A stretch of 34,515 nucleotides of DNA from a virus (IMGVR_UViG_2667527976_000007), one strand, 5' to 3'; counted from the stretch's first letter, positions 1-34,515 are shown. Notes: generated by a model not told the origin, from the sequence alone. Translations and numbers: made by a program.

Positions 1-510
1 ATGTCTTCGGATGCTGATGCTCACAAAGTGGGCTTAATCCCCGTCACCCTGATGGTGTCGGGGAATATTATGGGGTCAGGTGTTTTTCTGTTACCTGCAA
101 ACCTGGCCTCCACTGGCGGGATTGCTATTTATGGATGGTTGGTGACGATTATCGGTGCGCTGGGGCTCTCGATGGTATACGCCAAAATGTCGTTCCTCGA
201 CCCAAGTCCTGGTGGTTCTTACGCTTACGCCCGCCGCTGCTTTGGCCCGTTTCTCGGTTATCAAACCAACGTCCTCTACTGGCTGGCCTGCTGGATCGGC
301 AATATCGCCATGGTGGTCATTGGCGTAGGATATTTAAGTTACTTCTTCCCGATTCTGAAAGATCCATTGGTATTAACCATCACCTGCGTCGTGGTGCTGT
401 GGATCTTCGTCCTGCTGAACATTGTCGGTCCGAAAATGATCACCCGCGTACAGGCCGTTGCTACCGTGCTGGCGCTGATCCCCATCGTCGGGATTGCCGT
501 ATTTGATTAG
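1..510 (+). pseudogene. adiC: adiC (arginine:agmatine antiporter) 5' fragment, disrupted after ~codon 168 by prophage insertion
   Basis: Translation 1..510 matches the N-terminus of E. coli AdiC as I recall it, through '...[12 protein letters not shown]', then diverges ('D' + stop). Full AdiC is ~445 aa, so about 60% of the gene is missing downstream. Confidence 0.85.
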
Positions 511-526
511 ACCTGGTTCCGAGATG

Positions 527-585
<59 letters not shown>

Positions 586-586
586 T

Positions 587-664
<78 letters not shown>

Positions 665-673
665 TTGCAGATA

Positions 674-1063
674 TTACTCTTTTTTCTCCGTATCTGCATC
701 GGGTTCATCAGCAAATAGCTTGCCCTGCATCCGATCCAGTTCTTCTTTTCTTACCCGCTTAACCACGCTGTAGACCCACTGAAGCGAAACACCAAATTTG
801 CGGGCCAGTTCGTGGTGGTTGCGTCCGTTAAACTCCCTGAAGATTTCCCGGTCGCGCTGACTGACCTTCCATACCATGCCCATCGGGAAATAAACGTTTT
901 GCCCGCCCCAGACCTGCATCATTCGGTTCGCGACGGCCTGACCAATCTGGTCGGCAACTTCGGGCTCAATATCAATAATCTCGCGAACGGTCTCAGAGGT
1001 ATGCTGTGCCAGTTCCACCAGGAGTTCCGGCCCCTTACTTCGAAACTGATTCAGGTCGCTCAT
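674..1063 (-). CDS. Mor/C-family transcriptional activator (middle/late gene activator)
   Basis: 129 aa, size and C-terminal HTH-like region typical of Mu Mor/C proteins; last gene of the early operon, directly after the GemA-like gene as in Mu. Confidence 0.65.
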   Translation of the reverse strand: MSDLNQFRSKGPELLVELAQHTSETVREIIDIEPEVADQIGQAVANRMMQVWGGQNVYFPMGMVWKVSQRDREIFREFNGRNHHELARKFGVSLQWVYSVVKRVRKEELDRMQGKLFADEPDADTEKKE

Positions 1064-1484
1064 GTTTGACTCCCGCAGCTCTGCGCTGCCACTTCTTCAG
1101 TTTCTCAATAACACTGCTTGCCTGTTCAGTACTGAGCCAGCGCAGGGCGCTGATGCCCGTTTCCCGCTTGATCCACCTCGCTAATGCATTTTCTGAACGG
1201 TCACGAACAATGCCGGCAGCAGCCATTTCAAGCCATAGCGCACGAATTTTCCTGGACTGCGGATGGTTATCAAGCGGTAAACCGGAGCTGGCTTTTCTGG
1301 CTGGTTTAACGCGAAAGCCTTTCTTTTTCATGGATTCCAGCACGCAGTTTAGTTGTGTGGTATCCATTCCTTTGGTTGAGGCTTTACCGGTCAGCCCCTG
1401 TAACATCTGGCGGTAGGTGTCTTCATCCATACCCAGTTCATTACGGGCAATATGGATAAGCTGTATCAGGCGTTTTTTCTGCAT
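1035..1484 (-). CDS. GemA-like protein (Mu gp16 family)
   Basis: 149 aa; position immediately upstream of the Mor-like gene; sequence character consistent with Mu GemA/DUF1018 family. Confidence 0.6.
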   Translation of the reverse strand: MQKKRLIQLIHIARNELGMDEDTYRQMLQGLTGKASTKGMDTTQLNCVLESMKKKGFRVKPARKASSGLPLDNHPQSRKIRALWLEMAAAGIVRDRSENALARWIKRETGISALRWLSTEQASSVIEKLKKWQRRAAGVKHERPESVSK

Positions 1485-1485
1485 A

Positions 1486-1692
1486 TCATCTCCTTTTTTT
1501 CAGTCTGTCGGCAACAATGTCGGTTGCAGCTGGCAGGGTGACTGGCCAGAACAACATGACGGCGGTCATGTACAGGATGTAATGCGCGGTGTCGTAGTGC
1601 CTGCCATAGCCCAGGGAACGATGAAGTCTTGCGCTGCATGATCCTGCGTACATATACCAGAAAAGAAAACAGACAATGGTTTCAGTAGTCAT
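1486..1692 (-). CDS. small membrane protein (2 predicted TM helices)
   Basis: Internal ATG at 1692 of ORF 1486..1848 gives a 68-aa protein 'MTTETIVCFLFWYMYAG...' with two hydrophobic helices; start chosen to fit the operon, uncertain. Confidence 0.4.
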   Translation of the reverse strand: MTTETIVCFLFWYMYAGSCSARLHRSLGYGRHYDTAHYILYMTAVMLFWPVTLPAATDIVADRLKKRR

Positions 1693-1912
1693 TCTGAATA
1701 CCTCCCCATTCGATATGAATATTACGGGCAGCAATGACAGGGTCGTTATTCCACCATGCACCTGACATGTATTTTTCAACCTGTTCGCGTCCGGCAATAA
1801 CACCAATTGTGATCCCCGGCCTGACGTTCTTAAAAAAGGCGCGGGCAAAAAGGTATCTGGCAGATATTCGGCAGGCTTTTAATTTCCGGCTTTTACCTGA
1901 TAGCGTAATCAT
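1682..1912 (-). CDS. hypothetical early protein (76 aa)
   Basis: ORF whose start overlaps the stop of the upstream DUF2786-like gene (coupled arrangement); no recognisable domain. Confidence 0.35.
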   Translation of the reverse strand: MITLSGKSRKLKACRISARYLFARAFFKNVRPGITIGVIAGREQVEKYMSGAWWNNDPVIAARNIHIEWGGIQNDY

Positions 1913-2628
1913 CTGGCCTCCAGTTTCTGTTGTTCCTGCCCACTGACCGGGCGGTGCAGTCTGACGTTCTGCCCTTCACGAAACCCCGCATAGCGCGAGG
2001 CGTCGCCATTGCGGCTTCTTCCCGGTTTACGCGCCCTGGTGGTTTGCGTCTGCGGGTATTTATGTTCCAGCCACTGCTGCATCAGTTCACGCTCATCATC
2101 GGTCAGGGCAAAGGACTGTATTTCACTGATAACGGCCAGCACCCAGCCTTCGGCAAACTGGTCTCCACGGCTGGTGCGGGTGGCGGTTTTTATTCTTTTG
2201 TTCTGTGCACTGATATACTGCTGACGCGCCTTTTTCAGCTGACGGGCCAGCACTTCCCAGGTGTATGCAGCCAGTGCCGCACGTTCCCGGTTGCCGTAGA
2301 ACCCCACAGACGGATGCGTGCCGGGGTGAATGATGGAGTTAACACCAAATACCTCGCGGATGATGTTCATCAGGCCCAGCATGTAGCGCGGTGGACGGAG
2401 ACTGCCTGTCGGCCAGTAGTGACTGATGGTTTCATCAATATCACTCATAGCAATGTCGGAATGTGTGATGCCGTGAACATCCATCAGTTTACGGGCTCGG
2501 CGCAGTGCCAGAGCGGCCTCGTGCGGGTTGCCGGATGCGGCCAGCGCCAGCAACTTTTTCAGTTTCTCAATGTGTTTATTCTGGTCTGTCATTGTTCTGT
2601 ATCTCCGGTATTTTTCTGCCGTTTCCAT
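1909..2628 (-). CDS. DUF2786-like phage early protein
   Basis: 239 aa; N-terminal 'KLLALAASGNPHEAALALRRARKLM' block is characteristic of the DUF2786 family common in phage early regions. Confidence 0.55.
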   Translation of the reverse strand: METAEKYRRYRTMTDQNKHIEKLKKLLALAASGNPHEAALALRRARKLMDVHGITHSDIAMSDIDETISHYWPTGSLRPPRYMLGLMNIIREVFGVNSIIHPGTHPSVGFYGNRERAALAAYTWEVLARQLKKARQQYISAQNKRIKTATRTSRGDQFAEGWVLAVISEIQSFALTDDERELMQQWLEHKYPQTQTTRARKPGRSRNGDASRYAGFREGQNVRLHRPVSGQEQQKLEAR

Positions 2629-2804
2629 GCCCGGACAGCGTCGGACAGCTCTTTCAGGCTGTATGCTGCTTTAAGCTTTTCCCATAACCACTGTGTTGTT
2701 ATGTGCATCAGCAGGGCAGCCAGGGCTGCCCCCGCACTGAGGCATGTCGCCAGGCCAGTAAGAATCAGTGTCCATGCGGTGATTTCCCTGAGTATGTCAG
2801 CCAT
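2589..2804 (-). CDS. small hydrophobic protein (71 aa)
   Basis: ORF with one strongly hydrophobic central segment; sits in the early operon in the same orientation. Confidence 0.4.
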   Translation of the reverse strand: MADILREITAWTLILTGLATCLSAGAALAALLMHITTQWLWEKLKAAYSLKELSDAVRAWKRQKNTGDTEQ

Positions 2805-2818
2805 TGAATGCCTCCCGG

Positions 2819-3115
2819 TTACTCGTTCGTGTAAATCACGCCCAGTCGTGCAGCCAGACGTTCCAGTTTTTTCTGTTTGTGGAAGTCAATCAGCCGGTCC
2901 ATCCCCTGAAGGCGCAGTTGCTCTGTCATGATTTCCACGTCTGCCAGCTCTGCCGCGAGGTCACTTTCGCTGCCCTGTCCGTTCAGGTTGCGGGCGGCAC
3001 TGGCCGCCAGTTCAGCGGCCTCTTCTGCCAGTTTCAGGGCCTGTGCGTCCGGCCCGAAACGCTGCAGGGCCAGACGGTAGAGGGCGGTGCGGGTGAGTTC
3101 GGTGTTTCGTGTCAT
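2819..3115 (-). CDS. hypothetical early protein (98 aa)
   Basis: ORF in operon orientation with tight spacing to neighbours; alpha-helical, Ala/Leu-rich; no recognisable domain. Confidence 0.45.
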   Translation of the reverse strand: MTRNTELTRTALYRLALQRFGPDAQALKLAEEAAELAASAARNLNGQGSESDLAAELADVEIMTEQLRLQGMDRLIDFHKQKKLERLAARLGVIYTNE

Positions 3116-3124
3116 GCCGCGCCC

Positions 3125-3397
3125 TCAGTGCTTCCGGCTGACGGTGATGTGCAGGCCGCCTTCTGCAGTGGTTTCCATCCGGTACGGCACCTCATGCTCT
3201 GCCGTGTGGGTGAGTGTGTTCATCAGTACCTGCAGGGCAGCCTCCTTTCCGTTGGTCGCCACAATGGCCTGTGTGGCCATGCTGATTAGCGCCGTCAGGA
3301 CGTGCTTCACATCGGTGAGGTCGCGGCATTCACACTCGTTGACATAGTGTTCAACAAGAGTTCGGGTGCGCTGTCGTGCTTCCTGTGGGGTAATCAT
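3125..3397 (-). CDS. hypothetical early protein (90 aa)
   Basis: ORF in operon orientation; its start overlaps the stop of the upstream zinc-ribbon ORF. Confidence 0.45.
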   Translation of the reverse strand: MITPQEARQRTRTLVEHYVNECECRDLTDVKHVLTALISMATQAIVATNGKEAALQVLMNTLTHTAEHEVPYRMETTAEGGLHITVSRKH

Positions 3398-3588
3398 TGC
3401 GCGTCCTCCCTGTCAGGGCGGGAGAATTCCATGACGGGCACGTCCGCCGAAAAATGCTGGCTGCAGTACGGGCAGACCAGGGTGACACGTACTGCAGGTA
3501 TGTGATACTTACCGGACATCACGGCGATGGCGCTGTGAAAACGCAGGGCTGTTATATCCCTCTCGCACTGAATACATTTAAATATCAT
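3394..3588 (-). CDS. small zinc-ribbon protein (two CxxC pairs)
   Basis: 64 aa with 'CIQC' and 'CPYC' motifs; RBS-like GAGGAG upstream on the minus strand. Confidence 0.5.
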   Translation of the reverse strand: MIFKCIQCERDITALRFHSAIAVMSGKYHIPAVRVTLVCPYCSQHFSADVPVMEFSRPDREDAQ

Positions 3589-3685
3589 AATTTAATTCTC
3601 CTCTGTTTCCGGCGTGCAGAAGCCCGCGGCGCTGACGCCGGAATAAAAAAGAAAATGTTTTTATTAAATAATTAACGTGGTGTGT

Positions 3686-4216
3686 TTACTGCACATCCTG
3701 CTCAAAAGGAATTATTGAAAAATCCTCAATATCACTTTTTATGGTAATACCGGGAATATTTTTCACAGCCTCTTTTTCATTCAGAATGGCATCTTTATTT
3801 ATTTCCTCCTTTACACGAATAAAGCGCTCAAGCCCCAGACGTCTCAGCAGTTCAATGACATTATCCGCCCCGCGAATGCTGACTGACGGCGGACGGTTTC
3901 GCCACTGCACCTCGCCGGTGGTGAGGTTAGCGAACTTCACCTTCCCGTTGCCGGTCAGTTCATCACGGTGCGCCTCACACCATGTCTGGATACCGGACTG
4001 CAGTTCGGCCATGCGTTTTTTCAGGCTCTCGGTGAGCGGGGCATAACGTGCAGTGATGTCGCCAATGGTGTCATTCATTTCTGTTTCAGCCCTGACCAGT
4101 TCACGTTGCGCGTCACCAAGCAGTCTGATTCCCTCAATGACCTCTTCGCGTGTCCCCGGCACCCAGAGTGCTGCTGCGGCTTTGATACGTTTTGCCCCTT
4201 TTGTACTTTTTGCCAT
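3686..4216 (-). CDS. gam: Gam-like host-nuclease inhibitor (Mu Gam family)
   Basis: 176 aa; 'MAK...KRIKAAAA...EMND.I..IT...AP....L...W...HRDELT..GKVKFANLTTGEVQWR.RPPSVSIRG.D.V.E.L.RLGL.RFIR.K.EINK.AIL.E......GI..KS.IEDFSIIPFEQ' closely parallels Mu Gam as I recall it; AGGAGG RBS upstream. Confidence 0.85.
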   Translation of the reverse strand: MAKSTKGAKRIKAAAALWVPGTREEVIEGIRLLGDAQRELVRAETEMNDTIGDITARYAPLTESLKKRMAELQSGIQTWCEAHRDELTGNGKVKFANLTTGEVQWRNRPPSVSIRGADNVIELLRRLGLERFIRVKEEINKDAILNEKEAVKNIPGITIKSDIEDFSIIPFEQDVQ

Positions 4217-4243
4217 ATTTTATGACTCCTCCTGTTGTGCTGA

Positions 4244-4513
4244 TTACCACAAAGATTCCGGCCACACGACGCGACAGCCGTGCAGTTCGAAAACGCCCTG
4301 ACGGAAATGTCCCCTGTGGTCATGACCGGTATACAGATAACAGGCCTTTCCCTGCTCAAGCATGCGCATGCAATGCGCACTCCGGGAAACGCGGATGACA
4401 GGTTTGTTACCCCTGATGGTGATGCTTTGTACATCCGTGTTCGTCGCCTTAAGCGCCATAATGGCTGACTGCACTTTGCTGATTTGCTGGTTGATACCTG
4501 TGGTGGATTTCAT
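4244..4513 (-). CDS. hypothetical early protein (Kil position, 89 aa)
   Basis: ORF immediately downstream of the MuB-like gene, where Mu carries kil; no sequence-level assignment possible. Confidence 0.4.
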   Translation of the reverse strand: MKSTTGINQQISKVQSAIMALKATNTDVQSITIRGNKPVIRVSRSAHCMRMLEQGKACYLYTGHDHRGHFRQGVFELHGCRVVWPESLW

Positions 4514-4515
4514 TA

Positions 4516-5682
4516 TTAAACCCCTTTGACAACGTCAGCGTTGACCTGTGGAACCCCGATTTCAGCGGCCAGATTCATGGCGGCTATTACCAGGTTACTG
4601 ACGGCCAGCGGATACAGCAGGCTGACCATATTTTTACGATGACTTCCCGGATTGCTCAGGCGGGCACGTATGGCATCCACTGCGCTGGCGTCCATAATGT
4701 CCGTCAGTTGTTTACCGGCCCGTTGCAGTTTGAACGTCAGAAACTCTTCAAGGTTATTGTCCAGAGGCAGAAGTTCGACCACCTCACAGCGCTGAACGAC
4801 TTCACGGACTTCCATATTGCGTTCAGACAGTTTTGTCGCCAGTTCCGGCTGGCCAATCAGCACGATGGACAGCAGTTTTTTGAAACCGGACTCCAGCTCA
4901 AAAAAGCGTTTGAGGTGTTTCAGTGTCGGAATGGGCAGACTGTGGGCCTCCTCAATCACCAGAACGTGGCTGAACCCCGCCTGGCTGCTGTCTTTCAGGA
5001 CGCGATGCAACTGGCGAAAGCGGGCGTCCTGACTGCGTCTGATGCTTTCCAGTGGTGCGATGGTACTGATAATGGCTTCGGCAATCGCTGCTGCCTTCAG
5101 GGTTTTCCCTTTCACATCGTTGTCTTCCATAGCGATGATGTATGGCTCGATAACAATTACCGGCGCATTCTCGCGGTTGATACGTTCAGTCAGGTCGCGG
5201 CGCAGCGTGGATTTACCCGCACCGGACTCACCGATGACGGCCATAAACCCACCATGACGGGCTGTCTGGTACAACGCCTCACGCACGTAGCGAATATCCG
5301 GGGTGGTGAACACATCATCAGAACCCTGCATGGCTTCGTCGGCGAACGGGTCACGGAAAAGACCAAACGCTTTTTTGGTTGCTGGAAATAACACCTGTTT
5401 TTTGAGTAACATATTCTCTTCCTCACTGAGGCTCGTTTTATCTGTGGTACCCGCTGTACGGGGCGTGGCCGCGCCCTGTACAGCATCAAAACTCTTCGTT
5501 GTATCAATCCCCTGACTTTCCAGCCAGGACGCAAGACGCCGGCGCACTTCTCCGGGGCTGGTGCGGGGCCACGCGTTATGATTCACAATCTGGGCCAGCG
5601 TGGCCTCAGAAACATCGACAGCTCTCGCCACCACCGCCTGTGGAATACGGGCCTCTTTCAGTTGCTGCTTCAGTACCAGCAT
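4516..5682 (-). CDS. MuB-like transposition ATPase (AAA+)
   Basis: Walker A 'GESGAGKST'; N-terminal HTH-like region; directly downstream of the transposase. Start set to the ATG at 5682, which follows GGAGGG 5 nt after the transposase TGA, rather than the upstream in-frame ATG at 5721. Confidence 0.8.
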   Translation of the reverse strand: MLVLKQQLKEARIPQAVVARAVDVSEATLAQIVNHNAWPRTSPGEVRRRLASWLESQGIDTTKSFDAVQGAATPRTAGTTDKTSLSEEENMLLKKQVLFPATKKAFGLFRDPFADEAMQGSDDVFTTPDIRYVREALYQTARHGGFMAVIGESGAGKSTLRRDLTERINRENAPVIVIEPYIIAMEDNDVKGKTLKAAAIAEAIISTIAPLESIRRSQDARFRQLHRVLKDSSQAGFSHVLVIEEAHSLPIPTLKHLKRFFELESGFKKLLSIVLIGQPELATKLSERNMEVREVVQRCEVVELLPLDNNLEEFLTFKLQRAGKQLTDIMDASAVDAIRARLSNPGSHRKNMVSLLYPLAVSNLVIAAMNLAAEIGVPQVNADVVKGV

Positions 5683-5692
5683 GTTTCCCTCC

Positions 5693-7462
5693 TCAGTTGC
5701 CGTTAACAATGCTGATAACACTGCTGCGGGCCGGTGTGGTCAGCGTGGCCATGACTTCATCCAGTGCGGCTTCCGGTACGCCGTCCGGGTACTGTGCCGT
5801 TAACTGGCGGTAATGTTCCGGCGTCCAGGTAAGGCCGTCGGCGCTGAACTTATCGCGCAGGGCTTTCGCGGCCTCCACATGAGTCATGGGACGTTGTTCA
5901 GTGCGCGGCCCGCGTACGTCAGAGGCCTGACCACGCTTCGGCATATAGGCCGGAAGTGTGGTGTCGTCGATATGTTTATACGGGTCAAGCCGCCCGCCGA
6001 ACGGCAGCGCCTTCGCCTTGCGTGCGGCGGCTGCATCTGCGGCGTTGTCTGTACCGGTAACCAGCGCTTCGGTTTCTTTTGCCGCCATCTGTGCCGGGGT
6101 TTCCGGCAGGGCTTTGTAACTTTCGCCAAATACCGCCGCGCCTTCAGCAAAGCCAAACTCGTTCTTTCTGACCTCTTCGACCAGGAAGAACGTCTCGTGG
6201 CCGTCCTCACCGGTCAGAACCACCTGTGCCACATCGCTGCGCCATGGGTTACGGGTAATCATCAGTTTTTCACCAACCAGTACGCCCGGTACCGTTGATA
6301 CGTCAAATTCAGTGCCCCGGAACGAGACACGAAGTTTTGGCGTGACTTTGCGGAGTTCTGGTGCCGCCACAGCCAGTTCACGACATACCTCAACGGAAGG
6401 CGCTTTTTTCAGCTGCTCAGCAGTAATCTTCAGCCAGATATCCGTGCGGGTTTTACCGTGGCGGCTGTGAACAGCCGTGGCGTTAAAGTGGCTGCGCCAT
6501 TTCGCGGCCAGCGCGTTGAGTTCTTCCAGACTGTGAACCGGCCGGAACTTCAGACCCGGCTCCAGCTTGCGTTCGATAATGTCACGCGCCTTTTCCACCT
6601 GTCCGGTGGCGCGGGCGTTATGCGGCTTGTGCGCTATCAGGTCAATGCCCAGTGAGCGGCACATGTTTTTCGTCATACCCGCGGTGTTTGCCGAACCGGG
6701 GTCGAGATAGAGTATTTTTGGCACGCCGTGCAGCACGTCTGCGCCGCCACGCTCCTGCATGGCGTTGATAAGCACAGAACACAGGTTCTCACCGGATTCC
6801 GCACCCGTCACATACTCAACGTAAATCCAGCCGCTGGCATGGTCGGTAATCTCGTAACTCCACACGCGGTCACTGGCGATACGGGCAAGGTTAGCGGGTT
6901 TGTTCTTGTAGAACTTCGCGCTGTCCATCACCTGCAGCCCTTTGTGTCCATTGCTCAGGTAGTAAAGCGTGCAGAGCGAGGCATCAATCTGCCAGACATG
7001 ATTGGGATGCAGACTGGCCACTTCGGTATGCGGCGCAGGAGCATCCAGTTGTTCCGGGTGCAGGCCATAGTTACGCAGGGCACGACTGATGGCATCTTCG
7101 GACAACGGGAAAAACTCACCGGTGGTTTCATCTGTTCTGCCTGCGGAGATAAAGCCGTTAGCCCGCAGGGTTTCCACTGCATCCGCGATGGAATAGAGAC
7201 GCTTACCGTTCTTGCGGGTGGCCTCACGCAGTGTGGCAGATATCAGCGCGGCTTCGTCGCGGGTCAGGGCGCTGCGTCCGGCATCAGCGCGTTTTTTGCG
7301 TTTATCAGTCACAGAGACCTCCTTCAGCCTGCGCAGCAGAGTGGCGCGGGACATGCCAAGTTCAGCACAGGCAGCGTCGTATATTGCACCGCGTTTACCA
7401 TGCCCCGCGTCACGTGCCGCGCGGGCGACATAAACCAGTCGTTCAGTCAGGGCAGCATTCAT
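5693..7462 (-). CDS. MuA-like DDE transposase
   Basis: 589 aa; N-terminal DNA-binding region then an rve/DDE-type core; gene order ner-(x)-A-B as in Mu. Confidence 0.8.
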   Translation of the reverse strand: MNAALTERLVYVARAARDAGHGKRGAIYDAACAELGMSRATLLRRLKEVSVTDKRKKRADAGRSALTRDEAALISATLREATRKNGKRLYSIADAVETLRANGFISAGRTDETTGEFFPLSEDAISRALRNYGLHPEQLDAPAPHTEVASLHPNHVWQIDASLCTLYYLSNGHKGLQVMDSAKFYKNKPANLARIASDRVWSYEITDHASGWIYVEYVTGAESGENLCSVLINAMQERGGADVLHGVPKILYLDPGSANTAGMTKNMCRSLGIDLIAHKPHNARATGQVEKARDIIERKLEPGLKFRPVHSLEELNALAAKWRSHFNATAVHSRHGKTRTDIWLKITAEQLKKAPSVEVCRELAVAAPELRKVTPKLRVSFRGTEFDVSTVPGVLVGEKLMITRNPWRSDVAQVVLTGEDGHETFFLVEEVRKNEFGFAEGAAVFGESYKALPETPAQMAAKETEALVTGTDNAADAAAARKAKALPFGGRLDPYKHIDDTTLPAYMPKRGQASDVRGPRTEQRPMTHVEAAKALRDKFSADGLTWTPEHYRQLTAQYPDGVPEAALDEVMATLTTPARSSVISIVNGN

Positions 7463-7465
7463 TGG

Positions 7466-8377
7466 TTATGCCTCCAGCCCGTTAATCTGTGGCGTCGGCT
7501 CAGTCAGCCATGAAGGCGCGGCATTGCCTGTTGGCTCATCCGGCAGGTCAAATGTGGAGCGCAGGCTACGCGCTGTGCTTTCCAGTTGACAGACCAGGCC
7601 TGCCATGAAGTCTCTGGGGGTATCAATCATGTTTTCAGCACAATATGCGCACAGCGTCTCAAAAGCGCTGGACAGTCGAACGGCGATAGCAGATTCCGCC
7701 TCAACCGCTAATGCTGTCACTTCCGCCCGCAGCTTCTTAACCTCTTCATCAGGCTCAGGCGGCTGAATACGGGATTTCTTCTCCAGTCTGGTGGAGAGTG
7801 AGTCTATTTTTTCATTTTTGTCAGCGAGTACGCGCTGTTGTGCTGCGTTGGTTTCGCGCGCTTCGCGCAGGGCCTGACGCAATTCACGTACTGACATGCG
7901 ATCAACGTCGTCAAGCGTCAGGCCGGCAACTGTGCCGCCGTCGGCCAGTTCGGCAAGCTCTTCGTCGTCTTCTGTCATTAATTCGAAAAGTTTGGCTTTT
8001 CCCAAATGTGCCAACGTTGGCACATTTGGTTTCAGCGCCGGGGATAAGTATTTTGTCGATGCTTGCATCATTCTCACAGATGTCCGGTATGCCAGCCCCA
8101 ACTCACTTTCAAGAATCTTTATAAACTCCCCGTGTGGTTCATTTTCCTTAAGGATTATCAGCCGCTTACCTGCCTCCAGCATGGCCTCAGCGCTCTGTGC
8201 CATATAAAAGCGTGCCTCATGGACAACACGATCGCGCTCATAGGGCAGACCATCGCCGAACTGTTGCATGATTTCCATGCGATGCTGTGTCATGGCGTTT
8301 AGACTGACATTGAGATCATCCGACAGCGGTACCTCGACGTTCAGTTCAGTGCTAACCGGTGATTTGGTGCGTCCCAT
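7466..8377 (-). CDS. DUF3102-like early protein
   Basis: 303 aa; between the regulators and the transposase, a position where Mu-like prophages often carry a DUF3102 protein; assigned by family resemblance only. Confidence 0.45.
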   Translation of the reverse strand: MGRTKSPVSTELNVEVPLSDDLNVSLNAMTQHRMEIMQQFGDGLPYERDRVVHEARFYMAQSAEAMLEAGKRLIILKENEPHGEFIKILESELGLAYRTSVRMMQASTKYLSPALKPNVPTLAHLGKAKLFELMTEDDEELAELADGGTVAGLTLDDVDRMSVRELRQALREARETNAAQQRVLADKNEKIDSLSTRLEKKSRIQPPEPDEEVKKLRAEVTALAVEAESAIAVRLSSAFETLCAYCAENMIDTPRDFMAGLVCQLESTARSLRSTFDLPDEPTGNAAPSWLTEPTPQINGLEA

Positions 8378-8387
8378 TGATTACTCC

Positions 8388-8696
8388 TTACAAACGACTA
8401 CCTGAAATAACACGTTGGTTGATTTCGTTAATGCGATCCTGTGCACGTGCCATCTCGTTACTGTGGGCCATGGCGATCTGCAGCAACTGGATGCCTGGTG
8501 CGAAACGCCCGTTTTCTAGTTTCAGAGCCAACCCTTCTTCAATGAGCGTGTTAAGTGCCCGGTTGATGTTTGCCGGTGATTCGTGCAGTGCAACCGCTAG
8601 TTCCCCGTTAGAAACACCGTTCAAAGCGTGGCCACGTAAGGCCTTAAGAACGCGCAAAATACGGGTACCTGAGCTTGATGTATTTGGTTTATTCAT
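8388..8696 (-). CDS. small HTH DNA-binding protein (102 aa)
   Basis: Winged-helix-like segment 'GVSNGELAVALHESPANINRALNTLIEEGLA'; second gene of the early operon. Confidence 0.5.
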   Translation of the reverse strand: MNKPNTSSSGTRILRVLKALRGHALNGVSNGELAVALHESPANINRALNTLIEEGLALKLENGRFAPGIQLLQIAMAHSNEMARAQDRINEINQRVISGSRL

Positions 8697-8917
8697 GACG
8701 CCTCCTTAAGGATACCGGGGGTAACTTCTTTACCTATTGCAACCGATAGATCTCGCAAAATCCGATAAGTCAAACGACCGCGAGGTAGTTCACTTTTACC
8801 AGCCCAGCGACTGACTGCCTGGGTGACTGTTCGTGGTTCATAGCCCGCGTTAAGCGCGAACTGGCGCAAGCTACTGCCTCGTTCAACCAGCCGTGCCCGA
8901 ACTTGTTGTTTGTTCAT
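8693..8917 (-). CDS. Ner-like DNA-binding regulator
   Basis: 74 aa from the ATG at 8917; '...LRQFALNAGYEPRTVTQAVSR.W.....L' resembles the Mu Ner/Nlp family; first gene of the leftward early operon, divergent from the XRE gene. Confidence 0.65.
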   Translation of the reverse strand: MNKQQVRARLVERGSSLRQFALNAGYEPRTVTQAVSRWAGKSELPRGRLTYRILRDLSVAIGKEVTPGILKEAS

Positions 8918-9005
8918 ATGCACCGTGTTCCTGTTAGGTTATGATGTACTCTATTGGGTCTATTGTACACACCCAAATGAGTGTGTCAAATTGAGATATG
9001 TTCAA
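8918..9005. promoter_or_regulatory. divergent promoter/operator (switch) region between Ner-like and XRE-type genes
   Basis: 88-bp AT-rich spacer between divergent start codons; contains inverted repeat ACACAC(8967-8972)/GTGTGT(8981-8986) with an 8-bp spacer and a TGTAC direct repeat. Confidence 0.5.
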
Positions 9006-9413
9006 ATGAGTACAAAAGAGAGATTGCGTGAAGTGATGGATGCTAATGGCATGACAATAAAGGCATTATCTAACTTATCAAAAATTCCATATCGCTCACT
9101 TCAAAACTATTTGCGTGGAGAGAGAGAACCAAACGCAGAGGCTCTTGTTGCGCTAAGCACCCATTTGGGTGTATCGATCGATTGGCTACTTACCGGTAAA
9201 GAACATATTCCATCTAAAGAAATTGTTGCTGTACCAACACAACATCAATTCAGCCCGTCAGACCTTAAAATGCTTGAACTTCTAAACCAGTTAGATCCTG
9301 AGGTTCGGCGAGATCTCATGCGAGGCGCTGAAGAAAAACAGCGTGTGATTGAGATGGAAAAACAACTGAAGGAATTATCCGCAACGATTGAGCGGTTAAA
9401 AAATGTGGGTTAA
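9006..9413 (+). CDS. XRE-family HTH regulator (candidate prophage repressor or regulator of the adjacent cargo operon)
   Basis: Internal ATG at 9006 of ORF 8910..9413; HTH_XRE-like N-terminus '...MTIKALSNLSKIPYRSLQNYLRGEREPNAEALVALSTHLGVSIDWLL' and a C-terminal coiled-coil-like tail; AT-rich like the downstream operon. Confidence 0.65.
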   Translation: MSTKERLREVMDANGMTIKALSNLSKIPYRSLQNYLRGEREPNAEALVALSTHLGVSIDWLLTGKEHIPSKEIVAVPTQHQFSPSDLKMLELLNQLDPEVRRDLMRGAEEKQRVIEMEKQLKELSATIERLKNVG

Positions 9414-9483
9414 TGTGTTCCTAACGAGAACATATAGCAGAAATTATTTGCCATTAAGCAATAAAAAATAAGGTGGATAGCTA

Positions 9484-10491
9484 ATGTCTGAGCAGACCAT
9501 TGAAGTTAAACACGTTGTAGTTCACATTTTAGACAAACAACAAAATGGAGACGCTTCTGAGAGATTGAGTCCTGAAGAAGGTCTAGTTACTGAAGCCTCC
9601 CAGCGCCTTATAAACGATATTTGTGCAAAATATGCAGGACGCACAGGTAAAGGTTATGGCTATTTTGAAGGCGATACGGATAACTATCCTATGGAACGAA
9701 TGGCTGGGGACTTTCTCGAAGGTGTTGATGATTTCTACCAAAGTTCCTGCCGAATGATGCATCACCTGACGGAACGTTCTCAGCGAGAAAACATGGCTAC
9801 TGGTGGTTATGTTCTTTTTGCAAATATCGTGATAGGACACAATGAACACCTGTTGATAGCTATTGTAAGCGCTACCATTGGATCCACTGTCACAGATGAT
9901 TTTAACATCCAAGATAGTACCTATCTTGATATTGCTAAGCTGCGTATGGCTGGGCGCATTGACTTAACCGCGTGGGAAAGTGGCGCAGAGCGCTATATCA
10001 GTTTTCTTAAGGGGCAAGGTAATGTTTCAAACTATTTTAAACAGTTCCTCGGCTGTAATGATGTCTTAATCGCCAAACGAGAGTCTGAAAAGTTACGTGA
10101 CGTTTTAAAAGCATTTGCGGCAGAGAAAGGACTTGACGGCGCTGAAAAAGATGCATTTCTTAAGAGTGCGTTTGAACACTTACATGCACTAAGTAAGGCT
10201 GGTGAACCACTTAGTCTTGAAACCCTTGTTAATGCCATTTGGCCCCAGGCTCCCGAGGAGTTATCTGGTAAACTTGCTGCTGAAGAGTTGGAGTTATCGG
10301 ATGGCTTCGTTCCTGATGGTCGAGTCATTCGGGCTCTGGTATCTTTTAAAGGCAAGTCTAAATATTGGGAACTTAAGTTTGACCGGGAAGGGAAAACTGA
10401 AGGCTATATTGATTATGATCCGGAAACAAATATTATCACCCTACGTAATGTACCTGAAGAATTTAGGGAAATGTGGATGACTGAGGTTTAA
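9484..10491 (+). CDS. YejK/NdpA-like nucleoid-associated protein (NA37 family) homologue
   Basis: 335 aa, the same length as E. coli YejK; blocks 'YLDIAKLRMAGRIDLTAWESGAERYISFLKG' and C-terminal 'YDPETNIITLRNVPEEF' parallel YejK blocks as I recall them; AAGGTGG RBS upstream; markedly AT-rich. Confidence 0.6.
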   Translation: MSEQTIEVKHVVVHILDKQQNGDASERLSPEEGLVTEASQRLINDICAKYAGRTGKGYGYFEGDTDNYPMERMAGDFLEGVDDFYQSSCRMMHHLTERSQRENMATGGYVLFANIVIGHNEHLLIAIVSATIGSTVTDDFNIQDSTYLDIAKLRMAGRIDLTAWESGAERYISFLKGQGNVSNYFKQFLGCNDVLIAKRESEKLRDVLKAFAAEKGLDGAEKDAFLKSAFEHLHALSKAGEPLSLETLVNAIWPQAPEELSGKLAAEELELSDGFVPDGRVIRALVSFKGKSKYWELKFDREGKTEGYIDYDPETNIITLRNVPEEFREMWMTEV

Positions 10492-10493
10492 TC

Positions 10494-11699
10494 GTGGCGA
10501 TTTCATTTGAGATGCTGACAGATCTGTATCGTCGTATGGAATTCCAAGAGGGGTTTCGTGTCGGTTCGCTGTTGCTCTTAGATCAGTCCGATTGTGATCT
10601 GGTTGATACTTTGCTTGATGATCCTCGTGAATATGGTCTTTCTATTGATACAGGCACTATCGCTCCAGGTAACACGATCATCCTACGTGTGACGTCACCA
10701 CGGAGTGGACTGGGACTTGTGTTTTCCACCCATGAAAAATTGCTAAATGCTCCAAAGCATCAGTGCCTTGAGCCAGCTAATTACTTCATCCTAGAAACAA
10801 AGTTTCGTAATGATGATGAAGATATCCCCGTTTTCATCAGCAACTACCGGAAGATTCTCGAGTTCGTTAACCTGCTAAAAGAGGCCGCGGCCTACTTTGA
10901 TAACTCAACTTGTCAGTTAGTTTTTCTGAAAAAAGAAGTTATCAAGCTATTACCGCACTTCGCTGCAGAAAATGTACAAAATTTGCAAAGAGAGTATCTT
11001 GATAACCTTATAGCTTGTTTCAATGATGATACCCATAAGGATCAGAAGCTAGATATTCTGATTGAAAGTATCCAAGCAGTTAGTGATGGAATTGATTCAC
11101 CTCTAGTATTCGCTTATTTACTGGACAATATTCAGCGTCTGCATGAAAAGTTTCTGAAAGGGTATCGTATCTACTCTTCTGGATTCTCTTATGACAAAGT
11201 AATGGATCAACTGCGTGCTGCAAAAGTCGAAGAAATGGGTAAAATCCACAAAGCGTTTTCAGATATCCAGAACCATATACTTGGCATTCCTGTTGCCTCT
11301 GTTATCGTAGCTACCCAATTCAAAGTGGCTACGAAATGGTCAGGCCAAGGGATAACAAACACAATAATTCTTCTGGGATGCATTTTTGCTGCAACGTTAA
11401 TCTGGCTGGCACTTTCGAACCAGATGCAATCTATAAAGGCCTTAGGCGAAGAAATTGAATACAAAGAAAAACAGATTAATAAGGAATATTCCTTCATTAA
11501 AGATGACGTGGCTGGTGTATTTAGCAGTATTTCTGCGCGACTAGACACGCAGAAACGTACGTTCTGGATTATACGTGGTGTTCTAGTTATGGGAATTATT
11601 ACCGCTATCACTGTTTATTTTTGGTACACAAAACCAGCCCTTGACTTCATGCAGTACTTGATTCACTGCATGAAGTCTTACTATTCGGTCAAAAGTTGA
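10494..11699 (+). CDS. uncharacterised protein with soluble N-terminal domain and two C-terminal TM helices
   Basis: GTG start 2 nt after the upstream TAA (translational coupling); predicted TM helices at about residues 287-307 and 357-377; no recognisable catalytic motif; AT-rich. Confidence 0.55.
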   Translation: MAISFEMLTDLYRRMEFQEGFRVGSLLLLDQSDCDLVDTLLDDPREYGLSIDTGTIAPGNTIILRVTSPRSGLGLVFSTHEKLLNAPKHQCLEPANYFILETKFRNDDEDIPVFISNYRKILEFVNLLKEAAAYFDNSTCQLVFLKKEVIKLLPHFAAENVQNLQREYLDNLIACFNDDTHKDQKLDILIESIQAVSDGIDSPLVFAYLLDNIQRLHEKFLKGYRIYSSGFSYDKVMDQLRAAKVEEMGKIHKAFSDIQNHILGIPVASVIVATQFKVATKWSGQGITNTIILLGCIFAATLIWLALSNQMQSIKALGEEIEYKEKQINKEYSFIKDDVAGVFSSISARLDTQKRTFWIIRGVLVMGIITAITVYFWYTKPALDFMQYLIHCMKSYYSVKS

Positions 11700-12459
11700 G
11701 GATAATGAGTTCCTTCTTGCGACTGGATTTGCCAGTGATCTTGAGGTTGTAGCTGATATCAACCGACTGAATATTTAGACCGTTGAATGCCTGCCGCATT
11801 TCCGGGATATCGTTCACCGATATAATCATCTTCCCTTTGATCCTGCGTGCTAAATCTGCCATATGATCATAATTTTCTAGTCCGAACTCCACACCATAAC
11901 CTTCCGTTCCCCAGTATGGAGGGTCACAGTAGAACAACGTATGCGGGCGATCATATCGTTCTATGCACTGTTGCCAGTCCATGTGTTCTATGACCGTTCT
12001 GGAAAGCCGCAGGTGTGCCGCTGACAGTTCTTCTTCAATACGCAGCAGGTTGAAGCGTGGCGGGGATATGGTGGAGGTACCAAAGCTGTGCTCCGCCACC
12101 TTGCCTCCAAACGCCTGCTTCTGAAGGTAGTAGAACCGTGCTGCACGCTGGATATCCGTCAGTGTTTCTTCCGGGGTGATCTGCAGCCATTTGTAGATCT
12201 GCCGGCTGACCAGCGCCCATTTGAACTGGCGTACAAATTCTTCCAGATGATGTTTTACCACCCGATACAGGTTCACCAGTTCACCGTTGATATCATTAAT
12301 GACTTCGATCTTGCCGGGTACCTTAAGAAAATAGAGCGCTGCTGCCCCACAAAACGGCTCCACATAACATTCATGCGCCGGAAACAGCGGCAGGATGTGT
12401 TTTGCAAGGCGGCGTTTGCCACCAATCCATGGAACGATGGGTAATGTCTGCATTTTCAT
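11689..12459 (-). CDS. DNA N6-adenine methyltransferase (Dam/D12-class family)
   Basis: 256 aa; N-terminal 'VEPFCGAAALYF' (SAM-binding motif I) and catalytic 'DPPY' motif; convergent with the cargo operon, overlapping its end by 11 nt. Confidence 0.8.
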   Translation of the reverse strand: MKMQTLPIVPWIGGKRRLAKHILPLFPAHECYVEPFCGAAALYFLKVPGKIEVINDINGELVNLYRVVKHHLEEFVRQFKWALVSRQIYKWLQITPEETLTDIQRAARFYYLQKQAFGGKVAEHSFGTSTISPPRFNLLRIEEELSAAHLRLSRTVIEHMDWQQCIERYDRPHTLFYCDPPYWGTEGYGVEFGLENYDHMADLARRIKGKMIISVNDIPEMRQAFNGLNIQSVDISYNLKITGKSSRKKELIILNF

Positions 12460-12564
12460 AATCTGTAAGCCTTTTACAATTATAAAAAATATGGCAGGCT
12501 AGTCTGGTCTCGCGAGACTGACTGAACCTCGGTCGGCTCACAGCGCATTCCTGTGGGGCGATGG

Positions 12565-12602
12565 CCAGCCCGGTGTTCGGGTACCGGGCTGGTCGTTCTT
12601 TC
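12565..12602 (+). terminator. putative intrinsic terminator/insulator hairpin
   Basis: 9-bp stem CCAGCCCGG / CCGGGCTGG (12565-12573 and 12584-12592) with a 10-nt loop, followed by T-rich TCGTTCTTTC. Confidence 0.35.
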
Positions 12603-12706
12603 AAAGTCATCATGCAGTGCACGTTTACATCTTCACTATTAACGCTGTTTAAAATCCGTATCCCGCCACATTTGTGATGCTGTCTCCACCAAACGAGGAG
12701 ACACAC

Positions 12707-13057
12707 ATGAAAAACCTGAAAAAATTCATTCCCCCTGTTAAAAAACCTCGCCTCAGCGGCTGGCTGCTGACCTCAGTGCTGTTGCTGGGCATCATCGCTC
12801 TGGTCTCGCCACAGCAGTTGCCTGTTGTGATCTACAAGCTGGCACTTATCACGCTGGCAGCAGTGCTGGGTTACTGGCTTGACCGTTCGCTCTTCCCCAA
12901 AGCCCGTCCCGGTCAGTACCTGAAACATGACGACAGGCTGATGGCTGAAGGGCGTTTCCCGGTACAGACCGGCCTTCACCTGGTGTTTTCTGCTGCGTTA
13001 ATCCGCCGTGCACTGATTGTTGCAGCGGTCTGCCTGGCTGTGGCAACAGGACTGTGA
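12707..13057 (+). CDS. putative holin-like membrane protein
   Basis: ATG at 12707 preceded by AGGAGA; 117 aa with 2-3 hydrophobic helices; immediately upstream of the endolysin, with TGA/ATG coupling. Confidence 0.5.
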   Translation: MKNLKKFIPPVKKPRLSGWLLTSVLLLGIIALVSPQQLPVVIYKLALITLAAVLGYWLDRSLFPKARPGQYLKHDDRLMAEGRFPVQTGLHLVFSAALIRRALIVAAVCLAVATGL

Positions 13058-13059
13058 CC

Positions 13060-13788
13060 ATGAACTGGCCTCAAATCACCCTCATTATTCTGTTCGCCTT
13101 TGGTCTGGGCGTAACCGCCATCAGACACGGAGAACCACGTAACGATAAATACAGCTTCTGGTGGCAGCTTGCTGGCAACCTGGTGATTGTCTGGCTGCTC
13201 TGGTGTGGCGGCTTTTTCAGCCAGGCATGCGCAGCGCAGCCCCCGCAGGCTGCGCTGCAGTATCGCGATGATGTGATCCGTAATGCCCGGCTTGAATGGG
13301 GACTGTCTGCGCCGGTGGCCGATTTCGCCGCGCAACTGCATCAGGAAAGCGGCTGGCGACCTGATGCGATCTCGCCGGCTGGCGCTCAGGGACTGGCGCA
13401 GTTCATGCCTGCCACTGCCGACTGGATAAGCCAGTTGATACCGATGCTGAGCAGTCGTGAGCCGTTTAATCCGGCATGGGCTATCCGGGCGCTGGTCAGC
13501 TATGACCGCTGGCTGTGGCAGCGTGTCAGCGCCGCCAGTGACTGCGAGCGTATGGCCATGACACTGTCGGGCTATAACGGTGGTCTGGGCTGGGTACAAC
13601 GGGACAGGCGGCTTGCATCACAGAAAGGTCTGGACAGCACCCGCTGGTTCGGACATGTCGCCACGGTGAATGCCGGACGCAATGCGGCCAGCTGGCGGGA
13701 GAACCGCCATTATCCGCAGCGCATCCTGCGCGAACTGGCACCGCGATATCTCACATGGGGAGGCAGCAGTTGTGCGGCATCTGGTTAA
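13060..13788 (+). CDS. endolysin, lytic transglycosylase (SLT domain) with N-terminal hydrophobic signal-anchor
   Basis: 'LHQESGW' catalytic-Glu motif and 'GLAQFMP' block typical of SLT domains; N-terminal hydrophobic segments suggest a SAR-type endolysin; ATG at 13060 (the ORF track begins at GTG 13054). Confidence 0.7.
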   Translation: MNWPQITLIILFAFGLGVTAIRHGEPRNDKYSFWWQLAGNLVIVWLLWCGGFFSQACAAQPPQAALQYRDDVIRNARLEWGLSAPVADFAAQLHQESGWRPDAISPAGAQGLAQFMPATADWISQLIPMLSSREPFNPAWAIRALVSYDRWLWQRVSAASDCERMAMTLSGYNGGLGWVQRDRRLASQKGLDSTRWFGHVATVNAGRNAASWRENRHYPQRILRELAPRYLTWGGSSCAASG

Positions 13789-14422
13789 AAAGCTGCCGTG
13801 GCGCGGCATTCTGCTGGCCATTCTTATCAATGCCTTTCTGGTCGGCCTGTATGCCATGGGATACAGAAGTGGTCATGACTCTGCAAAGCGTGACGGTGAT
13901 ACCGCGCTCAGTCAGTTGCAGTCAGCATTTGACGCGTACAAAACGGAGCAGGCAACGCTTGAGAATGCTGCGCTGCGGGCCTGGGCCAGACGGTATCAGG
14001 AGCAGGTGGCCGCCGGGCAGCGGGCTGAAGCCGGTTATCTTGAGCAGATTGCTCAACTGGAGAGCCGGAACAAACAACTACAGGGGCAAATTAACGATGT
14101 CACACAGCGCTGGATTGATGAAAAAGGTAAGAGCCATCCCATTGAGTGCGTGTTTACTCGCGGTTTCGTGCGCCAGTACAACGCCGCACTCGGATATGAC
14201 AACGCATCCGTCGACACCGGTCATTCAGACTCAGTTGCCGCCGCTGGCACCCGCTCTGGCACAGCGACCGGGCAACCTGAAACCACTGACACCCGGTTAC
14301 GCGATTCGGGTGTCTCCCAGCGTGACGTTCTCGCCAACATCATCGACAACGCAGGACAATGTCGTCGCTGGCGGAACCAGATAAACGCGTTACTGGATGA
14401 ACGGGAAGGATTACAGAAATGA
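13772..14422 (+). CDS. i-spanin (Rz-like)
   Basis: GTG at 13772 preceded by GGGAGG; N-terminal TM 'ILLAILINAFLVGLYAM' then a coiled-coil-rich periplasmic domain; follows the endolysin. Confidence 0.55.
   Translation: MRHLVKKLPWRGILLAILINAFLVGLYAMGYRSGHDSAKRDGDTALSQLQSAFDAYKTEQATLENAALRAWARRYQEQVAAGQRAEAGYLEQIAQLESRNKQLQGQINDVTQRWIDEKGKSHPIECVFTRGFVRQYNAALGYDNASVDTGHSDSVAAAGTRSGTATGQPETTDTRLRDSGVSQRDVLANIIDNAGQCRRWRNQINALLDEREGLQK
14118..14384 (+). CDS. o-spanin (Rz1-like lipoprotein) embedded in the i-spanin gene in another frame
   Basis: ATG at 14118; 'MKKVRAIPLSACLLAVSCAS' lipoprotein-type signal with a lipobox-like cysteine, followed by a Pro-rich mature region; wholly nested in 13772..14422. 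Confidence 0.55.
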   Translation: MKKVRAIPLSACLLAVSCASTTPHSDMTTHPSTPVIQTQLPPLAPALAQRPGNLKPLTPGYAIRVSPSVTFSPTSSTTQDNVVAGGTR

Positions 14423-14745
14423 CACTGCAGGTTGAATTCTGGACGGTGGTGAGTTTTCTGCTCACCTTCATGGGGTTTGTGGGAGGGCTCGCCAAATGGT
14501 TGTTCAGTAAAACAGAAGAACGCCAGGCGGCACGATTCGCCTCCCTTGAACAGGCCCTGCAACAGTCCGCCTCCAACTGGGGCGAGCTGGAAAAAGAATT
14601 TATGCGATTTAAAGCGGATTTACCGCTGAATTATGTCCGTCGCGAGGATTATATCCGTGGCCAGACAGTCATCGAGGCCAAACTGGACGCGCTCTACAAC
14701 AAACTGGAAGTGGTACAGCAGTACCGCAATACCGGAGGTCAATAA
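14419..14745 (+). CDS. lysis-cassette-associated membrane protein (108 aa)
   Basis: One N-terminal TM helix then a helical domain; tightly coupled to flanking genes. Confidence 0.45.
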   Translation: MTLQVEFWTVVSFLLTFMGFVGGLAKWLFSKTEERQAARFASLEQALQQSASNWGELEKEFMRFKADLPLNYVRREDYIRGQTVIEAKLDALYNKLEVVQQYRNTGGQ

Positions 14746-15056
14746 TGGTCGATATTACCCGGGTACGCCGCGAATCCCTGCGCTGGAGTCTGCTGGTTGC
14801 CCTGAACAAGACCCGCCCTTACACCGCCAGCGAGACGCTGCTGCTGGATGTGTCCCGTGCCATCTACCCGGACACCACACCGCTGGAACTGCGCCGCGAA
14901 CTGGATTATCTGGCTGACCGTAAAATGGTTGATCTGGAGAAAAAACCTTCTGGCGACTGGTTTGCTGACCTGACCCGCCTCGGCGTAGACCTGGTGGAAT
15001 ACACCGTGGAATGTGGTCCGGGTATTGCCCGCCCGGAAAAGTACTGGAGTGAATAA
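14745..15056 (+). CDS. hypothetical late protein (103 aa)
   Basis: ORF in the late operon with ATGA-type coupling at both ends. Confidence 0.45.
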   Translation: MVDITRVRRESLRWSLLVALNKTRPYTASETLLLDVSRAIYPDTTPLELRRELDYLADRKMVDLEKKPSGDWFADLTRLGVDLVEYTVECGPGIARPEKYWSE

Positions 15057-15601
15057 TGGCCAGACGCAGCACAATAGAAAAGCTGCCGGAAGACGTGCGC
15101 CGCTGGCTTGAACGGGCGCTGACTGAATCCGGCTTCAGCGGGTATAACGAGCTGGAGTCCCTGCTGCGTGAGCGGGGGTACGTCATCAGCAAATCCGCTA
15201 TCCATCGCTATGGACAGAAGATTGAGCGCCGCTATGGTGCTATCCGTGCGGCAACAGAAGCGGCCCGCATGCTGACCGAAGGCGCAGCAGACGATCAGGA
15301 TGCGCGTTCGGAGGCTGTGATAGCCCTTATTCAGACCGAGCTGTTCGAGAGTATTGTCCAGTTGCAGGAGGCGGAAGAAGGCGAAGTCGATCCTAAAGAA
15401 CGCGTGGCCCTGCTGTCGAAGGTGGCGAAGAATGTGGCTACGCTGTCCCGCGCGTCCGTCAACCTCAAAAAGTTCCAGTCTGAAGTACGGGCCAGAGCGC
15501 AGCAGGCAGCCAGCAACGCCGAGAAAATTGCCCGTAAGGGGGGACTGTCAAGCGACGCAGTACAGGCGCTTCGTCGCGAGATTCTGGGGATTGCCACATG
15601 A
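15056..15601 (+). CDS. Mu gp27-like terminase small subunit (DUF3486-like)
   Basis: 181 aa; immediately upstream of and coupled to the terminase large subunit; N-terminal basic/HTH-like region. Confidence 0.6.
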   Translation: MARRSTIEKLPEDVRRWLERALTESGFSGYNELESLLRERGYVISKSAIHRYGQKIERRYGAIRAATEAARMLTEGAADDQDARSEAVIALIQTELFESIVQLQEAEEGEVDPKERVALLSKVAKNVATLSRASVNLKKFQSEVRARAQQAASNAEKIARKGGLSSDAVQALRREILGIAT

Positions 15602-17193
15602 CAAAATCATCCGGAGTGATTTTAAACGCCGCTGGCGGCGGCCCCGAAGGGATGAGTCCCATGGACGGGAGGAATAACCTTGCTCCCGTTTTGCCTGATA
15701 CCTCGGCGCTGGATGCCCCTCCCGTTCTGTTGCCTTACCAGCAGCGCTGGGTGGCAGACACCTCTCCGCTTAAGGTGATAGAAAAGAGCCGTCGTACCGG
15801 TATTACATGGGCTGAGGCATCCGATAACGTACTGACCGCCGCCTCTTCTGCGCCAGCAGGCGGGATGAATGTGTATTACATCGCTTATAACCAGGACATG
15901 ACCGTCGAATACATTCAGGCGTGTGCGATGTGGGCACGGGCATTCAACTATGCGGCCAGTGAAATTGAAGAAGGATTCTGGGAAGAGGACGACGACGACA
16001 AACACATCAGGACTTACACCATCAAATTTCCTGACTCCGGCTTTCGTATTGTTGCGCTCTCCAGCCGCCCGTCTAACCTGCGTGGCCGTCAGGGTATTAT
16101 TGTTATCGACGAAGCGGCGTTCCATGAGCAACTGGACGAACTGCTGAAAGCGGCGCTGGCGATGCTTATCTGGGGGGGAAAGGTACGCGTTATCTCCACC
16201 CATAACGGTGACGACAATCCGTTCAATACGCTTATCGGGGATATCCGTGCCGGACGTCAGGGAGGCAGCATACATCGCATCACTTTCCGGGAAGCCGTAT
16301 CTGAGGGGCTGTTCCGGCGCGTCTGTCTGCGCACCGGGAAGGAATGGTCGGAGGCATCCGAGCAGGCCTGGATGGCATCGGTGTACAAATTCTACGGTGC
16401 CGGCGCATCCGAAGAGCTTGACTGTATTCCGGCCAACGGTGGCGGTGCCTGGCTGTCCCGTGCCCTGATAGAGTCCCGCATGTCCGCTGATACGCCGGTA
16501 TTGCGTCTGACCTGCAAGGAAGGTTATGAACTGCTGTCTGATGAGGTTCGCTTCCGCGAGACGCAGGACTGGCTTGATGAGTATCTGAAACCCTTGCTGG
16601 AGGCACTCCCCACTGATGCCCGCTCTTTCCTGGGGCGCGACTTTGGCCGTAGCGGTGATTTGTCGGTGGACTATCCCCTGCTGCAGGAGAAGAACCTGGT
16701 ACGACGCGTGCCATTCGTACTGGAGCTGCGTAACGTGCCGTTCAGACAGCAGGAGCAAATCACCTGGTATCTGATGGATGGCCTGCCCGGTCTGCTGGGT
16801 GCAGCGTTTGATGCCCGTGGTAATGGTGCCTATCTGGCTGAATACGCCATGCAGCGCTACGGCTCCAGCCGGGTTCAGCAGGTGATGCCAACCGAAGGCT
16901 GGTACCGGGAGCATATGCCTCCGGTCAAAGCTGCACTGGAAGACGGTAACCTGGTGGACTTACCAAAGGATGAAGACACACTGGATGACCTGCGGGCCGT
17001 TCAGGTGGTGAACGGTGTCCCCCGCGTACCGGAGCAACGCTCAAAAGCAAAGGCTGACGGTGGTAAACGCCACGGGGATTCAGCCATCGCACTGGCGCTG
17101 GCGTATTTCGCCAGCCGTGAAATTAACAAAGGGCCGGTGAAGGCAAGCTCACGCCGTCGTCGTCAGGCGGCCCGTATGCTGGAGGGATTCTGA
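15598..17193 (+). CDS. terminase large subunit (Mu gp28-like)
   Basis: 531 aa; position and size match Mu-type TerL; ATPase/nuclease-like acidic blocks ('IIVIDEAAF'). Confidence 0.75.
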   Translation: MTKSSGVILNAAGGGPEGMSPMDGRNNLAPVLPDTSALDAPPVLLPYQQRWVADTSPLKVIEKSRRTGITWAEASDNVLTAASSAPAGGMNVYYIAYNQDMTVEYIQACAMWARAFNYAASEIEEGFWEEDDDDKHIRTYTIKFPDSGFRIVALSSRPSNLRGRQGIIVIDEAAFHEQLDELLKAALAMLIWGGKVRVISTHNGDDNPFNTLIGDIRAGRQGGSIHRITFREAVSEGLFRRVCLRTGKEWSEASEQAWMASVYKFYGAGASEELDCIPANGGGAWLSRALIESRMSADTPVLRLTCKEGYELLSDEVRFRETQDWLDEYLKPLLEALPTDARSFLGRDFGRSGDLSVDYPLLQEKNLVRRVPFVLELRNVPFRQQEQITWYLMDGLPGLLGAAFDARGNGAYLAEYAMQRYGSSRVQQVMPTEGWYREHMPPVKAALEDGNLVDLPKDEDTLDDLRAVQVVNGVPRVPEQRSKAKADGGKRHGDSAIALALAYFASREINKGPVKASSRRRRQAARMLEGF

Positions 17194-18689
17194 TGGCGAG
17201 GGGTATCTGGGTTTCACCCGATGAATTTGTTGCTTTTTCTGAGCCTCAGAAATCACTGACCGCGCAGATTGCCTCCCGCAGCCGCGCGATCGACTTTTAC
17301 GGACTGGGCATGTATCTGCCCAATCCTGATCCCATTCTCAAGGCTCAGGGACGGGATATCCGTATCTACCGCGAACTGCGCACCGACCCGCTGGTCGGGG
17401 GCTGTATCCGCAGACGTAAAGCAGCGCTTAAATCGCTGGAGCGTGGACTGGAGCGTGGTCACGCCTCTGCCCGGGTCTTCCGTTTCATCCGCGACATGCT
17501 CGACGATCTGGATCTGTCCCGCATCATCGGTGAAATGAGCGATGCCGTGCTCTACGGGTATCAGCCCTGTGAAATCATGTGGGGCCGTTCGGTCAGGTCG
17601 TGGGCGGTGACGGATATTGTCGGCAAACCGCCTGAGTGGTTTCAGTTTGATACGGACAACTGCCTGCGCTTCCGGGCGCGTGATGCGGGTGTGGAGGGTG
17701 AGCTGCTGTCACCGTCAAAATTCGTGGTGCCGGCACAGGATGCCTCGTATGACAATCCTTACGGTTTCCCGGACCTGTCCATGTGCTTCTGGCCGGTCGC
17801 CTTCAAGAAAGGCGGGATGAAATTCTGGCTCCGCTTTGCCGAAAAGTTTGGCTCCCCGTGGGTGATCGGTAAGCACCCGAGGGGTGCAAATGATGCAGAG
17901 ATTGAAAAACTGCTGGACTCCATGGAGCAGATGGTGGAGGACGCGGTGGCCGCCATCCCCGATGACAGCAGCATCGAACTCAAAGCCGCGGATGGTAAGG
18001 CGGACAGCAGCGAGGTATTCCGCGAGCTGATCACACTGTCACGCAGTGAGATCTCCATTGCATTACTCGGTCAGAATCAGACCACGGAAGCGAACAGTAA
18101 CAAGGCCTCTGCACAGGCCGGGCTGGAGGTAACGGCTGATATCCGCGATGCGGATGCGGACATCATTCAGGCGGCAGTGAATCAGGTCATCAGAACGGTG
18201 GTCACCCTGAACTTCGGCGATGTGCCGTGTCCGGTCTGGGCCATGTGGGAACAGGAGGCCATTGATGACACCCGTGCCACCCGCGACGAAAAACTCACCC
18301 GGGCGGGTCTGCGTCTGACCCCGCAGTACTTCAAGCGTGAGTACCAACTGCAGGACGGCGATATTGACGAGACACCACCGTCGGAACGACAGAATAACAT
18401 GCTGCCGCTGTCATTTGCCGAGGCGATTGATGCTGATATTCAGGCTCAGCAGCAGCTTGACGACGCGCTGGACATTCTGATGAACGGAGGCGCGTTAAAT
18501 GGCACGCTGGAACCCGTCCTGGCACCTCTGTTCAGGCGGGTCGAAAATGGGGTTAACCCGTCTGAGCTGCTGGGCGAACTGGCGGAGCTCTACCCTCAGA
18601 TGAACACGGACGATCTGCAGGAGCGGCTGGCCCGCATTCTCTTTGTGACAAATATCTGGGGGCGTCTGCATGAGCGTGACAACGGCTGA
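17193..18689 (+). CDS. portal protein (Mu gp29 / DUF935-like)
   Basis: 498 aa; follows TerL with overlapping stop/start; size and order as in Mu. Confidence 0.75.
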   Translation: MARGIWVSPDEFVAFSEPQKSLTAQIASRSRAIDFYGLGMYLPNPDPILKAQGRDIRIYRELRTDPLVGGCIRRRKAALKSLERGLERGHASARVFRFIRDMLDDLDLSRIIGEMSDAVLYGYQPCEIMWGRSVRSWAVTDIVGKPPEWFQFDTDNCLRFRARDAGVEGELLSPSKFVVPAQDASYDNPYGFPDLSMCFWPVAFKKGGMKFWLRFAEKFGSPWVIGKHPRGANDAEIEKLLDSMEQMVEDAVAAIPDDSSIELKAADGKADSSEVFRELITLSRSEISIALLGQNQTTEANSNKASAQAGLEVTADIRDADADIIQAAVNQVIRTVVTLNFGDVPCPVWAMWEQEAIDDTRATRDEKLTRAGLRLTPQYFKREYQLQDGDIDETPPSERQNNMLPLSFAEAIDADIQAQQQLDDALDILMNGGALNGTLEPVLAPLFRRVENGVNPSELLGELAELYPQMNTDDLQERLARILFVTNIWGRLHERDNG

Positions 18690-19491
18690 ACTGGCGTACT
18701 GCATGACGCTTCCCCCGAAGCGGGCAATCAACTACCTGAAGTCCAAAGGGTATCAGATTACCTGGGACTGGGAAGAAATGTGGCAGGAGGCCCATGCCCG
18801 CGCCTTTACCGTTGCTAAAGTGACCCGCCTGGATATCCTGGAAGATATTCGCGGGGCACTGCAGCAGGCTGTCGATGAAGGAAAAACCGATCGCTGGTTC
18901 CGGCAGGAGCTGGAGCCGGTGCTGAAGCGTAAGGGATGGTGGGGACCACGTGACACGACTGACCCGGTAACGGGTGAGCCAGTCACCATTCAGCAGGGCA
19001 GTCCGTGGCGGCTCGATACCATCTTTCGCACCAATATGTCCGTACTCTACAGCGCCGGTCGTTGGGCGGAACAGATGGAAAACGTCGACGACAGGCCGTA
19101 CTGGATGTATACCGGCATCAACGACAGCCATACCCGCAGGAGCCATCTGGCGCTGCATGGTCTGGTGCTGCGCTGGGATGACCCGTTCTGGCAGGCATTT
19201 TACCCGCCGAACGGCTGGCGCTGCCGCTGTAGTGTGATTGCCCTGAGTGCGGCGGATGTACGTGCCCGTGGCCTGAAGGTTATCAGCTCCGGCTCTGCCA
19301 TGGGCCAGGAACTGAAACTGGTCTCAGAGAAAACCGGCGAAATGCGGAACGTGGCCACCTTTAATACCGGCACCACGAAGGTGACCACCGACGTCGGCTG
19401 GTCTTATGCACCGGGGGCAGCATACCGTCCCGACCTGGCCCGCTATCAGGGTACGCTTCAGCCACTGGCACAACAGGAACTGAGAGGATAA
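18670..19491 (+). CDS. Mu F-like minor head/morphogenesis protein
   Basis: Conserved 'GWRCRCS' block and '...HTRRSHLALHG...' characteristic of the Phage_Mu_F / SPP1 gp7 family. Confidence 0.75.
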   Translation: MSVTTAELAYCMTLPPKRAINYLKSKGYQITWDWEEMWQEAHARAFTVAKVTRLDILEDIRGALQQAVDEGKTDRWFRQELEPVLKRKGWWGPRDTTDPVTGEPVTIQQGSPWRLDTIFRTNMSVLYSAGRWAEQMENVDDRPYWMYTGINDSHTRRSHLALHGLVLRWDDPFWQAFYPPNGWRCRCSVIALSAADVRARGLKVISSGSAMGQELKLVSEKTGEMRNVATFNTGTTKVTTDVGWSYAPGAAYRPDLARYQGTLQPLAQQELRG

Positions 19492-19493
19492 CA

Positions 19494-19952
19494 ATGGCTT
19501 CCGATAACCTGGTCAGTATCACCATTAACGATAAATCCCTGCGCCGGAGCCTCCGTGCGCTGGATCTTGCTGCCACAGACCTGGAGCCCGCGATGCGCAA
19601 AATTGCCGGAACCCTGCTGGCGGAAACACAGTTTAACTTTCTTGATGAGGGGCGTCCGGGGTGGATGCCCTCGCTGGCAGCGGAAGAGCGTGACGGGCAG
19701 ACACTGCAGGATACCGGGCGTCTGATGGGGTCAGTATCAACCGACCATGACGACCGGCAGGCTGTTGTGGGGACCAACGTTGTTTACGGTGCCATTCACC
19801 AGTTCGGGGGTAAAACGGGGCGTAATGAGTCTGTTGAACTTCCGGCCCGCCCGTTCCTGCCGGTGACGGGGGATGGAGAACTACAGCCTGAAGTGGTAAT
19901 CCCCATCCTCGATACCATTGTCCGCCATCTTGAATCAGCGGCCCGTCGCTGA
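19494..19952 (+). CDS. Mu G-like virion morphogenesis protein
   Basis: 152 aa; position after F and before I as in Mu. Confidence 0.6.
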   Translation: MASDNLVSITINDKSLRRSLRALDLAATDLEPAMRKIAGTLLAETQFNFLDEGRPGWMPSLAAEERDGQTLQDTGRLMGSVSTDHDDRQAVVGTNVVYGAIHQFGGKTGRNESVELPARPFLPVTGDGELQPEVVIPILDTIVRHLESAARR

Positions 19953-19998
19953 GTTTTCTCTCTTCAGGCGGGTGATTTATCATTGCCAGCGAATGAGG

Positions 19999-20040
19999 GG
20001 CTGTATTACCTTTATAAAGGCTTTACAGCCTCTGTTTTAT
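19999..20040 (+). terminator. putative intrinsic terminator downstream of the G-like gene
   Basis: Stem GGCTGTA (19999-20005) / TACAGCC (20024-20030) enclosing an internally palindromic CCTTTATAAAGG, followed by TCTGTTTTAT. Confidence 0.45.
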
Positions 20041-20166
20041 AACCGCCTCCGGTTCACCGTATTGCTTTCCCTGTCCTTCTCCCCTGATGTTTTCTAAAGC
20101 AGATTAAAATCGCCGGGCCTGCATTTCTCACAAACTGTCTCCGACAACATAACGCGGGACAGCAAA
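20041..20166 (+). promoter_or_regulatory. putative late promoter region upstream of the I-like gene
   Basis: ~125-bp non-coding gap before the I-like gene, the position where Mu carries a C-activated late promoter; no motif confirmed. Confidence 0.35.
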
Positions 20167-21282
20167 ATGTCAGCCATTCACATTTTTAAAGCCGGTACTC
20201 ATACCGATATGCACGGCAAAAAACTGCCGTTCACGCCAGACGATCTTGCCGCCTGCGTGAAAGCCTATGACCCGTCCGTCCATGAAGCACCACTCGTGAT
20301 TGGTCATCCCAGAACGGAAGACCCGGCGTGGGGCTGGGTGAAAGCCCTGTCGCTCAGCGGCGTCGATCTGATGGCAGAGCCTGCCCAGCTGGACCCGCAG
20401 TTTGCTGAGATGGTCACCGACGGACGATTCAAAAAAGTGTCCGCCTCTTTCTACCTCCCGGATTCACCGTCCAATCCGAAGCCCGGCGTGCTCTACCTGC
20501 GCCATGTGGGCTTTCTCGGGGCACAGCCACCTTCCGTCAAGGGGCTGAAACAGGTGTCCTTCAGTGAGCAGGAAGAAGGTGTGGTGGAGTTCGCCGACTG
20601 GCAGGCCATCACGAATGCCTCCCTGTGGGGAAAGCTGCGCGATTTTCTGATCGCCCGCTTCAGTCTGGACGAAGCAGAAAAAGTCCTGCCGGAATGGCAG
20701 CTCAACAATCTGCGCGAAGAGGCGTACCGCGACACACCGTCGCAGGATGCAGCAGGTGCGCAATTCAGTGAGACAGGCCAGGTGCCGTCTTCCGCAAGTA
20801 ACGAGGAATCATCGATGACAAAAGAAGAGATTGAAGCCCTTCAGGAGGAGAACCGCCGCCTGAAGCAGCAGGCTGCTGATCGCGATGCGCGTGATGCACA
20901 GGTCAGACAGGAGCAACTGCATAAGGACAATGTGGCCTTTGCAGAAAAACTGGTCGCAGAGGGCCGTCTGGCTCCCCGCGCATCCTCCGTGGTGGTTGCC
21001 CTGCTGGATGCCGTCGCCGGTGGCGACAAGCCGGTGGAGTTTGCTGAGGGGGAAAGCCGCACACCGCTGGCCACCGCCTTTCGTTCATTGCTCTCCGACG
21101 GGGAGCCGGTGATGAATTTCGCCGAACAGGCCACAAAAGAGCGTGTCGGCGACACGGTGAAGGTGGATGTGGCAGAGTTTGCGGAAGCCGATCCTGAGCG
21201 TCTGGCCCTGCATCAGAAAGCAGTGGCCCTGTCCAAAAAAGAAGGCATCAGCTATGAGGCTGCTGTCGCACGCTGCCTGTAA
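20167..21282 (+). CDS. Mu I-like head protease/scaffold protein
   Basis: 371 aa; N-terminal protease-like domain and acidic/coiled-coil C-terminal half; directly precedes the major capsid gene. Confidence 0.7.
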   Translation: MSAIHIFKAGTHTDMHGKKLPFTPDDLAACVKAYDPSVHEAPLVIGHPRTEDPAWGWVKALSLSGVDLMAEPAQLDPQFAEMVTDGRFKKVSASFYLPDSPSNPKPGVLYLRHVGFLGAQPPSVKGLKQVSFSEQEEGVVEFADWQAITNASLWGKLRDFLIARFSLDEAEKVLPEWQLNNLREEAYRDTPSQDAAGAQFSETGQVPSSASNEESSMTKEEIEALQEENRRLKQQAADRDARDAQVRQEQLHKDNVAFAEKLVAEGRLAPRASSVVVALLDAVAGGDKPVEFAEGESRTPLATAFRSLLSDGEPVMNFAEQATKERVGDTVKVDVAEFAEADPERLALHQKAVALSKKEGISYEAAVARCL

Positions 21283-21296
21283 TTTAAGGAGAGAGC

Positions 21297-22250
21297 ATGT
21301 CTGATTACTTAAAAGGTAAACGTGTCGTTGATCCGGTACTGACCAGTATCGCCCGTGGCTATAAAAATGCCGCATTCATCGGCGAACGTATTTTCCCCGT
21401 CGTGCTGACGGACAAGGAAGGCGTGCGTGTACCGACCTTCGGGAAAACCGCCTTTGTGGAATATGACACCGAGCGTGCCGTCGGGGCGGACAGCAATGTT
21501 CTGGTCCGTGAAAAAACAGGCACGCTGGACCTGGTGCTGGGTGAACACGATCTGGCTGCGCCGGTGGACTATCGCGAGCAGGCGGAGTCCATGTTTAACG
21601 AAGAGAGCAAGGCCATCCGTCGCGCCACGAATGGCGTGAACCTGCGCCGTGAACTTATCGCTGCCCGTCTGGCTCAGGATGAAAAGGTCTACCGTACCGG
21701 GCACGTCAAAAAACTGACAGCCAGTGATCGCTGGGCCGGTGGTAAGGGGGACCCCATCGGGGTGATTGAAGCCGGTATGGAAGCGGTCCGTACGGCCACG
21801 GGGCTGCGTCCTAACCTGATGACCATGGGGGCCGGCGTGATGGCGCTGCTGAAGTTCCACCCGGCGATTCAGGCCGCCATCGGAGCCAACGAACGCAAGC
21901 GCATCACCACAGAAATCCTGCAGGACCTCTTTCAGATCGAAGAGATCGTCATCGGTGCCCCAGTCTCCCTGCCGTCCATGAAAGCGGCAATGGATAAGAA
22001 CAGCGTGCCGGCGGATATCTGGGGAGACAATCTGATGCTGCACTATGTCGGCAAACCGCAGCCGGGGGCGGACAGCGCGGACGAGAACGAGCCGTCCTTC
22101 GGCTACACCCTGCGTCGTAAGGGGATGCCTGTTGCCGACAAATACGACGGAGCCGGTGGCAAGGTGAAGTACTGCCGTTATACCGATATCTACAAAGTCG
22201 CCGTGGTTGGTGGCGATGCCGGGTATCTCATTACCGGTATCAGTAAATAA
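21297..22250 (+). CDS. major capsid protein (Mu T-like)
   Basis: 317 aa; GGAGAG RBS upstream; position and size as Mu T. Confidence 0.75.
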   Translation: MSDYLKGKRVVDPVLTSIARGYKNAAFIGERIFPVVLTDKEGVRVPTFGKTAFVEYDTERAVGADSNVLVREKTGTLDLVLGEHDLAAPVDYREQAESMFNEESKAIRRATNGVNLRRELIAARLAQDEKVYRTGHVKKLTASDRWAGGKGDPIGVIEAGMEAVRTATGLRPNLMTMGAGVMALLKFHPAIQAAIGANERKRITTEILQDLFQIEEIVIGAPVSLPSMKAAMDKNSVPADIWGDNLMLHYVGKPQPGADSADENEPSFGYTLRRKGMPVADKYDGAGGKVKYCRYTDIYKVAVVGGDAGYLITGISK

Positions 22251-22259
22251 GGAGGCGTT

Positions 22260-22598
22260 ATGGGAACCACTCAGCAGGTCATTCTGATCACAACCGTAAC
22301 GGCAGGGGCAGCACTGGCACAGCAGCGTTTTGTCGGGGCAGATAATACCCCCTGTAAAGCCGGTGCCGCAGCGCTCGGGGTTGCCGAAGTGGATGCTGTT
22401 ACCGGCGACAGCACGCCGGTGAGCGTTCTGGGCATTATTGCTGTCGAGGCCGGGGCCGCTGTCAGCCGTGGTGTGGCTGTTCAGTCAGATGCTCAGGCCA
22501 GAGCCGTGCCGCAGTCCGGCGACGGTAAATCCTGTGGTATTGCACTTGATGAAGCCGGGGGTGAAGGCGACGTCATTCGTATCCTGCGCGGGGTGTGA
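22260..22598 (+). CDS. DUF2190-like head-associated protein
   Basis: 112 aa, Gly/Ala/Val-rich; directly follows the capsid gene. Confidence 0.5.
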   Translation: MGTTQQVILITTVTAGAALAQQRFVGADNTPCKAGAAALGVAEVDAVTGDSTPVSVLGIIAVEAGAAVSRGVAVQSDAQARAVPQSGDGKSCGIALDEAGGEGDVIRILRGV

Positions 22599-22599
22599 C

Positions 22600-23046
22600 A
22601 TGTACTGCACCCTGGAGGATTTGCTTGCGCAGGTGCCGGAGCGGACGCTTATCGAGCTCACCAGTGAAGAGATGGACTTCGACTCGCCTGCAACAGTGAA
22701 TACCCGTGTGGTGGACAGCTGTATCCGCTATGCCGACGAGCTGATTGATGCCCATCTGCGCGGACGCTATATCCTGCCACTGGCAGAGATACCGACTGTT
22801 CTGCGGGACATTGCCATCACGCTGGTCCGTTACCGGCTCTACGCCCGCCGCCCGGAAGGTGACCTCCCGGATACGGTAAAGGATGACCACAAAGAAGCGC
22901 TGCGGCAACTCAGGGAGTTACGTGATAACAGGCTCACGCTGGGGCTGCCGTCCACTCAGAAAGATGTGCCTGAGCCTGGCGAGTTTCGTGTACGCAGTCG
23001 CCCGGCCACTTTCGGCGGTCGTGACGGTTTACTGGAGAAATACTGA
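22600..23046 (+). CDS. Mu gp36-like head-tail connector protein (DUF1320-like)
   Basis: ATG at 22600, 2 nt after the upstream stop; 148 aa 'MYCTLEDLLAQVPERTLIELT...'. Confidence 0.55.
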   Translation: MYCTLEDLLAQVPERTLIELTSEEMDFDSPATVNTRVVDSCIRYADELIDAHLRGRYILPLAEIPTVLRDIAITLVRYRLYARRPEGDLPDTVKDDHKEALRQLRELRDNRLTLGLPSTQKDVPEPGEFRVRSRPATFGGRDGLLEKY

Positions 23047-23510
23047 TGAACGTTCTGCCCGTCCTTGATGCGGTACTGGCCCGGTTACGCGAGAAGCTGC
23101 CGCAACTGCAGGTGGAGTACTTCCCGGAGAAACCGGCTGAATATCGCCTGAACCATCCGGTTGGCGCGTTGCTGTTGAGCTATGCCGGTTCGCGCTTTGA
23201 CAGGCCGGATGATACCGGTGCGGTGATCCAGTCTCAGACTATCCAGCTCTGCGTCACGGTGGTCTTCCGCCAGCTCAACGGTAAAAAAGGGGCGATTAAT
23301 GTCCTGGATGCTGTCCGCCGCATTCTCGGTGGCCACACCCCGCCCGGCTGCCGCCGCCGTATCTGGCTGACCCGCGAGGTGTTTATCGGTGAAGTCAGGG
23401 GGCTGTGGCAGTACGCCCTCGACTTCGCGACTGAAAGCGTCTTTATCGAAGACAGCGATTTACCGTCCGGCCCGCTGTTAACCGAAGTGAACTATGAGGA
23501 AAGCGAGTGA
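23046..23510 (+). CDS. Mu gp37-like protein (DUF1834-like)
   Basis: 154 aa; coupled to the upstream gene; order matches the Mu head-tail joining genes. Confidence 0.5.
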   Translation: MNVLPVLDAVLARLREKLPQLQVEYFPEKPAEYRLNHPVGALLLSYAGSRFDRPDDTGAVIQSQTIQLCVTVVFRQLNGKKGAINVLDAVRRILGGHTPPGCRRRIWLTREVFIGEVRGLWQYALDFATESVFIEDSDLPSGPLLTEVNYEESE

Positions 23511-23761
23511 TGAAAGAATACCGCTATTCCGGCCCGGCCAGCGGCGTCACGCTGTCGGACGGAACCGAAATCCTGCTCTGGCCGGGGAAGACGGTTTCCC
23601 TGCCGGAGGAGCATGACTACGTGAAGGTACTGGTGGCGCTGAAACATCTGACGCCGGTACCTGAAGAGACTAAACCCGCCGGCACACCGGCTGTGCAGTC
23701 ACCAAAGCGCAGAAGCAGCAGTGACAGCGAAGTGAAAACGGAGGACACCCATGGCAGCTAA
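23507..23761 (+). CDS. hypothetical protein (84 aa) preceding tail sheath
   Basis: Small ORF coupled on both sides. Confidence 0.4.
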   Translation: MMKEYRYSGPASGVTLSDGTEILLWPGKTVSLPEEHDYVKVLVALKHLTPVPEETKPAGTPAVQSPKRRSSSDSEVKTEDTHGS

Positions 23762-25178
23762 CTATCTGCATGGTCCCGAAACCATTGAGGTGGAAAACGG
23801 TGCCCGCCCGGTTAAAACGGTGAAATCTGCCGTTATTGGCCTGATTGGTACCGCCCCGATGGGGGATGTCAATACGCTGGTACAGTGCCTGTCTGAGAAA
23901 GACGCAGCGGCATTTGGCAGCCAGTTCACCGGCTTTACCATTCCGCAGGCGCTGGATGCGATTTATGACCATGGTGCAGGTACCGTTCTGGTCATTAACG
24001 TCCTCGACCCGGCGAAACATAAAACGGCGATCGAGGATGAGGTGGTTACCTTTGACAAATCGACAGGGCAGGCCAGACTGGCGCATCCGGTTGTCGCTAA
24101 TGTGGTGGTGAAAAACAGTGAAGGCAGCACCTCCCACACGGCGAACACGGACTACCGTGTTGATGCGCAGGCGGGTGTGCTCACGAACCTGGGCAAGGCT
24201 ATTGAGGCCGGTGGCAGCGTGAAGGTGAGCTATGAGTACGCGGACCCGTCGAAGGTGACTGCGGCGGACATCATCGGCGGGGTGAACAGCGCCGGAAACC
24301 GAACCGGCATGAAGCTGCTTAACGACAGCTTCAACCTGTACGGCTATTTCGCCAAAATTCTGATTGCGCCGGTGTTCTGCACCCAGAAGAGTGTCGCAGT
24401 TGAGCTTATCGCCATGGCAGAGAAGCTGGGCGCGGTAACCTACATTGATGCGCCTGTCGGTACCACCTTTGCACAGGCTCTGGCAGGTCGTGGCCCGGAA
24501 GGCACCATCAACTTCAATACCAGCTCCGACCGCGTCCGTCTGTGCTATCCGCATGTGAAGGTATATGACCCGGTGACAAACACAGAGCGTCTGGAGCCGC
24601 TCAGCCAGCGTGCAGCAGGTCTGCGTGCCAGAGTCGATCTGGACAAGGGCTACTGGTGGTCATCCTCCAATCAGGAGATTCTGGGGATCACCGGCGTGGA
24701 GCGCCAGCTGTCCGCGATGATTGATGACCCGCAGAGTGAGGTGAACCTGCTTAACGAACAGGGGATCACCACGGTATTCAGCAGTTACGGCAGCGGCCTT
24801 CGTCTGTGGGGTAACCGGACGGCAGCATGGCCAACGGTCACCCATATGCGTAACTTTGAGAACGTTCGCCGCACCGGTGATGTGATCAACGAGTCCATTC
24901 GTTATTTCAGCCAGCAGTACATCGACATGCCGATTACTCAGGCGCTGATTGATGCACTGACGGAGTCGGTCAACGCCTACGGTCGCAAAATGACTGGTGA
25001 TGGTGCGGTACTGGGCTTCCGTTGCTGGTTTGATCCGGCCCGCAATCCGGAGACGGAGCTGGCCGCCGGGCACCTGTTGCTGAGCTACAAATATACGCCA
25101 CCACCGCCGCTGGAGCGACTGACGTTTGAGACTGAGATCACCTCGGAATACCTGTTAACCCTGAAAGGGGGCAACTGA
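23751..25178 (+). CDS. contractile tail sheath protein (Mu L-like)
   Basis: 475 aa; followed by the tube gene with ATGA coupling. Confidence 0.8.
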   Translation: MAANYLHGPETIEVENGARPVKTVKSAVIGLIGTAPMGDVNTLVQCLSEKDAAAFGSQFTGFTIPQALDAIYDHGAGTVLVINVLDPAKHKTAIEDEVVTFDKSTGQARLAHPVVANVVVKNSEGSTSHTANTDYRVDAQAGVLTNLGKAIEAGGSVKVSYEYADPSKVTAADIIGGVNSAGNRTGMKLLNDSFNLYGYFAKILIAPVFCTQKSVAVELIAMAEKLGAVTYIDAPVGTTFAQALAGRGPEGTINFNTSSDRVRLCYPHVKVYDPVTNTERLEPLSQRAAGLRARVDLDKGYWWSSSNQEILGITGVERQLSAMIDDPQSEVNLLNEQGITTVFSSYGSGLRLWGNRTAAWPTVTHMRNFENVRRTGDVINESIRYFSQQYIDMPITQALIDALTESVNAYGRKMTGDGAVLGFRCWFDPARNPETELAAGHLLLSYKYTPPPPLERLTFETEITSEYLLTLKGGN

Positions 25179-25699
25179 TGTCAAAGATTGAGATAAACCG
25201 CATCACGAATGCCAACATCTATCTGGATGGTACTAACCTGCTGGGACGGGCTGAGGAAGTTAAACTCCCCGATGTCTCCATGATTATGCAGGAACACAAG
25301 GCGCTGGGGATGGTGGGTAAGGTGGAACTCCCGGCTGGTTTTGACAAACTGGAAGGCGAAATCAAATGGAACAGCTTTTACCGCGATGCGATGCTGTCTG
25401 CCGCGAACCCGTACAGGTCGCTGGCACTGCAGTGTCGTTCCAGCGTCCAGCGCTACAGCTCGCAGGGGCTGATTGACGAAATCCCGCTGGTCACCTTCCT
25501 GACGATTATGTTCAAGAAGAACCCGCTGGGGACGTTCAAACAGCACGAGAACGCCGAGTTCTCCAGTAGCTTCACCTGCACGTATATCAGACAGGTACTG
25601 GATGGTGAAGAGCTGCTGCAACTGGACTATCTGGCCAACATCTTCCGGGTCGGCGGTGTTGATCAACTGACTGACTACCGTATCAATATCGGGGGCTGA
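25178..25699 (+). CDS. tail tube protein (Mu M-like)
   Basis: 173 aa immediately after the sheath gene. Confidence 0.7.
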   Translation: MSKIEINRITNANIYLDGTNLLGRAEEVKLPDVSMIMQEHKALGMVGKVELPAGFDKLEGEIKWNSFYRDAMLSAANPYRSLALQCRSSVQRYSSQGLIDEIPLVTFLTIMFKKNPLGTFKQHENAEFSSSFTCTYIRQVLDGEELLQLDYLANIFRVGGVDQLTDYRINIGG

Positions 25700-25701
25700 C
25701 G

Positions 25702-25983
25702 GTGAGTGTTGAACTGACGGATAAAGGAGGACGATGTGCGGCACTGGGCATGTCAAATGGTACGTGGTTTACCCTCCTTGATATTCCGGGGGTGGAAACC
25801 CTTTTTAATACCCGTAAAACCAATGACCCGATTGACTGCACACGTTCAAAGGCCCGCAAACTGGCGGATTTGATTGAAGCATGGGAGCCTCCCGACCACT
25901 GGTTCTCCGGCACCGGCAAATCTGAGGGAAAGACGCTTCTCATCGCTTTCCTGCGTAACTGCAAGGGGTTTCGCACTTGCTGA
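25702..25983 (+). CDS. hypothetical small protein (93 aa)
   Basis: ORF with a probable non-ATG start directly after the tube gene; coding status uncertain. Confidence 0.3.
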   Translation: MSVELTDKGGRCAALGMSNGTWFTLLDIPGVETLFNTRKTNDPIDCTRSKARKLADLIEAWEPPDHWFSGTGKSEGKTLLIAFLRNCKGFRTC

Positions 25984-25989
25984 CATCAC

Positions 25990-26011
25990 AGGGGCTCCGG
26001 CCCCTTCTTCT
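25990..26011 (+). terminator. putative intrinsic terminator after the tube region
   Basis: AGGGGC (25990-25995) / GCCCCT (26000-26005) stem with TCCG loop, followed by TCTTCTT. Confidence 0.4.
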
Positions 26012-26080
26012 TAATCTCCTTTAATATCCGTCACGCGCTTCTCCCGACATACTGCCCTGAACTTACACAGGAGCACAATC

Positions 26081-26416
26081 ATGTCACAGACCCCATCCGA
26101 TACTTTTAAATTGTCTTATCCCTTCACCACTGCTGCAGGCACCAGAATTGAGCAGGTTGAACTGAAACGCCTGACGGTAAAAGACCTGAAGCAGGTGCGC
26201 AAAATCAGCAAAAACCCGGCAGACTGGGACGAACCGCTGATTGCCCGCAGTACTGGTCTTCTCCCGGAAGATCTCGACAATATGGATCTGGCTGATTACC
26301 TGCAGTTACAGAAACGATTTCAGCTCATCACGGGGATGGGTGAGAGCAACCAGGGCGCTGACGCAGGCGCAGGGGCTGCTGGCGAGATGGTTCCGGTTTC
26401 AGCCGGGGGAGATTGA
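26081..26416 (+). CDS. tail assembly chaperone (P2 gpE-like)
   Basis: 111 aa; between tube and tape-measure genes; GGAG RBS upstream. Confidence 0.6.
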   Translation: MSQTPSDTFKLSYPFTTAAGTRIEQVELKRLTVKDLKQVRKISKNPADWDEPLIARSTGLLPEDLDNMDLADYLQLQKRFQLITGMGESNQGADAGAGAAGEMVPVSAGGD

Positions 26417-26498
26417 TGCCCTCGATACTGACGATCTGGAGATGTGGCTGGAGCAGGCTGAAGAGCAAATAAAAAGCGAGTACGGCGACAAATCATAG
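26241..26498 (+). CDS. overlapping +1-frame ORF: candidate frameshift extension of the tail assembly chaperone
   Basis: Open frame overlapping the 3' half of the chaperone gene and extending 82 nt past its stop; no ATG or RBS of its own (track start is TTG); a G5 run at 26405-26409 lies just before the chaperone stop. Confidence 0.45.
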   Translation: MPAVLVFSRKISTIWIWLITCSYRNDFSSSRGWVRATRALTQAQGLLARWFRFQPGEIDALDTDDLEMWLEQAEEQIKSEYGDKS

Positions 26499-26573
26499 TA
26501 CAGACAGCCGCCAGTAGCGGCTGTTCTGCGTTATCCCCTCACGTCTTTTCACCTTCCCCGGAGGTTAACCACT

Positions 26574-29264
26574 ATGTCGGGACAGTTTTCAGTCGGCGTT
26601 GTTATCGGCGGGATGATTGGTAGCACATTCCGTTCTGCAATGAGCGGTACCCGCCGTGCGCTTGATTCCCTGAGCGATACCTCACGCCGCCTGCAGGAAC
26701 GTCAGAACGCTTTAACCCGTGCAACAGAACGTTATGGTCAACTGGGTTCTTCCCGGATGCAGCATCTCAACAGCGAGCTGCTGCGGGTAAGCCGCACCAT
26801 GGAGCAAATTGAGCGCCAGCAGCGCCGTCTGTCAGCGGCATCCGCTACCAGTGATGAGCTGAAAGCTAACCGCATGGCGCTGTATGGTCAGGGGATTGAA
26901 GCGTATGGCATGGCACAGACTGTTTATCATACGGTTTCCCCTGCCGTTCAGCAGTCCATGTCTTTTCAGGACAAAATGATTGATATGTCGATCACCGCAA
27001 AATATGACAATAAAACGCGGGATGGACTTGCCGGACAGATAAAAGGCTGGGCGCTTAAATACAATCAGTATCAGGATGAGCTGCAGGAGGCGGTGGGTTC
27101 ACTCATCAGCGACAATATTGATAATGTGTCAGATATCGGTTTTCTGATGCCGGATATTGCCCGCGCGGCAACGGCAACACGCACGTCTGCTCAGGACTGG
27201 GCAAAAGTGGCCGCAGTCTGGCAAAACTCCCTGAAAGGTGCGGCCAGAGATTTTGGTGCCGTTCAGAATATTATGGCTTATGCCGGTGACCAGGGGTCAT
27301 TTGAAATCCCGGATCAGGTCAAGTGGATGCAGTCCCTGGCCCCAATGATGGCGGGTATTGCCAGTGGAAAAGAGGCTGTTGCTGAAATCGGGGCCAGTCT
27401 CCAGATAGCAAAAATCGGTGCAGGTTCCACCGACGAAGCAGCCAATAATTTTAAAAACTTTCTTACCAAAATTTTTGCCCGCGATACTCAGAAACAGTTT
27501 GCTGATCTGGGTATTGATTTGCAGGGATCTATTGCGAGTTATAAAGCTGCGGGGATCTCTCCGATTGAAGGGATGTTGAGTGTTATAGAACGTTACCTCA
27601 ATGCCAAAAGCCCCGAAGCGCTGGCCGGCTTCAAATCAGCCATGAAAATAAAGAATGATACGGCAAGAGATGAGGCACTTCAGGCTCTGGCGAAAAACTT
27701 TGGTCTGGGCGATATGTTCGCGGATATGCAGGTCATGGCATTTATCCGCCCGATGCTGGCCAACATGGACAGATATCGAGAGATCCGTGCCGGTGCTCTC
27801 AGGGCTGCGGATAACGATTTGCTTGCCAGTGCTTATGATCAGCGGCTGAAATCTCCCCTTGAAGCCACTAAAACACTTATGGTCAGCAGTCGCGATCTGG
27901 CAATTACGCTGGGCGATCAATTAGCTCCATCTTTTATTTCTTTGACTCAGGAACTGCTTCCACTCATTCAGGGGGCAAAACACTGGGTAGCGACTCACCC
28001 GCAATTTGTCAGTGGGGCTTTTAAGCTCATCAGTGCGCTCCTTGCGATTAAGATAGCGACTGTTGGTCTCAAACTGGGGCTGAATCTCCTTATTTCCCCC
28101 TTTGTAAGTGTCTGGAAAAATGCTGTTTTACTTCGGGCCAACTGGCTTCGTCTGTCGCTCGCACTGGGGCAAGGCGGTAAGCTCCGCTGGCTGGTGACCG
28201 GATTTAGCGCCGTCGCCAGAGGAGCCAGAACACTGAGTGGCGTGCTCTCCGAGGGGCTGGTTCGCGGAATTATGCTCGCCGGACGTGCTGTTCTCTGGAT
28301 TGGACGTGCGCTGATGATGAATCCCATCGGTCTCGTTATCACCGCTGTCGCGGCAGCAGCTTACCTTATCTACCGCAACTGGGGGGCAGTCAGTGGCTGG
28401 TTTAAACAGCGCTGGGCAGACATTCAGGAAGCCTTTAACGGCGGCATTGTGGGAATTGGTAAGTTACTGATTAACTGGTCGCCGGCAGGCCTGCTCTATA
28501 AAGCCTTTGCAGCTGCGCTGAAATATCTTGGTGTTGATCTGCCGGCAAAGTTTACCGACTTCGGTGGCCATCTTGTCGATGGTCTGATTAACGGTATCAA
28601 AAACAAATGGGAGTCGCTCAAATCCAGTGTAACCGGAATGGGTGACAGCATCAGTGGCTGGTTCAGCGAAAAGCTGGGCATTCATTCGCCGAGCCGCGTG
28701 TTTATGGGCTTTGGTGACAATATCGCGCAGGGGGCCGCCATTGGCCTGCAGCGGACCACTCCGCTTGCAGCTCTGGCCGGGCAGCGAATGGCCAGTGAAC
28801 TGCTCCCCAGAATGCCCGTGAGCATCCAGGGGCCAGAAATACGGGATAACACTTCAGGTGTTCGCTTCAGTATGCCGTTGCCCGATATCAATGGGTTTAT
28901 GTCGTCTGCTAAAAATGCGATCGGAGCCGTAATCAATAGTTTGTCTTCCATGCCCGCTATTCCGCTCTCCACCCGGGCATCGATTTTACCAGGGCAACGT
29001 CTGGCAAATGAGATGACACCGGATGTTCCCCGTATCCCCTCGCCTGAAATCCTGGCTGCCGGATATTCAGGCCGTGGTGCAGCTGCAACCAGCGGTGGAA
29101 CGTCTGGTGGTATCCAGGTCAGCTTTAATCCTCAGTTTTTCCTCAATGGCAGGGAAACCACAGCGCCTGCAGGACTGACTGGTGCCCTGAATATGAGTCT
29201 GCATGAGCTGGAAAAAATGCTGGAGCGTCTGCTGGCTCAGAAACAACGTAAGGAGTACCGCTGA
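26574..29264 (+). CDS. tail tape measure protein
   Basis: 896 aa, helical N-terminal half, hydrophobic central segments, Gly-rich C-terminal region; follows the chaperone pair. Confidence 0.8.
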   Translation: MSGQFSVGVVIGGMIGSTFRSAMSGTRRALDSLSDTSRRLQERQNALTRATERYGQLGSSRMQHLNSELLRVSRTMEQIERQQRRLSAASATSDELKANRMALYGQGIEAYGMAQTVYHTVSPAVQQSMSFQDKMIDMSITAKYDNKTRDGLAGQIKGWALKYNQYQDELQEAVGSLISDNIDNVSDIGFLMPDIARAATATRTSAQDWAKVAAVWQNSLKGAARDFGAVQNIMAYAGDQGSFEIPDQVKWMQSLAPMMAGIASGKEAVAEIGASLQIAKIGAGSTDEAANNFKNFLTKIFARDTQKQFADLGIDLQGSIASYKAAGISPIEGMLSVIERYLNAKSPEALAGFKSAMKIKNDTARDEALQALAKNFGLGDMFADMQVMAFIRPMLANMDRYREIRAGALRAADNDLLASAYDQRLKSPLEATKTLMVSSRDLAITLGDQLAPSFISLTQELLPLIQGAKHWVATHPQFVSGAFKLISALLAIKIATVGLKLGLNLLISPFVSVWKNAVLLRANWLRLSLALGQGGKLRWLVTGFSAVARGARTLSGVLSEGLVRGIMLAGRAVLWIGRALMMNPIGLVITAVAAAAYLIYRNWGAVSGWFKQRWADIQEAFNGGIVGIGKLLINWSPAGLLYKAFAAALKYLGVDLPAKFTDFGGHLVDGLINGIKNKWESLKSSVTGMGDSISGWFSEKLGIHSPSRVFMGFGDNIAQGAAIGLQRTTPLAALAGQRMASELLPRMPVSIQGPEIRDNTSGVRFSMPLPDINGFMSSAKNAIGAVINSLSSMPAIPLSTRASILPGQRLANEMTPDVPRIPSPEILAAGYSGRGAAATSGGTSGGIQVSFNPQFFLNGRETTAPAGLTGALNMSLHELEKMLERLLAQKQRKEYR

Positions 29265-30148
29265 TGTTTGCCGTACTGGGTGATATTGAGTTTGAGCTGA
29301 TTACCTACTGGGACGGCTTCGAGGCCACGTTCGGCGTCGATTATGCGGAGCATGCCCGCATCGGGGGTAAGCCTGGCCTGCAGTTCGTCGGCGACAGGCT
29401 GGACGAAATCCAGATAACTCTGGTTTTCCATCAGCATTATTGTGTACCCGATGTGGAGCTGGCGAGACTGCGAACAGCCATGAAAGCCCATCAGGCACTG
29501 GCGCTGGTCTTCGGCAACGGTGACTATCGCGGCTGGTTCGTGATTACCGATGTGACTGCAACCAGCGAGCAGACTGACAGTACCGGCAACGTGCTGGCTG
29601 TCAGTGCCACCGTGTCTCTCCGGGAATACACCGGTGACCCGAAAAATCCTCTGCAACCACCGGCAATACGCACGAAGCTCCCGGGTGTCGGGGCGGTCTC
29701 CGGTGCCATACCTTCACCTTCAGGGGTGGCGCAGTTCATCCGCAACGGCGTCAACTATGCGAAACAGGCGCAGTCTGTACTCCAGACCACTATCAGCGCC
29801 GTTCGGGTGACACAGAAAATGAAGGATAACCCCGTTGTCGCACTGACCCGTGTGCCGGGGCTGATGAGCGGACTGGGTAATATCTCCGGGGCTCTGGGGA
29901 AAAGTGTTCCGGCGTTTAACGCACTCTCTGAATCCATGCCCGATGCCATCAGTCTGGCCAGAACAGCCAGCGAAGCAGCCACGTATGTACAGCAGGCACA
30001 GTCTGCGCTGAGTGGTGTGGACAAAAGAAATATTGCAGGTGCTCTGGATACCGTTTCCGGGCAGCTTAACGCCGCCGGCACAGCATTCAACCGCATGTCT
30101 CCGGGATTAAGTGCAATGGCCGCCAGAATACTGACGAGGAGTGTGTGA
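29264..30148 (+). CDS. tail protein (Mu N / P2 gpU-like)
   Basis: 294 aa directly after the tape measure, coupled; assigned by position and general resemblance. Confidence 0.5.
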   Translation: MFAVLGDIEFELITYWDGFEATFGVDYAEHARIGGKPGLQFVGDRLDEIQITLVFHQHYCVPDVELARLRTAMKAHQALALVFGNGDYRGWFVITDVTATSEQTDSTGNVLAVSATVSLREYTGDPKNPLQPPAIRTKLPGVGAVSGAIPSPSGVAQFIRNGVNYAKQAQSVLQTTISAVRVTQKMKDNPVVALTRVPGLMSGLGNISGALGKSVPAFNALSESMPDAISLARTASEAATYVQQAQSALSGVDKRNIAGALDTVSGQLNAAGTAFNRMSPGLSAMAARILTRSV

Positions 30149-30360
30149 TGTTTCTTGAACATGTTACCCGTGACGGAGAGCGCTGGGATTCGCTGGCATG
30201 GCAGTACTACGGTGACCCGCTGGGCTATCCCCGGATTATTGCCGCCAATCCGCACGTGGCCATCACGCCGGTGCTGCCCTCCGGGCTGTTGTTACTGATC
30301 CCGGTGATTGAGGCTGAAGAAGCCCGTACAGAAGAGGATATTGCCCCATGGCTGAGATAA
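30145..30360 (+). CDS. tail protein X-like (P2 gpX family)
   Basis: 71 aa; 'RWDSLAWQYYGDPLGYPRIIAANPHV' resembles the gpX signature. Confidence 0.55.
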   Translation: MMFLEHVTRDGERWDSLAWQYYGDPLGYPRIIAANPHVAITPVLPSGLLLLIPVIEAEEARTEEDIAPWLR

Positions 30361-31502
30361 ACAGCACTGCGCAAGTCACATCAGCGTTAACCGGCGTCAG
30401 CGATGTGCTGACACCGGTGTTCACTTTGTGGTATCTGCAGAAAAACATCACCTCTGATATCGCGCCTTATGTCACCCGTGTGACCTGGAGCGATAACATC
30501 AAAAATGAGTCCGATACCATTGAGGTGGAGCTGGACGACACCGATGGCCGCTGGCTGGATAAATGGTATCCGGGCAAGGGTGACACGCTGACGCTGAAAA
30601 TGGGCTATCAGGGCGAGAAGCTGCTGTCCTGCGGTACGTTCTCTATAGACGAGATCGAAGTGAGTTCGCCCGCTTCCGTTGTTTCTATCCGTGGGGTGGC
30701 CACCTCGGTTAACAGTGCCCTGCGGACTAAAACCAGTCGTGGTTTTGAGAACACCACGCTGGCAGCTGTTGCGGGGCGGATTGCCAGAAAGCACCGACTG
30801 AAACTGGTGGGCAGCATTGAGTCCATCAGAATCGACCGGGTGACCCAGTATGCTGAAACCGACGTGGGTTTTCTGCGCCGGCTGGCCAGCGAGTATGGTT
30901 ATGCAGTGAAAGTGGTCAGTGACCAGCTGATTTTTTCTCATCTGGCCACACTGCGCAGTCAGGAGCCGGTCAGGCAGTTAAAACCGCAGGATGTGGCCCG
31001 CTTTTCCCTGCGTGACACCATCAACCGGGTCTATAAATCTGCAAAGGTAAAACACCAGAAAAGCAGCAGTAAAAAACTGATCGTCTACGAAGCTGATGGT
31101 GGTACCCGTGAAAGCGACAAAAAGCTCAAAGGTGGTAAGGTTACCAGCGCTGACTCACTTAAAGTTAACAGCCGCGTCAGCGACCCGGACAGTGCCCGGA
31201 TTAAAGCGGATTCAGCACTGGCCAGACATAACGAATACCAGCAGAACGGCTCCCTGACGCTGACGGGAACACCTCAACTGACAGCAGGCAACAAAATTGA
31301 ACTGGTGGGTTTTGGGCAGTTATCCGGGCCATGGCTCATAACCACTGCCCGCCATGCGTTTGACCGTAACAGCGGCTACACCACAGAGCTGGAAGTGGCA
31401 CGGGGGCCAGTCACAAGAGGGAAAAAACAAAAAACTCAGAAACTCACGGTTTATCACCCGGATGGCAGTACATCGACGGTGATTAAGGAGAAGAAAAAAT
31501 GA
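30348..31502 (+). CDS. baseplate hub / late control gpD-like protein (Mu P-like)
   Basis: 384 aa; size and position match the P2 gpD / Mu gp44 family. Confidence 0.65.
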   Translation: MAEINSTAQVTSALTGVSDVLTPVFTLWYLQKNITSDIAPYVTRVTWSDNIKNESDTIEVELDDTDGRWLDKWYPGKGDTLTLKMGYQGEKLLSCGTFSIDEIEVSSPASVVSIRGVATSVNSALRTKTSRGFENTTLAAVAGRIARKHRLKLVGSIESIRIDRVTQYAETDVGFLRRLASEYGYAVKVVSDQLIFSHLATLRSQEPVRQLKPQDVARFSLRDTINRVYKSAKVKHQKSSSKKLIVYEADGGTRESDKKLKGGKVTSADSLKVNSRVSDPDSARIKADSALARHNEYQQNGSLTLTGTPQLTAGNKIELVGFGQLSGPWLITTARHAFDRNSGYTTELEVARGPVTRGKKQKTQKLTVYHPDGSTSTVIKEKKK

Positions 31503-32095
31503 CTGGTGTCACTCGTCAGGTCGGTACGGTCAGTGCCGTTGATGCCGACAGGGTTCAGGCCCGCGTTCGTCTGCCTGAATGCGATAACCTGCGCACAAAC
31601 TGGCTTAACGTGCTGCAGCGCAATACCCAGGATAACAAAGATTACTGGCTCCCTGACGTGGGGGAGCAGGTTGAGGTGCTGCTCGATGCCAACGGCGAGG
31701 ATGGTGTTATTCTGGGCGCGGTGTATTCAGACGTCGATAAACCACCGTTCAGTGACAAAAATATCCGGGGAACCCGGTTTGCTGATGGTGCAGAGTACAG
31801 CTACAACCGGAAGACGCACACTCTGACCATCCGGGGCGGCATTGAGCATATTGTCATTGAGTGTGGTGCTGATGTGGTATTGAAAACACAGAAAGCCACG
31901 ATTGACGCACCGGAAACCGAACTTACCGGAGATCTGCGTGTCAGGGGTAAGCTGATTTACGAAGGAGGCATGGCGGGTTCTGGTGGTGAAGGTGTTACCG
32001 CGACCATCCATGGCAATATCGAGATTAAAGGGAATGCCCATGCCACGGGCAGTATGTTGTCTGATGGCGAAAACTCCAGCCACCACTCCCACTGA
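31499..32095 (+). CDS. baseplate central spike protein (gpV / Mu gp45-like)
   Basis: 198 aa with an N-terminal OB-like region and Gly-rich C-terminal segment; coupled to the upstream gene. Confidence 0.6.
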   Translation: MTGVTRQVGTVSAVDADRVQARVRLPECDNLRTNWLNVLQRNTQDNKDYWLPDVGEQVEVLLDANGEDGVILGAVYSDVDKPPFSDKNIRGTRFADGAEYSYNRKTHTLTIRGGIEHIVIECGADVVLKTQKATIDAPETELTGDLRVRGKLIYEGGMAGSGGEGVTATIHGNIEIKGNAHATGSMLSDGENSSHHSH

Positions 32096-32149
32096 GCTTT
32101 TTAAACGCCTTTAATATCAGCGTTCCCGCACGGGGGCAATACTGCCCCC

Positions 32150-32497
32150 ATGAAAACAACCTCAGTATTCTGGCAACCGACCCTGCAGGCTCCCGGCGAA
32201 ATTGTCCGGGGGCTGGATGATATCCGGCAGGCGATTCAAATTATCCTGCGGACTCCCCGCGGCAGCGACCCGCATCGCCCGGAGTTCGGCAGCAATCTGC
32301 ATCTTTATATCGACTGGCCTGTAGACCGGGCCATTCCGCATGTGGTGCGCGAATCCGTCGATGCCATCCGGCGCTGGGAGCCCCGCTGCCAGCTTATGTC
32401 AGTTAAACCCGCCGTCGACGGCGAACATCTTACGCTCCGGGTGAGCTGGAAAGGCTCAGACGGACAGACCCGGACTCAGGAGCTGCTATGGCGCTGA
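32150..32497 (+). CDS. baseplate wedge protein (GPW / gp25-like)
   Basis: 115 aa; size and position of the gp25-like baseplate protein. Confidence 0.6.
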   Translation: MKTTSVFWQPTLQAPGEIVRGLDDIRQAIQIILRTPRGSDPHRPEFGSNLHLYIDWPVDRAIPHVVRESVDAIRRWEPRCQLMSVKPAVDGEHLTLRVSWKGSDGQTRTQELLWR

Positions 32498-33591
32498 CAG
32501 AACCCGATTTTATTGAACGCGATGCCGACAAAATCACGGCAGAAATGATTGCGAAGTATGAAGCGGATACCGGCAAAACGCTGTACCCGGCACAGGCAGA
32601 ACGTCTGCTGATTGATCTGTGGGCCTATCGCGAAATGCTGGTCAGGGTTGCGGTACAGGAGGCAGCAAAGCAGAATCTGGTCGCCTTTGCCCGTGAGCCG
32701 ATGATTGATTACCTCGGTGAACTGGTCGGTGTATACCGTCTTGCCGCGCAGCCTGCCACTACCACGCTCCAGTTCTCCGTAGATGAGGCACTGGCCATTG
32801 ATGTGCTGATCCCGGCAGGCACCCGCGTCAGCGCTTCCGACAGCGTTATTTTTGCCACCGATACAGATGTGGTACTGAAGGCCGGATTGCTGCTGGTCAA
32901 TGTCACGTCCACCTGTACCGAACCCGGTACCGCTGGTAACGGCTGGCAACCTGCGCAGGTCAGTCAGTTACTCGATGAGATTGATAACGTCGACCTGCTG
33001 GTGAGCAATCTGACGGCCAGTTCCGGCGGTTCAGAACAGGAAGACGATGACAGGCTCCGGGAGCGTATCAGGCTGGCCCCGGAGTCATTCACCAATGCCG
33101 GAAGCCGTGGCGCATACCGCTTTCATGCCATGCAGGCCCATCCCAACATTGTCGATGTTGCTGTGCTTTCCCCGGTTCCCGGGACCGTAGATCTGTATCC
33201 GCTGCTCAGTACCGGTCTGCCGGACGGCGGTGTTCTCACGCTGGTAGAGAGTTTCTGCTCTGATGAGAAAGTCAGGCCACTCACTGATACAGTGCGGGCT
33301 AAAACACCAGTGAAGGTGGATTACACCATTGAAGCCAGGATTACGATCTATCGTGATCAGGATGCCAGGTCTGTAAAAGATGCCGCTAACAGCGCCATAC
33401 AGAACTGGGTGGCATCACGTGCCGCCACGCTGGGGCGCGATATTGTCCCCAGCCAGATTATCAGTGCATTGTCCGTTTCCGGGGTGTACCAGGTTGAACT
33501 GGTGACACCGGCACTGCGGGTGGTGGCAGAAAACGAATGGGCAAACTGTACGGCAATCACTCTTAACATGACTGGAGTGTCTGATGACTGA
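32488..33591 (+). CDS. baseplate J-like protein (Mu gp47-like)
   Basis: 367 aa following the GPW-like gene with overlapping start. Confidence 0.65.
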   Translation: MALTEPDFIERDADKITAEMIAKYEADTGKTLYPAQAERLLIDLWAYREMLVRVAVQEAAKQNLVAFAREPMIDYLGELVGVYRLAAQPATTTLQFSVDEALAIDVLIPAGTRVSASDSVIFATDTDVVLKAGLLLVNVTSTCTEPGTAGNGWQPAQVSQLLDEIDNVDLLVSNLTASSGGSEQEDDDRLRERIRLAPESFTNAGSRGAYRFHAMQAHPNIVDVAVLSPVPGTVDLYPLLSTGLPDGGVLTLVESFCSDEKVRPLTDTVRAKTPVKVDYTIEARITIYRDQDARSVKDAANSAIQNWVASRAATLGRDIVPSQIISALSVSGVYQVELVTPALRVVAENEWANCTAITLNMTGVSDD

Positions 33592-34162
33592 GCCATTACA
33601 ACTCCCGCCACCGCTTGAGGGTGATATCAGTCTCAGGACGCTGGGAAGACTGGCAGGACGGCTGGATAACATCGACCTGAGCGTACTGATGGTCTTTCTC
33701 GTCGATATCGTCGACAGTTCCGCGCTGCCATGGCTGGGCGAGCAGTTCTCACTGTCTGGCGATGGCTGGGAGCTGGCGGAATCGGACGATGTTCGCCGCA
33801 TGCTTATAAAAGCAGCCATCGAACTGCACCGGTATAAAGGGACGCCGTGGTCAATCCGGGAAGTTATCCGCCGTTTTGGCTTTGGTGAAGTGGATCTGAT
33901 TGAAGGCACAGGTCGTCTCAGTTACGACGGCAATCGCAGCTATAACGGACTGTTTGTTCATGGAGATGCAGCCGCCTGGGCAGTTTATCGCGTTATTCTG
34001 AAACAGCCCATTACTAACGATCAGGCCGCGATGCTGCGTCAGACGCTGGCTGCATTTGCACCGGCCCGCTGCCATCTGGCCAGCCTGGAGTATCAGTCTG
34101 TGGCCATTCGCTATAACAATACCGCCATCCATGATGGCAGTTATAACCACGGGAGCAGTTGA
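33584..34162 (+). CDS. tail protein I-like (Mu gp48 / P2 gpI-like)
   Basis: 192 aa between the J-like gene and the tail fibre gene. Confidence 0.55.
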   Translation: MTEPLQLPPPLEGDISLRTLGRLAGRLDNIDLSVLMVFLVDIVDSSALPWLGEQFSLSGDGWELAESDDVRRMLIKAAIELHRYKGTPWSIREVIRRFGFGEVDLIEGTGRLSYDGNRSYNGLFVHGDAAAWAVYRVILKQPITNDQAAMLRQTLAAFAPARCHLASLEYQSVAIRYNNTAIHDGSYNHGSS

Positions 34163-34164
34163 TT

Positions 34165-34515
34165 ATGGGAAACCTGAATGAAACAGAAAAGTGGGAAGAA
34201 AATATCTATCAACTGGAGACATCAGATCCGGTTCTGGGTGGTGCAGACGGGATATCAAATCGAGCCCCCCGGCAACTGGCAAACAGGACGAAATGGCTGA
34301 AGAAGAAAACGGAGGAAGCCGCACAGTCACTGGCTGAACACGTACGTTCCCGTAACCACCCGGACGCGACACTGACAGCTAAGGGGTTCACCCAACTGAG
34401 CAGTGCCACCAACAGCACCTCTGAAACGCTGGCCGCCACACCAAAAGCGGTCAAGGCTGCATACGACCTGGCAGCCGGCAAGGCGCCTGCCAGCCACACT
34501 CACCCGTGGAGTCAG
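34165..34515 (+). CDS. tail fibre protein, N-terminal part (truncated by window end)
   Basis: ATG at 34165 open to the window end (117 codons); contains 'GFTQLSSATNSTSETLAATPKAVKAAYD', a motif widespread at tail-fibre N-termini. Confidence 0.7.
   Translation, partial: MGNLNETEKWEENIYQLETSDPVLGGADGISNRAPRQLANRTKWLKKKTEEAAQSLAEHVRSRNHPDATLTAKGFTQLSSATNSTSETLAATPKAVKAAYDLAAGKAPASHTHPWSQ

Follow-up and report, generated by a model that had tools for sequence, protein, structure and literature searches.

The stretch of DNA analysed here (the window; 34,515 nucleotides, IMGVR_UViG_2667527976_000007) represents a nearly whole BcepMu-like prophage of Escherichia coli. The prophage has a Mu-type head and transposition module together with a contractile tail of the P2 type, and Escherichia phage PhiKM, classified in Bcepmuvirus, is 99.6% identical to the window across the chaperone region. 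Of 5426 complete E. coli genomes, 641 carry this region, with the arrangement of gene E and its second frame E' intact in nearly all of them. The genes and sequence elements of the tail region are the following:

23751-25178: sheath gene
25178-25699, + strand: tail tube gene (Phage_tube FII, PF04985), upstream of the chaperone gene
25702-25983: 93-aa ORF with no known function
26081-26416, + strand: gene E, tail assembly chaperone, frame A; 111 aa, ATG start, TGA at 26414-26416
26315-26322, + strand: conserved block CGAUUUCA, within CGA UUU CAG in frame A, holding UUU_C at 26318-26321
26322-26498, + strand: E' segment, frame B (+1); 58 codons plus TAG, SSSRGWVRATRALTQAQGLLARWFRFQPGEIDALDTDDLEMWLEQAEEQIKSEYGDKS, P2 GpE-like domain
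26405-26409, + strand: G5 run, encoding Pro-Gly-Glu of E' in frame B; not conserved
26574-29264, + strand: tape measure protein gene (PF10145), starting 75 nt past the E' stop
29264-30148: gpU gene

The product of E belongs to the Phage_TAC_7 family (PF10109; E 3.5e-22, 78.7 bits against a cut-off of 25), and the domain spans residues 8-81. Residues 81-111, located past the candidate shift site described below, are of low complexity and variable in length, the E proteins of relatives comprising 102-113 aa. A sequence-only reading of the window had identified a tail assembly chaperone gene between the tube and tape measure genes; both the family assignment and the flanking genes confirm this placement, which is the one expected for tail chaperone pairs.

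The 93-aa ORF between the tube and chaperone genes gives a match to phrog_1239 (unknown function, E 4.6e-48) and a weak one to DUF7739. Conservation of the ORF extends to PhiKM, KP12 and E. coli prophages; in P2, this place is without such an ORF. NCBIfam yielded no matches for E, E' or the 93-aa ORF. Between this ORF and the chaperone gene, and hence inside the expected single tail operon, lies a terminator-like hairpin (AGGGGC UCCG GCCCCU followed by UCUUCUU, 25990-26015), which could either attenuate transcription of E, the tape measure gene and further downstream genes or stabilise the upstream mRNA. Another hairpin, GC-rich and with a stem of 7 bp (CAGCCGC CAGUA GCGGCUG, 26506-26524), is found after the E' stop and before the ribosome-binding site of the tape measure gene. 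Its sequence ACAGCCGCC recurs at the same place in relatives; the terminator scan left it unflagged because of its weak T-tail.

Two sets of loci were compared with the window. The close set was compiled from 80 related loci of viral contigs and annotated records, which gave 56 distinct sequences with at least 60% protein identity. For the broad set, one genome per species was scanned with the E' peptide alignment, resulting in 63 loci, in 62 of which the E domain could be placed. As the broad scan was seeded by the E' motif, the sample is biased to the LLA[RK]WF[RH]F clade and stands for one clade, though a broad one. Its 61 loci with E' in the +1 frame span Enterobacterales, Burkholderiales, Rhodocyclales, Methylotenera, Chromobacterium, Thiofaba and a few MAGs, with G+C contents of 42-69%.

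The second reading frame across gene E

Frame B, the +1 frame relative to E, is open from 26241 to the TAG at 26496-26498; it has the last 176 nt of E in common with frame A and continues for 82 nt past the E stop. A second ORF of this kind, overlapping the 3' half of the chaperone gene and devoid of an ATG of its own, had been noticed in the sequence-only reading, and all of these observations hold. The ORF caller starts the frame at a TTG, and some gene callers at GTG 26340. An 85-codon open +1 frame would arise by chance with a probability of (61/64)^85, i.e. ~0.02, which is mildly unlikely; the reality of frame B is therefore deduced from purifying selection in this frame rather than from its open length.

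This selection is apparent in the distribution of variable sites among the 56 distinct relatives. Up to ~26320, variation is highest at the third codon position of frame A, and from 26321 at that of frame B. From 26366 on, virtually all variation falls on third positions of frame B, the position-3 entropy in this part being ~0.02 for frame A versus 0.5 for frame B. The frame-B peptide ...AQGLLARWFRFQP(G/S)E(I/L)... is kept even where E is only 64-70% identical, and the most conserved part of E', LLARWFRFQP, is encoded at 26376-26405, upstream of the G5 run. The E' peptide is also conserved over the 61 species-level loci. Comparison with homologous chaperone pairs, the check suggested along with the first proposal, thus finds the downstream frame conserved in the 56 close relatives as well as in the 61 broad-set loci.

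On its own, frame B of the window matches the P2 GpE family (PF06528, Phage_P2_GpE) weakly, with E 0.0016-0.004 and 16-18 bits, under the cut-off of 23. The predicted fusion, in which 26081-26320 is joined to 26322-26498, would comprise 138 aa; residues 1-80 of this E+E' are those of E, and a GpE-like C-terminal extension of 58 residues follows. Thirty predicted fusions from relatives align well, with F80 invariant, and PF10109 is matched by all 30 and PF06528 by 19 of them (E <= 0.01, best 1.5e-7). The fusion profile aligns with P2 gpE+E' over both parts of the protein (hhalign probability 96%, E 3.8e-9, 118 columns), and the F-x-(W/F)-x-P-x-E motif follows the junction at 23 residues here and at 25 in P2. 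The fusion had no sequence matches in the PDB.

A candidate +1 shift site at UUU_C

The block CGATTTCA (26315-26322) is invariant in 56 of 56 close relatives, two third positions of frame A included, while neighbouring third positions vary. In the broad set, E' lies in the +1 frame in 61 of the 62 loci with a placeable E domain; in the remaining one (L103), an upstream indel fuses the two frames. Each of the 61 loci harbors exactly one in-frame TTT_C in the region where both frames are open, and it always occurs at the same aligned Phe. The site reads TTT followed by C in all 61 cases, with 13 different preceding and 6 different following codons (CAG, CGC, CAA, CAU, CUG or CGU after UUU). As a control, the other Phe codons of these E genes were counted and comprise 45 TTT versus 51 TTC (47% TTT).

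The position of a shift is further limited by stop codons. In L137, L140 and L147, frame B becomes open only 8 nt ahead of TTT, and in L136 frame A stops at the second codon past the site (UUU CGC UGA). Stops in both frames therefore confine the shift to within ~15 nt of TTT, provided that all relatives share one site, and UUU_C is the only conserved element inside this permitted stretch. Residues of frame B are conserved straight after the junction (at least 70% of the 30 fusions have a Trp 4-6 positions downstream, and at least 90% have L93), so frame B is constrained from the first post-site residues, even in lineages where frame A has already ended. An E' in the +1 frame and an in-frame TTT_C at the aligned Phe are likewise present in Burkholderia phage BcepMu (gp41/gp42, UCC UUU CGC), Ralstonia phage YO107_2, Pseudomonas phages Komp_PAO1_1 and Bise, and the Salmonella prophage bearing the STM4212/STM4213 tail genes.

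Comparison of the sequences establishes the frames, the homology, the selection on frame B from ~26321, the invariance of UUU_C and the shift window of ~15 nt. We consider it highly probable that a programmed +1 frameshift occurs at UUU_C (26318-26321) and gives rise to the 138-aa E+E'. The resulting junction would read ...LQLQKRF/SSSRGWVR... (the slash marking the shift) and would be contained in the predicted GluC peptide DLDNMDLADYLQLQKRFSSSRGWVRATRALTQAQGLLARWFRFQPGE.

A shift at or beside the same place could also proceed by -2 instead of +1, with one residue added as in Mu. The +1 and -2 frames are identical and thus not separable by sequence alone, and the chaperone of Mu, a member of the same Pfam family, uses -2: the shift of Mu gp41/Mu_56 at CGG_GGG_CGA is verified (Mu GenBank record, citing Xu, Hendrix and Duda 2004, PMID 15469818). 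However, re-pairing by -2 from UUU lands on GAU in the window and on varied triplets in relatives, and no run near UUU_C permits re-pairing two bases back. For this reason -2 is disfavoured, and +1 re-pairing requires precisely the one element that is conserved, UUU with a C after it. We regard a -2 shift at this site as improbable.

The locus shares several features with that of Mu and differs from it at the site itself. Mu gp41 is named in the Pfam family description ('E, or 41 or 14'), both extensions are read in the +1/-2 frame, a rare CGA adjoins the slippery triplet, and the phage of the window is likewise Mu-like and transposable. In Mu, a G5 run allows re-pairing two bases back, whereas UUU_C fits only +1, and the Mu extension, compared by eye, has no evident similarity to the GpE-like E'. 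A conserved G-run followed by a rare codon, as in Mu, was not found among the 56 relatives, in which the G5 run of the window is unconserved and a G4 run is variable. This G4 run (26372-26375) was considered as a shift site and rejected, since it varies among the 56 relatives at a third position of frame B.

Unlikely alternatives: separate initiation, the G5 run and absence of recoding

Less probable again than a -2 shift is translation of E' alone from an internal start, e.g. GTG 26340, which would yield a protein of ~52 aa with no frameshift. Gene callers do yield such ORFs, PHROG 8286 and P0117 both starting at GTG 26340, and PGAP reports a stand-alone 'GpE family phage tail protein' in one genome with a disrupted E. 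GTG 26340 is, however, not conserved, 35 of the 56 relatives having C at 26341. Possible frame-B starts are scattered: no ATG is available in 21 of 61 loci, none of ATG, GTG or TTG in five, and no start codon of this frame is kept in position across the 61 loci. Conservation of frame B moreover starts upstream of 26340, right after UUU_C, and in P2 E' is annotated solely within the frameshift fusion gpE+E'. Among 1.84 billion representative proteins, E' was encountered in only 30 short stand-alone ORF calls and in no genuine in-frame fusion; P0129, retrieved by the E' protein search, is an indel artefact.

A shift at the G5 run (26405-26409), either +1 (GGG to GGG) or -2 as in Mu, has very little likelihood. 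The run had been put forward in the sequence-only reading, and it is indeed present two codons ahead of the E stop (GCC GGG GGA GAU UGA in frame A); the -2 site of Mu is likewise a G-run followed by CGA (CGG GGG CGA). In addition, 138-aa in-frame variants in public assemblies are joined exactly at the run (P0004 and P0009-P0011; ...VSAGEIDAL...), and L079 has one base fewer at the run, by which frame A is fused to E'. The simplest reading of these variants is, however, that they are homopolymer indels, i.e. sequencing errors or mutations. In 32 of the 56 distinct relatives, a frame-A TAG occurs at the equivalent of 26393-26395, where frame B reads UUU AGA for UUC CGG; it places the G-run downstream of the stop and thus outside E in these relatives, and accounts for the length of 104 aa of many database homologues. 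The run is also absent from L080 and L082, which carry CCG AGT GAG in its place, and from distant relatives. Selection on frame B begins ~85 nt upstream of it, and a shift at the run would give a product without the invariant LLARWFRFQP of the GpE-like domain. The first proposal is thus strongly supported by the comparison as far as a shift into the +1 frame is concerned, and unsupported with respect to the unconserved G5 run as its site. The assay region suggested with it (26380-26420) would not cover 26318-26321, the likely site, which is situated ~85 nt 5' of the run.

In L079, L103 and L084 and in P0004, P0009-P0011, P0025, P0059 and P0129, E and E' are brought into one frame by single-base indels. 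Several are located at the G5 run and others upstream, and many stem from short public assemblies. These fusions represent either homopolymer sequencing errors or defective prophages, and appear as spurious 'full-length' proteins in databases.

Least credible of all is the absence of recoding, with the +1 ORF being either open by chance or a remnant in decay, or its product arising via transcriptional slippage: the locus carries no slippage annotation in the RefSeq (PGAP) and phage GenBank records examined, but frame B is under strong purifying selection across orders of Proteobacteria, the arrangement is intact in nearly all of the 641 E. coli genomes with the prophage, and the three-T run is far too short for slippage by RNA polymerase.

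Proposed mechanism, known counterparts and annotation

For the +1 shift at UUU_C, it is supposed that most ribosomes would read E (111 aa) through to its TGA, while a minority would shift at the site. The peptidyl-tRNA-Phe in the P site (anticodon GAA) would re-pair from UUU to UUC, one base downstream, swapping a G:U wobble for a G:C pair, and decoding would then resume in frame B at AGC. By analogy with lambda gpG/gpGT and P2 gpE/gpE+E', E and E+E' would coat the tape measure protein, the rarer E+E' would bring in tube subunits, and the E : E+E' ratio would be determined by how efficient the shift is. We infer +1 rather than -2, slippage of the tRNA, a low efficiency and any role of the 5' CGA codon.

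CGA is a rare Arg codon (3.4% of the Arg codons in the structural genes of this prophage). It precedes UUU in 41 of 61 loci and is limited to enteric relatives and a few betaproteobacteria; as a speculation, it might stimulate the shift from the E site. No conserved RNA structure was found 3' of the site (RNAalifold, 31 diverse sequences, zero pairs), the window's own fold near the site is unremarkable (z = -1.18), and no Shine-Dalgarno-like sequence was seen upstream of it. In the zero frame, the A site mostly holds CAG, by which most Gln residues of the prophage are encoded (158 CAG versus 21 CAA), so there is no obvious slowly decoded codon at this place. Furthermore, in-frame UUU_C occurs in 12 further copies in 10 other structural genes of the window. 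A low efficiency must therefore be assumed for the bare tetranucleotide, in keeping with the small ratios known from this class of genes.

A more far-reaching idea, to which we assign only a small probability, is that of a stimulator-free, context-tuned +1 cassette, in which the E-site codon and the host tRNA set the efficiency and an ancestral P2-type -1 U-run has switched to +1. The cassettes read CGA_UUU_CAG in enterics and UCC/GCC_UUU_CGC in betaproteobacteria. If the context-tuned reading were true, the chaperone ratio and tail assembly would respond to host physiology through the supply of tRNA-Arg ICG/tRNA-Gln. In a bolder variant, a second, minor shift at the G5 run would make a third product where E reaches that far.

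Judged by these comparisons, the locus very probably represents the E/E+E' frameshift of P2 in a +1 version. The proteins are homologous (PF10109 and PF06528) and match end to end, and in both phages the chaperone is encoded between the tube (FII) and tape measure (T) genes, in P2 within the FETUD tail operon. The product sizes are 91 and 142 aa in P2 and 111 and 138 aa here. The annotated -1 site of P2, GGU UUU UUG (GFL/F), lies within ~4 aligned residues of F80 at the end of the TAC domain, and three relatives (L136, L147 and L150) carry a P2-like U-run, UUU UUU C, at the site. The systems differ in direction (-1 in P2, +1 here) and in the slippery element, a heptanucleotide with tandem slippage (U_UUU_UUG) in P2 versus the tetranucleotide UUU_C here; a -1 heptamer X_XXY_YYZ is absent from the permitted window. 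They differ as well in the length of E past the site, 6 codons in P2 versus ~30 here, which results in a long dual-coding stretch.

Another Phage_TAC_7 relative, in Pasteurella phage AFS-2018a (L091, ~830-845), has its E' in the -1 frame, and the end of its E reads CAA AAG GGA AAG UAA (an A_AAG-type site). The protein family thus comprises members of either shift direction.

Sites of the UUU_Y kind are described from genes unrelated to E. A +1 site of this type is known from argI of E. coli (Fu and Parker 1994, via the review of Atkins et al., PMC5009743), the same kind of site is named as likely for Yersinia YopN-TyeA, and PA-X of influenza A is produced by a +1 shift within UCC_UUU_CGU (Atkins et al., PMC5009743). 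Common to these cases and to the proposed site are an in-frame UUU followed by a pyrimidine, at which tRNA-Phe re-pairs by +1, and the lack of a large RNA structure; in the window, UUU is located at 26318-26320 and C at 26321, with frame B open from 26241 to the stop at 26496-26498. BcepMu and L146 have UCC_UUU_CGC, i.e. the PA-X cassette save for the last base. The A-site codon CGU is, however, rare in the host of PA-X, whereas the A-site codon here is usually the common CAG.

Tail-chaperone shifts of different phages are -1, -2 or +1 (Atkins et al., PMC5009743), the haloarchaeal virus HSTV-2 being a proposed +1 case (PMC5009743), and the PRFect training set contains 350 'forward' (+1) tail-chaperone cases from SEA-PHAGES genomes. 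As +1 tail-chaperone shifts are documented in these other phage groups, the kind of event is already known. Lambda gpG/gpGT and the +1 cases of actinobacteriophages and HSTV-2 resemble the present locus in that two chaperone forms are made in a fixed ratio just upstream of the tape measure gene. Their slippery motifs differ, and the likeness is one of logic rather than of claimed homology. The P2-type E/E' family of Proteobacteria was not found among the described +1 cases, and a full-text literature search yielded no description of this clade or site as +1; an earlier mention, either by Xu et al. 2004 or in the BcepMu paper of Summer et al. 2004, is possible.

The proposed site would be a natural, deeply conserved, minimal bacterial UUU_C +1 site with no obvious stimulator. 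Being homologous in position to the -1 U-run of P2, it is useful for studying the evolution of shift direction and the influence of the 5' codon context. The prophage family is also present in Salmonella, Klebsiella, Pectobacterium, Burkholderia, Ralstonia and Pseudomonas, with E+E' unannotated or mis-annotated; joining the two frames at the in-frame TTT_C where the TAC_7 domain ends would correct the annotation. For tailocin or phage engineering from these modules, both chaperone forms would be needed.

In the RefSeq (PGAP) records examined, only E is called and slippage is unmarked; phages PhiKM and KP12 likewise annotate E alone, and PHROGs keeps the E' fragment as a family without known function. 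The stand-alone GpE call by PGAP concerns E. coli E30 (L004, NZ_CM143888; 1859-1999, corresponding to 26358-26498 of the window), whose E has an internal stop. Since E' is called in this genome only and is unannotated in the intact records examined, its annotation depends on E being broken. The GenBank record of BcepMu (L093, AY539836) places a lambda G/GT-like slippage between gp42 and gp43 (24602-25363), whereas the comparison indicates that the real pair would be gp41 (E) and gp42 (E'), with a putative +1 shift at UCC_UUU_CGC near 24821. BcepMu gp43 fills the gap before the tape measure gene and has no counterpart in the window.
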